Source: Vicinamibacterales bacterium
Lineage (GTDB): Bacteria; Acidobacteriota; Vicinamibacteria; Vicinamibacterales; SCN-69-37
Assembly (NCBI GenBank): GCA_035711465.1
Contig: DASTCC010000256.1
Location: 1-55,401 of the forward strand
Reading direction: 5' to 3'
Length of the DNA stretch: 55,401 nucleotides
In this document: piece by piece, positions 1 through 55,401 of the stretch
How positions within the stretch are numbered: the stretch's first letter is position 1
Layout of the letters: every line of letters begins with the position of its first letter
Translations under genes and position numbers: made by a program
Notes under the pieces: generated by a model
Databases searched by the model: none
Seen by the model: the letters and a program-made list of their open reading frames with translations, nothing else
What the model was told of the DNA's origin: nothing

Positions 1-677
1 GAGACGCCGAACACCTCCGCGCCTTCGACGAACGTCACGCCGGCGGCGGTCGCCTCGCGGGCCAGCGCTTTCACCGCGCGATACGGTTCGCAATGGGCAT
101 CGTCAGGAAAGAAGTAGCCGCCGACCTGCGCGCCGACGATCGCCGGCTCGCGCTCTCGGACGTCGTCGGCCGACCAGCGCTCGGCGCGGACGCCGTGACG
201 GACGACGAGATCGATCGAGCCGTTGGCGCCCTCGAACGACGCGGGGTTTTCGTAGACCGCGAGCAGTCCGTGCCGCTCGAAGCCGAACGGATCTGGCGAG
301 CGCGCGGCGAACGCTTCCCAGAGATCGACGCTGGCGCGGCAGAGCGTGACCAGCGCCTCCGCGCCGCGCTCGAACTTCGCTCGTCGCGACGCGAGCAGGA
401 AGCCGGCGAGCCAGCGCAGGTAGGAAGGATCGACGCGCGGCTGGACGTAGAGCGGACTCTCCGGATCGAGCATCCAGCGGAACGACTTGAACAGCATGTT
501 CGGATTGGCGAGCGGCACCGCCTGGGACGGCGTGAGCCAGCCGGCGTTGCCGAACGAACATCCATGTCCGATACGATCGCGCTCGAGCACGGTGACGGAT
601 GCACCGCGCCGCGCCAGCTCGAGCGCGCAGGCGACGCCGACCACACCGCCGCCGATGACCGCGACGTCCGCTTTCAC
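1..677 (-). CDS. FAD-dependent oxidoreductase, D-amino-acid dehydrogenase (DadA/DAO)-like; partial, 3' end beyond left edge
   Basis: Open to position 1, so absent from the ORF track. Own translation from GTG (677..675): VKADVAVIGGGVVGVACALELARRGASVTVLERDRIGHGCSFGNAGWLTP... This shows a GxGxxG dinucleotide-binding N-terminus plus the S-x-GNAG motif typical of the DAO family. Confidence 0.8.
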   Translation of the reverse strand, partial: MKADVAVIGGGVVGVACALELARRGASVTVLERDRIGHGCSFGNAGWLTPSQAVPLANPNMLFKSFRWMLDPESPLYVQPRVDPSYLRWLAGFLLASRRAKFERGAEALVTLCRASVDLWEAFAARSPDPFGFERHGLLAVYENPASFEGANGSIDLVVRHGVRAERWSADDVREREPAIVGAQVGGYFFPDDAHCEPYRAVKALAREATAAGVTFVEGAEVFGV

Positions 678-685
678 AACAGACC

Positions 686-1267
686 ATGATACGTAATGTA
701 AGACCCGTCCCGGATATGCATCCCCAGACACATGAGCTTCTGACCTACCTCGACGACTGCCGCAAGCGGCTGCGCGACGTCGTCGAGGCCGTTCCGGAGG
801 GGGACCGATCGCGGCGGCCGGCGGAAGGGCGCTGGTCGGTGGTCGAGATCCTCACGCACCTCGGCATCGTGGAGCGACGCGTCGCGACGCTGGTCAAGCG
901 CATGACCGATGGCGTACGACGGGGCGAGCCGGCAACCGCGGCGCCGTTCGAGCCGAGCGTGGCGATCGCAGCGATCGAGGGGCATGGCGCGCTCGATCGC
1001 TCGAGGAAGATCGTCGCGCCCGACGCCGCCATGCCGAAAGACGAGCTGACACTCGACGCGGCGTGGCAGTCGCTGGCAGCCTCGCGCGCGGCGATGCGCG
1101 ACGCGGTGCTGGCCGGCGACGGTCTCCCGCTGGCCGGCGCGACCACCCCGCACCCGGCCTTCGGCCCACTCAACACCTACGAATGGATCGCCTTCGTCGG
1201 CGGCCACGACCTGAGGCACGCGGACCAGATTCGCGAGACAGCGGAGCAGCTGAAAACAAGGAACTGA
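686..1267 (+). CDS. DinB-family (DinB_2) metal-binding four-helix-bundle protein
   Basis: ORF 686..1267. Conserved His pattern (WSVVEILTHL ... GGHDLRHADQI) typical of DinB/YfiT-like proteins. In-frame ATG at 716 is an equally plausible start, because the divergent gene starts at 677. Confidence 0.75.
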   Translation: MIRNVRPVPDMHPQTHELLTYLDDCRKRLRDVVEAVPEGDRSRRPAEGRWSVVEILTHLGIVERRVATLVKRMTDGVRRGEPATAAPFEPSVAIAAIEGHGALDRSRKIVAPDAAMPKDELTLDAAWQSLAASRAAMRDAVLAGDGLPLAGATTPHPAFGPLNTYEWIAFVGGHDLRHADQIRETAEQLKTRN

Positions 1268-1358
1268 TGTCGGGCTGCAGCCGACAGGCTGCAGGCTGCA
1301 GCCAGAGCAGCCCGCGGCCGCCGCCGCCCGCAACCCGCCGCAGCCCGCAGCCCGCGCC

Positions 1359-1403
1359 GGGGAGCACTTACGCGCCGCAAATTGCGGCGCGTAAGTGCTC
1401 CCC
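1359..1403 (+). terminator. Perfect 20-bp-stem hairpin downstream of the DinB gene
   Basis: GGGGAGCACTTACGCGCCGC-AAATT-GCGGCGCGTAAGTGCTCCCC followed by CTCTGTTT. A shorter hairpin CTGCAGCC-GACA-GGCTGCAG lies at 1275..1294. Confidence 0.6.
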
Positions 1404-1409
1404 CTCTGT

Positions 1410-1438
1410 TTGACTCCCCCCGACCGCGGGCCTATCAT
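1410..1438 (+). promoter_or_regulatory. Candidate sigma70-type promoter for the aminotransferase pair
   Basis: TTGACT (1410..1415), 17-nt spacer, TATCAT (1433..1438). About 90-nt leader before ATG 1536, which has a GGGAGG SD 6 nt upstream. Confidence 0.35.
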
Positions 1439-1535
1439 GACGCGGATCACGCCGTCAGTCCTCATCTTCGATACCCGTGCGCCGTCCCACGCCGGCCGGC
1501 CACCTTGACGGTTTCGGCACCTACGGGAGGCAGCG

Positions 1536-2753
1536 ATGTCGGTTTCACGACGCGGGTTCGTTCGCACTCTGACGGGCTATCCGCGGACCCCCTCGGCCAT
1601 GGCGTTGATGATCGGCGCGCGCGGCCGCGAAGACTGGGCCGCCGCCGAGCTCACGGAATTCGACGCGCAGCAGTCGGGCGCCACCCAGGCCGGACGCCGC
1701 GGCCGCGGCAATCGTCCGGAAGCGCCGCCCAACTCGATTCGACTGAGCAGCAACGAGAATCCGCTCGGTCCCAGCCAGGCCGCGCTCGCCGCCGCCGAGA
1801 AGGCGTTTCAGTTCGCCGGGCGGTATCCGATGAACGCGCAGCCGGCGATGAACGACTTCCGCGCGCTCGTCGCGAAGAAGAACGGCCTTCAGAACGATCA
1901 GGTCGCGCTCGGATCGGGCTCGGGCGAGATCCTCGACGGCGCGGTCCGTGCGTTCACGTCGGCCGAAAAGGGCCTGGTCACCGGTCTGCCGAGTTACGAA
2001 GATCCAGCCGGCAAAGCCAAACAGTTGAAGTCGGGCCTCAAGGAGATTCCGGTCGACGCCGCCGGCAAGCTCGACATCGAGAAGATGATCGCCGCTTCGA
2101 CCGGCGCCGGTCTGGTGTTCCTCTGCAATCCCAACAACCCGACGGCGACGGCGCACGGCAGCCAGGTGATCTCCGACGCGGTCGCGCGCATCACCAAGGC
2201 GTCGCCGGACACGGTCATTCTGATCGACGAGGCGTACCACGACTACGTCACCGATCCGTCCTACGCCACCGCGGTGCCGCTGATCGCGCAGTACAAGAAC
2301 GTCCTCGTCGCACGGACGATGTCCAAGGCGCACGGCATGGCGGGCCTGCGCCTCGGCTACGTGATGGGGCAGGCCGAGGTCGTCGCCCGCCTCGACAACT
2401 GGCTGATGCCCTACAACGTCAACGCGATGGCCGTCGGCGCGGCGACGGTCTCGCTCGCCGACGACGCGCAGCTCGCGCGCGAGAAAGCGCGCAACACCGA
2501 AGCGAAGAAGTTCACGGTCGACTTCTTCAAGTCGGCCGGCTACGAAGCCACCGACTCGCAGACCAACTTCATCTTCGTCAAGCTCGGCAAGCCGGCGAAG
2601 GATTTCCGCGACGCGTGCACGGTCAAGGGCATTCTCGTCGGCCGGGACTTCCCGCCGATGGAGAAGACCCACTGCCGAATCTCGATCGGGACGATGGAAG
2701 AGATGCAGAAGGCCGTGGACGTGTTCAAGTCGGTGCTCGGCGCCAAGGCGTAA
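1536..2753 (+). CDS. HisC-family class I/II PLP aminotransferase with twin-arginine N-terminus
   Basis: ORF 405 aa. N-terminus MSVSRRGFVRTL (S-R-R-x-F motif). Also NENPLGP, LCNPNNPT, IDEAYHDY and the PLP-lysine motif TMSKAHGMAGLRLGY, as in histidinol-phosphate aminotransferases. Confidence 0.85.
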   Translation: MSVSRRGFVRTLTGYPRTPSAMALMIGARGREDWAAAELTEFDAQQSGATQAGRRGRGNRPEAPPNSIRLSSNENPLGPSQAALAAAEKAFQFAGRYPMNAQPAMNDFRALVAKKNGLQNDQVALGSGSGEILDGAVRAFTSAEKGLVTGLPSYEDPAGKAKQLKSGLKEIPVDAAGKLDIEKMIAASTGAGLVFLCNPNNPTATAHGSQVISDAVARITKASPDTVILIDEAYHDYVTDPSYATAVPLIAQYKNVLVARTMSKAHGMAGLRLGYVMGQAEVVARLDNWLMPYNVNAMAVGAATVSLADDAQLAREKARNTEAKKFTVDFFKSAGYEATDSQTNFIFVKLGKPAKDFRDACTVKGILVGRDFPPMEKTHCRISIGTMEEMQKAVDVFKSVLGAKA

Positions 2754-2798
2754 GCCCGGCTGCCAACGTCAACTTCTTCTCACTGAGACGAGGTCATC

Positions 2799-3986
2799 AT
2801 GTCAGTTTCGAGACGGGCATTCATGGCGGCGGGCATCGGCGCCGGAGCAGTCGGCGCCGGCTATTACCTCACGGGCGGCAGGATCCTCGGCCCGTGGACC
2901 CGCGACGCCGGCGAGAAGGTCGCCGGTGCAGCACCGACGCGGCGTCTGCTGCTGCACAACAACGAGAACCCCCTCGGGCCGGGTGACAAGGCGATCGCGG
3001 CGATGAGAGCGAAGTTCACCGAGCGGGGCATCCCGCTCGCGCGCTACGGCTTCAGGTCGGGCGAGGTCGCCGAACCGCTGGCGGCCAAGTTCAGCTGCAA
3101 GACCGAGAACGTCATGCTCGGCTGCGGCTCGACGCAGATCCTGCGCAGCGCGACCCACGCGTTCACGACGAAGGACGCGGCGCTGATCACCGGCACGCCG
3201 AGCTACGAAGAGTGCCCGGACATGGCCAAGGTCGTCGGCTCGAAGATGGTCACGGTGCCGCTCACCGGATCGGCGCATCTCGACCTCGACGCGATGGCCG
3301 CGGCCTCCGCCGGCGCCGGTCTCGTGTTCCTCTGCAATCCCAACAACCCGACCGCCACGGTGCACGGCGCCAAGACGGTGCAGGACTTCGTCGAGAAAGT
3401 GCTGAAGGCGTCGCCGAAGACCGTGATCGCCATCGACGAGGCGTATCACGACTACGTCACCGACCCGAGCTACGCGACGCAGATCCCGCTCGCGCTCGAG
3501 AACCCGCAGGTCATCGTCGCCCGCACCTTCTCGAAGGCCTACGGCATGGCCGGTCTGCGGCTCGGCTACGCCATCGGCAGGAAGGAGACGCTCGACAAGA
3601 TGCGCGCCGTCCAGTTCGGCATGACGCTGAACGTGCTCGCGCTTGCCGCCGCGGTCGCGTCGATCCCGGACACGGCGCGTCTCGAAGAGGAGAGCCGCCG
3701 CAACACCGAGGCGCGCCAGTTCACCATGGACTGGTTCAAGCGCTCGGGCTATTCGATGACCGATTCGCAGTGCAACTTCATCTTCGTGAACATCGGCCGT
3801 CCGGCGAAGGAATTCCGCGACGGCTGCCGCGAGCACGGCGTGCTCGTCGGCCGCGACTTCCCGCCGTTCGAGAAGACCCACACGCGCATCTCGATCGGCA
3901 CGATGGAAGAGATGAAGGAAGCCGTGCAGGTCTTCGGGCAGGTCCTCGCCGTGACCAACGCGGCGTCGACGGGCACCGCGGCCTGA
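2799..3986 (+). CDS. HisC-family class I/II PLP aminotransferase with canonical Tat-type signal (paralog of 1536..2753)
   Basis: ORF 395 aa. MSVSRRAFMAAGIGAGAVGAGYYL = SRRxF plus a hydrophobic h-region. Same conserved blocks (NENPLGP, LCNPNNPTAT, IDEAYHDYVTDPSYAT, TFSKAYGMAGLRLGY, HTRISIGTMEEM). Confidence 0.85.
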   Translation: MSVSRRAFMAAGIGAGAVGAGYYLTGGRILGPWTRDAGEKVAGAAPTRRLLLHNNENPLGPGDKAIAAMRAKFTERGIPLARYGFRSGEVAEPLAAKFSCKTENVMLGCGSTQILRSATHAFTTKDAALITGTPSYEECPDMAKVVGSKMVTVPLTGSAHLDLDAMAAASAGAGLVFLCNPNNPTATVHGAKTVQDFVEKVLKASPKTVIAIDEAYHDYVTDPSYATQIPLALENPQVIVARTFSKAYGMAGLRLGYAIGRKETLDKMRAVQFGMTLNVLALAAAVASIPDTARLEEESRRNTEARQFTMDWFKRSGYSMTDSQCNFIFVNIGRPAKEFRDGCREHGVLVGRDFPPFEKTHTRISIGTMEEMKEAVQVFGQVLAVTNAASTGTAA

Positions 3987-3993
3987 TGCCGGA

Positions 3994-5346
<1,353 letters not shown>

Positions 5347-5445
5347 CTCGCGCAGTGTATACTGGCGCCCTTCCAAGCGGAATTCGGTGGCCCGAGCCTC
5401 AATTTCTGCCGAGTCTGATGGGATCGGGACGAGGAGAATCGCTGT

Positions 5446-6663
5446 ATGACACGGAGCCGGAGTCTCTCGACCGCCGCTGGCGCGCTCGCGCTTGCGGCCG
5501 CGGTCGCCGGTCAGGGCTGGTGGCACGGCGCGCTCGACGCGCAGACGGCGGCGCCGACCTATCAGGTCGATCCGCTGTGGCCCAAGCCGCTGCCCAATCA
5601 CTGGATTCTCGGATCGGTGACGGGCGTCGCGGTCGACGCGCGCAACCACGTCTGGGTCGTGCACCGCGGCCAGGCCTCGCTCAACGCGCGCACGGAAGCG
5701 GCGCTCAATGCGAATCCGCCGGGCGCCGAGCACTGCTGCGCCGCCGCGCCGCCGATTCTCGAGTTCGATCAGGCCGGCACGCTGGTCGGCCACTGGGGCG
5801 GGCCCGGCACCGGCTTCGACTGGCCGCAGACGCCGGGCGGCATCGCCGTCGATCGCGACGGCAACATCTGGATTGCCGCGGCCGGTAACGATCCCGCGCC
5901 GGCGGGACGGGGCGGACGCGGTGGACGCGGCGGTGGCCGCGGCGGCGGTGAGGCGGCGGCTCCGCCACCGGCCGATGCGCAGGTGCTGCGCTTCTCGCGG
6001 GGCGGCCAGTTCCAGATGCAGATCGGCAAGGCCGGCCAGGTCGGCAACGCCACGAGCGAGACGTCGCTCAACCGTCCCGCCGACGTCGCCGTCGATTCGG
6101 CCGCCGGCGAGGTCTACGTTGCTGACGGCATGGCCGGACGCCGCGTCGTCGTCTTCGATGCGAAGACCGGCGCGTTCAAGCGCGCGTGGGGCGCCTACGG
6201 CAAGCCGGCCGACGACACCGCGCAGATCGCGCCCTACGATCCGGCCGAGACCGCGCCGCAGCAGTTCCGCGGCGTCAACTGCGTCGCCGTCTCGAACGAC
6301 GGCCAGGTCTACGTCTGCGATCGCGCCAGCAATCGCATCCAGGTCTTCAAGAAGGACGGCACGTTCGTCAAGGAGATGGTGATCTCGAAGACGACGCGCG
6401 GCCGGGGCGCGGTGTGGGACATCGCGTTCTCGAACGACCCGCAGCAGCAGTTCCTGTTCGTCGCCAACGGCCAGGAGCAGAAGGTGCACATCCTGCGGCG
6501 CGACTCGCTCGAGGTGGTGAGCAGCTTTGGCGCCGGCGGCCGCTGGCCGGGGACGTTCACTGCGGTGGGCAGCGTCGCCGTCGACTCGCAGGGCAACGTC
6601 TACACGGGTGAAACCCTGGAAGGGAAGCGCGTGCAGAAATTCGTGAGAGGCGGTGCGCGATGA
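5446..6663 (+). CDS. Secreted NHL-repeat six-bladed beta-propeller, peptidyl-alpha-hydroxyglycine alpha-amidating lyase (PAL)-like, with RGG-rich insert
   Basis: Signal peptide MTRSRSLSTAAGALALAAAVA. NHL-type blades (VAVSNDGQVYVCDRASNRIQVFKKDGTF; VAVDSQGNVYTGE). Low-complexity insert GRGGRGGRGGGRGGGEAAAPPP. Confidence 0.7.
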   Translation: MTRSRSLSTAAGALALAAAVAGQGWWHGALDAQTAAPTYQVDPLWPKPLPNHWILGSVTGVAVDARNHVWVVHRGQASLNARTEAALNANPPGAEHCCAAAPPILEFDQAGTLVGHWGGPGTGFDWPQTPGGIAVDRDGNIWIAAAGNDPAPAGRGGRGGRGGGRGGGEAAAPPPADAQVLRFSRGGQFQMQIGKAGQVGNATSETSLNRPADVAVDSAAGEVYVADGMAGRRVVVFDAKTGAFKRAWGAYGKPADDTAQIAPYDPAETAPQQFRGVNCVAVSNDGQVYVCDRASNRIQVFKKDGTFVKEMVISKTTRGRGAVWDIAFSNDPQQQFLFVANGQEQKVHILRRDSLEVVSSFGAGGRWPGTFTAVGSVAVDSQGNVYTGETLEGKRVQKFVRGGAR

Positions 6664-7862
6664 CGAGCGGAGGCACCATGACGCGATCGCGCAACTTCAT
6701 CATCGGATTCGGTTTTGTCGCCGCGTTCGTCGCGCTCGGCATCGTCGAGCGCGGCCTCGCTCGCCGCGCCGAGCAGCAGAACGCGCAGCTGGTCGAGGCG
6801 CCGAGGTTCGAGGTCGATCCCGCGTTCCCGAAACCGCTGCCCAACGGCTGGCTGATCGGCATGACCATCGGCATCGGCATCGATGCCGAGGATCACATCT
6901 GGATCGTCCATCGCCCCGACACGCTGTCGGCCGACGAGACCGCGGCGTCGCAGAATCCGCCGACGGCGGCCTGCTGCAAGGCGGCGCCGCCGGTGCTCGA
7001 GTTCGATCAGCAGGGGAACCTGATCGGATCGTGGGGCGGACCGGGCGAGGGATACGACTGGCCCGAGTCGAACCACGGCATCTTCGTCGATCACAAAGGC
7101 ATCGTCTGGATCGGGGGCAACGGCACCAAGGACGCGCACGTCCTCAAGTTCACGCAGCAGGGCAAGTTCATCGCGCAGTTCGGCAAGATGGGCCAGAACC
7201 AGGGCAGCAACGACACCGCCAACTTCGGACGCGTCGCGAAGATCATCGTCGACCCGCGCGCCAACGAGGCGTATCTCGCCGACGGCTATCTCAACAAGCG
7301 CGTCGCCGTCATCGACGCCGACACCGGCGCCTTCAAGCGCTACTGGGGCGCCTACGGCAACAAGCCGGACGACACCAACCTCGGCCCCTACGACCCGACC
7401 GCGCCGCCGGCGCAGCAGTTCCGCAATCCGGTGCACTGCTCGGATCTGTCGGTGGACGACCTCGTCTACGTCTGCGATCGCCCGAACGACCGGATTCAGG
7501 TGTTCACGAAGGAAGGCAAGTTCGTGAAGGAGAAGTTCATCGCCACCAAGACGCTCGGCGATGGCTCCACCTGGGACGTCGCCTTCTCGCGCGACCCGCA
7601 GCAGAAGTACATGTACGTGGCGGACGGCAAGAACGAGCGCATCTACGTCCTCGACCGCCAATCGCTCGAGATCCTCACCGAGTTCGGCGACGGCGGCCGT
7701 CAGCCGGGCCAGTTCTTCGCGGTGCACAGCATCGCCACCGACTCGCGCGGCAACCTGTTCACCACCGAAACCTACGAAGGCCGCCGCCTGCAGAAGTTCA
7801 CGTACAAGGGCATCGCCAAGGTCCCCCGAGTGCAGGGCGTGGTCTGGCCGAGCGGCAAGTAG
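6660..7862 (+). CDS. Membrane-anchored NHL-repeat beta-propeller, PAL-like (tandem paralog)
   Basis: ATGA start/stop overlap with the upstream gene (6660..6663). N-terminal TM FIIGFGFVAAFVALGIV. Collinear with the upstream paralog (FEVDPAFPKPLPNGWLIG, VYVCDRPNDRIQVFTKEGKF, IATDSRGNLFTTE) but lacks the RGG insert. Confidence 0.7.
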   Translation: MTSGGTMTRSRNFIIGFGFVAAFVALGIVERGLARRAEQQNAQLVEAPRFEVDPAFPKPLPNGWLIGMTIGIGIDAEDHIWIVHRPDTLSADETAASQNPPTAACCKAAPPVLEFDQQGNLIGSWGGPGEGYDWPESNHGIFVDHKGIVWIGGNGTKDAHVLKFTQQGKFIAQFGKMGQNQGSNDTANFGRVAKIIVDPRANEAYLADGYLNKRVAVIDADTGAFKRYWGAYGNKPDDTNLGPYDPTAPPAQQFRNPVHCSDLSVDDLVYVCDRPNDRIQVFTKEGKFVKEKFIATKTLGDGSTWDVAFSRDPQQKYMYVADGKNERIYVLDRQSLEILTEFGDGGRQPGQFFAVHSIATDSRGNLFTTETYEGRRLQKFTYKGIAKVPRVQGVVWPSGK

Positions 7863-7868
7863 CCCCGG

Positions 7869-7923
7869 GGGTCGGAGCAGGGTCGGAGCAGGGTCGGAGT
7901 AGGGTCGGAGCAGGGTCGGAGCG
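7869..7923 (+). repeat. Five tandem copies of 11-nt unit GGGTCGGAGCA
   Basis: Copies at 7869, 7880, 7891 (GGGTCGGAGTA), 7902 and 7913 (GGGTCGGAGCG). The array starts 7 nt after the TAG stop of gene 6660..7862. Confidence 0.9.
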
Positions 7924-7952
7924 GCACCAGACCAGGGTCAGACCGACATCAG

Positions 7953-7991
7953 AACGGGGTCAGCGCCGGGTTTACGGGCGCTGACCCCGTT
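7953..7991 (+). terminator. Hairpin terminator after the NHL gene pair
   Basis: AACGGGGTCAGCGCC (7953..7967), 9-nt loop, GGCGCTGACCCCGTT (7977..7991): perfect 15-bp stem. No long T tract. Confidence 0.55.
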
Positions 7992-8002
7992 AAACTTCTT
8001 GC

Positions 8003-8926
8003 ATGCGTCCTGGCATCGTCCCTGTTGCAGTTCTCGCAATCGCCGTTTCGATTCCGATCGCCGGCGCGACGCTGACACAACCGGCGTCGCCACAAGCCGC
8101 GGTCGACGACCTGCTCGCCGCCGATCGCGCCTTCTCGGCCGCGGCGGCCAAGACCGACGTCGTGACCGGCCTCACAGCGATGTTCGCGCCGGACGTGATC
8201 ATGCCGACGGCCGCGAACGTCTTCGCCGACGGCCGTGACAAGGCCGCGGAGGCGCTTCGCGCCAATCCCGACAACTCGAAGTCCCGTGTCGAATGGGCGC
8301 CGGTGCGCGGCGGCATCTCCGCCGACGGCCAGCACGGCTTCACCTTCGGCTTCATGACGCTCCATCGTCCCGACGGCACCACCGTGCCGATCAAGTACTT
8401 GTCGTACTGGATTAAATCGCGCGACGGCTGGCGCGTTGCCGGCTACAAGCGCCGGCCGCGTCCCGTCGGCGACGTGACGACGACGCCGATGGCGCCGGCG
8501 ATGCCGGCGCAGCTGATCGCGCCGATTACCGACGCCAGCGCGATCGCGAAGCATCGAAGCAGTCTCGAAGAGGCCGAGCGCGCGTTCTCGCGCGACGCGC
8601 AGACGATGGGGATCGGGCCGGCGTTCGAGCAGTACGGCAGCGCCGACGCGATGAACATGGGCGGGCCGGAGGACGCCGGCTTCGTGATCGGATCGGCCAC
8701 GATCGGCCGCAATGTCGGCGCCGGCAGCCCGCCCAACACCAGTCCGGTCGTGTGGGCGCCGGATCACAACGCGTTCGTCGCGTCGAGCGGCGATCTGGGC
8801 GTGACGTTCGGATACATCCGCGCCAAGGCCAACGGCCCGGACGGCAAGCCATCGGCGCCGAGTCCCTTCTTCACGGTGTGGCGGCGCGCGTCCGCGACGG
8901 CGCCGTGGAAGTACGTGGCCGAGTGA
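8003..8926 (+). CDS. Secreted protein with two NTF2-like (DUF4440/SnoaL-like) halves
   Basis: Signal peptide MRPGIVPVAVLAIAVSIPIAGA. Each half opens with an L..ADRAFS / EEAERAFSRDA helix, as in DUF4440-type NTF2 folds. Assignment is by motif resemblance only. Confidence 0.5.
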   Translation: MRPGIVPVAVLAIAVSIPIAGATLTQPASPQAAVDDLLAADRAFSAAAAKTDVVTGLTAMFAPDVIMPTAANVFADGRDKAAEALRANPDNSKSRVEWAPVRGGISADGQHGFTFGFMTLHRPDGTTVPIKYLSYWIKSRDGWRVAGYKRRPRPVGDVTTTPMAPAMPAQLIAPITDASAIAKHRSSLEEAERAFSRDAQTMGIGPAFEQYGSADAMNMGGPEDAGFVIGSATIGRNVGAGSPPNTSPVVWAPDHNAFVASSGDLGVTFGYIRAKANGPDGKPSAPSPFFTVWRRASATAPWKYVAE

Positions 8927-8993
8927 CGATTTTCTCCCGATCCCGAGCATTCAGAGCCGAAGACGGCCGATCGGATCGAATTGGTCGAGCGGG

Positions 8994-9020
8994 TTAGCAA
9001 GCCTCAGTCAGTTCTATAAT
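8994..9020 (+). promoter_or_regulatory. Candidate promoter of the TPR-CHAT gene
   Basis: TTAGCA (8994..8999), 15-nt spacer, consensus TATAAT (9015..9020), 25 nt before ATG 9046. No SD visible. Confidence 0.3.
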
Positions 9021-9045
9021 CCTGGCGGGCTCCCCAGCCACGGCC

Positions 9046-12000
9046 ATGCTTATACCCCTCGTGCGGTCTTCCGCTGTAGCTGCTCTATTTGTCTTTACGT
9101 CAGTTGCATCCGGCCAGCGGCCATCGTTTCCAGTGGAGCCGATGCCGCCCGCGACCGCCGTGATCCAGGCGCTCATCAACGAAGCCGCTGCCGTGGACGC
9201 GAAGAACGCCGCGAGAGCGCTCGAGCTCGCTGCCGCGGCCGTCGCTGCGGCCCGTCGTGCTGGTGACGTGTCCGGCGAAGCACAGGCGGAACGCCTGCGT
9301 GCGCAGCTGCTGTTCACCTTGAAGCGACCGGCGGACGCAATGGTCGCATGGCGAAGCGCGGAGGCTGCATGGGGGCGCATCAACGACGGGCCCGGTCAGG
9401 TGCAGGCCATCGCCTGGCAGTCGGTGCTCGAAGGTGACGTCGCGGCGAGCGCGGCGCTGCTCAAACGCGCGATGACGCTGGCCGAAGCCGAGACCGTGCG
9501 GCCTCGCGCTGCCGCTCTGCAATTGAGGACGATCACCCCGGTACTCGCGAACACGAACCGGCTCGCCGACGCGCGCCGAGTGTTCGAGGTGGTCGTCAAC
9601 GTGCAGCGTCGCGTTGCGGCTGATTCGGAGGAGCTGACCGAAAGTCTGGCCAATCTGGGTGTCGTCGCGTTCTTTCAGAGCGACTACGTCTCGGCGCGGG
9701 AGTACGGCGAACAGGCACTGGCCCACCAGTTGAAGATCGACCCACAGTCGGAAGATGTGTTGAGAAGTCTGAACATCCTCGGCAGCGTGACGAAAGAGCA
9801 GGCCGACTACACGGCGGCGCGAGACTATTTCGGGCGCTGCCTCGAGCTGGCTGCCCAACTCGCCCCCAACTCGCAGCGCGAAGCGGACTGCGCCGGGAAC
9901 ATCGGGCAGGTTGCGCGCGAACAGGGAGACCTCATCGCTGCCCGCCGCTATTACGAGCGTTCGCAGGCCATCAATCAGGCACGTAAGGATCCGGTCGAGG
10001 AGTCCAACAGCTTCGACGACATGGGTTCGCTCTATTACGACCTGGGTAACCTGGCTGAAGCCCGGACCAACTATCTGCGCGGGCTCGCGCTTCGCGAGCA
10101 GCAGGGCGATGCGTTTCCAATCGCCATCAGCTTTCACAACCTCGGATTGGTGGCAAGCGCCCAGGGCGACATCGAAAGCGCGCGAGACTACTTCGAGCGT
10201 GCGCTCGCCATGCATCGCAAGCTGGAGCGGCCCTCGCTGGACATGGCGAACACGCTGGTGAGTATCGGTTCGCTGCTCAGACAGCAGCGCGATCTTCCGG
10301 GTGCAAAGGACTACTTCTCTCGCGCGCTGGCCATGGCCGAGGAAGTGTCGCCTGGCACGCAGCTGTCCGCGAGCAGCCTCGGCAGCCTTGGCGTGATTGC
10401 GCTCCAGCAACGAGATTTCGCAAGCGCCGAACGTTACTTCAACCAGTCGCTGGCGCTGAGCGAAAAGCTCGCGCCCGGCTCTGTCCGCAGCGCGGTTGAC
10501 TTGAGTCAGCTCGGAATGACGGCATTCGAGCAAGGGGACTATGTCAGGGCCGAGGCGTTGCATCGGCGCGCGCTCGCGCTCAGAGAATCAGTCGCGCCGA
10601 ACATGCCCGGCATGGTCGACACCGTACACCTCCTTGCGAAGGTCCTCGACCGTGTCGGCAGGTCCGACGAGGCACTCGGACTCTCTCAGCGCGCCTGGGC
10701 CCTCGTCCGATTGCAGTCGGTCGGTATCGTCGGCGACGAAGCTCGACAGGCGTTCGAATCGCGGCACCAGGAGATCAATCAACAGCTGGTGCGGCTTCTG
10801 ATCGCCGCCGGCCGAGTGGACGAAGCGTTCGCGACGTCAGAGGATGGGCGCGCCAGAGCCCTGCTCGACCTGATGGGACAACGCAGCACTGTTCGCCGAC
10901 TGGCACCCGCCGATCGGTGGCAGCAATACGATGTCGCACAGGCGGCGACCAATCGCGCAGGGCGATCGCTGGAGGCGGCCGGCGAGGCCGAAGCTGCTGC
11001 CCGGCTGGCGCTCGAACGCGATGACGCGATCGAGACGACACCAATCGAGATCCGGCGGCAGCGGGTTGTCGATCGTCAGCAAGCGACGCGTGCAGCGCAG
11101 CAGGCCTATGCACGGGCGAGGGTCGAATCGGATCGACTGTGGGCGGAGATCAGAGCATCCATCGAGAACGTGATGCCAGCGCCTGTGAGCACGGCCGAAG
11201 CCCGGAGCATGCTGCCGGCTGGCACCGTGCTGTTGTCATTCAACCTCGACGAGGCTGGAGGCACGCTCTTCGTCGTCACGCGCGACGCTCCGGTGCGGGC
11301 GTTTCCATTGGCCATCGGTGTCGCAGACCTCGCCGCTCGTCTCGAAGCGCTGCGGCGACCGACGGCGGCCACCAGGGAAGTGCGCGGCGTCAGCCCGGTC
11401 CGGTCGGAAGAGCCGGGGGTGGCCGCAGGCCGTGTGCTCTATCAGACGTTGTTTCCGCTCGAGGCACGTCGCGCCATCGACAAGGCGCGTCGGATTCTGA
11501 TCGCTCCCGACGGCGTGCTCTGGGACCTGCCGTTTGCCGCGCTGATCATCAACGAGAAGGGCACGCCGCGCTATCTCGGGCTCGAGAAGCCGTTGAGCTA
11601 CGCGCAATCGCTGACGACGTTTGCACAGACAGCACGGATGGCGCCCGGTGACGGCATCGCGTCGAGCGTGCTCGTCGTCGGCAATCCGATGCTCGATCCG
11701 TCGGACGTGACGAGCGCCGCGGCGCCAGGCGGCGCACCGCCGGGAGCACAGCGTCGAGCCACCGGTGAACTCGCTCTGGTATCAGGCGACGGTACGGTGC
11801 CGCCGCCGTTGCCGTTCGCCGAGGCCGAAGCGAGGGCGGTCGCGAGGATCTACGGCGGCCGCGCGGCCACCGGATCCGAGCCGACCGAGGCCTGGTTCCG
11901 GGAGCGTGCCAGCCAGGCCGACGTCATTCACCTCGCCACACACGGCTACTTCAACAGCTTTCGCGCGATCGGCAGCGGCCTGAGGTTCGCCGTGCCTCGC

Positions 12001-12390
12001 GAACCGTCAACCGACACCGTCAACGACGGTGCGTTGCAGGCCTGGGAAGTGTTTACCGAGATTCCGCTCCGCGCATCGCTCGTCGTGCTCTCGGCGTGCG
12101 AAACCGGCGCGGGATCGAAGGTCGCGGGCGAGGGCCTCGTCGGTCTCACGCGCGCGTTTCAGGTTGCAGGCGCGGCGAGCATCGTCGCGACGCAGTGGAG
12201 TGTCGCCGACCAGAGCACGGCCACGGCGATGGTAGCGTTCCACCGCGGATTGCAACGGGGCCTTGCACGCGATGAGGCACTGCGCCAGGCGATGCGAGCA
12301 GTAGCTCGAGACAAGTCCACCGCCCATCCGTACTACTGGGCGCCATTTGTACTTGTGGGAGACGTGAACGCGATGAACGTCCGTCGATAG
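9046..12390 (+). CDS. Secreted TPR-repeat CHAT-domain (caspase-like) protease
   Basis: 1114 aa. Signal peptide MLIPLVRSSAVAALFVFTSVASG. Many TPR units (ANLGVVAFFQSDYVSAREYGEQAL, FHNLGLVASAQGDIESARDYFERAL, and so on). C-terminal CHAT domain with catalytic dyad contexts VIHLATHGYF and LVVLSACETG. Confidence 0.9.
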   Translation: MLIPLVRSSAVAALFVFTSVASGQRPSFPVEPMPPATAVIQALINEAAAVDAKNAARALELAAAAVAAARRAGDVSGEAQAERLRAQLLFTLKRPADAMVAWRSAEAAWGRINDGPGQVQAIAWQSVLEGDVAASAALLKRAMTLAEAETVRPRAAALQLRTITPVLANTNRLADARRVFEVVVNVQRRVAADSEELTESLANLGVVAFFQSDYVSAREYGEQALAHQLKIDPQSEDVLRSLNILGSVTKEQADYTAARDYFGRCLELAAQLAPNSQREADCAGNIGQVAREQGDLIAARRYYERSQAINQARKDPVEESNSFDDMGSLYYDLGNLAEARTNYLRGLALREQQGDAFPIAISFHNLGLVASAQGDIESARDYFERALAMHRKLERPSLDMANTLVSIGSLLRQQRDLPGAKDYFSRALAMAEEVSPGTQLSASSLGSLGVIALQQRDFASAERYFNQSLALSEKLAPGSVRSAVDLSQLGMTAFEQGDYVRAEALHRRALALRESVAPNMPGMVDTVHLLAKVLDRVGRSDEALGLSQRAWALVRLQSVGIVGDEARQAFESRHQEINQQLVRLLIAAGRVDEAFATSEDGRARALLDLMGQRSTVRRLAPADRWQQYDVAQAATNRAGRSLEAAGEAEAAARLALERDDAIETTPIEIRRQRVVDRQQATRAAQQAYARARVESDRLWAEIRASIENVMPAPVSTAEARSMLPAGTVLLSFNLDEAGGTLFVVTRDAPVRAFPLAIGVADLAARLEALRRPTAATREVRGVSPVRSEEPGVAAGRVLYQTLFPLEARRAIDKARRILIAPDGVLWDLPFAALIINEKGTPRYLGLEKPLSYAQSLTTFAQTARMAPGDGIASSVLVVGNPMLDPSDVTSAAAPGGAPPGAQRRATGELALVSGDGTVPPPLPFAEAEARAVARIYGGRAATGSEPTEAWFRERASQADVIHLATHGYFNSFRAIGSGLRFAVPREPSTDTVNDGALQAWEVFTEIPLRASLVVLSACETGAGSKVAGEGLVGLTRAFQVAGAASIVATQWSVADQSTATAMVAFHRGLQRGLARDEALRQAMRAVARDKSTAHPYYWAPFVLVGDVNAMNVRR

Positions 12391-12403
12391 CGGCGTTTCG
12401 AGC

Positions 12404-13057
12404 TCAATCGATCGACACCATCGCCGCCGAGACGACGGACCACGCGTTGTTCTCGTTGCGCAGGTCGAGCACGAGCGCCTCTCGTTTCTCGGCGCGGAGC
12501 AACACTTTGAAGGTCTCCGTTCCGCGGCTGATCGACATGATCGGCCAATCGGCTGGCACGTGACCGCCGGGTACTACCTCGGGCTGAGGCACCGGTGGAC
12601 CGCCGCGCACGAAGCGGACGAGTCCGAGGACTTCGTTGTCGCGCAGGCGGCCGCTGACCGTGAGTGGCCGGTTGACGTCCCGATCGCTCCTGATGTCGCC
12701 GAAATCGCGGTCGGCGATCCTCACCTGCGCCCAGTTGAACGTCGACTGCATCGACCACCCGGTCGCCGACATCGGCGACTTGACGATGAGCGTGCCGGTC
12801 CCGCGGCGGAGGTCCGCGGTCGTTGTCTGCGGCGGCTGGTAGGCCTCGACGGCGTGGACTCCGCGCGACGGCGAGTTCAGCCGGCCGTCTTCGGCGGCCA
12901 CGAGCCACACGGCGGATCCCATGGCGGCGGCCGCGTCGGCAATCGCGACCATGTCCCCGAGCGAGAGCCGGCGTGCCGCGTCGCCGAGCCTGATAGGTGC
13001 CTGAGGCGAAACCGCCTGGGGCAGCACGAATGCCAACAGAACGATGACGCTCAGCAT
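12404..13057 (-). CDS. Hypothetical secreted protein
   Basis: 217-aa ORF with N-terminal signal-like MLSVIVLLAFVLPQAVSPQA. No recognisable motif. Convergent with the CHAT gene (13-nt gap between stops). Confidence 0.5.
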   Translation of the reverse strand: MLSVIVLLAFVLPQAVSPQAPIRLGDAARRLSLGDMVAIADAAAAMGSAVWLVAAEDGRLNSPSRGVHAVEAYQPPQTTTADLRRGTGTLIVKSPMSATGWSMQSTFNWAQVRIADRDFGDIRSDRDVNRPLTVSGRLRDNEVLGLVRFVRGGPPVPQPEVVPGGHVPADWPIMSISRGTETFKVLLRAEKREALVLDLRNENNAWSVVSAAMVSID

Positions 13058-13139
13058 GGTGAGACATCCGATGCTAGCACCGCGTGCATCGAGCGGTGGG
13101 CGCGTCAGCCAATCAGGGCGCGCTTCCGCTCGCCCGACC

Positions 13140-13159
13140 GAGGCCGGGTTCCCGGCCTC
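13140..13159 (-). terminator. Short GC hairpin downstream of the thioredoxin-like gene
   Basis: GAGGCCGG-GTTC-CCGGCCTC, 8-bp stem, 30 nt after stop 13189. No U tract on the minus strand. Confidence 0.3.
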
Positions 13160-13188
13160 TTCATTCCGTCTGCCGGGGCCGATGCCTG

Positions 13189-13725
13189 CTATTCGATCGC
13201 TGAGAGAATCGTCCGCGTGCCTGAGAGCGACGGCGCCTTCGCGAGCTTCTCCAGCGAGGCGCGGTTCAGCCGGGATGGATGGGTGAACTCGGCGACGCGG
13301 CCGTCCTTGCCGATGACGACGACAAAAGGCAGTCCCGAGATCATGTAGTTGCGATACGTCTGGCCCTCGGCATCGAGCACGAGCCAGGCGCGCATCGGCG
13401 TCTTCTTGAGGAAGGCCTCGAGGGTTGGTCGGTCTTCATTGGCGACGGCGAGAAATACGATCGGCTGATCGCTGAGCTCGTCGGCAAGCGCATTCGTCTG
13501 CGGGACCGAGGCAACGCACGGCGCGCACCAGGTGGCAAAGAAGTCGAGCACGACGACCTTCCCGCGGAGGCTCTCAGGCGTCAGCGCCTTCGCGCTGGAC
13601 TCGGAGCGGTTGAGCACCTCAGCGAACGCATACGCAGGCGCGGCCGCGCCAATCTTCGGCAACGCCGCCGCCGCGCCACTCTGAAGAACCATCGCGACGA
13701 CGGCGGCGCGGGCGATGAACGTCAT
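13189..13725 (-). CDS. TlpA/ResA-like periplasmic thiol-disulfide oxidoreductase (thioredoxin fold)
   Basis: Start ATG 13725 (MTFIARAAVVAMVLQSG) with AGGAGG 9 nt upstream. VVVLDFFATWCAPCV CxxC motif. The rest of track ORF 13189..14325 overlaps sdpI in another frame. Confidence 0.8.
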   Translation of the reverse strand: MTFIARAAVVAMVLQSGAAAALPKIGAAAPAYAFAEVLNRSESSAKALTPESLRGKVVVLDFFATWCAPCVASVPQTNALADELSDQPIVFLAVANEDRPTLEAFLKKTPMRAWLVLDAEGQTYRNYMISGLPFVVVIGKDGRVAEFTHPSRLNRASLEKLAKAPSLSGTRTILSAIE

Positions 13726-13727
13726 GG

Positions 13728-14396
13728 TCAATTGCCTCCTTCGGCAGCGGTCGTGCGACGGTCTCCGCGCCATACCAGGTACGAGTACACCGTCGAGATC
13801 ACGATCGTCGGGATCAACGTCAGGAAGATCGTCCGCCGTGCAGCATCGGGATGGCTGAACGCGGTCAACAGCACGACAGTTCCTCCGGTGACGAACAGCC
13901 AGCCGGCAAGCCGATGCGTGCGCCGCCACGATTCCTCGCTCGTCAGCGTCCAGGGCGTCCGAATCCCGAAGAACCAGTTCGATTGAATCTTCGGCGCATA
14001 GTTGCCGATGATGACCATCAGCACGCCGACGATGATCGGCATCGCGATGCGAGGCTCGGTACGACCGGCGCGGATCGTCGCCACGGCGAACAGCTGCGCC
14101 GCGAAGAAGCCGGCAATGATTGCCGTTCGGACGACTGCGAGCGGATGGCGGAAGGTGAAGTAGTGTTCGCGACGGGGATCGACGAGCGGGAGGGAGACGA
14201 ACAAACCCCAGATGACCGCGGCCGTCACCGGCAACCCGAACAGTCCCCAGAAGCGGCTGGTTGTGCGTGGCGACTCCTGCCACGCGCTCCAGAGTGTCGG
14301 CACCTCGTCGGGCGCTCCCGGCCACGCGATCGCGCCGACGCCGACCATCGCGGCGATCATCGTCAGCGCGACGGCGTCGGTCCTCGAGACGGTCAC
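13728..14396 (-). CDS. sdpI: SdpI/YhfL-family integral membrane (immunity/signal-transduction) protein, DUF1648 + SdpI
   Basis: 222 aa, multi-TM. GNYAPKIQSNWFFGIRTPWTLTSEESWRRTHRLAGWLF matches the SdpI-family core (N..GiRtpWtl.se..W..thr). The stop lies 2 nt before the thioredoxin gene start. Confidence 0.7.
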   Translation of the reverse strand: MTVSRTDAVALTMIAAMVGVGAIAWPGAPDEVPTLWSAWQESPRTTSRFWGLFGLPVTAAVIWGLFVSLPLVDPRREHYFTFRHPLAVVRTAIIAGFFAAQLFAVATIRAGRTEPRIAMPIIVGVLMVIIGNYAPKIQSNWFFGIRTPWTLTSEESWRRTHRLAGWLFVTGGTVVLLTAFSHPDAARRTIFLTLIPTIVISTVYSYLVWRGDRRTTAAEGGN

Positions 14397-14710
14397 GCGC
14401 GCGCTCTCCGTCGACGCGTCAACGCGGCGCCCGTTCGCTGCGCAGCCGCATCGGCGGCGCCGAGCGTGTCCAGGAGAACGGCGATCGCTTCCTGGAGCAC
14501 CGACAGGTTGAGCCGGTAGTAGATCGTCTGGCCCCGACGATCGGTCTGCACGAGGTCGGCCGCCCGCAGCACGTTGAAGTGGGCGGTCAGCGTCGAACGG
14601 CTTTGCGGGAAACGATCCGCCAGCGCGCCCGCGGATTGCGGCCCGAGGCGAAGCACCCTGAGGATCTCACGACGAGTGGGATCGGCCAGCGCGCGGAACA
14701 CGTCGCTCAT
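14393..14710 (-). CDS. sdpR: ArsR/SmtB-family winged-helix repressor (SdpR-like)
   Basis: MSDVFRALADPTRREILRVL...STLTAHFNVLRAADLV...GQTIYYRLN = canonical ArsR HTH_20 pattern. 4-nt overlap with sdpI. Confidence 0.85.
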   Translation of the reverse strand: MSDVFRALADPTRREILRVLRLGPQSAGALADRFPQSRSTLTAHFNVLRAADLVQTDRRGQTIYYRLNLSVLQEAIAVLLDTLGAADAAAQRTGAALTRRRRARA

Positions 14711-14728
14711 CGCCGGAAGTCTACCATG

Positions 14729-14757
14729 TATTTCGATATATTGCGAAATACGAAATA
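14729..14757. promoter_or_regulatory. AT-rich operator-like inverted/direct repeats in the sdpR / oxidoreductase divergent region
   Basis: TATTTCG (14729..14735), 8 nt, CGAAATA (14744..14750), then a second CGAAATA (14751..14757). An AT island in GC-rich DNA, 19 nt upstream of the sdpR start. Confidence 0.4.
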
Positions 14758-14799
14758 GAGGGGCTGAGGGCGGTTTCCGCGGCCGCGTATACTCGCCAG

Positions 14800-16728
14800 G
14801 TGTCCGAAGATCGCGATCTCGGTCTCGGCGCGAAGATCACGCGCAAGGACTTTCTGAACGCCTCGCTGCTCGGCGTCGGTGGGCTGCTGATCGGCGCGCC
14901 GTCTCCGGCCGAATGGCTTGCGGACCGCGCCGGCGCCTTGGCTCGGCAACAGCCGGAGATCGACGCGTGGACGGGCTACGGCGGCGTCGGCGATTACGCC
15001 GCGTCGAACGGCAACACGCGTCCCGTGCTCGAGGCCGCCCATCGAGTCCGCGATGGCCGCTACTCGCCGCTTCCGAGCAACACCGTCGACACCGGCGAGC
15101 TCTACGACGTCGTCGTCATCGGCGGCGGCATCTCGGGGCTGACGGCGGCGTATCGAGTCGCCAAAGCGACGAATCGAGCGAAGACCTGTCTCGTCATCGA
15201 GAACCATCCGATGTTCGGCGGCGGGGCGAAGCGCAACGAGTTCAGCGTCAACGGCGTGAAGCTGGTCGGCCCGCAGGCGTCGAACCAGTTCGGCGTTCCG
15301 CGCGAAGGCACGACCTCGCTCGCCAACGAGATCTGGACCGACTTCGGATTGCCGCGCGCGTTCGCCTACCAGGACCTGGCGCCGGAGGCCGGTGATCTGA
15401 AGATTCCACTCGACAACTACGCGCACATGGACGGCGTCAACGAGACGCAGGTGGACGTCGGCTACTTCTTCGACGACAGGACCGGCGCGGCGAGGCCGAC
15501 CTGGCTGCGCAACATCTGGCGGAACGATCTCGCGGACACGCCCTTTCCGCCGGAGGTGAAACAGGATCTGCTGCGATGGCGCAGCACCAGCGGTGACGCG
15601 ACCGACGAGTTCCGCCGGAAGCTCGACACGATGACCTACGCCGAGTACCTCGAACGCGAGCTCAAACTGCGCCCCGAGGTGACGAAGTTCGTCGCGCCGA
15701 TCGTCGGGCTGATCAACGGCGCTGGACCGGACGGCGTGTCGGCGTTCGCGGCGGCGCAGATCGGCATGCCTGGCGTCGCGCGGGTGCGGTCGCGCACCGG
15801 GCCGCTGCCGCAGTCGTTTCCCGGCGGCAACACGACCTTCGCGCGCCACTTCGTGAAGTACCTGGTGCCCGAGGCCGTTGCGGGCTCGGCGAGCTTCGAA
15901 GACGTTCATCGCGGCCGCGTCGACGTGCGGCTGCTCGACCGCCGCGATCGGCCCGTCCGCATCCGGCTCGGCGCGACCGTCGTCCGCGTCCAGCACACGA
16001 GGACGGTGAACCACGGAGAGCATGTCGCCGTCGCCTACGAGCAGGCCGGGCGCGTGCACCTCGTCCACGCCCGCGCGGTCGTGCTCGCTTCGAACGGGAT
16101 GATGAATCGCGCGGTCGTGGCCGATCTGCCGGACGACATCGCGCGCGCCTACGGCGAGTTCATGCACGCGCCGGCGCTGGTCGTCAACGTGGCACTGAAC
16201 AACTGGCGCTTCCTGCACCGCCTCGGCGCGCCCTGCTGCCGGTGGTTCGACGACGAGTTTGGATTTTCGTGCAACATCCGCCGCGCGATGGTTGCCGGCG
16301 ACCCGCTGCCGCCGATGACGCCGGATCAGCCGATCGTGCTGACGTTCTACATGGGTCTGTACGCGCTCGGGCGTCCGCTCGCTGAACAGCTGTCGTCAGG
16401 CCGCGCGAGGCTCCTCCAGACGAGCTATGCCGACTACGAGCGTCTGATTCGCCGCCACATGACCCGTCTGTTCGCCGGCGCCGGCTTCGATGCCGCGCGC
16501 GACATCGCCGGCATCATCCTGAACCGCTGGGGTCACGCGCGCCTCGTGCAGCCGCCGGGGTTCTACTTCGGCCGCGACGGCAAGCCATCGGCGCGCGAGG
16601 TCGTCGCAAAGGGCTACGGCCGGGTTGCGATCGGACATTCGGAGCTGAACGGGCATCAGAGCGCGACTGGTGCGATGGCGCAGGGCCATCGGGTTGCCGA
16701 GCAAGTGCTCGCGCTACTGCCAGCTTAG
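14800..16728 (+). CDS. FAD/NAD(P)-binding amine-oxidase-like oxidoreductase (spermidine-dehydrogenase-like), Tat-like RK leader
   Basis: 642 aa, GTG start. AKITRKDFLNASLLGVGGLLIGAP resembles a Tat signal with RK in place of RR. YDVVVIGGGISGLTAAYRV Rossmann motif. Size and layout resemble SpdH-type flavoproteins (resemblance only). Confidence 0.7.
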   Translation: MSEDRDLGLGAKITRKDFLNASLLGVGGLLIGAPSPAEWLADRAGALARQQPEIDAWTGYGGVGDYAASNGNTRPVLEAAHRVRDGRYSPLPSNTVDTGELYDVVVIGGGISGLTAAYRVAKATNRAKTCLVIENHPMFGGGAKRNEFSVNGVKLVGPQASNQFGVPREGTTSLANEIWTDFGLPRAFAYQDLAPEAGDLKIPLDNYAHMDGVNETQVDVGYFFDDRTGAARPTWLRNIWRNDLADTPFPPEVKQDLLRWRSTSGDATDEFRRKLDTMTYAEYLERELKLRPEVTKFVAPIVGLINGAGPDGVSAFAAAQIGMPGVARVRSRTGPLPQSFPGGNTTFARHFVKYLVPEAVAGSASFEDVHRGRVDVRLLDRRDRPVRIRLGATVVRVQHTRTVNHGEHVAVAYEQAGRVHLVHARAVVLASNGMMNRAVVADLPDDIARAYGEFMHAPALVVNVALNNWRFLHRLGAPCCRWFDDEFGFSCNIRRAMVAGDPLPPMTPDQPIVLTFYMGLYALGRPLAEQLSSGRARLLQTSYADYERLIRRHMTRLFAGAGFDAARDIAGIILNRWGHARLVQPPGFYFGRDGKPSAREVVAKGYGRVAIGHSELNGHQSATGAMAQGHRVAEQVLALLPA

Positions 16729-16785
16729 AACTGAGAACTGAGAACTGAACTTAGAACTAGGGTTCTGGATTCTCAGTTCTCAGTT
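16729..16785. terminator. Bidirectional hairpin built from GAACTGA heptamer repeats
   Basis: AACTGAGAACTGAGAA (16729..16744) pairs perfectly with TTCTCAGTTCTCAGTT (16770..16785). Inner AGAAC/GTTCT pair also present. The left arm starts right after TAG 16726..16728, and the right arm contains the stop of the minus-strand remnant (16780). Confidence 0.6.
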
Positions 16786-17265
16786 GATCTCGCCCTCCGC
16801 TACCGCCGCCCGCCCTCTGACCTTGCCGGTCAACGACCGCAGAAACGCCAGCAGCGCCCGCTTCTCACGCGTCGAGAGGCCGAGCGGTTTGATGTCCGGG
16901 TCGAGTCCCGGATTCTGACGCCCGCCGCCATCGTAGAAGTCTATGACGTCGTCGAGCCGCGCCATCGAGCCGTCGTGCATGTACGGCGCGGTGCGGGCGA
17001 CCTCGCGCAGTGTCGGGGTCTTGAAGGCGCCCCGGTCTCGTTCGCGATTCGTGACCGCGAAGCGGCCAACGTCGCGGACGATCCGCGCCGCGGCGTCCCA
17101 GGCGACGCCGGTGTTGTGAAACGACTCGTCGGTGAACGTCGGTCCGACGTGGCAGACCGTGCAGTTGCCCTTGCCGCGAAAGATCTGCAGTCCGGCCACC
17201 GCTTCAGCCGACATCGCGCCCTCGCCGTTGAGGTAGCGATCGTACGACGAGTTCGCGGCGAGCAG
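16780..17265 (-). pseudogene. Truncated di-haem cytochrome c peroxidase (CCP/MauG family): C-terminal haem domain only
   Basis: ORF 16780..17214 has the second-haem CTVCH, FKTPTLREVARTAPYMHDGS and LLAFLRSL blocks. Family-like sequence LLAANSSYDRYLNGEGA continues 17 codons upstream of the ATG, then hits an in-frame stop (17314..17316). There is no N-terminal haem domain and no signal peptide. Confidence 0.6.
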
Positions 17266-17334
17266 CGAAAGGCTTGAAAGAAGAACCTCCTCAAGCCTGC
17301 ACGCCTCGAGCCTTCAAGCCTTGACGCTGGAGGC

Positions 17335-17363
17335 GGCAATCAGAGCTCTGAGCTCCAATTGCC
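17335..17363 (-). terminator. Possible hairpin after PAL-like gene 17371..18507
   Basis: GGCAAT-tg-GAGCT / AGCTC-tg-ATTGCC on the minus strand, with a 2-nt internal mismatch. No U tract. Confidence 0.25.
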
Positions 17364-17370
17364 GTCGATG

Positions 17371-18507
17371 TCATTTCTTGACGTACCTCTTCAACTGCCG
17401 CGGCCCGACCTCGGCGCCGTAGATGACGCCGTTGGCGTCCACGGCCACGCCCTCGGCCGCCAGTGTGCCGCGGGTGCCGGGATCGGGATCCGGAATGAAC
17501 GCCTGGATCCTGCCGTTCTTGCCATCCTTGATGCTGCCGATGCGGATGCCGCGTTTCCATTCCGGACGCTTCGGCTCGACCGAGCCCGATTCCGAATCGG
17601 CCGCGTAGAGCATGTCGTTCTTGTCGATCCAGAGCCCGCTGATGCGGCTGTACTGTTCCCAGCCGTGATCGAGCAGGTTGCCGTCCTTGTCGTAGATCTG
17701 GATTCGGTTGTTCGATCTGTCGGCGATGAACAGCCGGCCTTGTGAGTCCCACGCCAGAGCGTGCGGCTGATCGAACTCGCCGGGCGCCGAACCCTTCTTG
17801 CCCCATTCCTTGATGAACTTGCCGTTCTTGTCGAACTTGCTGATGCGCGCGGTCGCGTTCGCGCCCGACGCATGGCCCTCGGCGACGTAGATGTTGCCGT
17901 CGGCATCGGTGGTGACGTCGTTCGGCTGGTAGAACGACGCCGGATCGGCCGGCTCGCCCGGCCGGTTGCCGCCGGGCTTGCCGAGCGTCAGCAGCAACTG
18001 GCCGTCGGGGCTGAACTTGTAGATCTGGTGGCCGATGATCTTCGCCGGCGGCGCCGGCAGCGGCGCATCAGCGGCGGCGCCGCGGCCGCGGCGCGGGAAG
18101 TTGTCCTGGCCGTCGGTCACCCAGATGTTGCCGTCGCGATCGACGTGGATGCCGTGCGGGAAGATGAACATCCCGGCGCCGAAGCTCTTCACGAGCGTGC
18201 CGGTCGAGTCGAACTTGAGCACGACGTCGAGCGGCGACGTCGTGCCGGCCGCGTTGTCCCAGCACGAGTTCTGCCCGCAGCGCTCCGCAACCCAGACCGA
18301 CACGCCGTCCTTGTCGATGTCGACGGCGCTGGTCGATCCCCACGTGCGGCCGTCCGGCATCTTCGCCCAGCCGGTGATCGTCTCGTACGGATTGGGGGCG
18401 TCGTTGGTCGGCGCGATCGCCTGCAGCGCCCGCACGGGCGAGCTCGGCCACACGCCGGGCGCCGCGATCGCCGCAGCCGCGAGTGTGATGATCGTCATGC
18501 GTCGCAT
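17371..18507 (-). CDS. Secreted NHL-repeat beta-propeller, PAL-like (third paralog)
   Basis: Signal peptide MRRMTIITLAAAAIAAPG. AVDIDKDGVSVWVAERCG, GIHVDRDGNIWVTDGQDN, VTTDADGNIYVAEGH, LAWDSQGRLFIADRSNNRIQIYDKDGN, VAVDANGVIYGAE. Confidence 0.75.
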   Translation of the reverse strand: MRRMTIITLAAAAIAAPGVWPSSPVRALQAIAPTNDAPNPYETITGWAKMPDGRTWGSTSAVDIDKDGVSVWVAERCGQNSCWDNAAGTTSPLDVVLKFDSTGTLVKSFGAGMFIFPHGIHVDRDGNIWVTDGQDNFPRRGRGAAADAPLPAPPAKIIGHQIYKFSPDGQLLLTLGKPGGNRPGEPADPASFYQPNDVTTDADGNIYVAEGHASGANATARISKFDKNGKFIKEWGKKGSAPGEFDQPHALAWDSQGRLFIADRSNNRIQIYDKDGNLLDHGWEQYSRISGLWIDKNDMLYAADSESGSVEPKRPEWKRGIRIGSIKDGKNGRIQAFIPDPDPGTRGTLAAEGVAVDANGVIYGAEVGPRQLKRYVKK

Positions 18508-18509
18508 CG

Positions 18510-20204
18510 CTATCGTCCTCCACCTGCGGGAGCCGTGGCGCGCTCCTTCTTCTGTTTCTCGACCATCACCGCGACGTCCGCGGCCAGCTGCTTCGCGTCG
18601 TAGACGATGCCGTCCTTGATCGTGTACTTGACGCCACCGACACGCTCGGCGCGCGTCGTCTGGTCGTTGACGCGAATCGCGCCGGTGGCGTAGAGCGTCT
18701 TGAAGTTCTGCAGCGGATTCTGATCGACGAGCACGAGATCGGCGAGCATGCCGGCCTTGATCACGCCGCGGTCCACCGGCGTGCCGCTCGCTTCGGCCAG
18801 CGTCATCGCCCCGTTCATCGTCGCCGCTTGAATCACTTCGAGCGGATGGAATCCCGCTTCCTGCAGCATCTCGAGCTCATTGATGAAGCCGAAGCCGTAG
18901 GTCTGGTAGATGAAGCCGGAGTCGGATCCGGTGGTGATCCGGCCGCCCATCTTCTTGTAGTCGTTCATCAGCTGGAACCAGACCTGATAGAAGTTCCGCC
19001 AGGCCACCTCGTCCTCGGTGGTCCAGTCGTACCAGTAGGCGCCGTGGTTGCTGCGGCTCGGCGCGTAGAAGTCCATCAGCGACGGCAGCGTGTAGCGGTC
19101 GTGCCACTCGGCCTCACGGAAGCGCATGACGTCACGGCCGGCCGAATAGATCGTCAACGTCGGATCGAACACGGTGCCGAGCTTCAGGTGCTCCTCGAGG
19201 TACGCCTTCCATTCCGGGCTGCCCTGCGGATGAATCTTGTCCCAGAGCCGCGCCACCTGTCCGAACCGCCACTGCTCGTCGTTGTAGTTCATGTCGACCG
19301 GCCAGGGCTGGACGACGTAGTCCTTGAGCAGCGACTCGAAGTGGCCGTAGAAGTGGGTGATGCTCTGCAGCCCGAGGCGCGCCGCTTTGATCGCGTTCAT
19401 CTGCGCGACGCCGGTCTGCTGCAGATGCGCGGTGCTGCCCAGGTTGTTCTTCTTCGCTTCGTCGAGCAGCGCCGCCATGATCGACGGCTCTTCGGCGCCG
19501 ATCTTCAGGCCCTCGACGCCATTGGCCTTGCCCCAGCGCACCCACTCGCGCGCTTTCTCCGGCGAGTCGATCGCGCCACCGTCCCAGCCGGAGCCGGGGC
19601 GCTGATAGTTGACGATGCGCGGCGCGGCGATCAGGTTCTTGTTGCTGCGATCGCGCTCGCTGACCGAGAAGTTGTGAGCGGCGAGCGACACGCCACGCAC
19701 CGTGGTGACGCCGTGCGCCAGCCACAGCTTGTAGGCGTACTCCGCTTCCGCGTTCTTGGGCGGGCCGCCGGCATGGACGTGCATGTCGATGAAGCCCGGC
19801 AGCAGGTACATCCCGGTGCCGTCGATGACGTTGTCGCCCGCGGGCGCGCCGCCGCCGCGCGGCGGCAGTCCCGGCGTTCCCGCGCCGCCGATGCGCGCGA
19901 TGCGGTTGTTCGAGATGACGACGTTCATCGGCCCGTACGGCGGCGCGCCGGTGCCGTCGATGACCATGACGTTGCGGATCGTCAGCGTCTCGAACGGCCC
20001 GCGGCCTTCGTTCGCCCGCCGATCGGGCGCCGCGACGAACCCGCCGCGTCCGCCCTGCCGGCCCCGACCCTGCACCGCCGGCGCCGCGCCCTGCGCATCC
20101 GATCCTCTGGCCTCGACCGCCGGAGCCGGTGCGATGATGTCGCCGAGCAGAAACCCACAGAGCGCGCTCGCGCCCAACGCGACCGCTAGTCGCCGTGCTG
20201 ACAT
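18510..20204 (-). CDS. Secreted metal-dependent amidohydrolase-family hydrolase
   Basis: 564 aa. Signal peptide. LLPGFIDMHVHAGG (HxH metal site), GVTTVRG, TTGSDSG and GMLADLVLVDQNPL motifs of the amidohydrolase superfamily. AGGAGG SD. Confidence 0.85.
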   Translation of the reverse strand: MSARRLAVALGASALCGFLLGDIIAPAPAVEARGSDAQGAAPAVQGRGRQGGRGGFVAAPDRRANEGRGPFETLTIRNVMVIDGTGAPPYGPMNVVISNNRIARIGGAGTPGLPPRGGGAPAGDNVIDGTGMYLLPGFIDMHVHAGGPPKNAEAEYAYKLWLAHGVTTVRGVSLAAHNFSVSERDRSNKNLIAAPRIVNYQRPGSGWDGGAIDSPEKAREWVRWGKANGVEGLKIGAEEPSIMAALLDEAKKNNLGSTAHLQQTGVAQMNAIKAARLGLQSITHFYGHFESLLKDYVVQPWPVDMNYNDEQWRFGQVARLWDKIHPQGSPEWKAYLEEHLKLGTVFDPTLTIYSAGRDVMRFREAEWHDRYTLPSLMDFYAPSRSNHGAYWYDWTTEDEVAWRNFYQVWFQLMNDYKKMGGRITTGSDSGFIYQTYGFGFINELEMLQEAGFHPLEVIQAATMNGAMTLAEASGTPVDRGVIKAGMLADLVLVDQNPLQNFKTLYATGAIRVNDQTTRAERVGGVKYTIKDGIVYDAKQLAADVAVMVEKQKKERATAPAGGGR

Positions 20205-20266
20205 GGAGGCCTCCTGAGGTCAAAGATTATATCGGGTGAAGACGGGGCACGACCGGAGACGCGACC

Positions 20267-20358
20267 TGTCGTCACCCGTGTCACCCGTCGTGACCCGTCG
20301 TAACCCGCCCGTCACCTGTCGTAACCCGTCGTCACCCGTCGTAACCCGTCGTTACCCG
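20267..20358 (-). repeat. About nine imperfect tandem copies of 10-nt unit GGGT[TGAC]ACGAC (minus-strand reading)
   Basis: Plus strand reads ...TGTCGTCACCCGTGTCACCCGTCGTGACCCGTCGTAACCCGCCCGTCACCTGTCGTAACCCGTCGTCACCCGTCGTAACCCGTCGTTACCCG. The last unit contains the TAA stop (20352..20354) of the YfcH-like gene. Confidence 0.85.
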
Positions 20359-21278
20359 TAAATCGCTGTGAGCGCTGAGTCGAGGTCCGTGTAGCGGAAC
20401 ACGAATCCTTGTTTGCGTGCGCGTTCGGGGACGACGCGTTGGCCCTGGAGCAGGGCGACGGTTGCCATCTCGCCGACGAGGATGCGGAGCGCGAAGCCCG
20501 GTACGGCGAGCCAGCTCGGGCGGTGCAGCACCCGGCCGAGCGCCGAGGCCATTTCCACGCCGGTGACGGGCTCCGGCGCGGTGGCGTTCAAGGGGCCAGA
20601 GATCGCCGAGTTCTCGATGGCCCAGTCGAGGAGCGCGATCCAGTCGTCGCGGTGGATCCACGAGATCGTCTGCGCGCCGCTGCCGAGCGGGCCGCCGACG
20701 AAGAACTTGAACGGCCGCGCCATCTGCTGCAGCGCGCCGCCGTCAGCGGCGAGCGCTATGCCGCTGCGCAGGATGACGAGCCGCGATCCGAGCGCCGTCA
20801 GCGGATGTGCTTCCGCTTCCCAGGCGACGCACATCCGACCGAGGAAATCGTCGCCGGGCGGAAACGACTCGTCGAAGGTGTGATTCGGATTGGTGCCGTA
20901 GTAGCCGATCGCCGACCCTTGCACGAACACGGCCGGCGGTGTGGTGGCGGCGCGCGCGGCGGCTACGAGGTTGCGCGTCGCCAGCGTGCGGCTTCTCAGC
21001 ATCTCGCGCTTGTACTGCGCCGACCAGCGGCGATCGGCGAGGCCGGCGCCGGCGAGATTGATCACGGCGTCGGCGCCATCGATCTCGCGAGCCCAGGCGT
21101 CGAGCCGCGCCGGGTCGGGCGTCTCGACCGGCGACCATGCGACGTCGCGCGCCAGGGGCGAGCTCGACGCCGCCCGCGGCTTGCGCGTCAGGACGACGAC
21201 CTGGAACTGTCGATCGGTGAAGTGCTCGACGAGCGGCTTGCCGAGGAACCCCGTGCCGCCGGCGATGACGAGCTTCAT
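20352..21278 (-). CDS. TIGR01777/YfcH-like NAD-dependent epimerase-family SDR with C-terminal DUF1731
   Basis: MKLVIAGGTGFLGKPLVEHF Rossmann start, about 300 aa, C-terminal GFVFRYTDLDSAL block typical of the SDR39U1/YfcH family. Confidence 0.8.
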   Translation of the reverse strand: MKLVIAGGTGFLGKPLVEHFTDRQFQVVVLTRKPRAASSSPLARDVAWSPVETPDPARLDAWAREIDGADAVINLAGAGLADRRWSAQYKREMLRSRTLATRNLVAAARAATTPPAVFVQGSAIGYYGTNPNHTFDESFPPGDDFLGRMCVAWEAEAHPLTALGSRLVILRSGIALAADGGALQQMARPFKFFVGGPLGSGAQTISWIHRDDWIALLDWAIENSAISGPLNATAPEPVTGVEMASALGRVLHRPSWLAVPGFALRILVGEMATVALLQGQRVVPERARKQGFVFRYTDLDSALTAIYG

Positions 21279-21297
21279 GGAAGTACGACGAGTGTAC

Positions 21298-21369
21298 CCG
21301 GAGGCACGCGATCGTACCAGTGCCTCCGGCCCTCGCCGTACCAGTGCGGCGCGCTGACGGCGCCGTCAG
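21298..21369 (-). terminator. Two consecutive hairpins after the DUF4097 gene pair
   Basis: 20-nt perfect palindrome CGCTGACGGCGCCGTCAGCG (21350..21369, overlapping stop 21366), plus CCGGAGGCAC-12 nt-GTGCCTCCGG (21298..21329). CGTACCAGTGC occurs twice (21313, 21337). Confidence 0.45.
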
Positions 21370-22127
21370 CGATCGATCCGGACGTTCCCGGAGAAGGTGT
21401 GGAACCGGAGCGTGCGGCCGGCGCCGCCGGGCAGATCGCCCTCGGTCCGCGACCGCCGGACGCTGCGGATCTTCATCGGCAGCGCGGTGTCGAACGATCC
21501 GCTGAAGCTGTCGAACTGCACGCTGCCTTGGGCGTTCTCCGCGAGGCGGACGCGGATGTCGCCGCTGAAGGTCTCGGCGCGGATGTCGGGTGAGGCGCCG
21601 GCGGCGATGGCGTTGATCTCGATCGTCGAGCTGAACGACTCGGCGTCGATCGCGCCCCTGGCGTCGGACACGATCACGTCGCCCGAAAACGACTTGATCC
21701 GCTGACTGCCGGTGACGCCCGAGACGGTGACGTCGCTGCCGAAGACGTTGACGTCGAGCTTCGCCGCCGCCGGGACCTGAATCTCGAAGTCGGTCTCGAC
21801 GACGTTCTCGTCGCGCTCGCGCCATTCCCGCTGCCGATCGTTGGCGTTGACGACGACGCGCGAGCCGGTGGTCTCGATGGTGAGCTTGATGTTCTCGAGT
21901 CGATCGCGGCGGGCGCGCCGGACGGCGTGGATGACGACGTCCTTGCCGCTGGTGCCGGTGATGCGGACCTTGCCCGAGAAGTTCTTGAGCTCGAGCGTGC
22001 CGTTCTCCGGCAGCGGCACGGTGCGATCGACGGTCTCGGTCTGCTGCTGCGCGTGCAGACCGGCGCCGAGCAGGGCGACGATCGCCGCGGCAGCGAGCGT
22101 GCGAAGGATGGGGGACTGGGCCTTCAT
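21366..22127 (-). CDS. DUF4097-family beta-strand-repeat secreted protein
   Basis: Signal peptide. Reiterated F-S-G-[DSK]-[VI] strands (NFSGKVRITG, SFSGDVIVSD, TFSGDIRVRL, SFSGSFDT, TFSGNVRIDR). Confidence 0.7.
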   Translation of the reverse strand: MKAQSPILRTLAAAAIVALLGAGLHAQQQTETVDRTVPLPENGTLELKNFSGKVRITGTSGKDVVIHAVRRARRDRLENIKLTIETTGSRVVVNANDRQREWRERDENVVETDFEIQVPAAAKLDVNVFGSDVTVSGVTGSQRIKSFSGDVIVSDARGAIDAESFSSTIEINAIAAGASPDIRAETFSGDIRVRLAENAQGSVQFDSFSGSFDTALPMKIRSVRRSRTEGDLPGGAGRTLRFHTFSGNVRIDR

Positions 22128-22151
22128 TGAATCCTGTGCTCCTGATAGTCG

Positions 22152-22979
22152 CTAGCGCCGGCCGATGCGGACGCTGCCGTTCGACGAGCTGACGCGGATC
22201 GTCGGGCCGCCGCTGCCGAGCGTGGTCTCGAGCTGCCGCGAGATCCGGCCCTGGACGGTGATCGGCATGTCGACGGAGAGGTGGCCGTTGCTGGTGCCGG
22301 CGATCAACCGCGCGTTGTACTTCTCGGGCACGTCGACGCGCACCGAGCCGTTGGAAGTGCGCAGCTCGAGGCCGGCGCCGCTCCACGTCGATCCGCCGAG
22401 CGCCGCGTGCACCGATCCGTTGCTCGTCGTCGCGATGACGTCGCCGCCGACGTCGACCAGGCTCAGGCTGCCGTTGCTGCTCTCGGCGCGGATGCGGCCG
22501 TTGACCCCGGAAATCGACACCGACCCATTCGACGTGCCGAGCTCGAGGTCCTGAGACGCCGGCACTTCGATGCGGTAGCTGACCCACCAGCTGCGCCGGT
22601 TGCCGGACGTGCTCGGCCCATCAGCGCGAACGCGGCCGTTCTCGGCGGTCACCTTCACGTCACGTCCGAGCGCGGCCGCGTCGCTCTCGGTGCGATCGGT
22701 GGCGACGACGCGGGCGCGGATCGCGATGTCCTTCCGGTTGGTGGCGGTGATGCTGATGCTGCCGTTCGGGTTGTCGGTGACGTCGAGCACGCCGGGCTTG
22801 GCCATCGTCAGCTCGCGGACCTCGCAGAACACCTCGCGGTCGCGGTCACGATCGTCGCGCGCGTCCGCACACCAGTCCTGATTGGACGAGGTCGACCGGC
22901 TGGTCTGGCCGGCAAGGGTCGCCGGCGCGGTGGCCGCGCAGGCGAACAACAGGATGAAAAGACTGCGAAACACCTGCAT
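22152..22979 (-). CDS. DUF4097-family beta-strand-repeat secreted protein (tandem paralog)
   Basis: Signal peptide MQVFRSLFILLFACAATAPA. Reiterated SNGS[VL] strands (TSNGSVSISG, SSNGSLSLVD, TSNGSVHAAL, TSNGSVRVDV, TSNGHLSVDM, SSNGSVRIGR). Confidence 0.7.
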   Translation of the reverse strand: MQVFRSLFILLFACAATAPATLAGQTSRSTSSNQDWCADARDDRDRDREVFCEVRELTMAKPGVLDVTDNPNGSISITATNRKDIAIRARVVATDRTESDAAALGRDVKVTAENGRVRADGPSTSGNRRSWWVSYRIEVPASQDLELGTSNGSVSISGVNGRIRAESSNGSLSLVDVGGDVIATTSNGSVHAALGGSTWSGAGLELRTSNGSVRVDVPEKYNARLIAGTSNGHLSVDMPITVQGRISRQLETTLGSGGPTIRVSSSNGSVRIGRR

Positions 22980-23025
22980 CGAATCGAACCTCCAGACGCC
23001 GGGGCCGAATGGCGTCTCCGGAGGA

Positions 23026-23757
23026 TTAGACGGAGGCGCCGCCGGGCCCGTTGCCGGTTCGCGTCCGGGCCGTCAGGGCCGCACCGGGGTCGAGCAATCC
23101 TGTGTAGATGGCCATGCCGACGACCGCGTCGACACCGATGTCGTCGAGCCGATGCACTTCGTCGAGCGAGCGGATGCCACCCGCCGCGATGACGGCCTTC
23201 GTCGTCGCGGCGCGGACGGCCAGGACCGCTTCCATGTCGACGCCCGACAACAGGCCTTCCGTGTCGACGTGCGTGTAGAGGAACGCGCCGGCAAACGAGG
23301 ACAGCGCGCGGACCGCGTCGGCCGGCGTGGTTCGAGTGACGCCGCGCCAGCCGTGCGTGACGACGCGGCCGCGGCGCGCGTCGACGGCCGCGACGAAGGC
23401 CTGCTCGCCAAGGGCGTCCGCAAACGCCTGCGCGCGCGCCACATCGGGCGCGCCATCCGTGTACAGCGCCGATCCAATCACCACGCGACACGCGCCGAGC
23501 GCGATCAACGCCTCCGCGCGCTCGATGGTCCGCACGCCGCCGCCGACCTGGCAGGGCAGGGTCCGACAGATCTCGGAGACGAGCGGCGCGTTGTCGCCGT
23601 GTCCCTTCGCCGCATCCAAATCGACTAGCTGAACGACGGGAAAGCCGCGAAAGCGATCGATCCAGCCCTCGAGATCGTCGCTCGCGACGCGCAGGCGTTC
23701 GCCCTGCTCGAGCTGGACGATGCGTCCGTCCATCAGATCAATCGACGGAATCAGCAT
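23026..23757 (-). CDS. hisA: ProFAR isomerase (HisA)
   Basis: Start ATG 23757: [19 protein letters not shown]..., [35 protein letters not shown] = HisA (beta/alpha)8 signature. 20-nt overlap with hisF. Confidence 0.85.
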
Positions 23758-24514
23758 CGTCGAGCCGTATGGGCACGCCGCGGTCGGCAAGAAAACGTTT
23801 GAGGTCGCGCACGCCGTAGTCCTCGAAATGCAGGATCGAGGCGGCGAGAGCTGCGTCGGCGCAGCCGTCGAGGAAGACGTCGACGAAATGGCCGGGCCGG
23901 CCGGCGCCGCCCGAGGCGATGACAGGCACGGGCACCGCGCCACTGACCGCACGGGTGAGATCGCAGTCGAATCCCGACTGCGTGCCATCGCGATCGATCG
24001 ACGTCAGCAGGATCTCGCCAGCGCCATGACCGACCGCCTCGCGGGCCCAGGCGACCGCGTCGCGCGGGTCCGGGCTCGAGCCGCTTCGGCTCCGCACCTC
24101 GAAGCGGTCGCCGCGCGCGATGGCGTCGATAGCGACGACGACGGCCTGACTGCCGAAGAGGCTGGCGATCTCGGCGATCAGCGCCGGGCGCGCCAGCGCC
24201 GCCGAGTTGATGCTGACCTTGTCCGCGCCGGCGTCGACCAGCGCCCGCGCATCGTCGATGCTGCGGACGCCGCCGCCGACGGTCAACGGCACGAAGACGC
24301 GATCGGCGACGGCGCGAACCGTGTCGGCGATCGCGCGGCGGCCTTCGAGCGTCGCCGAGACGTCGAGCACGACGATCTCGTCGGCGCCCTCTGCATCGTA
24401 CCGGGCGGCAAGCGCCGCCGGATCGCCGGCCGTGCGCAGATCGGCGAACTTGACGCCTTTGACCACGCGGCCGTCGCGCACGTCGAGGCAGGCGATGACG
24501 CGCCGCGTCAGCAT
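23738..24514 (-). CDS. hisF: Imidazole glycerol phosphate synthase cyclase subunit (HisF)
   Basis: Start ATG 24514: [30 protein letters not shown]...[13 protein letters not shown]...[11 protein letters not shown]...[11 protein letters not shown]...IASGGAG. Confidence 0.9.
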
Positions 24515-25125
24515 CGCCGGCTCGCGCGCGCGATGGCGACAAAAGTGGCGAGGAGGCGAAGGCCGACCGCGCCCGATTTCTCGGGATGACCTTGCACGCC
24601 GAAGACGTTGGCCCGCTCGACCGCGGACGCGAAGACGCTGCCGTGACTGGTCGTGGCAGTGGTGATCGGTGAGGGCGGCGCGGCGAACGTGTGTGAGAAG
24701 TACATGGCGGCGCCATCCGGAACGCCGTCGAGCAGACGCGAGGCGCAGCCAGTGCGGTCGAGCTGATTCCAGCCGACGTGAGGCACCTTGACGTTCCCCG
24801 CGATCCGCTGGGATCGGCCGGCGAAGAAACCCAGACCGTGGTCGTTCGTCGCTTCGTCGCTGCCGTCGAACAGCCACTGCAGGCCCAGGCAGATGCCCAA
24901 CAGCGGCGTGCCGTCGTCGATGGCCGTCGCGATCGCGGCGCGCCACCGATCGTCGAGCGCGCGCGTCGCCGCGAAGTGGCCCACGCCGGGGATGATGATC
25001 GCGTCGGCGCCAGAAAGGGCAGTGGGCCCGATCGCGCGGAGCGGCGCCGCGTCCACAGCCGCGAGCGCCTTCATGACCGACTGCACGTTGCCGGCCCCGT
25101 AATCGACGACGGCGATGCGGGTCAC
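24508..25125 (-). CDS. hisH: Imidazole glycerol phosphate synthase glutamine amidotransferase subunit (HisH)
   Basis: [17 protein letters not shown]..., [17 protein letters not shown] (Cys nucleophile), [12 protein letters not shown] 25125 chosen because it forms a GTGA overlap with the hisB stop. The track ORF extends to 25179. Confidence 0.85.
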
Positions 25126-25709
25126 AGGAGCTCCTTCGTCGAGGGCAGCACGCGGAGCAGGCGTCGATCCTTCGCGCACGCGACGCGAAGCGCGCGGGCG
25201 AACGCCTTGAAGATCGCCTCGATGCCGTGATGGCTCGACCGGCCATACAGCAGCTTCAGGTGCACGTTGGCCCTGGCGCCGGTGGCGAAGCCTTCGAAGA
25301 AGTCGGCGACCAGCTCGGTGGGCAGGTCACCGACGCGTGAGGCCCGCACCGGCACGTCGATGGCGGCGTGAGGACGGCCGGCCAGGTCGATGGCGGCGAC
25401 AGCGAGTGACTCGTCCATCGGCATCACGAAGTAGCCGGCGCGGTTGATCCCGCGGCGCGTGCCGAGCGCGCGCGCGAACGCGTCGCCGAGCGCCAGCCCC
25501 GTGTCCTCGACGGTGTGATGAGCGTCGACGTCGAGGTCGCCGTCCGCGGCGATCTCGAGATCGAAGCCGCCATGACGGGCGGTCGTCTCGAGCATGTGAT
25601 CGAGAAACCGGAGGCCGGTCGCGATGTCATAGCGTCCGCGTCCTTCGACCTGCAGCCGGACGCGGACGCGCGTCTCGGCCGTGCGGCGGTCAATTCGCGC
25701 CCGCCGCAC
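25122..25709 (-). CDS. hisB: Imidazoleglycerol-phosphate dehydratase (monofunctional HisB)
   Basis: 195 aa. [50 protein letters not shown] motifs. No N-terminal histidinol-phosphatase domain. Confidence 0.9.
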
Positions 25710-26739
25710 GGATCGCCTCCAGCGCGTCGATGCAGACGCGCGTGTGCGCCACGACGCCGGCGGTGATGCGCAGACAGCCGGCGCACCCGGACGCGGCGCT
25801 CTTGTCGCGGACGAGCACGCCGCGATCGGCGAGCGCGCGCGCCAGCGCCGACGCCGTGTCGCCGACGCGAATCAGCACGAAGTTCGCTTCGCTCGGCCAG
25901 TAGGTCCACCCGCGGCGCTCGCAGTAGTCGTAGAGCAGCCGCTTCGACTCCGCAGCCGCGGCCACCGATGCGCGCAGATATGCCGTGTCCTCGAGCGCGG
26001 CAGCGAGGGCGCGCATCGCGCAGACGTTGACGCCGAAGGGTGGCAGCAGACGCCGCAGCGGCGCCAACGTCTCGGGGTGCGCGACCAGCGCGCCAATGCG
26101 CAGCGCGGCCAGCCCGTGCGCCTTCGCGAACGTCCGCCCGACGACGAGGTTGCGATGGCGATCGAGCGTGTCGCCGACGAACGTCCGGCCGCTGAACTCC
26201 GCGTAGGCTTCGTCGACCAGCACGGTCGCCTGTGGCGCCGCCTGCGCGATGTGCTCGACGATGCCTCGCGGGATCGCGAGACCCGTCGGGTTGTTCGGAT
26301 CGGTCAGATAGACCAGCCGGGTGGCGGGCCTCAACGCGTGCATCATCGCCTGCGTCGGAAACGCGAAATCCTCTTCCGGCATCAGATGCGTCGTCGCCAG
26401 GCCCGCGGCCTCGGCGCTGGCCAGGTACATCTCGAACGCCGGCTCGACGATGATCACGGGCGGCTCGACGGGCACGCGATCGATCTGCAGCCTGGCGTAA
26501 TGCGCGACGACGTGCAGGCCTTCGTCGAGGCCGTTGGTGAGTTGGACCCAGTCCGGATCGACGCCGAACGCGGCTGCCGTGGCCGCCGTGATCGGACCGT
26601 AGTCCGGATACCACGCGGCTTCCTCACGGGTGATCGATCGCAGCGCCTCGAGCACGGCCGGCGAGCAGCCGCCGGTGTGCTCGTTGAAGTGAAGGCGAAG
26701 GCCCTGGGACGCATCAGGTGGTTGATATGGCATGGGCAC
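25690..26739 (-). CDS. hisC: Histidinol-phosphate aminotransferase (HisC)
   Basis: 349 aa. [37 protein letters not shown] (PLP Lys). No signal sequence. Lies between hisD and hisB. Confidence 0.9.
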
Positions 26740-26763
26740 AGGGCTCCGGAAGGGCAGCTGACA

Positions 26764-26805
26764 ACTTGAAACTTAGAACTCAAGACTTGAAACTCAGAAC
26801 TCAGG
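26764..26805 (-). repeat. Two tandem 21-nt AT-rich units spanning the hisD stop
   Basis: Plus strand ACTTGAAACTTAGAACTCAAG (26764..26784) and ACTTGAAACTCAGAACTCAGG (26785..26805). On the sense strand each unit reads GAG TTC TGA/TAA in the hisD frame. Confidence 0.85.
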
Positions 26806-28041
26806 TCGAAGGCGGATCGCGATCGATTCGGCATGGGCTTCGAGTCCCTCCGCTTTCGCGAGCGCAATCGCTGCCGGTCCGATCGCGCGCAGGCCGCGTT
26901 CGCCGATCGTCTGGACGGTGAAGGTTCTCACGAAGTCCGAGGTGCTCAAGCCGCCGCGCGTTCGGGCGGCGCCGCCGGTTGGCAGGACGTGATTCGAGCC
27001 GGTGGCGTAGTCGCCGGCGGCCTGCGCGCTCCAGCGGCCCCTGAAGATCGTGCCCGCGGTCGTGAACTGATCCGGATCGAATGGCGCATCGCAAACCAGA
27101 TGCTCCGGTGCCAGACGGTTGACGATCTCGACGGCTTCGCCGCGGGTTCGCGCGATGACGATGGCGCCGTGCTTCGCCAGCGACGCACGGGCCGGTCCCG
27201 CCGCGAGCCTCATGGCGCCGATGGCTGACGAGACGCCGGCGGCGAGGCGCGATGATGTCGTCACGAACACGGCGCGCGCCTGGGGATCGTGTTCGGCCTG
27301 AGCGACGAGATCGATCGCGATCCAGTCTGCCCGTCCGCGATTGGCGCAGACGACGATCTCGCTGGGCCCGGCGGGCAGATCGATGGCGCAGTCGCTTGCG
27401 ACCAGCGCCTTCGCGGCTGTCACCCAGACGTTGCCAGGTCCGGCGATCTTGTCGACCCTGGCGATCGACGTCGTCCCGTAGGCGAGCGCCGCGATCGCCT
27501 GCGCGCCGCCGATGCGAAGCACGCGCGACACGCCGGCCTCGACGGCCGCGCAGAGCACCTCCGGCGCCGGACGCGGACAGGCGACGACGATGTCGCCGAC
27601 ACCGGCAACGGCCGCGGGAACTGCCGTCATCAACACCGTTGACGGCAGCGGATGCCGGCCGCCAGGCACGTAGCAGCCGACCCGGCCGAATGGCCGGACG
27701 CGCTGCTCGATGCGGACGCCGTCGGCGGTGTCGACGGCAAAGCTGCGCGGCAGCTGACGTTCGGCGACCGTGCGAACGGCACGCGCCGCCTTCCGAATCG
27801 CGCGTCGGACCTCTGGCGACGTTCGACGCCAGCCCTCGTCCATCGCTCGCCGCGTGACGTCGAATGGCGGCTTGACGTCGTCGAGCTCTCGCATCCATCG
27901 CGTCAGCGCGCGGTCGCCGCGGCGCCGGACGTCGGCGACGATCCGCGCGGCTTTCAAAGCGACTTCGCGGTCGCGGGCGCGGTCGCGCGCGAACAGCCGC
28001 TCCAGCGCCCGCCGGTTGGTCGTTCGGACGATGCGCATCAC
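26794..28041 (-). CDS. hisD: Histidinol dehydrogenase (HisD)
   Basis: 415 aa. [49 protein letters not shown] motifs. The GTG 28041 / ATG 28038 starts overlap the hisG stop. Confidence 0.9.
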
Positions 28042-28925
28042 AGCACGACCTTGTTGAGCGGGTACTCGACGATGCCCTGGGCGCCGGCGTGCTTGAGCCG
28101 CGGGATCAGATCGCGCACGGTCCGCTCGTCGACGATGGTGTTGACGGCGACCCAGCCGGCGTCGCCGAGCGGCGACACCGTCGGCCGCTTCAGTGCCGGC
28201 AGGAGCGCGAGCACGCTGCCAAGGCCGACCCTATCGACGTTCAGCATCAGTCCGACGCGCCCGTGCGCCTCGATCGCCGCCTGCAGCAAGAGCGCGAGAC
28301 TGTCGATCTTGGCGCGCTTCCACGGATCCCGGACGGCGGCCGGATTGGCGATCAGCTGCGTGCTCGATTCGAGGACGGTATCGATGATGCGCAGCCGATT
28401 GGCGCGCAGCGATGATCCGGTTTCGGTGACCTCGACGATCGCGTCCGCGAGCACCGGCGGCTTTACTTCGGTCGCGCCCCAGGAGAATTCGACGCTGACC
28501 GGAATCCGTCGCGCGGCGAAGTACGCCTCGGTGGCGCGCACGAGCTCGGTGGCGACGGTCCGGCCCGCCAGGTCCTCAGGCCGCTGCCACGGCGAGTCAT
28601 CCGGCACCGCGAGCACCCAGCGCACGCGACCGTAACTCTGCTTGGCGTAGACGAGATCGGCGACGGGCTCGACTCCAGAGACGCCGTCGTTGGCGGCGGC
28701 GTGCTCGGCGATCCAGTCCTGACCCGTGAGGCCCGCGTCGAGGACGCCGTCGGCGACGTAGCGGGTCATCTCCTGCGCCCGGATCAGCATGCATTCGATC
28801 TCGGGATCGTCGATGCCGGGGTAATACGAACGCGAGCTGGCGAACACGGTGAACCCGGCGCGCGCGAAGAGCTGAACCGTCGCGTCCTGCAGCGATCCCT
28901 TGGGCAGCCCGAGTTTGAGCTTCAT
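28038..28925 (-). CDS. hisG: ATP phosphoribosyltransferase, long form (HisG)
   Basis: Start ATG 28925: [25 protein letters not shown]..., [15 protein letters not shown]. About 295 aa, which implies a C-terminal regulatory domain. ATGA overlap with hisI. Confidence 0.9.
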
Positions 28926-29236
28926 AGCGCCGCCCGCCCGTCGAAGCAGGTGACCGTGCCGTTGTGGCAGGCGAGGCCGTCGCCTTCGCGCCGCACCCGG
29001 ACCAGCACGGTGTCCTCGTCGCAATCGGGCGTGATCGACACCACGGCGAGCCGGTTGCCCGAGGTCTCGCCTTTGGTCCAGAGGCGATCGCGCGACCGTG
29101 AGTAGAACGTCGCGTAGCCGCTGGCACGCGTGACTGCCAGCGCTTCGGCGTTCATGAAGCCGACCATCAGGACGAGGTTGCAGTCCGCGTCCTGGATGAC
29201 GGCGGGGATGAGCCCGTTCAGCTTCGAGAAGTCCAT
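28922..29236 (-). CDS. hisI: Phosphoribosyl-AMP cyclohydrolase (monofunctional HisI)
   Basis: 104 aa. [49 protein letters not shown] = HisI zinc/cyclohydrolase motifs. No HisE extension. Confidence 0.9.
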
Positions 29237-29271
29237 GTCCGTCCTTCGCCCGGACGGGATCGAGCAGGGTA

Positions 29272-29300
29272 CAAACGAAAACCCCGCCGATCCGGCGGGG
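29272..29300 (-). terminator. Intrinsic terminator of the his attenuator
   Basis: Minus strand CCCCGCCG-GAU-CGGCGGGG (29300..29282) followed directly by UUUUCGUUUG (29281..29272). Lies 36 nt upstream of the hisI ATG. Confidence 0.7.
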
Positions 29301-29333
29301 CTGCGAAAGTCGATCAGAGTTCGACGACGACGT

Positions 29334-29402
29334 TCAGGCGCAGCGCCACCGGGCGGTCGAATGACCGTGATGATGGTGGCGGTGGTGCGCGCGCGGGAAC
29401 AT
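29334..29402 (-). CDS. his operon leader peptide, 22 aa, 7 His codons
   Basis: Own translation of the minus strand: ATG TTC CCG CGC GCG CAC CAC CGC CAC CAT CAT CAC GGT CAT TCG ACC GCC CGG TGG CGC TGC GCC TGA = MFPRAHHRHHHHGHSTARWRCA. Too short for the ORF track. Confidence 0.7.
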   Translation of the reverse strand: MFPRAHHRHHHHGHSTARWRCA

Positions 29403-29412
29403 CAGGACAACG

Positions 29413-29442
29413 ACGTTACGCAACCACGTCGTCGAGTGTCAA
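29413..29442 (-). promoter_or_regulatory. Candidate his promoter
   Basis: Minus strand TTGACA (29442..29437), 18-nt spacer, TAACGT (29418..29413), 10 nt before the leader ATG. No SD, which implies a very short or absent 5' UTR. Confidence 0.4.
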
Positions 29443-29464
29443 GTCCGCGTATCGCGCCGACGAC

Positions 29465-32146
29465 TCACTCCGCAGCACGAAGCGCGTCTGTAGGGTGGAT
29501 CCGCAGCGCCCTGCGAATCGGTACCGTGCAGGCCACGGCGCTGACGATCATCACCATGATCGCGCTTGCGGCGATGAGACTGGCGAGCGACAGCGTGATG
29601 TGACCCTCGGAAAGCAGCGGCAGCATCGTGATGGCAGCGGCGCCAATCACGGCGCCGATCGCGACCCGCCGCATCGGTGTTCGCAGGATCTCCGACAGCA
29701 GCCGGCGCCGGTCCGCACCGAGCGCGACGCGGATGCCGATCTCCCGCGTGCGCCGCGAGACCGTGAACGACACGACGGCGTAGATGCCGGTCAGCGCCAG
29801 CAGCAGCAGCAAGCCGATGACCCCGAGAGAGAAGCGGAACCAGAACGCATAGAAGCGTGATTCGGTCCGGACGAGATCGCCAAGGGTCGAGAAGCCGGAG
29901 AGCCGCAGCGACGGATCGACGCGCGCGGCAATCGCGCGCACTCTGGCGGCGATCGTCCCGCTCCCTCCGGCCGCGTGCACGATCAGCCGGGCCGGCTGCG
30001 TCCCGGGCACGAGCGGCGTGTAGATGCCGGCGCGCTCGCGCAGACCGGGATCGGCGGTCATCGTCAGATCGGTGACGACGCCGACGATCTCTCGCCATGG
30101 CTCCGGCGCTTGTTCGTCAGACGTCGACGGCGTCGAGGCTTTGAATCGCAGTCGTCGCCCGATTGCCGGTGCGCCGCCCAGCACCTCGGCTACGAACGAC
30201 TGGTTGACGACGATGACTGTGGCGTCGGGGCGCGTCTCGGCCGGGTGAAAGTCGCGTCCCGCCACCATCTTCGCGCCGAGTACCTGAAAAAAGCCGGGAG
30301 ATACCGTTGCCACCTGCGGTCGATGCCCGAGCGCCAGACGCGACGGCTGCGTAGGGCCGTCGACTTCGATCCACCGTCGGGGAACGTAGGCGCCTGGCGG
30401 ATCGCCGAACGTCGCCGATCGAATGGCGCCATCGACGCGGAGCTCCTCGAGCAGCGTCGCGCTCGACGATTCGAACCGTCCGCGGTTGGCGGCCGTCGCG
30501 TCGTCGGGAGTCGATGCGCCCGCGGCTGTCGCGCCGTGCAGCGCGACAGCCGCGGCCACGTACTCGTCGCCAGCCGCGCCGAGATCGAAGCGCGAGAATC
30601 CCCAGGTCTCCCGGCCAACGGAGACGACGATCGGCACGCACGCGACGGTGAGCGCGACCTGAGCGACGATGACGCCGGTCCAGATGCCGCCGAAACGCAC
30701 GGTGGATACGCCCGGCGCGCCGATCTTCCAGCGCGCCGCCCCGCCCGTCACGCGGAACGCCGGCCATGCGCCGGCGACCAGTGCGACCAGGCCCGCCAGT
30801 CCAACCGCATAGACCGCGGTCCACGGCGACAAGCTCATGTGCATCCAGAACGGCCACCGCTCGATGCCGAGGCCGACCTCGACGAGACGAAAGACCCAAC
30901 GCATCCCAACGGAGGCCAGGCCCAGGCCCGCCGCGGCGCAGACCAGCGCCAGCAGCATCGTCTCGACGAACAGCTGACTGACGATGCGTCCGCGGCTGGC
31001 GCCGAGCGCGGTGCGCATCGCGAGCTCCGCCTCGCGGCTCACAGTCCGCGCGAACATCAGCAGCGCCACGTTCGATGCCACGAACACCAGGAACAGCACC
31101 GCGGCGACATTGGTCGAACCGAACGCCAGTCGCGCGACGACGGGCGCGTCGATCATCGCCCTCGCGTACGGCAGCACGGTCGGCACCACACGCGCATGGG
31201 TGTCGGGGAAGTCGCGTGCCGTCCGCGCGCCGAGCGCCGTAACCTCGGCCTGCGCGCTCGCCAGCGTCGCGCCAGAGGCCAGACGACCGAACACGAAACC
31301 TGACGGAGGCCCGCCACGCCGGCCCAGTTCGGACGCAGTGAATCGAAGCGGCACCCACGCGTCGTGCGCGACCGGAAACAGGAATCCCTCCGGCATCACG
31401 CCGACGATGGTCACCGGCCGCGCATCCAGGTACGCGGTGCGGCCGATCACGTCCACGGCGCCGCCGAAGCGCTGCTGCCAGACGTGGAAGCCGATCACCG
31501 CGACGTCCGGTCCGCCGACGACCTCGTCGGAGGCGACGAGCGTGCGTCCGATGCGCGCCGAAGCCTGCACCGTGGCGAATGCGGCGGCGCTCGTCTCCGC
31601 CACTTCGATCGGCTCGCTTTGCTGGTCGGCGGTGATCAGATTGCGCGTCTGCGATCGAAAGGCGCCAACGTGCTCGACCGATCGCAGCTGCGTCCGCCAC
31701 GTCTCCAGATCCCAGGCGGTGTGCGTCACGTTACGGCCGGTCTCGGTGTTCCAGAGCCGGAATCCGACGATCCGGTCGCCGCCGGCGATCGGCAGCGACG
31801 GCGACAGCACCTGTGAGACCACTTCGAACGTCAGCGCGCCAACGGCGATGGCGAATCCGAGCGCCAGGCTGGCAACGAGCGACAGGCCCGGATAACGAAG
31901 CATCAGCCGCATGCCGAGCCGAACGTCGAGCCACGACAGTTGCAGCCGAGGACGCGGCAAGCGCAAGCGCGCGAGCGCGAACGCCATGTCCAACCCCTCG
32001 ACCGTCGTCAGCCACCACGCAGCGAGGCGTCCCCGCTGCTGGACGCGGCGGCCGTGCGCCTCTTCGAGATCGCCGAGGACGTCGTGAACCCGGTCACGAG
32101 GCGCGAGCCCGCTGAGCAGGGCGGCAATCAGGCGAGGCGGCTTCAT
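29465..32146 (-). CDS. ADOP-family duplicated FtsX/MacB-type permease with N-terminal permease-prefix domain
   Basis: 893 aa. Two MacB_PCD+FtsX halves. C-terminal ...RRALRIHPTDALRAAE. N-terminal cytoplasmic prefix (DVLGDLEEAH). ATGA overlap with the padR stop. Confidence 0.9.
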   Translation of the reverse strand: MKPPRLIAALLSGLAPRDRVHDVLGDLEEAHGRRVQQRGRLAAWWLTTVEGLDMAFALARLRLPRPRLQLSWLDVRLGMRLMLRYPGLSLVASLALGFAIAVGALTFEVVSQVLSPSLPIAGGDRIVGFRLWNTETGRNVTHTAWDLETWRTQLRSVEHVGAFRSQTRNLITADQQSEPIEVAETSAAAFATVQASARIGRTLVASDEVVGGPDVAVIGFHVWQQRFGGAVDVIGRTAYLDARPVTIVGVMPEGFLFPVAHDAWVPLRFTASELGRRGGPPSGFVFGRLASGATLASAQAEVTALGARTARDFPDTHARVVPTVLPYARAMIDAPVVARLAFGSTNVAAVLFLVFVASNVALLMFARTVSREAELAMRTALGASRGRIVSQLFVETMLLALVCAAAGLGLASVGMRWVFRLVEVGLGIERWPFWMHMSLSPWTAVYAVGLAGLVALVAGAWPAFRVTGGAARWKIGAPGVSTVRFGGIWTGVIVAQVALTVACVPIVVSVGRETWGFSRFDLGAAGDEYVAAAVALHGATAAGASTPDDATAANRGRFESSSATLLEELRVDGAIRSATFGDPPGAYVPRRWIEVDGPTQPSRLALGHRPQVATVSPGFFQVLGAKMVAGRDFHPAETRPDATVIVVNQSFVAEVLGGAPAIGRRLRFKASTPSTSDEQAPEPWREIVGVVTDLTMTADPGLRERAGIYTPLVPGTQPARLIVHAAGGSGTIAARVRAIAARVDPSLRLSGFSTLGDLVRTESRFYAFWFRFSLGVIGLLLLLALTGIYAVVSFTVSRRTREIGIRVALGADRRRLLSEILRTPMRRVAIGAVIGAAAITMLPLLSEGHITLSLASLIAASAIMVMIVSAVACTVPIRRALRIHPTDALRAAE

Positions 32147-32490
32147 CTCGTGCCTCCGGTCAGGCCTTTCACGCGCCCCGCCATCGCCTGAATCGCGCGC
32201 GTCGTCGCCCGCACGGCCTCGACGCCGGCGGGTTCGACGACGACCAGCCGGCGCGGCCGCCCGCCCCGCTCCGGCCGCGCGTCGCCAAGCCGCGTCGAGA
32301 TCAGTTTCTTGCTCTCGAGACGCTGCAGCGTCGTAAACACGTTCGCCCGCCTGACGGAGCGCCCGGTGCGCTCGGCGATGTCGTCGGCAATCGAAACCGT
32401 GTAAGCCTCATCAGGCCCAAGATGAAGCGCCGCAAGCAACACCAGGAGCTCGAACTCGGCGAGCGACTCCGCCCGGGTCTTTTTAGTCAC
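32143..32490 (-). CDS. PadR-family transcriptional regulator (ADOP-associated type)
   Basis: 115 aa, GTG start. EFELLVLLAALHLGPDEAYTVSIADDIAERTGRSVRRANVFTTLQRLESKKLISTRLGD...GGRPRR = PadR winged helix. Confidence 0.9.
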   Translation of the reverse strand: MTKKTRAESLAEFELLVLLAALHLGPDEAYTVSIADDIAERTGRSVRRANVFTTLQRLESKKLISTRLGDARPERGGRPRRLVVVEPAGVEAVRATTRAIQAMAGRVKGLTGGTR

Positions 32491-32525
32491 GATGTGACTA
32501 TATTGACCCGCCGCCGCCCCGTCAA
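32484..32525 (-). promoter_or_regulatory. padR promoter (TTGACG-N17-TATAGT) plus 17-bp palindrome centred at the start codon
   Basis: Minus strand TTGACG (32525..32520), 17-nt spacer, TATAGT (32502..32497), 6 nt, GTG (32490). Palindrome TAGTCAC-GAT-GTGACTA (32484..32500) overlaps the -10 box and the start codon. Confidence 0.5.
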
Positions 32526-32621
32526 CCGTCGTTACCCGGGTACCCGCGTCACCCGTCGTAACCCGCCGTCACCCGCGGTTACCAGCCGTAACCCGTCGTT
32601 ACCTGTCGTAACCCGTCGTTA
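32519..32621 (-). repeat. About ten imperfect tandem copies of 10-nt unit GGGT[TGA]ACGAC (second array)
   Basis: Plus strand ...CGTCAACCGTCGTTACCCGGGTACCCGCGTCACCCGTCGTAACCCGCCGTCACCCGCGGTTACCAGCCGTAACCCGTCGTTACCTGTCGTAACCCGTCGTTA. The last unit contains the ggt TAA stop (32619..32621). The first unit contributes the padR -35 box. Confidence 0.85.
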
Positions 32622-34340
32622 CCTGCCACCAGGTTTGGCAGCTTTAGACGTCGGATCCCTGGGATCCGCGACACCGAACGCGGTGCCCGTGATCGGATGC
32701 ATCCAGATCGTCTGCGCGGATCCCTGGCTGCCCTGGGCGCGCGCGTCGTGGCCGAGCGCCTTCAGCGCCGCCAGCACTTCGTCGGAGACGCCGTTGGTCT
32801 CGATCGTCAGTCGATCCGGCAGCCACTGATGGTGCATGCGCGGCGCGTCCACCGCTTCGCGGCCGGTCCGTTCCCAGGCGGTGACGTACAGCACGACGGT
32901 GAGCACGGTGTTGATGATCGTCCGTCCGCCGGGCGAACCGGTGATCAGGACCGGCTTGCCGTTGCGCGCGACGATGGTCGGCGTCATCGAGCTCAGCATG
33001 CGCTTGCCGGGCGCGATCACGTTCGGCGGCGTGCCGATGTCGCCGGTCTCATTGGTCGTGCCCGGCTTCTTGTTGAAGTCGCCCATCTCGTTGTTGAGCA
33101 GGATGCCGGTGCCGGCGACGACGACGTGCGAGCCGTAGCCCCCTTCGAGCGTGTAGGTGTTGGCCACCGCCATGCCGTCCTTGTCGATGACCGAGAAATG
33201 CGTCGTCTCGTCGGACTCGGCCGGCAGCGCCGCCGAAAGGATGTCGTTGCCGAGCACGCGGCTGAGCGACGCGCGTTTCATGTCGATCGAGCGCGCCACG
33301 TCCCGGGCGTGCGCCTTCGACGTCAGCTTCTCGATCGGCACCTGCACGAAATCGGGATCGCCGAGGAACCGCGCGCGGTCGAGATAGGCGCGGCGCATCG
33401 CTTCGGTGGTGAGGTGCAGCGCTTCGACCGAGCCAGGCTTCCGCTTCTGGATGTTCTGTGACTCGAGGATGTTGAGCATCTCGATCAGCGCGACGCCGCC
33501 CGAGCTCGGCGGCGGCATCGAGATGATCTCGTAGCCGTTGAACGTGCCCTTGACCGGCGCGCGTTCCTTCGCCTCGTAGGCGGCCAGATCGTCCTTGGTG
33601 ATCAAGCCGCCGTTGGCGGCCATGTCGGCCGCGATGCGATCGGCGATCCATCCTGTGTAGAACGCGTCGGGGCCGTCGTTGGCGATCGAGGTCAGGCTCT
33701 TCGCGAGATCGGCGAGGACGATGCGATCGCCGGCTGCCCACTGTCCGCCGCCCGGCTTGCCGTAAGCGGCCACCGACGCGGGAAACGGCTGCATCCGCCG
33801 CAGCTCGTTGTTGAGACTTCGCGCCAGGGTCTCCGACATCGTGAAGCCGTTCGCCGCGAGCTGCGCGGCCGGCAGGACGATGTCTTTCCATGGCAGCTTG
33901 CCGAGCTTCGAATGCGCGAGCGCCATGCCGCGCACGGTGCCCGGCACTCCGGGCGCGAGATAGCCGGCGGCCGTGAGGCTGCGATCGATCTCGCCGTCCT
34001 TGCCGAGGTACATCGTCGGCGTCGCCTTGCCCGGCGCGCGCTCGCGATAGTCGAATGTCGTCGCCGTGCCGTCGGGCCGGCGGACGATCATGAAGCCGCC
34101 GCCGCCGAGGTTGCCGGCGGTCGGGTGAGTGACGGCCATCGCGAACGCGGTGGCGACCGCGGCGTCGACGGCGTTCCCGCCTTTGGCGAGGACGTCGGCG
34201 CCGAGATCCGCGGCGACATCCGACGCCGATACGACGAGTCCGTCGCGCGAGCTGACGCCAAGGTCGGCAGGAACGAGCTGAGTGATCGCGCCGGCCGGCG
34301 CGATCGCCAGAAATGCGAGCAATAACGCGAGAACTCTCAT
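32619..34340 (-). CDS. ggt: Gamma-glutamyltransferase
   Basis: Start ATG 34340 (MRVLALLLAFLAIAPAGA signal). GGNAVDAAVA, NLGGGGFM, autoprocessing site ESDETTHFSVIDKDGMAV, GSPGGRTIINTV. Confidence 0.9.
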   Translation of the reverse strand: MRVLALLLAFLAIAPAGAITQLVPADLGVSSRDGLVVSASDVAADLGADVLAKGGNAVDAAVATAFAMAVTHPTAGNLGGGGFMIVRRPDGTATTFDYRERAPGKATPTMYLGKDGEIDRSLTAAGYLAPGVPGTVRGMALAHSKLGKLPWKDIVLPAAQLAANGFTMSETLARSLNNELRRMQPFPASVAAYGKPGGGQWAAGDRIVLADLAKSLTSIANDGPDAFYTGWIADRIAADMAANGGLITKDDLAAYEAKERAPVKGTFNGYEIISMPPPSSGGVALIEMLNILESQNIQKRKPGSVEALHLTTEAMRRAYLDRARFLGDPDFVQVPIEKLTSKAHARDVARSIDMKRASLSRVLGNDILSAALPAESDETTHFSVIDKDGMAVANTYTLEGGYGSHVVVAGTGILLNNEMGDFNKKPGTTNETGDIGTPPNVIAPGKRMLSSMTPTIVARNGKPVLITGSPGGRTIINTVLTVVLYVTAWERTGREAVDAPRMHHQWLPDRLTIETNGVSDEVLAALKALGHDARAQGSQGSAQTIWMHPITGTAFGVADPRDPTSKAAKPGGR

Positions 34341-34456
34341 CGCGGTCACCCCAGGTGTGCCGGGAAGCTTAGCACTCGTCGCGCCCGGCCGGTGCGTCGG
34401 TTCGGACACACGCTCTGCTACCATTTGCCCATTCGGTCCTACCCCTGGAGGTTTCC

Positions 34457-37417
34457 ATGAAACGCCTGCGATGGTCCGCAGCGCTGGTTGTCGTCACAGC
34501 GATGGTGGCCTTCGCGCCCCTCGGCGCGCAGAACACGGCCAAACGCGCGATGGGTCTCGAAGACATCCTCTCCTTCCGCGCCATGGGCCTGACGAGCCTG
34601 TCGCCGAACGGGCAGTGGATCGCGTACCGGCTGTCGCCGCTCGAGGGCGACAGCGAGGTCGTGGTTCGCGCCACCAGCGGCGACAAGGAGATGAAGTTCC
34701 CGGTCGGCCAGAACGGCGGCGCGGTGAGCTTCTCGAGCGACTCGGCGTGGGCCACGGTCACCGTCGCGCCGACGCGCAAGGACGCGCAGGCGAACACCCG
34801 CGCGCGCCGGCCGAACCAGAACAGCATCGTGCTCGTGAATCTGGCGTCGGGCGAGCAGACGACGTTCGCGAAGACGCAGCGCGCCGTGTTCAACGGCGAG
34901 CTGGGCGGATGGATCGCGCTCGATCGCTATCCGCCCGAGCCGGCCGGTGGCGGCGGCGCGGCTGGCGCGGGCGGACGCGGCGGTCGCGGCGGCGGTCGGG
35001 GCGGTGACACCCCTGGCGGCGACGCGCCGCGCGACACGCGGCCGCGCGGCAAGGATCTGATCCTGCGCGAGCTCGCCACCGGCAAAGAGCTGAACATCGG
35101 CAACGTCTCGGAGTTCGCGTTCAACAAGAGCGGCAAGCAGCTCGCGCTCGTGATCGACGCCGCCGAGCAGGCCGGCAACGGCGTGCAGATTCGCGACATG
35201 CAGACCGGCGCGATCTCGTCGCTCGAGACCGACAAGGCCTTCTTCGAGCGTCTCGCCTGGACGCGCGAAGGTGACGCGCTGTCGTTCCTGAAGGGCAAGG
35301 ACGATCGCCAGTACCGCGAACGGCTTTACTCGGTTGTCGGCTATTCCGACGTCGCCACGGCGTCGCCGAAGCGCATCACCTACGATCCGGCCGCGGACAA
35401 GACGTTCCCCGCCAACATGTCGGTCAGCGGCAACCGCACGCCGCAGTGGACCGACGCGCGCGATGCGATCATCTTCGGCATCTCGCCGCTCACGAAGGCG
35501 CCGCCGCGCGCCCCGGGCGCCCGCGGCGCCGCCGCCGCGGCGGCCGACGACGCGCCCGAAGGCGGACGCGGCAACGCCTCGGGCGACGACGACAGCAACA
35601 ACGAGCGTCCGAATCTCGTGATCTGGCACTACAAGGATCCGCGGCTCCAGTCGCAGCAGCAGGTGCAGGAGAATCGCGATCGCGCGTTCAACTACGTCAC
35701 CATCTTCCGGCCCGGCGAGAACAAGATGATCCGCCTCGCCGACGAGGAAGTGACCGACATCTCGATCGCCGGCACCGGCCGCTGGGCCGTCGGCATGAGC
35801 GACGACGCCTACGAGCTGCAGGGCAACCTGGACGGCCAGCGCTACCAGGACATCTATTCAGTCGACACCCACACCGGCTTGCGCAGGGTGATCAAGAAGC
35901 GGCTGCGCTGGGGCAATGCGGCGTCGCCGGACTCGACGAAGTACCTCTTCTACGAGAACCGCCACTTCTGGGTGCACGACATGGCGTCCGGCGAGACGCG
36001 CAGCGTCACGCAGGGCGTGCCGGCGACGTTCGTCAACACCGAAGACGATCACAACATCGTCGATCCGCCGACGCAGGTCGTCGGCTGGACCTCGGACAGC
36101 AAGTACGTGCTGATCTCGGATCGCTTCGACGTCTGGAAGATTCCGGCGGCGGCAGGCGAGCCGGCGGTGAATCTGACGGTCAACGGCAGCAAGGATCAGA
36201 TTCGTTATCAGCGCACGCGGACCGATCCGGACGAGCGCGGCATCGATCTCACCAAGCCGCAGTACTTCGCCGCGGTGGCCGAGTGGACCAAGCGCGACGG
36301 TTACGGCGTGCTGCAGCCGGGCACGACCGGACTCAAGATGCTGCTGTGGGAAGACGCGTCGATTGGCGGTCTGACCAAGGCGGAGAAGGCCGATGTCTGG
36401 GTCTACACGCGTGAGACGCCGACCGAGGCGACCGGCGTCTACGTGACCGACGCGACGCTGCTCAACGGCCGCAAGATCTTCGACACCTCGGCGGAGGCGG
36501 CGCCGTACCTGTGGACGTCGGGCGCGAGGCTGATCGAATACAAGAACGCGAAGGGCGCGCGGCTGCTGGGCTCGCTCTACCTGCCGGCGAACTACGAGCC
36601 CGGCAAGCAGTACCCGTTGATTGTCTACATCTACGAGCGATTGACGCAGAGCCACTACACCTACGGCCGGCCGACGGCGAACGGCTTCAGCCGCCAGGCC
36701 TATACGAGCAACGGCTACGCGGTGCTGATGCCGGACATCACCTACTACGTGAACGATCCGGGCATGTCCGCGGCGTGGGCGCTGGTGCCGGCGGTGCAGG
36801 CGGCGATCAAGACGGGCGTCGTCGATCCGAAGCGCGTCGGCCTGCACGGCCATTCGTGGGGCGGCTATCAGACCGCGTTCACGATCACGCAGACCGACCT
36901 GTTCGCCGCGGCGGTCGCGGGGGCGCCGCTGACGAACATGATCAGCATGTATTCGATCATCTACAAGAACACCGGCGGCACCAACGGCGCGATCTTCGAG
37001 AGCAGCCAGGGCCGGTTCACCGGCGGGCCGTGGGAGCAGTGGGAGGCGTACACACGCAACTCACCGGTCGCGCACGCGGCGAACGTCAAGACGCCGCTGA
37101 TCATCCTGCACAACGATCAGGACGGCGCCGTCGACTTCACCCAGGGCATCGAGTACTTCAACACGCTGCGGCGCCTGCACAAGCCGGTGATCCTGCTCGA
37201 GTACCCGGGCGAGAATCACGGCCTGGCGCGGCCGGCCAATCAGCAGGACTACACCGAGCGCATGAAGGAGTTCTTCGATCACTACCTGAAGGGCGCCGAG
37301 GCGCCGGACTGGCTCGAGTACGGCATCCCGCGCCTGAAGATGCAGGAGCACATCGACCAGCGCCTGAAAGCGCGCGACAAGGACAAGGCGCCGGCGGCGG
37401 GCAGCGGCGGACGGTGA
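34457..37417 (+). CDS. S9-family serine peptidase (prolyl oligopeptidase/DPP-like) with N-terminal beta-propeller and two low-complexity inserts
   Basis: 986 aa. Signal peptide. Catalytic GLHGHSWGGYQT (GxSxGG), HNDQDGAVDF (Asp), YPGENHGL (His). Inserts GGGGAAGAGGRGGRGGGRGGDTPGGD and PGARGAAAAAADDAPEGGRGNASGDDDSNN. Confidence 0.9.
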   Translation: MKRLRWSAALVVVTAMVAFAPLGAQNTAKRAMGLEDILSFRAMGLTSLSPNGQWIAYRLSPLEGDSEVVVRATSGDKEMKFPVGQNGGAVSFSSDSAWATVTVAPTRKDAQANTRARRPNQNSIVLVNLASGEQTTFAKTQRAVFNGELGGWIALDRYPPEPAGGGGAAGAGGRGGRGGGRGGDTPGGDAPRDTRPRGKDLILRELATGKELNIGNVSEFAFNKSGKQLALVIDAAEQAGNGVQIRDMQTGAISSLETDKAFFERLAWTREGDALSFLKGKDDRQYRERLYSVVGYSDVATASPKRITYDPAADKTFPANMSVSGNRTPQWTDARDAIIFGISPLTKAPPRAPGARGAAAAAADDAPEGGRGNASGDDDSNNERPNLVIWHYKDPRLQSQQQVQENRDRAFNYVTIFRPGENKMIRLADEEVTDISIAGTGRWAVGMSDDAYELQGNLDGQRYQDIYSVDTHTGLRRVIKKRLRWGNAASPDSTKYLFYENRHFWVHDMASGETRSVTQGVPATFVNTEDDHNIVDPPTQVVGWTSDSKYVLISDRFDVWKIPAAAGEPAVNLTVNGSKDQIRYQRTRTDPDERGIDLTKPQYFAAVAEWTKRDGYGVLQPGTTGLKMLLWEDASIGGLTKAEKADVWVYTRETPTEATGVYVTDATLLNGRKIFDTSAEAAPYLWTSGARLIEYKNAKGARLLGSLYLPANYEPGKQYPLIVYIYERLTQSHYTYGRPTANGFSRQAYTSNGYAVLMPDITYYVNDPGMSAAWALVPAVQAAIKTGVVDPKRVGLHGHSWGGYQTAFTITQTDLFAAAVAGAPLTNMISMYSIIYKNTGGTNGAIFESSQGRFTGGPWEQWEAYTRNSPVAHAANVKTPLIILHNDQDGAVDFTQGIEYFNTLRRLHKPVILLEYPGENHGLARPANQQDYTERMKEFFDHYLKGAEAPDWLEYGIPRLKMQEHIDQRLKARDKDKAPAAGSGGR

Positions 37418-37472
37418 TGGGAAGGCTTCATCCTCGAACTCAGGATCTGGACGCAGTGAGGAGGCGCTTTCC

Positions 37473-37901
37473 GTGAGCCGCATCAACACAGGTCGACTGA
37501 TCCTCGGCGCGCTGGTGGCCGGCGTCGTTTTGAATGCGGCCGACGTGCTGATTCAAGTCGTGCTGATGGCGGAGGAGTCGCAGGTGATGCGCCAGCGGCT
37601 CAATCTCAATCCCGAGGCGGTGGAGGGCACCAGCACGATGGTGTCCTTCATCGTCGCCAACTTCATCATGGGATTCGTCGTCCTGCTCACCTACGTGGGT
37701 TTCCGCCCGAGGTTCGGCCCCGGCCCGATGACCGCCACGCTGGCGGCGCTGGTGCTGTTCTTTTCGATAGCGCCGGTGCTGTTCGGCTTCATGATGATGG
37801 GCATCTTCGCGCCCAATGCCTACGTGAAGAGCACGCTGCTCTATTTCGTCACCTTCATCGCCGCGGCGTTTGCCGGGGCTTCCGTGTACAAGGAGGAATG
37901 A
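37473..37901 (+). CDS. Small polytopic membrane protein, unknown function
   Basis: 142 aa, GTG start with GAGGAGG SD. Four hydrophobic segments. No known motif recognised. Confidence 0.5.
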   Translation: MSRINTGRLILGALVAGVVLNAADVLIQVVLMAEESQVMRQRLNLNPEAVEGTSTMVSFIVANFIMGFVVLLTYVGFRPRFGPGPMTATLAALVLFFSIAPVLFGFMMMGIFAPNAYVKSTLLYFVTFIAAAFAGASVYKEE

Positions 37902-38001
37902 GGGGGATCACTTCGGCGTTTCGTCGACGAGACCGACGCCATCGTCCGCTTTTGACAGTGTGCTCTGGACCCGCGATTGCCAGCGCGAACTGGAGTCGTC
38001 A

Positions 38002-38619
38002 ATGCCGCTCGGCGCTCTTCTCGTCATCACCGCATCACTCGTCGGTTCGACCTCCGCTTCGCCTTCCGCGCTGCCGCCACCCGGGGTGCCGGGCGTGCGC
38101 GGCGCCAGGCTCGCGGCGCCACAACAGACGTCGTCCTCAGCGCCCAGCCGGCGCCAGCGCGAGCAGCGTTTCGGCATCGGCGCCAATATCGGCGCGACGC
38201 AGAACGGCATCGGCGGGACGCTGCGCTACTGGTTCACGGATCGGCTGGGCTTCGACCTCAGCGCGTCGTGGAACAACGGCCGCGACGCTGAGACCGACTC
38301 GTACATCATCGCGCCGTCGGTCATCTACATGCTGACCGACTGGGACGACACGCAGGAATTCCAGATCCGCCCCTACATCGGCGGCGGCGTCAACTTCGCC
38401 CAGGCCCACGAGGGCAACGTGCCCAGGGCGGTGCCGGAGCCACAGGAGGGCACGGCGGTCGGCGCACAGATCTTCGGCGGCGTCGAGATGACGATGCCGG
38501 ACGCGAAGAACGTGACGATCAGCGCCGCGATCGCCTATTACCACCTGCCTGACAAGTTCAGAGCGACCGACGCGATCGGCGGTGTCAACGTGCTCGTCGC
38601 CTTGCACGTGTATTTCTAG
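38002..38619 (+). CDS. Outer-membrane beta-barrel protein (OmpW/porin-like small barrel)
   Basis: Start ATG 38002 (GGAG 8 nt upstream), because the track start 37870 overlaps the previous gene. Signal peptide, alternating beta-strand pattern, aromatic C-terminus ...VLVALHVYF. Confidence 0.55.
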   Translation: MPLGALLVITASLVGSTSASPSALPPPGVPGVRGARLAAPQQTSSSAPSRRQREQRFGIGANIGATQNGIGGTLRYWFTDRLGFDLSASWNNGRDAETDSYIIAPSVIYMLTDWDDTQEFQIRPYIGGGVNFAQAHEGNVPRAVPEPQEGTAVGAQIFGGVEMTMPDAKNVTISAAIAYYHLPDKFRATDAIGGVNVLVALHVYF

Positions 38620-38744
38620 TTAGCTTTCGAGCGCATTTCAAGAATTCCTGAGGGCACCGTAAAGGCCGTGAAGCGCGTGAAGACGGGCGCTTGCTTCGCG
38701 GCAGTCTATATTGAGATCGGCGCCCTAACCAGCAGGAGTCCACA

Positions 38745-38933
38745 GTGAACGACAAAGTCACCGAAGCGATTGAAACGCTGCGTGTCGAGTGCGGCTTCGC
38801 CCGGGTGAGCGTCTGGGCGCCCGGCGACGAGGAAAAGGACCGCGAACTGCTCGCGCTCTTCTTCGCGAAGGACGACGACTCGATGACGGCGGCCGCCATC
38901 GATCTGGTCACGGGAAGTAAACGGGCGTCTTGA
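38745..38933 (+). CDS. Small hypothetical protein (62 aa)
   Basis: GTG start with AGGAG 6 nt upstream. Acidic, no motif. Coding status uncertain. Confidence 0.3.
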   Translation: MNDKVTEAIETLRVECGFARVSVWAPGDEEKDRELLALFFAKDDDSMTAAAIDLVTGSKRAS

Positions 38934-38945
38934 GGCGCTGAATCG

Positions 38946-39515
38946 TCAGGAAGCGCCGGCGGTCAACGCCGCGCGGGCCTGCTCGGCCTGCCACAGGTGA
39001 CGGCGCTCGTGAGCAGCGATGATGAGCATTCCGACACCCAGGCTATGGCTGAAGCGAGGATTGAACAGGTCCGGGAACCGGATCGTGTTCACCTCTGCCG
39101 AACTGAGACTGCGCATCAGCTGGGTGACCTGACGATGCGTGGCCTCGAGATCGGCCAGCACCTGCCGCGCGTCCGGAACGTATTCGGGAACGACGGCCGG
39201 CAGCGACTTCACCCGAAGCCAGCGGACGGGCGGTTCCAGAACCCAAAGGAAGAACCGCGCGACGCCATTCTGCGCGACATGAGTGTCGAGTTCGCCGGCC
39301 GCGTTACGAGGCGGCGCAGTCGCAACCATCGCCGTCAGAATGGCCTGATAGGTCAGGACGATATGCTGAAGACACTGGAGCATGCTCCAGCCGCCCCGGG
39401 GCGGTTGACGGTGCAGCAGCTGGTCGTCGACCGACGACACCAGCGCCTGCGCCCTGGCGAGCTGGCGGTCCAGGTCCTCGATCACCTGACTGACAGAAAC
39501 GTGTCGGCGCGACAT
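38946..39515 (-). CDS. DinB-family (DinB_2) protein
   Basis: 189 aa. WSMLQCLQHIVL ... LIIAAHERRHLWQAEQ = His triad pattern of the DinB fold. Confidence 0.75.
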   Translation of the reverse strand: MSRRHVSVSQVIEDLDRQLARAQALVSSVDDQLLHRQPPRGGWSMLQCLQHIVLTYQAILTAMVATAPPRNAAGELDTHVAQNGVARFFLWVLEPPVRWLRVKSLPAVVPEYVPDARQVLADLEATHRQVTQLMRSLSSAEVNTIRFPDLFNPRFSHSLGVGMLIIAAHERRHLWQAEQARAALTAGAS

Positions 39516-39644
39516 GCGAATGCCGTCGCCGCCGAAGAATCGCGGCGGTGGTTGATACGGATCGCACGGCCAGCACGAGATTGCTAACAGATTCTTGCTT
39601 GCCTGGACCCGCCCCGTCGTTGCATGTCCTGGCCAGGGTGAACG

Positions 39645-42074
39645 CTATTCGCTCCGCAGTGCGATGACCGGATCGACGCGAGACGCACGCCGCGCCGGCA
39701 GATAGCTGGCGAGGAGTGCAACCGTCAGCATCACCGCAGACATGCCCGCGAATGCTGTCATGTCGAGTCGTTCGACGCCGAACAGCAGCGTCTGCAGGTA
39801 CGTCGTCAGGCCGATCGCGGCGATCGCGCCGACGACCACGCCAACGAGCGCGACTCTGCCGCCCTGCCACACGAACATCCAGCGGACGCGGCGGGCTTGG
39901 GCGCCGAGTGCCATGCGCACGCCGATCTCCTGCGCACGCTGCGTCACCTTGTACGAGAGCACGCCGTACAACCCCACCGCGCCGAGCACCAGCGCGAGCG
40001 CAGCGGCGACGCTGACCAACAGCATCGTGAACGACAGGCTGGCCGTCGCCTTCGCCGCCAGACCTTCCATCGTGAAGACGCGATACATCGGCGATGCCGG
40101 CATGAGCTCGCGGATGACCGCGCGAACTTCGGGCGCGAGCTGATCGGCACGCGCCGAACGGATGACGTACGCCGGCGACGTCGCCGCGCCCGGCAGGTAC
40201 AGCATCGGCTCCGGAGTGGTGCGGCGCAGGTCGTCGATCTTGACGTCCTCGACGACGCCGATCACGGTCAGCCACGTATTGCTCGTGCTGGTCGCGGGCT
40301 TGAGCTGCTGGCCGATCGGATCCTCGCCCGGGAACAGGACCGCCGCCGCCGACTGGCTGATGATGACGTTGGGAATGCCCTGCTCCTCTTCGACGCGATC
40401 GAAGAAGCGGCCGCGCCTCAGCTCGATGCCCATCGTCTGGAAGTAGGCGCCGCCGGCGGAGGCCCCGCGCAGGAGAGGCGCTTCGGCCCCGCTTGCCGTG
40501 ATTCGCGGCGTCGTGATGTTCTGACGGCCCGCGCCCTCGTCGAGCGGAAGCGTGCTGATGAATCCCACGGACTCGACGCCGGGCAGCGCCGCCAGCCGCT
40601 CCATGAACACGTACTGAAACCGCGAGACGGACGGTCGGTCGGTCAGATCCGGCCTTCCGGGCGCGACCTGAAACGTGAAGATCCCTTTCGTGTCGTAGCC
40701 CGCGTCGACGCGGCTGAGCTGCCAGAAGCTGCGGGCGAGCAGCGCCGATCCGACGAGCAGCACGAGCGCGGCGGCGGTCTGCGCCATCACCAGTCCGTCG
40801 CGCGTGAGGCTGCCGCGCCCGACGACGCCTCGGCCCTGCTTGAGGCTGCCCGCATCCGCACCCGAGAGGCGAAGCGCGGGCAGCAGCCCGAACAGGCACG
40901 CGGCGACGACCGAGATGGCCGCCGTGAAGGCGAGCGCGGTGAGGTCGAGGCCTGCGCTTGCGAGGCCGGGAATGGGTGCGCCGCCGAAGCCGCCCGACAC
41001 CGCTTCCGGCGCCGCGCGCACCAGCAGCGGGACGCCAGCCCACGCGATGACGCCGCCGATCGCGCCCGCGACCGCGGCGAGGAGCAGCGCTTCGCTCAAC
41101 TGCGACCGCACCAGGTCGCCTCGTCCCGCGCCAAGCGCGCGGCGGACTGCGAGCTCGGGGCGCCGATTCTCTGACCGCACGGTGAACAGATTGGCGACGT
41201 TGGCGCAGGCGACGAGGAAGACGATGCCGACCGTGCCGAGCACGATCCAGAGCGGCGTCAGGACGTTGCCCACCAGCTGCTCGCGAAGCGGCTTCACCAC
41301 CGGACGGTGACGCTCCATGATGCGCACGTACGGCGCCGGACCGCCGAGACGCTGCTGCACGCGGCGGGCGAGCGGCTCGAGTTGCGCCACCAGTGCCGCG
41401 CGATCCGTCCCCGGCGCCATCCGGGCAACCATCTCCGGACCGAAGCCGCCTGGCGTGACCTGCGCGGCGCGAATCTGAAACGGCACCCAGAAGGCGACGC
41501 GCTCATCAGGAAACCGGAACTCCGGCTTCATGATCCCGATGACCGTGCGAGTCTGATTGGCGAAGCTGTAGCTCTTACCGATGACCGCCGGGTCCGATCC
41601 AAACCAGCTCTGCCACAGCCAGTAGCTCAGCACCACCACGCGGCCATCGTCGTTGTCGTTCGGCAGGCGTCCGTGCAGAGGCTCGGCGCCGAGCGTCGTG
41701 AACAGCGACGGCGTCGCCTGCGAGAGGAAGAGCTGATCCACCTGCCCTTCGGCGCGTGTCGTCGACGACCCCGTGCCGTAGAGCGCGAGATCCTCGAGCG
41801 CGGGGACGCTGTCCTTGTATTCGAAGAAGAGCTCGTCGGGGACGCCGAACTCCGCCGGTTGATCCGTGCCCGGCGCCGTACCGCCGATGTGAACGAGCCT
41901 GTCGGCGTTCGGATAAGGCAGCGGCCTGAGGAGCACGACGTTGACGACGCTGAAGATCGCGGCGTTGACGCCGATCGCGAGCGCGAGCGTGGCGACGACG
42001 ACGAAGGTGAAGCCGGGCGTGCGCGCCAGGCTGCGCGCCGCGTGCCTGAAGTCTCTAAGCCAGGATTCGAACAT
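39645..42074 (-). CDS. ADOP-family duplicated FtsX/MacB-type permease (no PadR partner)
   Basis: Start ATG 42074: MFESWLRDFRHAARSLARTPGFTFVVVATLALAIGVNAAIFSVVN (canonical ADOP N-terminus). C-terminus ARRASRVDPVIALRSE. The track start 42110 adds 12 atypical residues. Confidence 0.9.
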   Translation of the reverse strand: MFESWLRDFRHAARSLARTPGFTFVVVATLALAIGVNAAIFSVVNVVLLRPLPYPNADRLVHIGGTAPGTDQPAEFGVPDELFFEYKDSVPALEDLALYGTGSSTTRAEGQVDQLFLSQATPSLFTTLGAEPLHGRLPNDNDDGRVVVLSYWLWQSWFGSDPAVIGKSYSFANQTRTVIGIMKPEFRFPDERVAFWVPFQIRAAQVTPGGFGPEMVARMAPGTDRAALVAQLEPLARRVQQRLGGPAPYVRIMERHRPVVKPLREQLVGNVLTPLWIVLGTVGIVFLVACANVANLFTVRSENRRPELAVRRALGAGRGDLVRSQLSEALLLAAVAGAIGGVIAWAGVPLLVRAAPEAVSGGFGGAPIPGLASAGLDLTALAFTAAISVVAACLFGLLPALRLSGADAGSLKQGRGVVGRGSLTRDGLVMAQTAAALVLLVGSALLARSFWQLSRVDAGYDTKGIFTFQVAPGRPDLTDRPSVSRFQYVFMERLAALPGVESVGFISTLPLDEGAGRQNITTPRITASGAEAPLLRGASAGGAYFQTMGIELRRGRFFDRVEEEQGIPNVIISQSAAAVLFPGEDPIGQQLKPATSTSNTWLTVIGVVEDVKIDDLRRTTPEPMLYLPGAATSPAYVIRSARADQLAPEVRAVIRELMPASPMYRVFTMEGLAAKATASLSFTMLLVSVAAALALVLGAVGLYGVLSYKVTQRAQEIGVRMALGAQARRVRWMFVWQGGRVALVGVVVGAIAAIGLTTYLQTLLFGVERLDMTAFAGMSAVMLTVALLASYLPARRASRVDPVIALRSE

Positions 42075-42131
42075 CGGAATGACCCATGGGACCGGATGCC
42101 GCTGTCGCATCCAGTTACGTTCCGGCGATAA

Positions 42132-42146
42132 CTTTGTTCCACAAAG
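42132..42146. promoter_or_regulatory. AT-rich inverted repeat upstream of ADOP 39645..42074
   Basis: CTTTGT-TCC-ACAAAG, 58 nt upstream of the ATG, in the 105-nt gap after the cysteine-synthase-like gene. Confidence 0.2.
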
Positions 42147-42179
42147 GTTAGGGCGTACGCGACCGGACCGGCGGGAGCG

Positions 42180-43091
42180 CTAGTCGGCCCTGCTGAGATA
42201 CTTCATCCCGGTATCGCACATCACCGTGACGACGGTGCCCTGAGGGCCGAGCGCGGCCGCAACCTGCAACGCCGCGACGAGGTTCGCTCCTGTCGAGGTG
42301 CCCGCGAACAGCCCCTCTTCACGGGCCAGCCTCACGGCCATCGACCGTGCCTCCTCGGTGGACACGCGGGCGATGTCGTCTGCAACCCCGTTCCGCCACA
42401 GCGGGACCACGAAACCGGCGCCGATGCCGTCGATCCTGTGCGCACCGGACGGTCCGCCCGAGAGGACGGCCGACTCTGCCGGCTCGACGGCGGTGATCCG
42501 GATGGTGGCGTTGCGATGCCTGAGCGCCTCCGCCGTGCCACGCAGCGACGCGGCGCTGCCGACGGCCTGAACGTACGCATCGACGATGCCATCGGTCTGC
42601 GTCCAGATCTCGTCGGCCATGCGGTGATACGCCGCCAGCTGATCCGGGTTGTTGAGCTGGTTCGTCCAGAAGCTGCCCGGCCGCTCGGCGATCACGCCGG
42701 CGGCGTCGATCATGTCGCGCGTCAGCCTGGCGGTCATCCGGCCGCCTTCACTGGCGATCACCTGAAGCTCGGCACCAAGCGCGCGCATGTGCGCGAGCTT
42801 CTCGGCGCTGAAGGCGTCCGACGTCACGATCGTCAGCGGGTACCGCTTGACGGCGCAGACGAGTGCGAGGGACACGCCGGTACTGCCGCCCGTGTACTCG
42901 ACGACGAAACCGCCGCGCTGGAGGCGACCGTCCCGCTCGGCGGCCTCGATCATCGCCATCGCCATCCGGTCCTTCATGCTTCCAGTCGGATTTTCGCTTT
43001 CGATTTTGAGCAGAATCCGCGCCGAGCCGGCGGGCGGGAGATGGCGCAGGGGAAGCAGCCGCGTGTTGCCGATGCAGTCGAGAATCGTCAT
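42180..43091 (-). CDS. Cysteine synthase / PLP-dependent beta-replacement enzyme (CysK/CysM family)
   Basis: Start ATG 43091: MTILDCIGNTRLLPL..., ESENPTGSMKDRMA (PLP Lys), TGGSTG, GIGAGFVP-like GIGAGFVV. The rest of track ORF 42180..43985 overlaps the GlxA gene. Confidence 0.8.
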   Translation of the reverse strand: MTILDCIGNTRLLPLRHLPPAGSARILLKIESENPTGSMKDRMAMAMIEAAERDGRLQRGGFVVEYTGGSTGVSLALVCAVKRYPLTIVTSDAFSAEKLAHMRALGAELQVIASEGGRMTARLTRDMIDAAGVIAERPGSFWTNQLNNPDQLAAYHRMADEIWTQTDGIVDAYVQAVGSAASLRGTAEALRHRNATIRITAVEPAESAVLSGGPSGAHRIDGIGAGFVVPLWRNGVADDIARVSTEEARSMAVRLAREEGLFAGTSTGANLVAALQVAAALGPQGTVVTVMCDTGMKYLSRAD

Positions 43092-43174
43092 GCGCCCGTT
43101 ATGACGCGAAAGCAGCGCCGGGCACAGAGGCCGAAGCGCCAGACCTCGTGCCGATCTCGCCAGCGACGGGCCGT

Positions 43175-44194
43175 TCAGTCTTCTGGCCGTCGAATGCGCC
43201 GGCGCGACTGCGCCACATCCACGCGTCTCCGCGATCGCAGCGGCGGTCGGATGTCTTTGGGTCTCAGATTGAGCGAGCGGCGCAGGAGCGCCCGGAGCGC
43301 CCCGGGTTCGGCATAGCCCACCTCCGTTGCGATGCGATCGAGGCTCGCATCCGTCGTCCGCAGCAGATGCACGGCCCGCTCGACGCGAAGGTTGTGAAAG
43401 AACGTCAGCGGCGAGATGCCCATGGCGGCGTCGATGCGGCGGGCCAGGGTGCGTTTGCTGGTGCCGGTGGCCCGTGAGGCTTCGTCGAGCGAGAAGGGTC
43501 TGGACAGCCTGGCGCGGGCCCAGGCTTCGAAGCGTTGAACGACCGGATCGAGGTGATCGAGATGGTCGGTCAGCGCGTAGGCCGACTGCGACGGCCGCGA
43601 GTCGACGATCAGGTAGCTGGCCGTCAGCGACGCCAGCTGCGGGCTGACCGTCCTGATGATGTGCAGCGCCAGATCCATGTGGCTCAAGGCGGCGCCGGCC
43701 GTGACCACTCGACCCGATCTGACGATCATCTGAGACTCGTCGAGCCGGACGCGCGGGTACCGATCGCGAAAGAGCCTGGCCAGCCACCAGGTGGTCGTGG
43801 CCTCGCGTCCATCGAGCACCCCGGACTCGGCGGTCACGAAAGTGCCGATGCAGGCGGCGGCCAGAAGGCAGCCGCGATCGGCGATGGCGCCGATCGCTGC
43901 GGCCGCCTCGCGGACGTCGGAGCGGCGGAGCGCCTGCTCGAGCGGTCGCGGCATCTTGAAGCCGATGGCCGGAACGACGAAGCAATCGGGCACGTCGTCC
44001 CGGATGCGGGAGGCCGGCACGGCGAAGCCTTGTGCCGTCCGCACGCGCGATCTGACGCCGACGATCTGCAGCTCGAAGCGCGGATGCTCGAGCCCGTTCG
44101 CCTCCGCCAGCTCGTTGGCGGTCTGGAAGGCATCGAGGACCGCCGACAGGCCGAGGTCGAACACGTCATCCAGCGCGAGTACCTGGATCCTCAT
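43175..44194 (-). CDS. GlxA-family regulator (DJ-1/PfpI-like domain + AraC-type HTH)
   Basis: 339 aa. N-terminal class-I amidotransferase-like fold (LLAAACIGTFVTAESGVLDG). C-terminal AraC HTH (SLDEASRATGTSKRTLARR ... SLDRIATEVGYAEPGALRALLRR). Confidence 0.85.
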   Translation of the reverse strand: MRIQVLALDDVFDLGLSAVLDAFQTANELAEANGLEHPRFELQIVGVRSRVRTAQGFAVPASRIRDDVPDCFVVPAIGFKMPRPLEQALRRSDVREAAAAIGAIADRGCLLAAACIGTFVTAESGVLDGREATTTWWLARLFRDRYPRVRLDESQMIVRSGRVVTAGAALSHMDLALHIIRTVSPQLASLTASYLIVDSRPSQSAYALTDHLDHLDPVVQRFEAWARARLSRPFSLDEASRATGTSKRTLARRIDAAMGISPLTFFHNLRVERAVHLLRTTDASLDRIATEVGYAEPGALRALLRRSLNLRPKDIRPPLRSRRRVDVAQSRRRIRRPED

Positions 44195-44361
44195 CAGCGT
44201 GATGCTAGCGCGTCCGCCTCGGCGAGTCTGCCGGTGGCCGAATCGGCGCGAGATTTGGCAATCGCGGCACTTCTGCGCCGGGTGGCAAGCCGCGCACGTT
44301 CATTGGCGGACTGGCGACTCCACCCGAACGAACCCGTCCGATACCGTGTTGGCGAGGTCCC

Positions 44362-46770
44362 ATGCCCCGTCCACATATCGGTCGCCGCCTTCGTCAGAGT
44401 CCGACGTCATCGCTCATCACCGTCGTCACGGTCTCGATCGGCATCGGCGCGGCCGTGTCGATGTTCAGCGTGTTCGATGCCGTCGTCCTGACCCCGATGT
44501 CGATCGAGCGGCCGCACGAGGTCGTCGGCATCGGTGCGGTCAATCCCAAGGTCCGCAATGTGCCGACGGCGCTGTCGTGGGTGCGGTTCGACAACAGCCT
44601 CAGGCAGGCGCGGTCGTTCGTCCATATCGCCGCCTACGACAACGACTCGGCCACGGTCGTTGCCGCGGGTGCGGCGGCCGAGCAGCTGCCGATCTATCGC
44701 GTGTCGGCGGGCTTCTTTCCGGCGCTGGGCGTTCGGCCTCAAGCCGGCCGCCTCTTCACCGATGCGGACGATCAGGCGCACGGTCCGGCGGTGTGCGTGC
44801 TGTCTCACGAGTTCTGGCAGTCGCGCTTTGCCGGCGAGGCGGTCGTGGGCCGCACCATGACGCTGGCGGGAAGGACCACCGAGATCATCGGCGTGCTGCC
44901 ACCGCGGCTGACGCCGCCATGGACCGAGATCCCGATCTTCGTCCCGCGGGTCTTCGAGTCGTCGACCGTGCGCGCCGACAACGTCCAGAACGGCGCCTCG
45001 TTCCTTGCCGTGCTCGGCCGACTGCGTTCCGACGTGACGATCGAGCAGGCGCAGCACGAGCTCGACTCCCTCGGGGCCGAATACGCCCAGCGCTTCGCGG
45101 GCCGGATGGACGCCGCCAACTCGACCAGGGCGATCCCGTTCGTGCAGACGCTGATCGGCAATCGCCGCCAGACGCTCATCATCCTGCTGGTCGCCGTCGG
45201 CGCCGTGCTTCTGGTGTCGTGCACGAACGCATCGGCCCTGTTCCTGGGGCGATTGATGGCCCGCCATCGCGAGACCGCCATCTGCCAGGCGCTCGGCGCG
45301 TCGCGTTGGCGCATCGTCCGCGACTGTCTCTTCGAGAGCCTCGGCCTCTCGCTCGCCGCCGCGCTCGCTGGACTCGCGGTTGCATGGGCGCTGCTGCGGC
45401 TGGCGGCGTCGTGGTTTGGCCCGTCGCTGCCGAGTGGTACGTCGTTCGAGATCGACGCGCGCGTGCTCGCGGTGACCCTGGCGGTGATGCTGGTCTCGGC
45501 ACTGATCGTTGGATTGGTGCCGGCGCTTTACGTAAGCCGGCCGGCACGCACACCGCTGCTCGGTTTCTCGCGAGATGGCGCGACGGGCCCGGTCGGCAGG
45601 CGCCTTCGATCCGCGCTGGTCTTCGCTGAAGTCACGTTGTCCTGCATGCTTCTGGTCGGCGCCGCGCTCCTCGCCCAGTCCCTGACGCGACTGCAGCGGG
45701 CGAGCCCGGGATTCGACGCTCGTTCGACGGCGGCCGGCCTGATCAGCCTGCCGGCGGAGAAGTACCCGACCAGCGAGCGGCAGGCCGCGTTTGTGGTCGA
45801 GGCCGTCGATCGACTGAAGCGCGCGCCGAACGTGCTCGATGCGGCGGCCGTCTTCGGCCTGCCCCTTGGCGACGAGTTCACCTTTCATCAGTACGTCGTC
45901 GCCGGTCGGCCGATCCCTCCGCCCTCCGAGCGCGAGCGTGCCGGCATCCGGCTGGTCACGGAGGGGTATTTCAAGCTGATGGGCATCCGGCTGAAATCCG
46001 GTCGACTCTTCACGGAGCTCGACCGGGAGGGCGCGACGCTCGTCTGCATCATCAACGAGTCGCTGGCGCGGCGGATGTTCGATGGCGATCCGATCGGTCA
46101 GTCGGTCCTTCGCGGCCGCGACGCCGATCTGCGATACGAAATCATCGGCGTCGTCGAAGACGTTCGCACGTACGGTCTCCGCCAGGATGCGGTGGACGAG
46201 ATCTTCTATCCCATCCGGCAACTGCCGTGGCCGCACTTCGCGCTGATCGCGAAATCCGATGGCGATCCGATCGCGCTGCGCCGTCCGATGGAACAGGCGG
46301 TCTCTGCAGTCGACTCGACGCAGCCGCTGGCACGATTCGCGACCATGGGGCAGCGGCTCGACGCGACATGGGGCACCGAACGCGCGATGGCCGGTCTGAC
46401 GACATTGTTCGCCGCTGTGGCGGTGTTCATGTCGGTCATCGGGCTCTACGCCGCGCTGGCTCACACCGTCGCCGCCCGCACGGTCGAGATCGGGCTGCGG
46501 ATGGCGCTCGGATCCGATCGCCTGGGCGTCATCCGGCTGATCCTGCTGCGCGGGCTGCTGCCCGCGGGCGCCGGCATCGTCTGTGGGCTTTTCGGCGCGG
46601 CCCTGTCGGCGCGGTACCTCGCGTCCGAGCTGTATGCGGTCAGCCCGATCGATCCATTCGTCTACACCGGCGTGGCGGTGATATTCCTCGCCGTCGCCGC
46701 GGGCGCGTGCCTCGTGCCGTCGTGGCGCGCGTCACGGCTGGACCCGCTGACGGTCCTCAAGCTCTCGTAG
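44362..46770 (+). CDS. ADOP-family duplicated FtsX/MacB-type permease (divergent from the GlxA regulator)
   Basis: 802 aa. Two permease halves (ICQALGASRWRIV; IGLRMALGSDRLGV). C-terminus SWRASRLDPLTVLKLS. Confidence 0.9.
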   Translation: MPRPHIGRRLRQSPTSSLITVVTVSIGIGAAVSMFSVFDAVVLTPMSIERPHEVVGIGAVNPKVRNVPTALSWVRFDNSLRQARSFVHIAAYDNDSATVVAAGAAAEQLPIYRVSAGFFPALGVRPQAGRLFTDADDQAHGPAVCVLSHEFWQSRFAGEAVVGRTMTLAGRTTEIIGVLPPRLTPPWTEIPIFVPRVFESSTVRADNVQNGASFLAVLGRLRSDVTIEQAQHELDSLGAEYAQRFAGRMDAANSTRAIPFVQTLIGNRRQTLIILLVAVGAVLLVSCTNASALFLGRLMARHRETAICQALGASRWRIVRDCLFESLGLSLAAALAGLAVAWALLRLAASWFGPSLPSGTSFEIDARVLAVTLAVMLVSALIVGLVPALYVSRPARTPLLGFSRDGATGPVGRRLRSALVFAEVTLSCMLLVGAALLAQSLTRLQRASPGFDARSTAAGLISLPAEKYPTSERQAAFVVEAVDRLKRAPNVLDAAAVFGLPLGDEFTFHQYVVAGRPIPPPSERERAGIRLVTEGYFKLMGIRLKSGRLFTELDREGATLVCIINESLARRMFDGDPIGQSVLRGRDADLRYEIIGVVEDVRTYGLRQDAVDEIFYPIRQLPWPHFALIAKSDGDPIALRRPMEQAVSAVDSTQPLARFATMGQRLDATWGTERAMAGLTTLFAAVAVFMSVIGLYAALAHTVAARTVEIGLRMALGSDRLGVIRLILLRGLLPAGAGIVCGLFGAALSARYLASELYAVSPIDPFVYTGVAVIFLAVAAGACLVPSWRASRLDPLTVLKLS

Positions 46771-46802
46771 TCCGCGGCGGCGGCAGGCGAAGCGGGTGGA
46801 GC

Positions 46803-47891
46803 CTATCGATCGGCCTTGCGCTCCAATGTCGGCGCCAGGCGCGTCACGCTGTTGTAGCGGACGAGGACGCCGGCCGTCCATCGGACGTAGCCCTCGATCT
46901 CGACCCACACCGCGTGCGAGCCGGCGCGTAGTCTGGGAATCTCGATCGGCGTCTCGCCGACGCGCCGTTGATTGACGTACACCGTCGCGCCGGCAGGTTC
47001 GGAATGAACGACCAGCGTGCCCTGGAACCCGCGGGAGGTGGCCGGCGGTTTCGCTGTCGCAGGCCGTTCGGTGGACGCACGCGCCTGCTGTGTCGGCGCC
47101 GGCCTCGCGATCGAGACTGATGCGCGCGCCGGCTGGCGGACCGGCGCCGCCGAGGGAGTCGCGGGCACGATCGGCGGTGGCTGCGTCACTTCGAGGCGAA
47201 GGGGCAGCTTGGCGTAGAACTTCGGAGCATTCACCGGTGGTTGGGCTGACGTCTCCACGTCTCGCTGTTCGATCGCCGGCGCGGGCGTCTCAGAGAAGCT
47301 CGGCGTGATCACGGCCGGCACTGCAATGCAGGCGAGGCAGCCGACGAGCCAGACGGGTGGGCCGCTGCGCCCATGAGTCGGACGGCGAATCCAACCGGGC
47401 GGGCGGCGCGCCGCCCATGCTGTTTTCATCTTCGCCTTGAGCGAATCCCCGAAAGTTTGCACGTCGCGAAGCCGCATCATCAGCAGCTCGGGCGTCGTCG
47501 TCGTCGGGATCTCGACGACGGTCGGCAACGGCATCGCCGCTTTGTGAACGACCAACAGCGGCGGCGGACCGTCGCCGTGATGTGTGTCGCCGTTCCTGTT
47601 TTCAGATGCGGCATCGATGGTGTCCGGTTCGAACTCGGGCCGAAACTGTTCGAGCGCGCGATCGGTGCGGCCGACACGCGGCGGCTGCGATCGTCGGCGG
47701 GCCATCGGCGTCGCCGACGCAGCGATCGCATCTCCTTCCCGAGTGGTCTCGGCGGCCGCGTGACCGTTCTTCTTGCGCGGCTTCGCCGTTCTCTCGCCTT
47801 TGGCCTTCCTGGAATTCCTCTTCGCGCGCCGTGGCGGCTCCGTCAACTCGCACTGCAGAGGGTCCTGTGCCGGGTTGATTCTGGTCTTCAT
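46803..47891 (-). CDS. PEGA-domain protein with basic disordered N-terminus and one TM
   Basis: C-terminus GTLVVHSEPAGATVYVNQRRVGETPIEIPRLRAGSHAVWVEIEGY = PEGA fold signature. Central TM VWLVGCLACIAVPAVI. The exact start is uncertain. Confidence 0.65.
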   Translation of the reverse strand: MKTRINPAQDPLQCELTEPPRRAKRNSRKAKGERTAKPRKKNGHAAAETTREGDAIAASATPMARRRSQPPRVGRTDRALEQFRPEFEPDTIDAASENRNGDTHHGDGPPPLLVVHKAAMPLPTVVEIPTTTTPELLMMRLRDVQTFGDSLKAKMKTAWAARRPPGWIRRPTHGRSGPPVWLVGCLACIAVPAVITPSFSETPAPAIEQRDVETSAQPPVNAPKFYAKLPLRLEVTQPPPIVPATPSAAPVRQPARASVSIARPAPTQQARASTERPATAKPPATSRGFQGTLVVHSEPAGATVYVNQRRVGETPIEIPRLRAGSHAVWVEIEGYVRWTAGVLVRYNSVTRLAPTLERKADR

Positions 47892-48156
47892 GGCCTGCTC
47901 CTCTCGAGAGACCGCGACAGCCCAGGGACGGCGACGGTGCCTCGGAGACGGGACGAAGAGACCCCGCCCGAAACACGAGCGTGCTGGCCTAGGAATTGGT
48001 ACTGGGGAGGCCGCGTACTATACCCGAAAGACACGTGCTCCGACTGCAAGCCGGCGAATAGGCCATTTCATACCCCGGGCCAGGGTCAGGGATCGCCCGT
48101 AGATAACCGATTGCTAACCGTGTGGCGGCCTGGCCAGACGGTTCGATAGGAGGCTG

Positions 48157-50025
48157 GTGCCCGGTCCGATAGATACTCCGCGTTCGCCGACGCCTCGTTT
48201 GATCGGCGTCGGCTGCATGCGGCTGTCGACGACGCCCGATCGCGACGACGACCGGGCTGTTGCCGTCCTGCACGCCGCGCTCGACGCTGGCGCCACGTTC
48301 TTCGACACGGCGGACGCCTACTGTCTCGGCCACACGGACGTCGGCCACAACGAGCGCCTGGTCGCGCGAGCGCTCTCGACGTGGACGGGCGATCGGTCGC
48401 GCGTTGTCGTCGCGACCAAGGGCGGGCTGACGCGCCCCGGCGGGCAGTGGGTGCCTGACGGCAGGGCCGCGCATCTCGCGCACGCCTGCGATGCGAGCCG
48501 GCGCGCCCTTGGCGTCGATCGCATCGCGCTCTATCAGCTTCACGCACCGGACCCGCGCGTGCCGATCGCGACGAGCGTCCGGGCGCTGGCGGCGCTCAAG
48601 CAGCACGGCCTCATCGAGCGGATCGGTCTCTGCAACGTCAGCCGCGGACAGATCGAGGAGGCGCGGCGGATCGTTCCGATTGACGCGGTGCAGGTCGAGC
48701 TCAGCGTGTTTCACGATCACGAGATCCTCAGCGGCGTCGTTCCTTACTGCATCGATCACGGCATTCAGCTCATCGCGCATCGTCCGCTCGGCGGCGTGAA
48801 GAAGCTGCGGCAGGCCGAGCGCGACCCTGTTCTGAACGAGCTCGCGCGGCGACACGACGTGACGCCGCGGGACATCGCGCTCGCCTGGCTCCTGGATCTG
48901 GCCGGGACGATCGTGCCGCTGCCGGGTCCGACGCGTGTCGAGACAGCGCGCAGAGTCGCGCGCGCGTTCGAGCTGCGTTTGACAGACGACGACCGCGCCC
49001 GGCTGACCGAGCGGGTGCCCGCGACCGCGAGAGTCCGAAAAGTCGAGCAAGCGGACGCTGCCACAACTCCGTCGATCGCGGGCGAGATCGTGCTCGTCAT
49101 GGGGATGCCGGCGGCGGGGAAGAGCACGGTAGCCGGGACGTTCGCCAGGCGCGGATACACGCGCCTCAACCGCGACGACGCGGGAGGATCGCTGGCGCGT
49201 CTCGCATCGCGGCTCGGCGAGGCCGTCGCGTCGGGCGCGACACTTCTCGTCGCCGACAACACTTACGCGACACGGCTGGCGCGGGCGCCGATGCTCGATG
49301 CGGCGGCGCGGATCGGCCTGCGCGTGCGCGGGCTCTGGCTCGGCACCACGCTCGAGGAGGCGCAGACCAACGCCGTCTGGCGGATGGTCACGAAGTACGG
49401 GCGGCTGCTCGAGCCGGACGAGATCCGGACGATGTCGGCGCGCGATCCGGGCGCCTTCGGTCCCGGCGTGCTGTTTCGCTATCAGCGCGACCTCGAAGTG
49501 CCCGAAGCCGCGGAAGGCTTCGCGGAGATCGAGCACGTGCCTTTCATCAGGCAGCTCGACGCGTCATGGGCGAATCGCGCGCTGATCGTTCGCGCCGACG
49601 GCGTGCTGCGGCTCAGCCGCGCGGGACATCGAACGCCATTGTCAGTGGACGATCTCGACGTGCCAGCCGGCGTCGGGGAAAAGCTTCGTCGATGTGCGCA
49701 CGAGGGGATGGCGATCGTCGCGATCGGCTGGCGGCCCGAGATCACCGCAGGCACGCTGACACGCGAAAGCGCCGCTTCGATTGACGCCATGATGGCCGAG
49801 CGTCTGGCCGTGGGGATCGACGTGCTCGACTGCACGCATCCCGCAGGGCCGCCAATCTGCTGGTGTCGCAAACCGCTGCCGGGATTGGGCGTCGTCGCGA
49901 TTCACCGTCATCGGCTCGATCCGGCTCGCTGTCTGTACATCGGAACGGGTCAGCAGGATCCCGGGTTCGCTCGGCGATGCGGGTTTCGGTACGAAACGGC
50001 AGAGCAGTTTTTCGCGGGGTCGTGA
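48157..50025 (+). CDS. Three-domain fusion: aldo/keto reductase + P-loop polynucleotide-kinase-like domain + HAD-IIIA (GmhB/HisB-N/PNK-phosphatase)-like domain
   Basis: GTG start with AGGAGG 3 nt upstream. AKR: FFDTADAY, ERLVARAL, VATKGG, ALYQLHAPD, AHRPLGG. Kinase: LVMGMPAAGKST (Walker A), NRDD, LVADNTY. C-terminus: CWCRKPLPGLG (CxCRKPxPG of HAD subfamily IIIA), but motif I reads IVRADGVL instead of DxDGT. Confidence 0.7.
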   Translation: MPGPIDTPRSPTPRLIGVGCMRLSTTPDRDDDRAVAVLHAALDAGATFFDTADAYCLGHTDVGHNERLVARALSTWTGDRSRVVVATKGGLTRPGGQWVPDGRAAHLAHACDASRRALGVDRIALYQLHAPDPRVPIATSVRALAALKQHGLIERIGLCNVSRGQIEEARRIVPIDAVQVELSVFHDHEILSGVVPYCIDHGIQLIAHRPLGGVKKLRQAERDPVLNELARRHDVTPRDIALAWLLDLAGTIVPLPGPTRVETARRVARAFELRLTDDDRARLTERVPATARVRKVEQADAATTPSIAGEIVLVMGMPAAGKSTVAGTFARRGYTRLNRDDAGGSLARLASRLGEAVASGATLLVADNTYATRLARAPMLDAAARIGLRVRGLWLGTTLEEAQTNAVWRMVTKYGRLLEPDEIRTMSARDPGAFGPGVLFRYQRDLEVPEAAEGFAEIEHVPFIRQLDASWANRALIVRADGVLRLSRAGHRTPLSVDDLDVPAGVGEKLRRCAHEGMAIVAIGWRPEITAGTLTRESAASIDAMMAERLAVGIDVLDCTHPAGPPICWCRKPLPGLGVVAIHRHRLDPARCLYIGTGQQDPGFARRCGFRYETAEQFFAGS

Positions 50026-50026
50026 C

Positions 50027-50061
50027 CGCCAGGAAAGGGAAGCTCGAGTTCCCTTTCCTGG
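50027..50061. terminator. Bidirectional terminator hairpin between convergent genes
   Basis: GCCAGGAAAGGGAA (50027..50040), GCTCGAG loop, TTCCCTTTCCTGGC (50048..50061): perfect 14-bp stem. Confidence 0.7.
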
Positions 50062-50086
50062 CGACCCGACACTCCCGGTCGCCCTT

Positions 50087-50755
50087 CTACTGCGGGATGG
50101 CGGCGAGGTTCTTCGCCAGCAGCGAGCCCTTCACCGCGCCAGCTGCCGCGCGGCGGCGATGATCGGCGGCCACCGTGCCGTGCTGCATCAGCGAGGCGGC
50201 GAACTGCATCTCGGCGTTCTCGCCGGCGAGCTCCAGCGCTCTCAGGACGAGGCTGTAGCCTTCGGCCCCTGAGCTGAGGCGCACGCTTCGGAACTCGGAC
50301 AGCGACGGCTCGACGCCAGCGAGCATGTCGAGGCCGGCCGTGGCCCTGTTCTGCCGGTACGTCTCGATGAGGTACCCGGCATCGAACCAGGCCATCGAAT
50401 CCTTCGATTCGGGCGCCGCCGAGCTGGCGCGATCGATGACGGCTCTGAGCAGGGCTGCGGCGACCTTGCGATCGCGTCCGGCGTAGATCGTCGCGCGTCT
50501 CATGTTCTCCATGCGCGCGAGCACCGGAGCGGTCGGCGTGAGCAGCTGGAGTGTATCGGCCGTCAGCCGCTGCACATCGTAGGAGCGGTCAGGCGTATTC
50601 CAGCCGGGACCGGAGCCCCACGGGAGCAGGCGGGCGGAACCGGCGTCGAATGGATGACAGATGAGGGGCGGCCCAGCCTCGGCGGTTCCTGGCATCGCGA
50701 CGACGGCGACGGTTGCGGCAACGAACGTCAACACACGGGCGGTCAGTTTCAGCAT
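50087..50755 (-). CDS. Hypothetical secreted, predicted all-helical protein
   Basis: Start ATG 50755 (MLKLTARVLTFVAATVAVVAMPGTAEA signal) with AGGAG 8 nt upstream. No motif recognised. The remainder of track ORF 50087..51205 is antisense to the next gene. Confidence 0.5.
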   Translation of the reverse strand: MLKLTARVLTFVAATVAVVAMPGTAEAGPPLICHPFDAGSARLLPWGSGPGWNTPDRSYDVQRLTADTLQLLTPTAPVLARMENMRRATIYAGRDRKVAAALLRAVIDRASSAAPESKDSMAWFDAGYLIETYRQNRATAGLDMLAGVEPSLSEFRSVRLSSGAEGYSLVLRALELAGENAEMQFAASLMQHGTVAADHRRRAAAGAVKGSLLAKNLAAIPQ

Positions 50756-50908
50756 GGCGTGTTCTCCTGCCTGGTGAGACGCCGTGCGGAAGCGATCTGC
50801 CCGGCCTGAAGGGGCCATGGACCGTGACTTTTCGGCCATGTAACCGTTAGTAACGTCCCTCTCCTCGCCCGAAAAGGGTCCCTGGCCGTCGTAGTCCATA
50901 CTGAGCTT

Positions 50909-51796
50909 GTGACCGTGCCGCCCGACCAGGTGAGCGCCCAGCTCGAACGAATCCTCGCAAGCGCCGGGTTCCGGAGCGCCGACCGCGCGAGCCGCTTTCT
51001 CCGCTACGTGGTCGAACGAACGATCGCCGGCGAGGGCGACCAGCTCAAGGAATACGTGATCGGTTGTGCGGTGTTCGACCGTGGCGACGACTACGACCCG
51101 CGCATCGACTCCATCGTCCGCGTCGAGGCCGGGCGGCTCCGGTCGAAGCTCGACGAGTACTACGCCGGTCCTGGCCGGACGGACGGCATCATCATTCGCG
51201 TGCACCGCGGGACGTACGTGCCGGAGTTCGAACGAGCCGGCACGGCGGCGGCATCAACCGCCGTCTCCGCCTCAGTTGAGCGCGACGGCGCGTTCATGCG
51301 CTCTCGAGTCACGCTCGGCGTGGCCATCGTCGTCGCCGTCCTGGCCGTGGCGGCGCTCGTGGCCTGGCGTGCTGGCCGGCTGCTGACCGCGGACGAGTCA
51401 GCGGCGCCGACGATCGCGGTCCTGCCGTTCGACAACTTTTCCATGCAGCCCGCGGAGCGGATGCTGGCGGCACGCGCCACTGACGGCGTCACCGCCGAAC
51501 TGGCGCGCCTGGGCACGCTCGGCGTGGTCTCTCACACGAGCGCGCTGCAGTATGCGGATGCTCGTCCGCGAGTCTCGCTTCCGGAGATCGCCAGAGCGCT
51601 CAACGCGCAGTACGTGCTGGAAGGAAAGGTCCGGGACGATGGCGGACGCATCACCATCCAGGTGGTGCTGGTGGACGGCGTCCTCGATCGGAAGATCTGG
51701 GTCCATGACATCGGCGGAACCGCGTCCGATCTGCTCGAGATGCAGCGAGAGGTCGCACGAGCCACATCGGCGGCAGTGCTCCAGCGAAGGAAGTGA
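50909..51796 (+). CDS. ToxR/CadC-like membrane-anchored regulator: winged-helix N-domain, one TM, periplasmic TolB_N-like domain
   Basis: 295 aa, GTG start. LKEYVIGCAVFDRGDDYDPRIDSIVRVEAGRLRSKLDEYY...IRVHRGTYVPEF resembles an OmpR/PhoB-type wHTH. TM GVAIVVAVLAVAALVAW. PTIAVLPFDNFS...LNAQYVLEGKV resembles a TolB N-terminal-like fold. Confidence 0.45.
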   Translation: MTVPPDQVSAQLERILASAGFRSADRASRFLRYVVERTIAGEGDQLKEYVIGCAVFDRGDDYDPRIDSIVRVEAGRLRSKLDEYYAGPGRTDGIIIRVHRGTYVPEFERAGTAAASTAVSASVERDGAFMRSRVTLGVAIVVAVLAVAALVAWRAGRLLTADESAAPTIAVLPFDNFSMQPAERMLAARATDGVTAELARLGTLGVVSHTSALQYADARPRVSLPEIARALNAQYVLEGKVRDDGGRITIQVVLVDGVLDRKIWVHDIGGTASDLLEMQREVARATSAAVLQRRK

Positions 51797-51828
51797 GAGT
51801 CACCTCCAGCTGCTCCTGAAGCCGTCTG

Positions 51829-51885
51829 GTCCTGACGCAGCGTGCGCATCGGGTCGACCCTCGTTGCGCGCGCCGCGGAAATCGA
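51829..51885 (-). pseudogene. Relic of the last ~17 codons of an ADOP permease gene
   Basis: Minus-strand translation SISAARATRVDPMRTLRQD matches the conserved ADOP C-terminus (compare ARRASRVDPVIALRSE and AARAAQVDPMRTLRQE in this window). It is preceded by an in-frame TAG and lacks the usual stop. Confidence 0.4.
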
Positions 51886-51890
51886 TGGCT

Positions 51891-51925
51891 ACATTGCCTA
51901 CAATGTCGTCATCGAGATAACATTG
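51891..51925 (+). promoter_or_regulatory. Putative PadR operator(s) and -10 box upstream of the second padR
   Basis: ACATTG-CCTA-CAATGT (51891..51906, i.e. ACAT-N8-ATGT) overlapping TACAAT (51899..51904). Extra half-site ACATTG at 51920..51925. ATG at 51931. Confidence 0.4.
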
Positions 51926-51930
51926 TCGGC

Positions 51931-52272
51931 ATGATGCAGGTGCCGACACCGCTGGGCGATTTCGAGCTGTTGGTATTGATGGCGGTGCTCAGACTCGAGG
52001 AGGCGTCGGGGTCGGGGGTGCGCAGTGAGATCGAGACACGGACGTCGCGCCGCGTGTCGCGCGGTGCCGCCTACGTCACCCTCGACCGTCTTCAGGAGAA
52101 GGGCCTGCTGTCGTCGCGGGTCGTCAACGCTCCGGCCGAGGCCGGCGGCCGGCCCCGGCGGCGCTACCGCGTGACCACGGCGGGGCGTAGGGCCGCAGCC
52201 CAGTCGCTCGGCGACCTCGCCCGCATGCGCGCGGGCATCGAGGCGATGCTCGCGCCGCCGAGGCGGTCGTGA
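51931..52272 (+). CDS. PadR-family transcriptional regulator (ADOP-associated type)
   Basis: 113 aa. DFELLVLMAVLRLEEASGSGVRSEIETRTSRRVSRGAAYVTLDRLQEKGLLSSR...GGRPRRRY. Confidence 0.9.
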   Translation: MMQVPTPLGDFELLVLMAVLRLEEASGSGVRSEIETRTSRRVSRGAAYVTLDRLQEKGLLSSRVVNAPAEAGGRPRRRYRVTTAGRRAAAQSLGDLARMRAGIEAMLAPPRRS

Positions 52273-54875
52273 CGCCGGGCCGACGTCACCTCGCGCTCGC
52301 GCGTCTGGCGCTCCGCCGCGTCGCCGAGCCGCGCCGCAGCGAGTGGCTCGCCGATCTCTTCGACGATCTCCGCGCCCGGCGGCAGGTTCGGGGCGTTCTC
52401 GCCGCCGATGCCTGGTTTCTGCGCGAACTGGCCTCGCTCGCGCGGGCGGCGCGCCTCCAGCGATCCCGCCGCGCCCCGGCGCTTCGAAACGATATCCTCG
52501 CCGTCTCTACCCAGCTGCGCCGCAGTCCGGTGTTCTTCCTCACTGCCGCGCTGATGCTCGCCGCCGGCGTCACCATCGCCGCGACCACCGTCGGGTTCAT
52601 CGACGCGACGCTCCTCAAGCCGATCAGCCGGGTCCGCCCCGACGACGTGTTCCGACTCGGCACGACGTCGCCGACGTCGGGCGATCGGAACCAGTTCGCG
52701 TTCCCCGAGTTCGCCGACCTGGCCGAACCGTTGCGCGACATCGCCGATCTCACGGCCGCGCACCTCGTCCCCGTGGTCGCGCGGACCGACGGCGGTTCCG
52801 AGCAGACGCTGGCCGAAGTGGTCGTCGGCCCGTACTTCGACATCGTCGCCCTGCCGCCGCTGGCGGGCCGCCTGCTCCGGGCCTCGGACGACGACGGAAC
52901 GGCGCCGGCCGTCGCCGTGATCAGCGACGCCTGGTGGGCGTCGCGTTACGGCCGATCGCCCTCGGCGATCGGCGCGACGATGTACCTCAACAACACGCCC
53001 TTCACCGTCGTCGGCGTGGCACCGGCCACCGGATCGGCGGCCTTCGCCGGGGCGAGCACGGACGTCTGGCTGATGGCCGGGCACGCCGGCACGCTGATGC
53101 CGCTCGACTTCCGATCCGATCGCGCCCGTCGTGCCTTCGTCGTCCTCGGGCGGCTCCAGACGAACGCGACGATGGCCGCCGCGGCCAGCGCGGCGTCGGC
53201 CGCGAGCGCGACGCTGCAGCGCGAAGCGCCTCGGAGCCGGCCGGACGATCGCATCGCCGTGCTGCCGGGCAGCCCGCTGGGCAGCACGCAGCGGCGCCTG
53301 GCGATGGTCGTCGCGGCGCTGCTCGCGTCGTTCGCGGCCGTCGTGCTCGGCGTCATCTGCGCCAACGTCGGCAACCTGGCGATGGCGCGCGGCACGATGC
53401 TCCGCCGCGCCACCGCGATCCGCCTGTCGCTCGGCGCGTCGCGCGGTCAGGTGCTGCGGCAGGCGCTGCTCGAGGGCGCGGCGATCGCCGCCGTGGCTGC
53501 CGCGTGCAGTGCCGTGGCGTACCTCTGGGTCGCGCAAAGGCTGGTCACGATCCCGATCCTGCCGACGTTCACGCTGCGGCTGGATCTCCGAACCGATCCC
53601 TCGTTTCTGATCGTCATCGCGGCGATTGCCGGCGTCGCCGGCCTGGTGCTGGCGCTCGGGCCGGCGCTCGCCGCGGCGCGCATCGACGTGATCGCGACGC
53701 TCCGCGACGCGTCCGGAGCGATGCGGTTCGGACGCCGCGGCGCGCGGCTGCGTCGCTGGCTGGTGATCGCGCAGGTGGCGCTGTCGTTCTTCCTGATGGT
53801 CATGGCGGCGCTGTTCATGCGGAGCCTGTCGCAGTCGCGGACGCTCGATCTGGGCGTCGATGTCGACAGGCTGGCGATCATGGACTTCGACGTCGAGCCG
53901 CCGGTCGGCAAGGACGAGCAGCGTGCCATCGTCGTGCGCGCGCTCGACGCGATCCGCGCGCTTCCGGGCACGGCCGGCGTCGCGCAATCGACCGAGGCGC
54001 CCATCGACGCGCTGGTCGGCAGCGCTGATCTGCGGATTCCGGGCGCTGCCGACGCGCCGCCGATTGCGCGCGTGTCGGTCATCGGCGCCACGTCCGGGTA
54101 CTTCGAGACCGTCGGCGTGCCGATCCTGCAGGGCCGCGGCTTCGCCGTGATGGATCCGGCCGGCAGCGTCGCGGTGATCAACGAGACGCTGGCGCGGTCG
54201 CTCGACGGCGGTCTCGATCGTGTCGTCGATCTGGGGAACGGGCGACGGCCCCGCATCATCGGCGTGGCCAGGAATGCGCGCTATCGATCGATCGGCGAGC
54301 GCGACCAGCCGAACGTCTACCTGGCGATCGAGCCGGGCTTTCATCAGACCCTGATCGCGCGCGCGAACGGGGACCCTCGACTGCTGTTGAACGACATCCA
54401 GCGAACGCTCGATCGGGTCGGGCCGGGCGTCCAGGGCTTTTTTCCTCGCACCGGCCGCGATCACCTGCGCCTGGATCTGCTTCCGGTCGAAGCCGGCGGG
54501 GCGGCGGCCACCGTGGTCGGCAGCCTGGCGGTCGTGTTGAGCGGCCTCGGCCTTTACGGACTGGTCGCCTGGATCGTCGAGCTGCGGCGAGCGGAGCTCG
54601 GCCTTCGGCTCGCCCTCGGCGCCAGTCCAGGAGATCTCCGCACGCTGATCGTTCGTTATGCGATCGCCAGCGCGCTGCCCGGCATCGTCATCGGGCTGGT
54701 CGCCGCGCTCCTTGCCGTGGCCTCGTTCAGCAGTCTGCTCGTCGGCGTCCGTGGCGTCGATCCGGTGGCGTTTCTGTCGGCGGGCGTCCTGGTCGCGGCG
54801 CTCGTGCTCGCCGCCGCGTGGATGCCCGCGAGGCGCGCCGGTCGGATCGATCCGAGCGCGCTGCTACGGTCATAG
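52269..54875 (+). CDS. ADOP-family duplicated FtsX/MacB-type permease with prefix domain
   Basis: 868 aa. GTGA overlap with the padR stop. IRLSLGASRGQVL and LRLALGASPGDLR FtsX loops. C-terminus ARRAGRIDPSALLRS. Confidence 0.9.
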   Translation: MTPGRRHLALARLALRRVAEPRRSEWLADLFDDLRARRQVRGVLAADAWFLRELASLARAARLQRSRRAPALRNDILAVSTQLRRSPVFFLTAALMLAAGVTIAATTVGFIDATLLKPISRVRPDDVFRLGTTSPTSGDRNQFAFPEFADLAEPLRDIADLTAAHLVPVVARTDGGSEQTLAEVVVGPYFDIVALPPLAGRLLRASDDDGTAPAVAVISDAWWASRYGRSPSAIGATMYLNNTPFTVVGVAPATGSAAFAGASTDVWLMAGHAGTLMPLDFRSDRARRAFVVLGRLQTNATMAAAASAASAASATLQREAPRSRPDDRIAVLPGSPLGSTQRRLAMVVAALLASFAAVVLGVICANVGNLAMARGTMLRRATAIRLSLGASRGQVLRQALLEGAAIAAVAAACSAVAYLWVAQRLVTIPILPTFTLRLDLRTDPSFLIVIAAIAGVAGLVLALGPALAAARIDVIATLRDASGAMRFGRRGARLRRWLVIAQVALSFFLMVMAALFMRSLSQSRTLDLGVDVDRLAIMDFDVEPPVGKDEQRAIVVRALDAIRALPGTAGVAQSTEAPIDALVGSADLRIPGAADAPPIARVSVIGATSGYFETVGVPILQGRGFAVMDPAGSVAVINETLARSLDGGLDRVVDLGNGRRPRIIGVARNARYRSIGERDQPNVYLAIEPGFHQTLIARANGDPRLLLNDIQRTLDRVGPGVQGFFPRTGRDHLRLDLLPVEAGGAAATVVGSLAVVLSGLGLYGLVAWIVELRRAELGLRLALGASPGDLRTLIVRYAIASALPGIVIGLVAALLAVASFSSLLVGVRGVDPVAFLSAGVLVAALVLAAAWMPARRAGRIDPSALLRS

Positions 54876-54942
54876 GGGCTGCCGGACAATCGCCGGCGCG
54901 ATGTCGGGGACGCGCGTCCTCAGGTCTGATGGTCCCCCCGCG

Positions 54943-55401
54943 CTATTCCTGGCGCAACGTGCGCATCGGATCGACCTGCGCCGCGCGCGCAGCGGGAATC
55001 CACGCCGCCAACAGGCACGCCGCCACGATCGCACCGAGACTCGCGAGATAGGCCACCGGATCGGTGACGTGCACGATCTGCGAGATCAGCGCGCCGGCCG
55101 GCGTCGCCAGCACCGCCGTGGCCAGCGCTGCGGCAAGCCCCGCGCCCGCGATCAGACCGGCTATCACCGGCCGCGTCGTCTGGGCGAGCATCAATCGCGT
55201 CACTCTGTACGCCGAAGCGCCGAGCGCCATGCGGACGCCGATCTCCCGTGTTCGCTGCTCGACCAGATAGGAGAGCACGCTGAACAATCCCGACACGGTC
55301 AGCAGCACCGCGAGGCCGCCGAGGACGATGGACACCGAGAACGCGATCTGCAGGAAGAACGTCTCGAGCCTCGCCACCGTGCGCATGGTGATGATCGATT
55401 C
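54943..55401 (-). CDS. ADOP/FtsX permease, C-terminal part; 5' end beyond right edge
   Basis: The frame stays open to position 55401. EQRTREIGVRMALGASAYRV ... IPAARAAQVDPMRTLRQE. The track ORF start at 55386 is an internal Met. Confidence 0.85.
   Translation of the reverse strand, partial: ESIITMRTVARLETFFLQIAFSVSIVLGGLAVLLTVSGLFSVLSYLVEQRTREIGVRMALGASAYRVTRLMLAQTTRPVIAGLIAGAGLAAALATAVLATPAGALISQIVHVTDPVAYLASLGAIVAACLLAAWIPAARAAQVDPMRTLRQE

Follow-up and report, generated by a model that had tools for sequence, protein, structure and literature searches.

Where do two neighbouring HisC-like PLP aminotransferases act, if both start with a twin-arginine motif but only one of them continues into a complete Tat signal? 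This question is raised by two adjacent genes, henceforth A and B, near the start of a 55,401-nt stretch of DNA (i.e., the window, being the whole of the stretch that was analysed; contig DASTCC010000256.1 of the Vicinamibacterales assembly GCA_035711465.1). An earlier sequence-only reading of the window had ascribed Tat signals to both proteins, and had set them apart from a leaderless hisC further downstream. The genes concerned and the PLP lysine codons of the pair are as follows:

1536..2753, plus strand: gene A, an ORF of 405 aa for a HisC-fold PLP aminotransferase, the upstream member of the pair
2325..2327, plus strand: PLP lysine codon of A (K264, motif SKAHGMAGLRLGY), invariant in the A family and aligned with E. 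coli HisC K214
2799..3986, plus strand: gene B, an ORF of 395 aa for a HisC-fold PLP aminotransferase, the downstream member of the pair
3534..3536, plus strand: PLP lysine codon of B (K246, motif SKAYGMAGLRLGY), nearly invariant in the B family and aligned with HisC K214
25690..26739, minus strand: housekeeping hisC in a hisD-C-B-H operon, without a leader; included for comparison only and outside the A-B system

Both ORFs are intact and share a reading frame, with 45 nt between the stop codon of A and the start codon of B, and each ATG is preceded at 6–9 nt by a Shine-Dalgarno sequence (GGGAGG for gene A, GAGG for gene B). A Shine-Dalgarno sequence is also found before the annotated ATG in many relatives, where it reads "EED" in frame. 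The resulting N-termini, i.e., MSVSRRGFVRTLTGYPRTPSAMALMIGARGRED for A and MSVSRRAFMAAGIGAGAVGAGYYLTGGRILGPWTRD for B, confirmed that the MSVSRR start noticed earlier is common to both paralogs. The two proteins are 52% identical to each other and match PF00155 in Pfam with E-values of 1e-43 (A) and 2e-44 (B). Alignment to E. coli HisC revealed that the equivalents of N157, D184, Y187, K214, R222, and the C-terminal Arg are kept in both, which bears out the earlier claim that the HisC catalytic blocks and the PLP lysine had been retained. The substrate-pocket motifs differ between the two (GSGSGE in A vs. GCGSTQ in B), each of them being conserved within its own family. In AF2 monomer models, the core is predicted with a pLDDT above 90 from approximately residue 61 onwards in A and residue 48 onwards in B. 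The top Foldseek match of B was 3ly1 (E = 4e-34), and this structure is the best PDB match for both A and B, by sequence as well as by fold.

The true hisC had been placed in the his operon, and its identity was confirmed; its product is 27–31% identical to A and B. Among the NCBIfam models, A and B scored highest with PRK09105 (NF006580; 278.9 and 273.1 bits, respectively), followed by PtaA (NF051461; 261.1 and 238.8 bits) and hisC (TIGR01141; 237 and 223 bits), whereas the best model for the operon HisC was TIGR01141 (227.6 bits), with only 141 bits for PRK09105. The scores of A and B are all below the respective cut-offs (444 bits for PRK09105, 500 bits for the PtaA equivalog model, and 276.55 bits for TIGR01141). 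However, since the genuine operon HisC also falls short of the TIGR01141 cut-off, the latter does not discriminate in this lineage, and membership of the HisC family was judged by the rank order of the models with the cut-offs set aside. PRK09105 was also the top model for the five diverse Tat-bearing relatives that were scanned. Strong HisC-like matches (E < 1e-20) in the genome are limited to A, B, and the operon hisC, next to one weak match of 118 residues on contig C14 (E = 4e-6). The earlier reading had proposed to look by phylogeny for a grouping of the Tat-bearing members, and in the tree the Tat-bearing HisC-like proteins indeed group together, distant from housekeeping HisC. Public records (JGI, NCBI) label the homologues histidinol-phosphate aminotransferase, a routine mis-annotation that the present analysis corrects.

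The N-terminal elements of the two proteins are encoded at the following positions:

1545..1565, plus strand: twin-arginine n-region of A (S4-R-R-G-F-V-R10), which fits the S-R-R-x-F-L-K consensus
1566..1616, plus strand: decayed h-region of A (TLTGYPRTPSAMALMIGA), broken by R17 and with a longest uncharged run of 11 residues
1617..1637, plus strand: A-R-G-x-E-x-W motif of the A family (A28–W34), just before which leaderless A homologues start
2799..2873, plus strand: canonical Tat signal of B (MSVSRRAFMAAGIGAGAVGAGYYLT), with the RR at residues 5–6 followed by 21 uncharged residues
2874..2903, plus strand: GGRxxGPWTR segment directly after the h-region of B, conserved across the close B clade and of low pLDDT in the monomer model

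Signals were assessed with a TATFIND-like rule, i.e., an RR followed by at least 12–13 uncharged residues. The uncharged run of B passes this rule, with a maximal Kyte-Doolittle value of 1.77 over a 12-residue window, and its n-region (SRRAFMA) fits the consensus S/T-R-R-x-F-L-K. Moreover, the RR is invariant across the B family, the RR and the h-region occur together in 113 of the 120 close B homologues, and the rule finds an RR signal in 80 of the 105 full-length, diverse representatives closest to B. Both the PRK09105 and the PtaA model align with B from its residue 2 onwards, and hence cover the leader. The textbook Tat signal that had been attributed to the second paralog therefore stands, both by the rule and by conservation in the family. 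Because this complete signal is conserved across the B family, periplasmic transamination is a sensible reading for B. Its leader sequence shows no clear AxA cleavage site, so B may stay membrane-anchored.

The sequence-only reading had regarded Tat export of a PLP aminotransferase as rarely considered, which is not the case. PtaA (periplasmic transaminase A) of fluorescent Pseudomonas is a HisC-like transaminase that leaves the cytoplasm through Tat in folded, PLP-loaded form (Ringel, Draeger and Brueser 2017, summarised in PMC6206403), an amidase reporter has validated the leader of PA2531, the orthologue from P. aeruginosa (PMC6085387), and two NCBIfam models (NF051461 and NF006580) exist. 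PtaA homologues also occur in non-pyoverdine species, and other periplasmic pathways have been suggested (PMC6206403), while PLP counts among the cofactors carried by Tat (PMC13673990). Tat-exported HisC-like transaminases are a large family that is already known, and family members were found in 69 of 101 Vicinamibacterales genomes, with up to 10 copies in some of them. To our knowledge, PvdN and PtaA, both from Pseudomonas, are the only PLP enzymes for which Tat export has been established. The unusual part of the present locus, which the sequence-only reading had missed, is that a gene with a full signal is paired with one that has an RR-only tag.

This RR-only tag belongs to A, which fails the TATFIND-like rule because its stretch of uncharged residues is interrupted by R10 and R17, leaving 11 uncharged residues and a maximal Kyte-Doolittle value of 0.82. 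The earlier description of a first paralog with an RR motif and a weaker hydrophobic core was accurate on both counts, but the broader claim that both proteins carry Tat signals holds for B only, the leader of A not being canonical. Nevertheless, S4, R5, and R6 each reach at least 90% conservation among 121 A-family sequences, vs. a mean column identity of 52%, which argues that the RR motif of A is under selection. The ARGxEAW motif further downstream is similarly maintained in the A family, with G30 and E32 invariant and A28, R29, and A33 at least 90% conserved. The PRK09105 and PtaA models leave the N-terminus of A unaligned, as their alignments begin at residue 54–59. In the AF2 monomers the N-terminal 46–60 residues have a pLDDT below 60, at which the packing of ARGxEAW or GGRxxGPWTR on the core is not readable. 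In relatives of A such as P0241, P0245, and P0290, the corresponding position is occupied by a canonical h-region, with the ARGRE motif again coming next; as judged from this comparison, the decay of the leader in A is a conserved and secondary trait, confined to the upstream member of the pair.

The asymmetry recurs across the 24 tandem pairs from Vicinamibacterales that were compared. The downstream gene has a canonical Tat signal in 24/24 pairs, whereas the upstream gene keeps the RR in 23/24 but has at least 12 uncharged residues in only 6/24. Correspondingly, the median uncharged run is 9 residues upstream vs. 17 downstream, and the h-region window contains a median of 3 vs. 0 charged residues. 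Most A leaders carry 3–5 charged residues (R, D, E, K) within the would-be h-region (e.g., RNLGVDRTDSLSRDF and TLAGKKKPVPS). In one sub-clade (loci L008 and L051), the A partners are leaderless altogether, as confirmed by in-frame upstream stop codons; a canonical-signal B gene lies within 9 nt of the leaderless A in L051, and starts in overlap with the stop codon of the leaderless A in L008.

Intergenic gaps in these pairs range from –7 to 131 nt, and amount to at most 54 nt in 20 of the 24. In the tree, a single clade holds all downstream genes (SH-aLRT 95), and the upstream and downstream sub-topologies mirror each other. The tree shows A and B as the outcome of one old duplication, followed by co-diversification as a co-inherited linked pair. 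As in Tat hitchhiker complexes, a subunit lacking a signal thus adjoins, and is co-inherited with, a signal-bearing partner. Natural A-B fusions were searched for with an in-frame 816-aa A+B query, in which stops were read as Gly, among target proteins of 450–1430 aa. The candidates P0390–P0392 (75–78% of the query) hold out-of-frame stretches and were rejected as frameshifted assemblies, and no true fusion was present among the proteins searched, which counts against a physical association of A and B.

The genetic context of the pair was scrutinized as well, and holds the following features:

1359..1403, plus strand: hairpin with a 20-bp stem from a scan for terminator-like structures, 3′ of the upstream DinB-family gene, parting that gene from the A-B unit
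1410..1438, plus strand: promoter-like site TTGACT-17-TATCAT (10/12 matches), approximately 100 nt upstream of A
3994..5301, minus strand: HupE_UreJ_2 membrane protein (PF13795, E = 2e-42) with an extra N-terminal periplasmic domain
5446-6663 and 6660-7862, plus strand: two tandem NHL beta-propeller genes (Pfam NHL) with N-terminal hydrophobic leaders

One promoter-like site was found, vs. 0.2 expected from shuffles. The HupE_UreJ_2 gene runs towards B, the two stop codons being 7 nt apart, and the neighbours of A-B recognised by Pfam in the window are DinB, DAO, HupE_UreJ_2, and NHL genes. The earlier remark that the neighbours are envelope proteins is in line with the HupE_UreJ_2 membrane protein and with the hydrophobic leaders of the NHL propellers. 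An identification of the latter as PAL or ScyF was considered and set aside, the matches being weak (PDB 3fvz with E = 3e-11; 73 and 68 bits for ScyF vs. a cut-off of 350). Elsewhere, a HupE_UreJ_2 homologue adjoins the pair in 8 loci (the window counted) and an NHL homologue lies near it in 11 of 27 loci, so that this linkage holds in only about one third of the loci. Other clades have an amidohydrolase-2, an APC-type permease, or a TauE-like protein as neighbour (from ORF sequence motifs, with Pfam Amidohydro_2 in L007). No neighbour is universal across the pair loci, and gene context hence does not point to a substrate.

The reading that we prefer, at roughly even chances, is that A and B would be assembled in the cytoplasm into a PLP-loaded heterodimer that is exported on the signal of B (i.e., hitchhiking). 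Class I aminotransferases function as obligate dimers, the two subunits contributing jointly to the active sites. Specifically, A and B would fold and take up PLP in the cytoplasm, an A-B heterodimer would form, and the Tat translocase would carry this dimer across the membrane on the signal of B, with the retained RR of A possibly serving as an additional point of contact with the TatBC receptor. Once in the periplasm, the pair would transaminate one or two amino compounds, and its function may be tied to the HupE_UreJ_2 membrane protein and the NHL propellers encoded next to it. A stricter version, which we put forward tentatively and regard as rather doubtful, would have A and B as an obligate heterodimer, in which the selected RR half-signal of A docks at a second TatC site and the full signal of B drives translocation.

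With the full catalytic set present in both proteins, each of them could also work as a homodimer, which counts against a heterodimer. A and B might accordingly be two homodimers that are exported independently, each on its own leader, with the atypical leader of A being a working Tat signal and with consecutive or related periplasmic substrates. Tat h-regions are less hydrophobic than Sec h-regions, the SRRxFVR of A is a perfect and conserved consensus n-region, and the 6/24 upstream partners with a passable h-region suggest that some A proteins may export themselves, which also weighs against hitchhiking. We nevertheless consider independent export unlikely, as most A leaders have charges inside the would-be h-region, and one A sub-clade lacks the leader, with that of its B partner remaining complete. 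Moreover, a decay that is confined to the upstream partner, with every downstream gene remaining canonical, is a pattern unexpected for independent enzymes.

The failure of A under the Tat rule, the existence of leaderless A forms, and the late start of the PRK09105 and PtaA alignments to A would likewise suit a split localisation, in which B is periplasmic, A is cytoplasmic, both act on the same metabolite family on either side of the membrane, and the RR of A is a slowly decaying relic. An unselected relic should, however, have been lost, while the RR persists in nearly every upstream gene, and 90% or more of the 121 A-family members have it at an overall identity of only about 60%. A bare RR on a cytoplasmic A would in addition risk unproductive docking at TatBC, and the tight coupling of the genes (gaps of –7 to 54 nt in 20/24 pairs) suits a protein complex, so that we regard split localisation as improbable. 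The possibility that A and B are ordinary cytoplasmic HisC or aromatic aminotransferase paralogues, with a coincidental or mis-annotated MSVSRR start and no export at all, appears very remote. It would agree with the JGI and NCBI annotation of the homologues and with the lack of a TatC match in the genome bin to which the window belongs, but it is at odds with the Shine-Dalgarno sequences that precede the annotated ATG in the window and in many relatives, with the invariant RR of the B family, with the presence of a separate hisC in the his operon, and with the experimentally shown export of the nearest characterised family, PtaA/PA2531 (PMC6206403, PMC6085387).

As to the Tat machinery itself, TatC and TatA were not found by HMM in this bin, which is 83% complete and comprises 606 contigs, nor was TatC found in it by tblastn with the TatC of relatives, which counts against the export model. 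Because TatC is present in 20/20 relatives, which also argues against a lack of export, this absence is attributed to the incompleteness of the bin. The genome of the window furthermore encodes many other canonical RR leaders.

The A-B locus is part of a very large, diverse, and uncharacterised radiation of PLP enzymes of this kind in soil Acidobacteriota, so that transamination in the periplasm may be a common process and not an exotic one. In the conserved combination of a complete signal and an RR-only half-signal, nature offers an experiment on the handling of dimeric cargo by the Tat receptor. If true, half-signal docking would represent a way of targeting oligomeric Tat cargo that has not been described before and is widespread in Vicinamibacterales, and would be a sign of extensive but unstudied amino-group metabolism in the periplasm.

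Compared with known systems, A and B share the fold and the PLP-binding residues of HisC (TIGR01141), although its GxDE motif reads GSGE in A and GSTQ in B, and they differ from HisC in lying outside the his operon and in having N-terminal extensions of 46–60 residues. The structure closest to both, 3ly1, is a putative histidinol-phosphate aminotransferase from Pectobacterium atrosepticum and belongs to the PRK09105 subfamily, but is only 29% identical to A and B. PtaA resembles both in being a PLP transaminase of the HisC fold, and resembles B in its N-terminal twin-arginine signal, of which A has the RR motif only; for either protein the PtaA model ranks second among those of NCBIfam, and the alignment runs through the leader of B. 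In contrast, the glutamate side chain of pyoverdine is the target of PtaA, whereas the window has no pyoverdine or NRPS genes and no NRPS-sized ORF (the longest ORF being 1130 aa), and the host of PtaA is Pseudomonas rather than a member of the Acidobacteriota (Vicinamibacterales). PtaA also has a clear AFA cleavage site (PMC6085387), where B has no clear AxA. Finally, PtaA is not described as a member of a gene pair (PMC6206403, PMC6085387), while A-B is a conserved pair with one decayed leader.

Tat hitchhiker complexes are known from hydrogenase-2 HybO/HybC, DmsA/DmsB, and PaoABC (Rodrigue et al. 1999 as cited in PMC13673990; PMC4273604). The A-B locus, for which the complex itself is a proposal, resembles these in that a subunit without a working signal is encoded beside a signal-bearing partner, with which it would cross the membrane in a complex assembled and loaded with its cofactor beforehand. 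The hitchhiking passengers that we know of are unrelated subunits without an RR motif, whereas the putative passenger A is a paralogue of its carrier B and has a conserved RR n-region without an h-region.

The tandem consists of an upstream gene (A) and a downstream gene (B), whose products both match PF00155 and share 52% identity; the housekeeping HisC is only 27–31% identical to either. In the alignment, A and B keep every PLP-binding residue of E. coli HisC, and their AF2 models have cores with pLDDT above 90 and PDB entry 3ly1 as closest structural neighbor, bearing out the sequence-only reading of tandem HisC-family PLP aminotransferases with intact catalytic residues. The separate hisC does lie in a his operon at the position that this reading gave, on the minus strand rather than the plus strand.

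Features of the pair and its surroundings in the window
3-731, minus strand: FAD oxidoreductase of the DAO family, resembling D-amino acid dehydrogenase (PRK00711 as top NCBIfam model, 134 bits)
1359-1403: 20-bp hairpin between a DinB-family gene and A-B
1410-1438: promoter-like site between the DinB-family gene and A-B
1536-2753, plus strand: gene A, ORF of 405 aa
2799-3986, plus strand: gene B, ORF of 395 aa, in the same orientation as A
25690-26739, minus strand: housekeeping hisC, in a hisD-C-B-H operon

A, B and the operon hisC were the only strong HisC-like matches of the window's genome bin (G000), in addition to which one weak match of 118 residues lay on another contig (C14, E = 4e-6). 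Among NCBIfam models, PRK09105 and PtaA (i.e., the Tat-exported HisC-like pyoverdine transaminase of Pseudomonas) ranked top for A and B, with hisC lower, and both models align to B from residue 2, thus spanning its leader. Since A and B score under the curated cut-offs of both models, they are unclassified relatives rather than PtaA orthologues. An exhaustive profile search yielded 1085 clusters (50% identity) at E below 1e-30, and of the best 150 sequences, 105 were full-length, 80 of which carried a twin-arginine (RR) motif with 12 or more uncharged residues behind it. The tree placed these relatives far from operon HisC; as had been anticipated, the predicted Tat-bearing members group together, and their grouping is a large radiation.

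The window belongs to a GC-rich bin (about 68%) of Vicinamibacterales (Acidobacteriota), to judge by what its closest homologues are named. Within it, the hairpin and promoter-like site set A-B apart from the upstream DinB-family gene. Shine-Dalgarno sequences (GGGAGG for A, GAGG for B) are located 6–9 nt ahead of the ATG codons, which are 1263 nt (421 codons) apart, so that both genes share one reading frame, interrupted between them only by TAA, ten sense codons, TGA and four sense codons. A natural A-B fusion was rejected, as the three public "fusion" proteins retrieved with a joined A-B query (P0390-P0392) were A-B tandems of other genomes whose assemblies carry frameshifts. In many relatives, the purine-rich Shine-Dalgarno GAGGAGGA of both genes translates in frame as E-E-D or K-E-D just before the ATG (loci L012, L016-L019, L021, L022), supporting MS(L/V)SRR as the true N-terminus of both partners. 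Only 7 nt lie between the stop codon of B (3984-3986) and that of the HupE_UreJ_2 gene converging on it (3994-3996), leaving no space for a separate terminator.

The sequence-only reading had assigned twin-arginine signals to both proteins, which stood for B, whose leader SRRAFMAAGIGAGAVGAGYYLTGG continues after RR with 21 uncharged residues. In A (SRRGFVRTLTGYPRTPSAMALMIGARG), only the RR stood, as the uncharged run is at most 11 residues and is broken by R10 and R17. A canonical leader precedes a conserved GGRxxGPWTR in 113/120 close B homologues. B shows no clear AxA site for cleavage and might therefore stay membrane-anchored. Among A homologues, 106/120 keep SRRxF, followed by a short stretch, often with R, D, E, H or K, that ends at an invariant ARG(R/H)EAW motif. 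The A RR n-region is at least 90% conserved in a family that is overall only about 60% identical, which argues that this predicted element is still in use. At 1686-1718 (A residues about 51–61), an Arg/Gly-rich low-complexity linker (AGRRGRGNRPE) joins the ARGxEAW motif to the folded core; a comparable tract (e.g., GRGRGRGRGQG) occupies the same variable spot in 10/112 A-family members.

Family members were found in 69/101 genomes of the order, many with adjacent pairs and some with up to 10 copies, and A-like and B-like genes lay side by side on all long contigs examined. Among 24 tandem pairs extracted for leader comparison, the downstream gene always had a canonical Tat leader (24/24), whereas the upstream gene had RR in 23/24 but reached 12 uncharged residues in only 6/24. 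Median uncharged runs were 9 (upstream) vs. 17 (downstream), with 3 vs. 0 charged residues (medians) in the h-region window after RR. The intergenic gap ranged from –7 to 131 nt (≤54 nt in 20/24 pairs). Several genomes (G069, G023, G057 and others) held the Tat-type family at 8–10 copies; in G069, three copies of equal score on separate contigs suggest recent duplication or a repeated element.

Downstream genes formed one clade (SH-aLRT 95) with upstream genes outside it, and the sub-topologies of both mirror each other, which indicates that the pair arose by one old duplication and then co-diversified. Three proteins branching with the upstream genes (P0241, P0245, P0290) retain a canonical h-region followed by the same ARGRE motif, which shows that the h-region decay in A is secondary. 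In one sub-clade, the upstream protein lacks any leader: loci L008 and L051 have an in-frame stop a few codons ahead of a start reading M..(F/V)(L/F)(S/A)ARGHEAW, with a canonical-signal B gene overlapping the A stop codon (L008) or within 9 nt (L051), and P0224 marks a third such locus of identical layout. This complete loss shows that the RR n-region is dispensable.

Class I aminotransferases are obligate dimers in which both subunits build each active site. A tightly linked, co-inherited pair with one full signal fits the prediction for Tat hitchhiking, in which a signal-less subunit is carried through Tat by a signal-bearing partner, and export of an A-B heterodimer on the B signal is, by this analogy, most likely. 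A and B would fold, load PLP and heterodimerise in the cytoplasm, after which the B signal would export the dimer, with the A RR n-region perhaps providing a second contact with TatBC. The pocket motif that stands in place of the HisC GxDE is GSGSGE in A but GCGSTQ in B, each conserved across its own family, so that the dimer would have two different active sites.

Leader decay limited to the upstream partner, together with its retained RR, makes it unlikely that A and B form two homodimers that are each self-exported; the same observations leave little probability for a cytoplasmic A alongside a periplasmic B. That neither protein is exported is highly improbable, given starts backed by Shine-Dalgarno sequences and the precedent within the family. 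TatC and TatA were not detected in G000 (606 contigs, 83%-complete bin); TatC was found in 20/20 relatives, and G000 encodes many other canonical RR leaders.

Downstream of the pair, the window encodes the convergent membrane protein HupE_UreJ_2, which has an additional periplasmic domain, and two NHL propellers. Homologues of these flank the pair in about 9–11 of 27 loci, including a second A/B sub-clade from the same bacterial family with another gene arrangement. Other clades instead have, judging by ORF sequence motifs, an amidohydrolase-2 (with a Pfam Amidohydro_2 match in locus L007), a TauE-like protein or a permease of the amino-acid type. Peptidases often adjoin the pair. Its putative role can be narrowed only to the processing, in the periplasm, of amino acids, peptides or some other amino compound. 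The window contig begins just upstream of the pair, at the D-amino-acid-dehydrogenase-like gene; a DAO-family oxidoreductase also lies near the pair in L007 (4122-5216), a possible pointer to chemistry on D-amino acids or amines. XdhC-like and NTP_transf_3 (MobA/IspD-like) proteins are encoded directly upstream of A-B in two relatives, at loci L001 (5862-6686) and L009 (5612-7888).

The earlier observation is confirmed and its interpretation partly supported; periplasmic transamination by this fold is not the rarely considered idea it was taken for. Tat carries PtaA, a "normal" PLP transaminase, to the periplasm folded and with its cofactor, and PtaA homologues in non-pyoverdine species were already remarked on at naming (PMC6206403). 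The leader of PA2531, its P. aeruginosa orthologue, was validated by an amidase reporter (PMC6085387), and a 2026 review counts PLP among Tat-carried cofactors (PMC13673990). A and B are linked and co-inherited, with a full signal on one partner only, as the hitchhiker route of hydrogenase-2, DmsAB and PaoABC (PMC4273604; PMC13673990) predicts. They resemble PtaA in their HisC fold, already known for periplasmic transamination; what distinguishes them among PtaA-like Tat-exported transaminases is their conserved pairing with unequal signals.

Follow-up and report, generated by a model that had tools for sequence, protein, structure and literature searches.

A lineage-specific family of 10-nt tandem repeats at ORF ends in Vicinamibacterales and its structural link to PF05635 cassettes

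Cyanobacterial genomes carry STRR sequences, which are tandem 7-nt intergenic repeats of unexplained function, and mycobacterial genomes carry MIRUs, which are intercistronic tandem repeats with units of 46-100 nt whose ends overlap the flanking stop and start codons and which contain small ORFs that keep translational coupling. To our knowledge, short-unit repeats next to genes, such as the STRRs and the GGGAATC repeats of Xanthomonas, have been recognised for decades with neither a mechanism nor a partner protein assigned to them. Heptamers of this kind were described by Rehm 2015 (PMC4692102) as GGGAATC in Xanthomonas campestris and X. axonopodis and as GGGGA(C/T)T in Nostoc PCC 7120, and lie almost exclusively nearer to the ORF on their 5′ side, whichever way it points. 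Those on the coding strand overlap the stop codon or come within 50 bp of it, and those on the non-coding strand sit immediately upstream of start codons. Their length and sequence vary between related species and their sites are often kept; they form G-quadruplexes (G4) in vitro and most copies are transcribed, with their function left unexplained and no link to mobile elements reported (PMC4692102). One four-unit GGGAATC array in the supplement of that study lies 6 nt from XCC0517 and over the start codon of XCC0516 (PMC4692102), which encodes a PF05635 protein.

High-copy extragenic repeats at gene 3′ ends, inverted dimers that form hairpins, a gene-bearing copy and a patchy range are features that the 10-nt repeats (decamers) described here share with the REP, BIME and REPIN elements and their RAYT genes (Di Nocera et al. 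2013, PMC3733652). However, each REP unit forms an imperfect palindrome of 20-40 bp that bears a GTAG or CGTC tag, whereas the decamer is a 10-nt, non-hairpin word in tandem whose palindromic part is just the 5-nt GTNAC core, and the REP-flanked gene encodes a Y1 transposase whereas the gene found between decamer arms encodes a four-helix-bundle protein with no known catalytic activity. A gene of that protein family (S23p/IVP, PF05635) is also carried by the ORF-bearing intervening sequences (IVS) of 23S rRNA in Coxiella burnetii and Leptospira, and the stem of the Coxiella IVS is cut by RNase III (PMC4990558).

The window, by which we mean the whole stretch of 55,401 nucleotides that was analysed, is contig C256 of G000, a 606-contig, 5.28-Mb MAG with 69% G+C. 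Tandem Repeats Finder (TRF) reports a period-10 array at 20264-20359 with 9.6 copies and 81% matches, and TRF and the sequence agree with the sequence-only reading that nine 10-nt units lie on the minus strand with the TAA of a yfcH-like gene in the first of them (Table 1). From 20357 to 20268 on the minus strand the units are, in order, GGGTAACGAC GGGTTACGAC GGGTGACGAC GGGTTACGAC AGGTGACGGGC GGGTTACGAC GGGTCACGAC GGGTGACAC GGGTGACGAC, the first occupying 20348-20357. The word GGGTNACGAC occurs 10 times in the window versus an expectation of 0.58 from shuffles, always on the minus strand and always within one of two arrays. The units had also been read as filling the gap up to a TATAAT box; the box lies exactly where it was placed and the array does sit at the stop, but the perfect units end at 20268 and a degenerate tail of 36 nt follows. 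This tail is predicted to base-pair back to the G-rich arm as an asymmetric hairpin (-70.9 kcal/mol, z -2.5), the partner arm, which in an IVS-type cassette would be the second terminal inverted repeat, amounting here to just 2 units.

Table 1. Features in the window and, in the last row, on contig C417 of the same genome
Feature	Position	Strand	Evidence or remark
Sister array (GGGTCGGAGCA)x5, beginning 6 nt past a TAG stop, GC hairpin next	7869..7922	+	
Sister array, purine-first palindrome of AGAACTG / CAGTTCT heptamers	16724..16785	.	
Amidohydrolase gene, 3′ of the array	18510..20204	-	ORF call
TATAAT box before the amidohydrolase gene	20226..20231	-	Window sequence
Degenerate tail: AGGTCGCGTC, TCCG, complementary-type units GTCGTGCCCC GTCTTCACCC, then GA	20232..20267	-	
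G-rich arm, nine RGGTNACGRC units	20268..20357	-	Window sequence, Tandem Repeats Finder, pattern search
TAA stop of the yfcH-like gene, within unit 1	20352..20354	-	Sequence, ORF and comparison with relatives
yfcH-like epimerase/DUF1731 gene, 308 aa	20352..21278	-	Array abuts the gene end
Sister array, single arm of AACTYRR-type heptamers	26764..26803	+	
PadR gene, then MacB/FtsX duplicated permease	32143-32490	-	ORF call
Promoter-like site TTGACG-17-TATAGT, 10/12 matches	32497..32525	-	Promoter scan
Second decamer arm, ~10 units; TAA of ggt (32619-32621) in the first unit, AGGTAACGAC	32528..32624	-	
Gamma-glutamyltranspeptidase (ggt) gene	32619-34424	-	ORF call
PF05635 gene; arms 3834-3975 (+) and 4525-4690 (-)	C417:4119-4412		48.5 bits vs 33.8-bit cut-off

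The amidohydrolase gene begins with an ATG at 20204 and has the SD sequence GGAGG. No sigma-70-like pair was scored at the yfcH array by the promoter scan, the -10 box standing alone with no -35 partner. As a tgTATAAT is also found at the same junction in the array-less relative G052, the promoter is probably older than the array. The 147-nt spacer containing the array is identical base for base in the Logan assemblies SRR32369668 and SRR25158432, and since two independent assemblies carry the same bases the array is not an assembly artefact; no change of copy number and no strain polymorphism were found among the three assemblies (G000 and the two from Logan). In the closest relative, G009, the array is absent and only 31 nt separate yfcH from the amidohydrolase gene. 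There the yfcH protein ends in ..LTAIFARRV*, versus ..LTAIYG* in G000 (GGG TAA from unit 1), so that about the last four codons are replaced by the array and the G000 protein is 3 aa shorter. A CRISPR array, which has 24-48-nt repeats and unique spacers, was ruled out for these head-to-tail units without spacers, and a coding repeat was considered and rejected on sequence, repeat and ORF evidence. Rfam gave 0 matches at the gathering threshold in window positions 15000-36000, and neither window array contains an ORF between arms, a PF05635 ORF included.

The second decamer array of the window, 12 kb away (TRF, 32526-32627), had been called near-identical to the first. It belongs to the same unit family and has the ggt stop in its first unit, but with 74% matches it is not near-identical. 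No significant structure is predicted for it (z -0.2) and its partner arm is absent. Its last degenerate unit contains the -35 of the promoter-like site before padR, and because the padR GTG (32490) lies only 6 nt past the -10 the padR mRNA is probably leaderless. The terminator scan found nothing on the sense strand at either window array. The native ggt end (..GGR*, AGG TAA) is already unit-like, and G052 has AGGTAAAGGTGAC at this position with the array absent. Other relatives have other repeats at the ggt stop, namely (GGGTTCGRC)n instead of decamers in G023, (GGGGTCAGAC)n in G019 and G054, and a palindrome in G016.

Defining a decamer array by a relaxed core chain of at least 4 GGTNAC cores spaced 8-12 nt apart, we found 30 arrays in G000 versus 0 in the reversed-sequence control, and this establishes that the two window arrays are members of a dispersed family and, as the sequence-only reading had proposed, not products of local slippage. 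Anchoring to stop codons, which had been noticed at two loci, recurs genome-wide and in three other species in the genome-wide pattern search. Within one Vicinamibacterales family the decamer pattern is present in 4/71 species, these being G000, the sole member of its genus, and 3/4 species of one other genus; the exact pattern searched across 185,579 species has many loci only in the same three MAGs, DATNEY01, CAVVUL01 and CAZJTG01, and isolated single matches elsewhere. The period is 10 in 85-100% of the unit spacings across the genomes compared. A 9-mer sibling, GGGTACGAC, has a core one base shorter (the palindromic GTAC) and is more widespread, occurring in five genera with an abundance that differs sharply between species of one genus.

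Like the heptamers of Rehm 2015, the decamers are short-unit tandem repeats that are strongly intergenic, follow the 5′-end rule and form inverted pairs. In contrast to them, the repeated word has 10 nt built around a GTNAC core rather than 7 nt (GGGNATC or GGGGAYT), the G3 tract is poorly conserved, there is no four-unit preference (median of 8 cores per array in G000, range 4-18), and the range is limited to two Vicinamibacterales genera; a PF05635 link is not noted by Rehm. The unit lengths likewise differ from STRR (7 nt), and no small ORFs of the kind found in MIRUs were seen. The claim that the unit matches no described repeat family holds in part, as the literature search turned up no paper in which the decamer figures as a repeat and none on repeats of Vicinamibacteria, but the class to which it belongs had already been described for heptamers (PMC4692102). 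We are fairly confident that the decamer family is new in its unit and period, its exact stop overlap and its restriction to two genera, within the known and unexplained repeats next to ORFs.

The decamers are one of about ten unit families in G000, the others including GGTGCTG, GGCTGCR, GGCTTGG, AACTCAR, GGTTCCGG, AATCGGG, GGGTACGAC and GGGTCGGAGCA alongside GGGTNACGAC itself, and purine-first inverted pairs are common among them. TRF reports 287 arrays with a period of 7-13 and at least 4 copies in the whole assembly, and under a lenient criterion a tandem array begins within 40 nt of the stop in 340/3161 predicted genes (10.8%). At the G000 sites that are orthologous to the decamer sites of the other genus an array is present in 4/11, versus the 10.8% base rate (p = 0.02); of the four, one is built of decamers and three are built of units from different families. 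This is suggestive, but only suggestive, of array sites that persist while their units turn over.

Gene boundaries were taken from a GC3-based ORF caller, not a trained gene finder, and the arrays themselves shorten or lengthen ORFs at their ends and interrupt assemblies made from short reads. Across the four genomes, 36/80 arrays have their G-strand 5′ end no more than 12 nt from the stop of a gene with the same direction and 9/80 have it no more than 12 nt from the start of an oppositely pointing gene, at least one of the start-flush cases having a credible N-terminus (a Ser/Thr kinase with its kinase motif from about residue 12). For the G000 decamers the median gap is -0.5 nt on the 5′ side and 100 nt on the 3′ side, with the 5′ gap shorter in 22/24, and with all unit families pooled the gene lies closer to the 5′ than to the 3′ end of the purine strand in 93/137 (p = 3e-5). 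The wider rule, then, is that the 5′ end of the G-strand is flush with an ORF boundary, which is usually a stop and sometimes a start.

The overlap with stop codons is explained by the unit itself, as TGA lies within GGTGAC and TAA within GGTAAC, the forms with N = G or A, which make up 62% of G000 units. With these stops, and with a period that 3 does not divide, about three units of the G-strand are enough to close all three frames. On the C-strand a stop arises only if N = T, and that strand is almost stop-free; on contig C316 a CPBP-like ORF that meets a C-strand array reads through it for >60 codons. The cost to a gene of a G-strand arm that adjoins or overwrites its last codons would be small, and the anchoring probably reflects tolerance of G-strand arms at ORF ends together with growth by slippage and removal of neutral spacer, rather than any sensing of stop codons.

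Ten loci have two arrays in inverted order, set between convergent genes and also between tandem genes, where they span the gap from the stop of one gene to the start of the next. The purine-rich arm leads in 8/8 of the gene-less pairs tested, and the same eight are predicted to fold very stably (MFE -84 to -222 kcal/mol, z -3.7 to -17.8) with 43-99 cross-arm base pairs. Mini-hairpins between neighbouring units (GTGAC with GTCAC) were rejected, as complementary N is not enriched in G000 (0.32 vs 0.26 expected). Intrinsic terminators were rejected too, since a hairpin with a T-run occurs within 140 nt downstream of just 4/80 arrays, two of them convincing, and with so few the arrays are not classical terminators. 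In both clear cases, G000 C30 and G053 L063, a separate canonical terminator stands further downstream and the array occupies the space between it and the stop, and thus the 3′ UTR.

The only repeat-flanked gene that was found is PF05635, which encodes a 23S-rRNA-IVS or Avd-like four-helix-bundle protein. A profile search gives six PF05635 matches in G000. The one on contig C417 has decamer arms that sit flush against the stop codons of a convergent gene pair (Table 1); its protein also matches TIGR02436, and its nearest solved structure is PDB 2GSC, which is XCC0516 of Xanthomonas campestris. Like a 23S IVS (PMC4990558), this cassette has a four-helix-bundle gene in the loop of an inverted-repeat stem; unlike it, the cassette lies between protein-coding genes and its arms are long tandem arrays, and the two window arrays differ further from the IVS in that no gene is carried. 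The paralogue of the C417 gene has a basic C-terminal tail that the C417 gene lacks, and the latter may be in decay. Three more G000 copies lie between other unit families (GGGCTGC, GGGTTCCG and CGGCGGG), and of the remaining copies one has a single-sided array and one has none. Among PF05635 homologues in five relatives, 14/15 loci are flanked by matched inverted arrays, including two decamer-armed loci (G054:C5:38724-39050 and G053:C11:260738-261064) and two with 9-mer GGTACGAC arms, and in an Acidobacteriota sample of 30 loci in 30 genomes inverted arrays, mostly purine-first, stand on both sides in 27/30. We are fairly confident of a structural link between the decamer family and PF05635 cassettes; no paper linking PF05635 genes to tandem arrays was found in the literature search.

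Placed on the PF05635 protein tree, the unit classes (GGT(N)ACGAC, GGTTC.. and GTCC..) require 3 changes, and 0/1000 label shuffles required 3 or fewer. This association could mean specific recognition of the unit by the protein or mere co-inheritance of the gene with its flanks. Decamer arrays and a decamer-armed gene occur together in 3/4 array-bearing species, whereas G019 has short decamer arrays but no decamer-armed PF05635 gene that we could find. For the 9-mer GGGTACGAC the mismatch runs both ways, as G052 has 92 pattern matches and no 9-mer-armed gene detected, while a gene of that kind is present in G019 beside a single match; gaps in the assemblies may account for some of these discrepancies. 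That array abundance tracks the cognate PF05635 gene is thus roughly consistent with the decamers and contradicted or left open by the 9-mer. Apart from a paralogue at C533, no gene-less array has homology to the cassette interior. The gene upstream of the C417 cassette is conserved in six relatives and the downstream synteny is different in all, so that no precise empty site can be defined. A simple model in which one master copy gave rise to the arrays is disfavoured by the unlike interiors, by G019, by the 9-mer abundance and by the lack of a definable empty site.

On balance we lean towards reading the yfcH array as a solo arm with a two-unit partner remnant, a member of a lineage-specific RGGTNACGRC family that is related to the cassettes and spreads to ORF ends. 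For the class as a whole we propose the name array-armed hairpin repeats; its layout is an intergenic palindrome with a purine-rich tandem array of 7-13-nt units as the 5′ arm and the complement of that array as the 3′ arm, which is the same layout as the stem around PF05635 genes, and the decamers are its member with a 10-nt period. The gene-less decamer arrays would then be related to the PF05635 cassette with decamer arms in G000, as non-autonomous kin or as its targets. Copies would reach sites beside ORF ends and then expand or contract by slippage until sequence under selection is met; where both arms are transcribed they would fold into stems of 40-100 bp, the kind of substrate that RNase III cuts in the 23S IVS, and solo arms would be largely unstructured 3′-UTR or intercistronic filler. 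Family membership, the positional rule, the chirality and folding of the pairs, the PF05635 association and the taxonomic restriction are established by the observations above; that the arrays descend from the cassette or depend on it, how they spread, processing by RNase III and any benefit to the host are inferred. Neither a transposition event nor a target-site duplication was seen.

A bolder version, which we regard as possible but would not bet on, is that PF05635 pentamers are sequence-specific partners of the arrays and that gene-less arms at ORF ends spread and become homogenised with their help, the protein driving or stabilising both processes. Recognition would be specific to the unit of each paralogue, with the GGT(N)ACGAC-armed paralogue serving both the decamer and the 9-mer. 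The two units would offer a clean test of specificity, because one core base differs between them and sister species have distinct paralogues. If the version were true, PF05635 and its arrays would be a protein-repeat system comparable to RAYT-REP, and it would also account for the G-rich heptamers of Xanthomonas and cyanobacteria. With about 11% of the predicted G000 genes having an array near the stop, the phenomenon occurs here at high density, and the PF05635 link turns an old descriptive puzzle into a binding or processing experiment.

Several other accounts have to be weighed against the cassette-related family. If the arrays were instead RNA structure modules selected by the host, acting as terminators, RNase III sites, blocks to 3′-exonucleases or operon insulators with no tie to mobile elements or PF05635, then the very stable pairs, the asymmetric hairpin at yfcH and the location just past stop codons would all fit, REP/BIME elements have such effects in enterobacteria (PMC3733652), and the excess of arrays at orthologous sites would follow. 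We nevertheless consider this unlikely, given a patchy range of 4/71 species with unit families that differ within one genus, a closest relative (G009) that does with a 31-nt spacer at the same junction, a ggt array without significant structure, and a T-run terminator after only 2-4/80 arrays, the clear cases of which have a separate canonical one. Selection might alternatively act on G-quadruplexes past the stop codon, in the RNA or in the non-template DNA, to tune termination, mRNA stability or expression of the next gene, and G4 spacing had been noted in the array by the sequence-only reading. Both stretches in the window that it had named do fit the G3-N(1-7) x4 rule (20357..20325 as G3N7G3N7G3N7G3 and 20310..20284 as G3N1G3N7G3N7G3), the Xanthomonas and Nostoc heptamers form G4 in vitro and obey the same positional rule, and several sister units also begin GGG(G)T. 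However, unit position 1, which supplies the third G, is the least conserved of the fixed positions and otherwise mostly A (G in 66% of units in G000, 48% in G019, 56% in G054 and 38% in G053); the canonical motif is present in 20/80 arrays and in 0/7 of those in G019, and the 7-nt loops are at the upper limit of the rule. ViennaRNA with its G4 option predicts a hairpin for the yfcH array and no G4 for the units of the ggt array, sister families of the same layout lack G3 runs (GGTGCTG, AACTCAA and GTCCGAG), and start-adjacent arms put the C-strand, not the G-strand, in the mRNA. With a G at position 1 in only 38-66% of units and the motif in 20/80 arrays, G4 spacing lacks support as a defining property, and selected quadruplexes are an improbable explanation.

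The period of one helical turn and the palindromic GTNAC core, which has its counterpart in the palindromic GTAC of the 9-mer sibling, had also suggested a protein-binding array, and on that account each turn of double-stranded DNA would present GTNAC to a dimeric or oligomeric binding partner, for instance a nucleoid protein, a roadblock or a regulator. We regard this as very improbable, since 31/211 G000 spacings (15%) are 9, 11 or 12 nt and destroy the phasing, sister families of the same layout have periods of 7-13 (7, 8, 9, 11 and 13 included), the strict strand polarity at ORF ends would be unexpected of a symmetric site, and no regulator gene is consistently adjacent; face-of-helix phasing likewise lacks support as a defining property. 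Scarcely credible, finally, is the notion that the arrays are local microsatellites, each seeded by chance near a stop, enlarged by replication slippage and never passed from one locus to another. Loci do differ in copy number and in unit variants, and the unit-like native ggt end and the AGGTAAAGGTGAC that G052 has there also speak for it, but the same consensus recurs at ~30 G000 loci and at tens in three other species with essentially none elsewhere in 185,579, the reversed-sequence control is 0, and a PF05635 gene stands between arms identical to these.

With the decamers the class comes to include a 10-nt unit, and neither G-quadruplex capacity nor helical phasing is a shared property of it; neither is conserved across the family or the class, and either may act as a local effect at individual arrays. 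In the 606-contig G000 assembly many arrays lie at contig ends.

By tandem repeat finding (TRF) on the whole G000 assembly, which contains the window, 340 of the 3161 predicted genes (10.8%, under a lenient criterion) have a tandem array with a 6–13-nt period starting ≤40 nt after the stop codon. Many arrays also lie at contig ends, and these probably account for the fragmentation of the assembly into 606 contigs. The 11-mer family of GGGTCGGAGCA numbers ∼30 arrays genome-wide, of which many likewise sit at the end of a contig. Of the sister arrays in the window, the two built on heptamers are AT-richer, within a genome of 69% G+C.

Coordinates of repeat arrays and associated features (G000, assembly containing the window; other G numbers, relatives' genomes; C, contig; L, extracted locus)
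Feature	Location	Remark
(GGGTCGGAGCA)x5 array	window 7869-7922	begins 6 nt past TAG stop
GC-rich hairpin	window 7952-7990	after (GGGTCGGAGCA)x5 array
Purine-first palindrome (AGAACTG)n/(CAGTTCT)n, heptamer units	window 16724-16785
Single arm of AACTYRR heptamer words	window 26764-26803
CPBP/CAAX-protease-like ORF	G000 C316:2321-3430	minus strand
C-strand decamer array	G000 C316:2450-2508	inside read-through of this ORF
Decamer-armed PF05635 cassette	G000 C417:3834-4690	outside window
PF05635/TIGR02436 four-helix-bundle gene, 115 aa	G000 C417:4095-4442	between decamer arms
(GGGTTCGRC)n	G023 (L089)	directly after ggt stop
(GGGGTCAGAC)n	G019 (L090), G054 (L091)	directly after ggt stop
GGGGTCAGGTC-type palindrome	G016 (L087)	directly after ggt stop

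At the end of the gamma-glutamyltranspeptidase gene (ggt), the unit family directly 3′ of the stop varies among genera at the same gene end, and no array follows the ggt stop in G009, G001 or G052. The GGGGTCAGAC words of G019 reappear inverted ∼300 nt downstream of the copies at the stop, bracketing the his-leader region. As the his leader directly follows ggt in relatives, the padR-permease pair found there in the window is a lineage-specific insertion or loss. A promoter-like TTGACG-17-TATAGT precedes padR, whose GTG start lies 6 nt past the -10 element (window 32488-32525, minus strand), and padR appears to be leaderless.

The 9-mer sibling GGGTACGAC gave 145 pattern matches in G001, 92 in G052, 36 in G000 and 33 in G053, and none in G054 or G009, whereas decamers are most numerous in G054 (182 matches). 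By these counts, repeat families turn over quickly between congeneric species.

Decamer arrays also meet coding sequence. The CPBP/CAAX-protease-like ORF on C316 has no stop ahead of its array and continues past it into the start region of the next gene, which adds >60 codons. On C417, a 14-unit G-rich arm and an 18-unit C-rich arm flank the gene of a PF05635 (23S-rRNA-IVS/Avd-like) protein, and the stops of two convergent genes are flush with the arms. The closest paralogue of this protein (C533:13653-13949) is not flanked by arrays and has a basic tail at its C terminus that is missing from the C417 protein. In Xanthomonas, a GGGAATC array (Xcc 622956-622983; repeat no. 15 in supplement file 2 of Rehm et al. 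2015, PMC4692102) is separated by 6 nt from XCC0517 and extends over the annotated start of XCC0516, an overlap on which those authors do not comment. XCC0516 is likewise a PF05635 protein, with a pentameric structure (PDB 2GSC).

Follow-up and report, generated by a model that had tools for sequence, protein, structure and literature searches.

The E. coli trp leader (trpL) is the textbook four-segment attenuator, built on the pairings 1:2, 2:3 and 3:4. For histidine biosynthesis, the Salmonella his leader is a reading frame of 16 codons with 7 consecutive His codons, and its RNA is divided into six segments in which the pairings A:B, C:D and E:F stand against B:C and D:E (PMC4046918). Leaders with His codons have also been predicted by comparative genomics in Firmicutes (hisZ/hisS of the B. 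cereus group, Peptostreptococcaceae and Erysipelotrichales), and these are missed by the Rfam His_leader model RF00514 (PMC9413887; PMC2965389). A further relevant case is that of the mycobacterial poly-Cys leaderless sORFs, which are unannotated, lie at the 5' end of operon transcripts and act through a stalled ribosome that remodels the downstream RNA (bioRxiv 10.1101/834739).

The window examined here, by which we mean the whole 55.4-kb stretch of a Vicinamibacterales contig that was analysed, carries an eight-gene histidine operon in the order hisI, hisG, D, C, B, H, F, A (hisIGDCBHFA), directly 3' of a short leader. The assignments of hisI, hisG, hisF and hisA were obtained by NCBIfam and those of hisD, C, B and H by Pfam, in agreement with the operon named in a preliminary description of this DNA. 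The same description had guessed at an origin in Acidobacteriota, and the closest HisI relatives were indeed found in Vicinamibacterales. Acidobacteriota are among the most abundant bacteria of soil and, to our knowledge, hardly anything is known of how their genes are regulated. The leader had been proposed to be a ribosome-mediated His attenuator; each of the underlying statements on the sequence of this region was confirmed, and the reading itself is supported by sequence-level tests of conservation, pairings, stop placement and a modelled switch. On these grounds we consider it highly probable (about 0.88) that the his leader is a ribosome-mediated transcription attenuator, through which expression of hisIGDCBHFA would be set by the supply of charged tRNA-His. 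Minus-strand coordinates are used throughout for the leader, and its features are listed below.

29437..29442 (-), -35 box TTGACA of the his promoter, read from the sequence
29413..29418 (-), -10 box TAACGT, 10 nt 5' of the leader ATG, read from the sequence
29334..29402 (-), leader ORF of 22 codons plus UGA, MFPRAHHRHHHHGHSTARWRCA, read from the sequence, with homologues in 113 loci
29361..29387 (-), putative regulatory His codons, codons 6-14 with 7 His (4 CAC, 3 CAT), read from the sequence
29380..29403 (-), segment 1, the predicted anti-antiterminator strand, overlapping codons 1-8, from the minimum-energy fold of the free leader
29339..29352 (-), segment 2, CCGGUGGCGCUGCG, in the last leader codons and ending 3 nt before the UGA, predicted to pair with segment 1 or segment 3
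29309..29328 (-), small hairpin in the spacer that separates segment 3 from the leader stop, from predicted folds
29292..29305 (-), segment 3, CGCAGCCCCGCCGG, the terminator 5' arm plus 3 nt upstream of the stem, predicted to form a 13-pair helix with segment 2
29280..29302 (-), predicted intrinsic terminator stem-loop, segments 3:4, 10 pairs in a terminator scan
29270..29279 (-), U-rich tail of the terminator, UUCGUUUGUA, the UU before it lying inside the stem, from the sequence and the terminator scan
29239..29257 (-), local hairpin over the hisI ribosome-binding region, -12 kcal/mol, not among the conserved parts of the device
28922..29236 (-), hisI, monofunctional phosphoribosyl-AMP cyclohydrolase (Pfam PRA-CH, 8e-30), first gene of the operon

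The leader ORF reads ATG TTC CCG CGC GCG CAC CAC CGC CAC CAT CAT CAC GGT CAT TCG ACC GCC CGG TGG CGC TGC GCC TGA, and the 7 His codons within 9 that had been pointed out are all present. It is the sole stretch with at least 5 His per 9 codons in the six frames of the window. The promoter had been described as TTGACA-N18-TAACGT with no Shine-Dalgarno sequence behind it, and this was found to be correct, the spacer between the two boxes being 18 nt. A consensus promoter scanner misses TAACGT because only 3/6 of its positions match TATAAT. When a promoter was defined as a -35 hexamer with at most one mismatch to TTGACA, a 17-18 nt spacer and TAnnnT, it was recovered in 90 of 112 related loci, and 85 of these 90 have a -10 box that ends 6-11 nt ahead of the leader ATG or equivalent start. 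Only 16 of 113 loci have a Shine-Dalgarno-like 4-mer in front of the leader ORF. The closeness of the -10 box to the start codon and the rarity of a Shine-Dalgarno sequence make it plausible that the mini-gene is translated in a leaderless manner; predictions for three Acidobacteria genomes put leaderless genes at 9.7-19.4% (PMC3160421). An alternative TTG start at 29423, which would give a 29-aa version of the leader, was ruled out because it is located 5' of the -10 box.

An intrinsic terminator had been placed 33 nt past the leader UGA, and both the sequence, which reads CCCCGCCG-GAU-CGGCGGGG followed by UUUUCGUUUG, and the terminator scan, which returned AGCCCCGCCGGATCGGCGGGGTT and TTCGTTTGTA with 10 pairs at 29302..29280, agree with it. 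Folded alone, this 3:4 stem-loop has an energy of -19.2 kcal/mol, and the antiterminator (2:3), which pairs 29352..29339 with 29305..29292, reaches -23.3 kcal/mol. The pairing of segment 2 with the terminator arm is thus of 13 pairs including CGCAG just 5' of the stem; the preliminary description was right that it exists and took it too short, at seven pairs. Segment 1 is paired with 29351..29329 when the free leader takes its minimum-energy fold. The mutually exclusive pairings 1:2, 2:3 and 3:4 that had been read by eye were all found in folds of the window. The stop codon had been suggested to lie where a ribosome would cover segment 2, and it does stand at the 3' edge of this segment, with 3 nt between segment end and UGA in the window and a median of 2 nt across 113 loci. 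Overall the fold of the 186-nt leader scores z = -3.67 relative to dinucleotide shuffles, of which 0/200 were as good. Of the features of the attenuator class, the following are present: a short ORF enriched in His, an intrinsic terminator before hisI, an antiterminator built from the terminator 5' arm and a segment that a stalled ribosome would leave free, and a stop near segment 2.

Conservation of the His-rich ORF and terminator upstream of hisI had been put forward as a check, and both are retained in relatives from two Acidobacteriota classes. When an ORF with at least 4 His in 9 codons was looked for in the 450 nt ahead of hisI, one was present in 51 of 80 genome loci and in all 70 metagenome loci with sufficient upstream sequence and a complete ORF; the Bacteroidota and Proteobacteria loci sampled had none. 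The 51 ORF-bearing genome loci were all labelled Acidobacteriota except L021, whose label Verrucomicrobiia is probably due to mis-binning. The full layout of promoter, His-rich ORF and terminator was collected 5' of hisI in 113 non-redundant loci, Vicinamibacteria-like and Terriglobia-like, and judged by sequence the element is conserved in essentially every locus of both classes sampled. No metagenome relative closer to the window than 72% HisI identity was found. The leader frame is open in 113/113 loci with a length of 20-34 codons (median peptide 23 aa), and the in-frame ATG is conserved to at least 90% in the Terriglobia-like alignment (A2). The U-tract starts a median of 60 nt (43-79) after the leader stop and the terminator energy is about -22 kcal/mol in these 113 loci, with a variable distance of 9 to 206 nt from U-tract to hisI. 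The element always adjoins the 5' side of hisI, whatever the upstream neighbour gene. A profile of the Terriglobia-like leaders matches the window leader end to end (29403..29274, E = 0.004). At locus L011 the leader and hairpin are kept and the U-tract is missing.

The pattern of substitution differs along the ORF. Codons of the His run have their first and second positions conserved at 89-100% in relatives and their third position at 53-71%, varying almost only between C and T, and the identity of the codon is therefore under selection. In the equivalent of segment 2, which was defined relative to the main His run since a definition by the last His fails where there is a C-terminal His, the third codon positions are conserved at 87-98%, and selection therefore acts on the nucleotides themselves.

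The terminator is paired in 95.7% and 89.9% of cells in the relatives. For the antiterminator, 93.4% of cells are paired in 62 Terriglobia-like sequences, against 25-59% when the partner is slid, and 70.8% against 20-47% (fixed register) in 41 Vicinamibacteria-like sequences, the latter value being a lower bound because one-nucleotide register shifts (GCAGCCCC vs GCAGACCCC) depress the count. In shuffle controls, which ignore phylogenetic kinship among the loci, the covariation score of the terminator was reached by 0/500 shuffles and that of the antiterminator in the 62 Terriglobia-like sequences by 1/500, and the 2:3 energy was reached by at most 5% of shuffles in 48 of 113 loci (binomial p = 3e-32), with a median per locus of 7.5%. 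Support for the antiterminator comes mostly from conservation and G-U-tolerant substitution, and double compensatory changes are few (2 pairs in A2); GCAGC or GCAAC in segment 3 of the relatives matches GCTGC or GTTGC in segment 2. Segment 2 also pairs better with its own segment 3 (-19.5 kcal/mol) than with those of other loci (-17.95 kcal/mol; 0/2000 permutations). Support for helix 1:2 across the family is only moderate: in the Terriglobia-like relatives 70.6% of its cells are paired, compared with 40-52% after sliding, and its covariation is not significant.

The effect of a ribosome on these pairings was modelled. The free window leader folds as 1:2 plus the terminator, at -61.6 kcal/mol. 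With the A site at His codons 6-10 the 2:3 helix is formed and the terminator is not, and with the ribosome at the leader stop the terminator is formed. Modelled ribosome positions thus switch the fold in the way that an attenuator requires. When the full-length leader was folded at equilibrium with the ribosome on a His codon, antitermination was the minimum free energy state for just 32 of 111 loci; for the window, this outcome varies with the 5' end that is assumed. Since the terminator is still the most stable fold of most relatives, the switch would have to operate kinetically, during transcription, like that of known attenuators; equilibrium folding of the full-length leader is not valid for a co-transcriptional decision and was dropped as a proxy.

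Transcripts truncated where the terminator 5' arm ends were folded with the ribosome footprint imposed. In the window, 90% of the arm was pre-paired as long as the A site was in codons 1-12, and 20% once it had reached codon 13, the same as in free RNA; segment 2 is likewise freed by a ribosome at any position ahead of the run, and the model alone therefore does not single out the His codons. Among relatives, the arm was sequestered (at least 70%) at 79% of His-run positions in Vicinamibacteria-like and 59% in Terriglobia-like loci, falling to 19% and 11%, respectively, more than 3 codons past the run. In free truncated RNA, the terminator arm was less than 70% paired in 71% of loci.

Based on the arrangement described above, we infer the transcription start, the translation of the ORF, the actual termination and the response to histidine as follows. 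Transcription would start at, or a few nt 5' of, the leader AUG, as its spacing from the promoter suggests, and a ribosome would translate the 22-codon ORF while RNA polymerase moves ahead. With ample His-tRNA, the ribosome would reach the UGA and cover segment 2 (29352..29339); segment 3 would then be free, so that the 3:4 terminator (29302..29280 plus the U-tract) could form and transcription would stop before hisI. With scarce His-tRNA, the ribosome would stall in codons 6-12, covering segment 1 and exposing segment 2, which would pair with segment 3 as it emerges; the terminator could then not form and the polymerase would enter hisI. A leader free of ribosomes would take up 1:2 and the terminator, which would be the default-off state.

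Other explanations have to be weighed against this attenuator. A ribosome stalled in the leader could control the translation of hisI (or Rho access) by opening a ribosome-binding site that is buried by the hairpin CCGTCC-GGGCGAA-GGACGG (29257..29239). This hairpin, which the preliminary description had seen over the hisI Shine-Dalgarno, is present in the window and at -12 kcal/mol overlaps the Shine-Dalgarno region; the mechanism is documented for mycobacterial leaderless sORFs (bioRxiv 10.1101/834739), and L011 does without a U-tract. A comparable hairpin was however found in only 13 of 104 relatives and was rejected as a part of the mechanism. Furthermore, the wide range of distances from U-tract to hisI, the GC-rich hairpin and U-tract at a fixed distance in most leader loci (including all 113 analysed) and a conserved alternative pairing that is directed at the terminator arm instead of the ribosome-binding site of hisI leave translational control very unlikely. 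The CAY run could also be untranslated and be bound by a TRAP- or HutP-like RNA-binding protein that is activated by histidine and chooses between terminator and antiterminator. Triplet repeats beside a terminator and its antiterminator are a hallmark of the TRAP and HutP systems as well. Such a protein would not account for an in-frame ATG held 6-11 nt from the -10 box, for a frame that is open in every one of the 113 loci within a narrow range of lengths, for a stop codon at the edge of segment 2 or for third positions of the His codons that vary almost only between C and T, and there is no linked gene for a candidate regulator, the locus being flanked by padR-ADOP and LiaG-like genes. We hold it to be highly improbable.

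It could further be argued that the ORF encodes a functional His-rich micropeptide that is merely co-transcribed, the hairpin being an ordinary terminator of this ORF or of the ADOP gene. His-rich peptides can bind metals, and the length of the peptide is conserved. The residues conserved outside the His run are nonetheless explained by nucleotide constraint on segment 2, the element sits directly upstream of hisI next to any upstream neighbour, the terminator arm pairs with the 3' end of the ORF itself and the peptide matches no Pfam or NCBIfam family, all of which makes the prospect of a micropeptide a slender one. Lastly, a GC-rich intergenic region might combine CAC/CAT repeats with a hairpin by chance, given that GC-rich RNA folds stably, that its G-rich and C-rich segments pair easily and that shuffles reach the 2:3 energy fairly often. 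The His stretch is however unique within the window and the profile of Terriglobia-like leaders finds the window leader; conservation in 113 loci across two classes refutes chance, to which we give next to no weight.

As an attenuator, the acidobacterial leader resembles enterobacterial hisL (RF00514) in having a short ORF with a His run followed by an intrinsic terminator, with a stall predicted to favour antitermination and untranslated RNA predicted to terminate. It differs in several respects: it shows no detectable homology to RF00514, it folds in four segments (1:2 / 2:3 / 3:4) with small non-switching hairpins instead of six, its His run is broken by Arg, Gly or Val codons, and its ORF is longer (20-34 codons) with segment 2 inside the 3' end. 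Moreover, its promoter lies right against the start codon, a Shine-Dalgarno sequence is lacking, and the operon begins with hisI instead of hisG. In layout it is closer to E. coli trpL, with segment 1 over the regulatory codons, the stop beside segment 2, a 2:3 antiterminator and a 3:4 terminator, although the codons are His rather than Trp, the sequence family is unrelated and the start is probably leaderless. With the predicted Firmicutes leaders it shares a lineage-specific His-codon peptide, a terminator/antiterminator and escape from RF00514; those have 3-5 His in a row and are confined to some lineages, whereas the present element belongs to another phylum and occurs in essentially every sampled locus of two classes. 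Like the mycobacterial poly-Cys sORFs, it would be a sensory sORF at the 5' end of a transcript on which the ribosome stalls at cognate codons, but its target would be an intrinsic terminator, and its leaderless start is suggested by promoter spacing alone.

A miss by the Rfam His_leader model had been predicted, and it was borne out in the window and its relatives: RF00514 gave no match in 29100..29600 even at E<=10 and none in 20 related loci at E<=1, and no Rfam family reached its gathering score in the window. Searches with four leader peptides (that of the window and three from relatives) gave no Pfam or NCBIfam profile-HMM match at E<=10, and no exact copy of the leader peptide is recorded among the called proteins of a 15-billion-protein collection. 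Being absent from Rfam, Pfam and NCBIfam, with its mini-gene uncalled, the element is therefore missed by current annotation pipelines; the set of 113 sequences is sufficient as a seed for a new RNA family model. The preliminary description knew of no his attenuator in Acidobacteriota, and our literature search found none either, with a prior mention possible in the survey of Lopatovskaya et al. 2010 (PMID 20198868). The acidobacterial leader is apparently an independent instance of leader-peptide control by histidine that would use the classical mechanism.

For a core biosynthetic operon of Acidobacteriota, the element would provide a well-defined regulatory device that lends itself to testing, and its promoter-to-start spacing suggests that the sensing ribosome is loaded independently of a Shine-Dalgarno sequence. 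We give even odds to a broader proposal, namely that it represents a phylum-wide family of his attenuators, independent of the proteobacterial one, with a leaderless or near-leaderless sensory ORF. If so, the first ribosome would load onto the nascent 5' end without a Shine-Dalgarno sequence and be coupled to the polymerase over only about 130 nt. The leader would then be the first attenuator of Acidobacteriota to which a signal is assigned, and a compact natural system for the coupling of a 70S-initiated pioneer ribosome with RNA polymerase.

Searches by nhmmer, in which both profiles were run on the window and on sequences flanking the related loci, gave no further copy of the element apart from one displaced leader. 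This leader belongs to locus L006, where it has been moved 860 nt upstream by a tandem-repeat insertion.

We re-read the minus strand from 29100 to 29600, extracting each range, and the preliminary description of the leader region was found to match it base for base. The features are as follows.

29442..29437, minus strand: -35 box TTGACA, read from the sequence, then an 18-nt spacer
29418..29413, minus strand: -10 box TAACGT, read from the sequence, 10 nt before the leader start codon
29402..29334, minus strand: leader ORF, MFPRAHHRHHHHGHSTARWRCA and stop codon, from the sequence and ORF listing
29302..29280, minus strand: 10-pair stem of an intrinsic terminator, then TTCGTTTGTA, from a terminator scan
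29257..29239, minus strand: second hairpin, read from the sequence
23026-29236, minus strand: his operon hisI-G-D-C-B-H-F-A, hisI start at 29236, from Pfam and NCBIfam

The terminator hairpin, CCCCGCCG-GAU-CGGCGGGG with a U-rich tail, lies 33 nt past the leader UGA and was the sole terminator-like site within the scanned kilobase. Across all six frames of the 55.4-kb window, the leader run was the only 9-codon stretch with at least five His codons, and the 186-nt leader fold gave a z-score of -3.67, equalled by none of 200 dinucleotide shuffles. Base composition does not explain the His run, and chance is a very unlikely explanation of the element. A profile search found no further copies in the rest of the window, nor in the flanks of related loci.

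We propose that the element is a ribosome-mediated, His-tRNA-sensing transcription attenuator (probability about 0.88). The same reading had been offered in the preliminary description and is supported by conserved His codons, the terminator, the antiterminator and a modelled ribosome switch. Sequence and modelling point to the mechanism of a classical leader-peptide attenuator, a finding that is solid and useful rather than surprising; control exerted at the level of translation or of Rho instead appears improbable.

We scanned with HisI, taking one genome per species, and obtained 80 loci; the nearest were Vicinamibacterales MAGs (70-72% identity). This order is placed in Acidobacteriota, in agreement with the phylum first assigned from the flanking genes. 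A metagenome scan contributed 80 more loci, none above 72% HisI identity. A His-rich mini-ORF (at least 4 His in 9 codons, no more than 450-500 nt upstream of hisI) was present in 51 of the 80 genome loci and in none of the Bacteroidota, Alphaproteobacteria or Gammaproteobacteria loci of that scan. With one exception, the 51 carried Acidobacteriota labels of Vicinamibacteria- or Terriglobia-type lineages. The exception, locus L021, is labelled Verrucomicrobiia, yet both its leader (MTSLSHRHHHHHVAHVSAEVYT) and its terminator are typical of the Terriglobia type, and it is probably a mis-binned acidobacterial contig. In the metagenomes, all 70 loci with a complete ORF and enough upstream sequence had the mini-ORF, and 69 of these also had the terminator.

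Removal of duplicates and weak cases gave a non-redundant set of 113 loci, with a median leader length of 23 codons (20-34), a U-tract starting at a median of 60 nt (43-79) past the leader stop, a median terminator energy of -22.8 kcal/mol and a U-tract-to-hisI distance of 9 to 206 nt. A profile HMM trained on Terriglobia-like leaders alone recovered the window leader over its full length (29403..29274, E = 0.004) together with 17 further Vicinamibacteria-like ones, so both clades have one recognisable element in common.

At locus L006, an 89-nt unit repeated in tandem 8.7 times (95% matches) occupies 3195-3976, between the attenuator terminator and hisI (4001), and this insertion has moved the leader (about 3010-3150) about 860 nt upstream. 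At L011 (3700-4000), the leader MFRLRHAHLHHAHGHSTGRWSSA closely resembles that of the window and the hairpin CCCCGCCGG-TTC-TGGCGGG has no U-tract after it; it may be a decayed terminator or reflect a change to another control mode. In the Acidobacteriaceae MAG locus L017 (3740-4000), hisI is preceded by a TTGACA promoter and GC-rich hairpins with no His-rich ORF, and the leader may follow a different regulatory principle.

Constraint on the leader codons was examined in the 62-sequence Terriglobia-like alignment. In the four central His codons, positions 1 and 2 were conserved at 89-100% and position 3 at only 53-71%, nearly all C or T. This pattern reads as the signature of selection on codon identity. 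Protein binding to the CAY repeats is a very unlikely alternative basis for the run. In the four codons that make up segment 2 (the 3′ end of the ORF), third positions were conserved at 87-98%, a sign of selection on nucleotides rather than amino acids; the apparent conservation of the peptide tail (…NVSAE…, …GRPAGLRA, …ARWRCA) therefore reflects RNA constraint, and we consider it very unlikely that the product is a functional His-rich micropeptide. Over the 113 loci, 50% of leader His codons were CAT (393 CAT, 387 CAC); the neighbouring hisI genes had 25% (Fisher p = 6e-9) and the window genes 27%. In a Salmonella his-leader assay, most NNU/NNC pairs showed slower reading of the NNU codon (PMC4046918), and the CAT excess is possibly a bias to the slower-read synonym that would sharpen the sensor.

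The free window leader formed a long 1:2 helix between 29403..29380 and 29351..29329, segment 1 overlapping codons 1-8, plus the terminator, at -61.6 kcal/mol. The competing 2:3 antiterminator pairs CCGGUGGCGCUGCG (29352..29339) with CGCAGCCCCGCCGG (29305..29292) and scored -23.3 kcal/mol alone, the terminator alone scoring -19.2 kcal/mol. The antiterminator pairing had been correctly recognised at the outset, but its length had been put at seven pairs; CGCAG ahead of the terminator stem joins in, giving 13 pairs, one of them G-U, and a single C-C mismatch.

The terminator is strongly supported by the aligned relatives: 95.7% and 89.9% of cells pair in the two alignments (30-56% with a slid partner), 8 and 30 cells are changed on both sides, and the covariation score was reached by 0 of 500 shuffles. 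For the antiterminator, 93.4% of cells were pairable in the Terriglobia-like set versus 25-59% with the partner slid, and 1 of 500 shuffles reached the covariation score; the sole frequently variable pair was G-U 44 times, G-C 10, A-U 8 and A-C 0. The Vicinamibacteria-like set gave 70.8% versus 20-47% in a fixed-register count, which one-nucleotide register shifts lower, and visual inspection shows covariation of the flanking pentamer (GCAGC with GCTGC, GCAAC with GTTGC). Segment 2 paired with the segment 3 of its own locus at -19.5 kcal/mol versus -17.95 kcal/mol with those of other loci (0 of 2000 permutations), and the 2:3 energy was reached by at most 5% of dinucleotide shuffles in 48 of 113 loci, where about 6 were expected (p = 3e-32). 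Helix 1:2 appears only moderately supported across the family (70.6% versus 40-52% slid).

The ribosome was modelled by masking a footprint that began 15 nt before the first A-site nucleotide and ended 12 nt after it, followed by refolding. In the full-length window leader, a ribosome at His codons 6-10 gave the antiterminator and no terminator, and a ribosome at the UGA let the terminator form. This modelled equilibrium result is fragile: it shifts with the 5′ end assumed, and at minimum free energy the terminator was lost in only 32 of 111 loci across the family. Such fragility is expected because the device must decide co-transcriptionally, and transcripts cut at the end of the terminator 5′ arm were therefore folded to see whether the arm is already paired upstream. 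In the window, the arm was 90% paired with the A site at codons 1-12, 20% from codon 13 and 22% in free RNA, the drop coinciding exactly with the end of the HHHH block. Family-wide, the arm was sequestered (at least 70% paired) at 71-75% of loci with the A site on the first six run positions, at 10-15% with it 9 or more codons later, at 29% in free RNA and at 28% with the ribosome at the stop codon. Both clades behaved alike when positions in the His run were set against those more than 3 codons past it (Vicinamibacteria-like 79% versus 19%, Terriglobia-like 59% versus 11%). A ribosome ahead of the His run likewise exposed segment 2 in the model, as it does upstream of the codon run in classical attenuators. 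Histidine would be the signal by virtue of the places at which ribosomes can be caused to pause.

At 90 of 112 loci the leader is preceded by a hexamer within one mismatch of TTGACA, a 17-18 nt spacer and TAnnnT, and in 85 of these 90 promoters the -10 hexamer ends 6-11 nt from the leader start codon (10 nt in the window); most other loci combine a -35 box of the TTGC type with TAGGCT or TAGCCT, at an equal distance. Bacterial transcription usually starts about 7 nt past the -10 hexamer, so that the leader mRNA would have a 5′ UTR of 0 to about 5 nt. Shine-Dalgarno-like 4-mers occurred at 16 of 113 leader starts versus 49 of 113 hisI starts. The sensory ORF is probably leaderless, which is plausible as predictions for three Acidobacteria genomes put leaderless genes at 9.7-19.4% (PMC3160421). 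A TTG at 29423 was rejected as an alternative leader start, being upstream of the -10 box.

Rfam His_leader (RF00514) gave no match in the window at E ≤ 10 or in 20 relatives at E ≤ 1, as had been anticipated. No Pfam or NCBIfam model matched the leader peptides, and ten of them were absent from the called proteins of a 15-billion-sequence collection. Judged by membership on these sequences, the acidobacterial leader is not part of the proteobacterial his-leader family. The Salmonella his leader is 16 codons long, has seven His without interruption and forms its pairings from six segments (PMC4046918), whereas the acidobacterial one has an ORF of 20-34 codons and a His run with interruptions; its four segments follow the trpL layout, segment 2 falls within the ORF, a Shine-Dalgarno sequence is lacking and the operon opens with hisI. 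Some Firmicutes have predicted, lineage-specific His-leader attenuators that RF00514 likewise misses (PMC9413887, PMC2965389), and leaderless codon-run sORFs are proven to sense cysteine in mycobacteria, their target there being translation (bioRxiv 10.1101/834739). In a 2010 survey, nearly no attenuator predicted in the Acidobacteria phylum had a function assigned (PMC2965389). We found no his attenuator described in Acidobacteria/Acidobacteriota in the literature searched, with an earlier mention in a Russian-group survey (PMID 20198868) possible. We regard the element as a phylum-wide sequence family, absent from the family libraries and literature searched, that combines a compact layout of four segments with a sensory ORF that is probably leaderless.

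The his genes follow in the order hisI, hisG, hisD, hisC, hisB, hisH, hisF, hisA (Pfam and NCBIfam), which differs from the enteric hisGDCBHAFI; HisI is monofunctional and the operon lacks hisE. The hairpin at 29239-29257 (minus strand, -12 kcal/mol) covers part of the hisI ribosome-binding region; with a similar one in only 13 of 104 relatives, it appears to be a local feature of the window. Upstream of the leader lies a double FtsX/MacB permease gene, preceded by padR (32490, minus strand), the only other place in the window with the signature of promoter plus start codon. The padR GTG start is 6 nt past TTGACG, a 17-18 nt spacer and TATAGT, and the padR-ADOP operon looks leaderless. ARAGORN called a 91-nt tRNA-Val(gac) at 20689-20779 (minus strand), within a TIGR01777-family oxidoreductase ORF (20352..21278, E = 5e-97), probably a false positive. 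Directly 3′ of hisA, two neighbouring paralogous ORFs (275 and 253 aa; 21366-22979, minus strand) showed weak LiaG-family C-terminal matches.

Follow-up and report, generated by a model that had tools for sequence, protein, structure and literature searches.

The ggt-padR spacer and its tandem array

In the window, that is, the whole stretch of 55,401 nt analysed here, the genes for a gamma-glutamyltranspeptidase (ggt), a PadR regulator and an ADOP-type permease follow one another on the minus strand. Between ggt and padR, at 32528-32624, lies a tandem array of about ten decamer units of GGGTNACGAC, the minus strand being the transcribed (sense) strand. The features concerned are listed below, each with its basis.

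29465-32146, minus strand: ADOP-type MacB_PCD/FtsX permease gene, with a 4-nt overlap with padR (Pfam)
32143-32490, minus strand: padR, 115 aa (Pfam PF03551)
32484-32500, no strand assigned: palindrome TAGTCAC-GAT-GTGACTA (TAGTCACGATGTGACTA) at the padR start (kept in orthologues, in L005 with one mismatch)
32497-32525, minus strand: padR promoter-like site TTGACG-N17-TATAGT (sequence scan; hexamers and spacing as in the orthologue L005)
32528-32624, minus strand: decamer array, probably a gene-less solo copy (Tandem Repeats Finder, pattern count against shuffles, unit parse, identity in four independent assemblies)
32543-32574, minus (sense) strand: G-quadruplex motif G3N7G3N7G3N6G3 (unit parse; a G4-aware fold predicts no folding)
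32619-32621, minus strand: TAA stop of ggt in the first array unit, AGG TAA CGAC (frame and unit parse)
32619-34424, minus strand: ggt (Pfam PF01019, G_glu_transpept, E 2e-162; homologue search)
20268-20357, minus strand: sister decamer array, from the stop of a DUF1731/epimerase gene to an amidohydrolase gene (Tandem Repeats Finder, pattern count)

Tandem Repeats Finder reports the spacer array with a period of 10 nt and 10.5 copies (32526-32627), and adds a period-20 row with a score of 104, so that a super-period of 20 exists besides the decamer one. Read on the sense strand from 32624, the units are AGGTAACGAC, GGGTTACGAC, AGGTAACGAC, GGGTTACGGC and TGGTAACCGC, followed by GGGTGACGGC, GGGTTACGAC, GGGTGACGC, GGGTACCC and GGGTAACGAC (to 32528); two shortened units, of 9 nt and 8 nt, are found close to the 3′ end. 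None of 100 shuffles reached the 12 matches to GGGTNACGRC that the 55-kb window contains (1.4 expected), and all 12 are on the minus strand and within the arrays (20268-20357 and 32528-32614). Both approaches bear out a previous interpretation made from the sequence only (the sequence-only reading), according to which the 10-nt array is real and repeats the element of the first array, both being oriented alike with respect to transcription. The gene identities that it proposed for ggt, padR and the MacB_PCD/FtsX permease were likewise upheld by Pfam.

The decamer unit has a palindromic GTNAC core, and its four-unit form can be written (GGGTGACGAC)4. Due to the TNA within GTNAC and to the 10-nt period, stop codons are present in all three sense frames inside the array. 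The ggt frame ends ...GGC AGG TAA, with the stop at 32621-32619, within the first unit as had been read. The stretch G3N7G3N7G3N6G3 is also where it had been seen, on the sense strand at 32574-32543, and is overlapped by a second G-quadruplex motif at 32535-32564 on the same strand. An ORF of the plus strand, 32422-32829, crosses the array; its codon-position GC (0.62/0.61/0.72 versus about 0.65/0.5/0.88 in real genes) led us to reject it as coding.

The longest ggt ORF encodes 601 aa, the database gene call being 573 aa. We considered that the array could have truncated or extended ggt and discarded this idea: Pfam finds the whole domain, up to residue 590 of 601, and relatives share the G-R-stop end. 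Relatives terminate in ...GGC AGG TAG, the position of the stop being native. The nearest ggt relatives (77-79% identity) have no array after ggt; no relatives closer than these homologues, at most 79% identical, were found in the collections searched. In L065 and L066, a histidine leader and hisI lie directly 3′ of ggt. The padR-ADOP pair is therefore an insertion in the lineage of the window, and the array spans exactly the junction between the native ggt stop and the promoter of the padR-ADOP module.

Regulator, terminator and quadruplex readings of the array

The palindrome TAGTCACGATGTGACTA at the padR start codon was found at 32484-32500 as the sequence-only reading had it, and it is a probable PadR operator. 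The same reading went further: it speculated that the array could be a string of low-affinity half-sites for this regulator, and had its last unit provide the -35 box of padR. We compared four PadR orthologues (L005-L008, 70-83% identity) from MAGs labelled Vicinamibacterales, Acidobacteriota, Gemmatimonadota and Longimicrobiales. L006-L008 carry the operator palindrome at the matching place as AGTCAC-N3-GTGACT (core GTCAC-N3-GTGAC), and L005 carries a one-mismatch variant, AGTCAC-AAA-ATGACT (GTCACAAAATGAC). The L005 promoter is literally TTGACG-N17-TATAGT, with related forms in L006-L008. The array is absent from the 500 nt upstream of padR in all four, where each has 0-3 isolated GGTNAC cores. 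As the orthologues keep the promoter without any array, the -35 box belongs to the padR module; the supposed last unit, GGTTGACGGGG, is not a unit, and the same hexamer stands at the same spacing in the array-free L005. A more general role of array 3′ ends as -35 suppliers was also dismissed, being seen at two padR loci alone and contradicted by the orthologues at the window locus.

Half-sites that load or titrate PadR would fit the resemblance of the GTNAC cores to the operator arms, and a second padR, on C559, likewise has a decamer array directly upstream; 2 of the 36 PadR-like genes of the genome are in this situation versus about 0.35 expected, a weak excess. On the other hand, operator and promoter are retained in orthologous modules devoid of the array, 34 of the 36 padR paralogues are array-free and 28 of the 30 decamer arrays of the genome have no padR nearby. 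The GTCAC/GTGAC core attributed to the units holds for two of them with GTGAC, but the other eight or so have GTAAC or GTTAC. Moreover, the units are direct repeats, and a GTCAC...GTGAC pair formed from adjacent units would have a 5-nt spacer versus 3 nt in the operator. We therefore give hardly any credence to a PadR half-site array.

Termination or processing had been suggested as well. If the array were a terminator or an RNase site keeping the transcripts of ggt and padR-ADOP apart, its position directly after a stop codon would fit, and inverted array pairs elsewhere in the genome could form long hairpins. However, the ggt-padR copy is a single arm. No terminator-like site was found on the sense (minus) strand of the spacer, the 150-nt sense RNA folds no better than its shuffles (z-score -0.86) and the Rfam 15 covariance models gave no match at E <= 1 over 32000-33000. 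These results speak against the suggestion, and such a role appears highly improbable. G-rich RNA is in addition a poor Rho loading site. On C30, a classical terminator sits between two arrays, and for this reason the arrays do not replace terminators. Because no terminator precedes padR, the array is probably co-transcribed passively as a 3′ trailer of ggt.

A quadruplex formed in the non-template strand or in the ggt 3′ UTR could slow RNA polymerase or protect the transcript end and so insulate ggt from padR. The canonical motif is present on the sense strand of the ggt-padR array, 21 of the 30 arrays of the genome have the G-rich strand as their sense strand, and related heptamer repeats form G4 in vitro (PMC4692102). 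Against this, the canonical motif, with four consecutive G3 tracts, occurs in 11 of the 30 decamer arrays only; few unit positions are less conserved than the first G of the tract (0.59 bits), which 35% of the units lack. The 7-nt loops are at the upper limit of the motif rule, and arrays have 4-18 units with no preference for four. In the G4-aware ViennaRNA fold, the array contains no quadruplex and the isolated motif favours a hairpin. A G-quadruplex element at this place is thus improbable.

A dispersed family: geometry, polarity and distribution

Judging by the names of its homologues, the genome of the window (5.28 Mb in 606 contigs, 69% G+C, assembly 83% complete) is that of a soil member of the Vicinamibacterales. 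It contains 30 decamer arrays with four units or more, spread over 22 contigs and almost all located in spacers. The unit dimer has 47 matches in it versus none for a reversed control. Other short-period families, of 7, 8, 9, 11 and 13 nt, coexist with the decamers, and the genome has 292 arrays in all with a period of 6-13 and four or more copies. A rough gene set based on GC3 served to place the arrays. Of 28 decamer arrays, 25 have their nearer ORF on the 5′ side of the G-rich strand; the median distance to an ORF is 2 nt at this end and 98 nt at the 3′ end. Twenty-one of the 30 arrays adjoin a stop codon read in the sense direction, and at both arrays of the window this stop is inside the first unit. 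The split between co-directional, convergent and divergent spacers did not differ from background (21 spacers).

About half of the decamer arrays form inverted pairs, always with the G-rich strands outward, and the others are single arms. Over all families of the genome, inverted neighbours of the same family (39 cases) outnumber direct ones (8), the G-rich arm coming first in 33 of the 39 inverted pairs. The possibility that these pairs are exact mirror duplications was rejected, as the strings of unit variants differ between the two arms.

The two arrays of the window had been taken as independent occurrences in an identical genic context, and hence as an argument for function. The context is non-random (25/28 arrays abut an ORF and 21/30 a stop). 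Nevertheless, since they are 2 of the 30 copies of a dispersed family, they are not independent inventions and do not constitute independent evidence for a local function.

The arrays also have an internal polarity. From 5′ to 3′ on the G strand, defects per unit increase from 0.71 in the first quartile to 1.48 in the last, ORF-proximal units being nearer to consensus. A or T occupies position 5 in 41% of the units of the first third versus 13% of those of the last third (within-array permutation, p < 1e-4), and the trend is repeated in 18 arrays of the MAGs CAZJTG01 and CAVVUL01 (p = 0.001). In the ggt-padR array, the position-5 string is A-T-A-T-A-G-T-G. First units of A type can be explained because they provide the TAA stop, but the rest of the pattern is not explained in this way. 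Polarity beyond the first units suggests that units undergo polar renewal at the outer end or are copied from a structured master.

The amplified family was found in three acidobacterial genomes only, that of the window and the two MAGs just mentioned, whose genes are about 70-80% identical to its own at the DNA level; of 401 genomes that were sampled across the order (147 genera), 399 lack the unit dimer. Across GTDB species representatives, the unit triple is present in 37 stretches, of which 17 belong to CAZJTG01 and CAVVUL01. A recurrence across phyla (Actinomycetota, Burkholderiales and others) was considered and abandoned, as the reversed control is nearly as common: the triple occurs in about 22 genomes and the reversed pattern in 18. 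The single short arrays of about 20 other genomes from many phyla are on this account background.

At orthologous sites, arrays come and go. The cdd-mtnA-like spacer measures 30 nt in C286 versus two decamer arrays and a gene in CAVVUL01 (L017), and the array pair of C30 is missing at the orthologous site of CAZJTG01 (L032), these presence/absence contrasts being seen at about 75% nucleotide identity. Decamer arrays are confined to this lineage, and orthologous sites gain or lose them. The padR locus, array included, is found in four further assemblies, whose sequences match the window at 100% identity over up to 3.9 kb and so are uninformative on variability: no copy-number variants were found among them. 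Flank patterns had no match in two metagenome scans, and a look-up of the amidohydrolase beside the first array gave no record.

We consider it likely that the ggt-padR array is a gene-less solo copy of this lineage-specific, dispersed short-tandem-repeat family and not a device specific to ggt or padR. Replication slippage or unequal exchange would generate the arrays and drive their turnover, the latter biased to the ORF-proximal end. At this locus, the padR-ADOP module would have been inserted with its own promoter; promoter and operator belong to the inserted module, and the array would be a filler of the junction after the ggt stop. It would supply three-frame stop codons, and the G-quadruplex motif and GTNAC cores would be by-products of the unit sequence. 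However, simple slippage accounts neither for the tight abutment to ORFs nor for the internal polarity.

PF05635 cassettes and comparison with known repeat systems

Some inverted pairs have a long loop and enclose PF05635 genes (23S_rRNA_IVP, Avd-like four-helix bundle). The arms of these cassettes are listed by contig.

C417: decamer arms
C499: 8-mer arms
C403 and C550: GGGCTGC arms
C430: GGAATCGG arms

The decamer-armed gene of C417 is at 4095-4442. Such a gene is present in 3/3 genomes with the amplified family, G000 (C417), G406 (L077) and G407 (L090/L017), the loci listed being L084, L077 and L090, and its proteins share one clade with those armed by a 9-mer (GGGTACGAC). Of 29 PF05635 genes in four genomes, 25 are enclosed by inverted arms whose scores exceed the 99th percentile of those of 400 control genes (Mann-Whitney p = 1e-18 for the arm scores against control genes). 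The ggt-padR array shares its unit and its outward polarity with the arms of the C417 cassette. The locus has neither a partner arm nor a PF05635 gene, all decamer matches of the window being on one strand. As decamer arms flank a PF05635 gene in all three genomes of the family, the array is best read as a solo arm without gene.

By analogy with REP/REPIN sequences and their RAYT, the PF05635 protein of C417 could recognise, generate or mobilise the decamer arrays, that of ggt being a satellite solo arm, a possibility which we regard as unlikely. Several observations favour it. The decamer-armed genes of the three genomes encode proteins of a single clade. In 27 cassettes from 4 genomes, the sharing of arm words increases with protein identity (Mantel r 0.34, p < 2e-4). 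Cassettes with the same arms are at non-syntenic sites, with one exception, the pair L074/L080, in which the arms differ. In L017, the whole cassette is an insert of about 800 bp relative to C286, from a stop codon to the next start codon. The outward G-strand 5′ ends of cassettes would also account for the ORF-abutment rule. Other observations run counter to it. We know of no transposase or polymerase activity of four-helix-bundle proteins. No PF05635 cassette of the most abundant families of the genome (the GCTGGGT heptamer and the 11-mers) is present in the assembly, which is 83% complete. In G019, one cassette has 9-mer arms but gene-less 9-mer arrays are nearly absent; G000 is rich in 9-mer arrays, yet in it the positional orthologue L080 has non-repetitive arms. 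Finally, the correlation could stem from common descent or from the adoption of arms out of the local repeat pool. In a broader version, to which we also grant a rather low probability, the short-tandem-repeat families of this lineage would be arms and shed solo arms of foldback cassettes and not products of slippage arising independently, with a PF05635 cargo that recognises its own arm unit, and the C417 gene would be the partner of all 30 arrays including that of ggt-padR. Units added or renewed in a polar manner at the outer end, which faces the ORF, might then produce both the ORF-abutment rule and the 5′-to-3′ gradient of variants.

Among known elements, REP, BIME and REPIN sequences with their RAYT proteins provide a working analogy, with a gene-bearing master copy flanked by its own repeat. 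Like them, the decamers are a dispersed intergenic family, often as inverted pairs near gene 3′ ends, but REP, BIME and REPIN are imperfect palindromes of 20-40 nt whereas the units here are tandem decamers. A direct RAYT link was set aside, since the three Y1_Tnp genes are on C473, C597 and C221, all contigs without decamer arrays. A second parallel is the short tandemly repeated repetitive (STRR) heptamers of heterocystous cyanobacteria, reportedly described by Mazel et al. in 1990. In both cases, several unrelated short-unit families coexist in intergenic spacers (here of 7, 8, 9, 10, 11 and 13 nt), although the decamer family differs in units, unit length and phylum, the comparison being made via the literature term. 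To our knowledge, intergenic short tandem repeats such as STRR and the heptamers of Xanthomonas and Nostoc have been without explanation since 1990.

The decamer family makes the origin of such repeats experimentally approachable. It offers three handles on it: the ORF rule with its median of 2 nt, a reproducible polarity and a same-armed PF05635 gene in every genome of the family. For annotation, arrays beside regulators should not be taken as operator strings or G4 switches without a genome-wide check.

The closest parallel in geometry is that of the G-rich heptamers of Xanthomonas (GGGAATC) and Nostoc (GGGGAYT), whose function is unknown (Rehm et al. 2015, PMC4692102). There, the ORF located 5′ of the G-rich strand is the closer neighbour in either orientation, stop-codon overlap included. 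The decamers resemble them as dispersed tandem arrays, mainly non-coding and with inverted pairs, that follow the same near-ORF rule with stop overlap (25/28, medians of 2 and 98 nt); neither family is linked to a gene class. The heptamers also vary widely between related genomes (PMC4692102), and for the decamers presence/absence contrasts were seen at about 75% nucleotide identity. The positional rule is thus already published for G-rich repeats, and the decamer family differs in unit length and quadruplex competence. Its unit is of 10 nt and not 7, with a palindromic GTNAC core and in the phylum Acidobacteriota. Its G4 competence is marginal (11/30 arrays, 7-nt loops), four units not being preferred. 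For the heptamers, no 5′-to-3′ trend among unit variants is reported (PMC4692102).

The intervening sequences (IVS) of the 23S rRNA genes of Coxiella and Leptospira carry an S23p/PF05635 ORF between terminal inverted repeats that are cut by RNase III (Warrier et al. 2016, PMC4990558). PF05635 genes of the lineage studied here are similarly enclosed by inverted arms; one cassette is decamer-armed, and it is present or absent as a block. The arms are tandem arrays, in contrast to the unique 28-bp stem of the 23S IVS (PMC4990558), and the ggt-padR array, without partner arm or PF05635 gene, lies between protein genes and not in rRNA. The TAACTGA direct repeats of Beggiatoaceae, cyanobacteria and Bacteroidetes, for which a control of translation has been proposed (MacGregor 2015, PMC4679880), share with the decamers an intergenic position beside ORF boundaries and stop codons borne by the unit. 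They are mostly just upstream of start codons, whereas the decamer arrays mostly come after stop codons.

Gene order and control region at the ggt-padR junction

Among ggt relatives, the closest ones (79% identity; loci L065, at 4240-4546, and L066) have a His-codon leader and hisI immediately after ggt. In the window, a padR-ADOP pair (padR with a MacB_PCD/FtsX permease gene) stands between ggt and the His-codon leader (29237-32624). Since this pair separates two elements that are contiguous in the closest relatives, it is a lineage-specific insertion, and the decamer array lies at the upstream junction. Downstream of ggt in other relatives lie different genes (DUF4097; DUF1731 epimerase).

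PadR orthologue loci L005-L008 keep, around 2950-3000, the promoter and operator block of window 32484-32525: a promoter resembling TTGACG/A-N17-TATAGT, and AGTCAC-N3-GTGACT overlapping the start. The MAGs behind these orthologues carry the labels of four distinct orders or phyla, and conservation of the block across them hints that the padR-ADOP module moves horizontally and takes its control region along. The true padR start codon of L005 is apparently located about 25 nt further downstream, so the leaderless reading of padR may not be general.

Within the window's own genome, a second padR paralogue is immediately preceded by a decamer array (contig C559, 5984-6100). It displays GTGACG-N17-TATTGG followed 5 nt on by ATG, an arrangement similar to that of the padR promoter in the window. 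Altogether, decamer arrays are found at 2 of the 36 padR genes of this genome (about 0.35 expected).

Polarity of decamer arrays and contents of inverted pairs

Among the 30 decamer arrays of this genome, units near the ORF are less degenerate than distal ones, and A/T at the variable base (position 5) is commoner in ORF-proximal units. This polarity is significant and was replicated in two related MAGs (18 arrays, L011-L046).

Inverted pairs of decamer arrays enclose the following:

C316 2450-3519: arrays in both adjoining spacers flank a CPBP-family intramembrane protease gene (minus strand, about 300 aa)
C30 2327-2584: the 80-nt loop between two arrays contains an intrinsic terminator of the classical kind, GGCGCGCTCCCC-ATTC-GGGGGGCGCGCC then a T run

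About 0.14 adjacent pairs bracketing one gene would be expected by chance, and the C316 example indicates that an ordinary gene is able to occupy the ‘loop’ of an arm pair. The position of the C30 terminator argues that decamer arrays accompany terminators and do not replace them.

Sister repeat families and PF05635 cassettes

A sister 9-mer family, (G/A)GGTACGAC, corresponds to the decamer without its variable base and is likewise amplified, with 42 dimer matches in the window's genome (C43, C96, C157, C246, C286, C487) and 50 in CAVVUL01 (G407), spread over many contigs. It is almost missing in G019 and CAZJTG01. Short tandem arrays of non-decamer families also occur at window 7869-7963, 16724-16785 and 26764-26803 (11-mer GGGTCGGAGCA, 4.9 copies; AGAACTG/TTCTCAG heptamers; 21-mer ACTTGAAACTCAGAACTCAAG, 1.9 copies), and probably belong to the same general phenomenon.

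In four acidobacterial genomes, inverted short-tandem-repeat arms enclose 25 of 29 genes for PF05635 (23S rRNA IVS protein, Avd-like). Each paralogue has its individual arm unit (6-16 nt), related units being found with related proteins. Cassettes in the window's genome include:

C417 3831-4699
C499 3171-4099
C403 17654-18370
C430 5864-6557
C550 306-756

The comparison covered loci L070-L099. Among these, L080 (C533 13350-14150) and L074 (G407) are positional orthologues of one cassette, the left-flank protein being 77% identical. Their arms are very unlike: one genome has clean arrays of the 9-mer, the other an imperfect inverted repeat that is not repetitive. Cassette arms can thus be remodelled in place.
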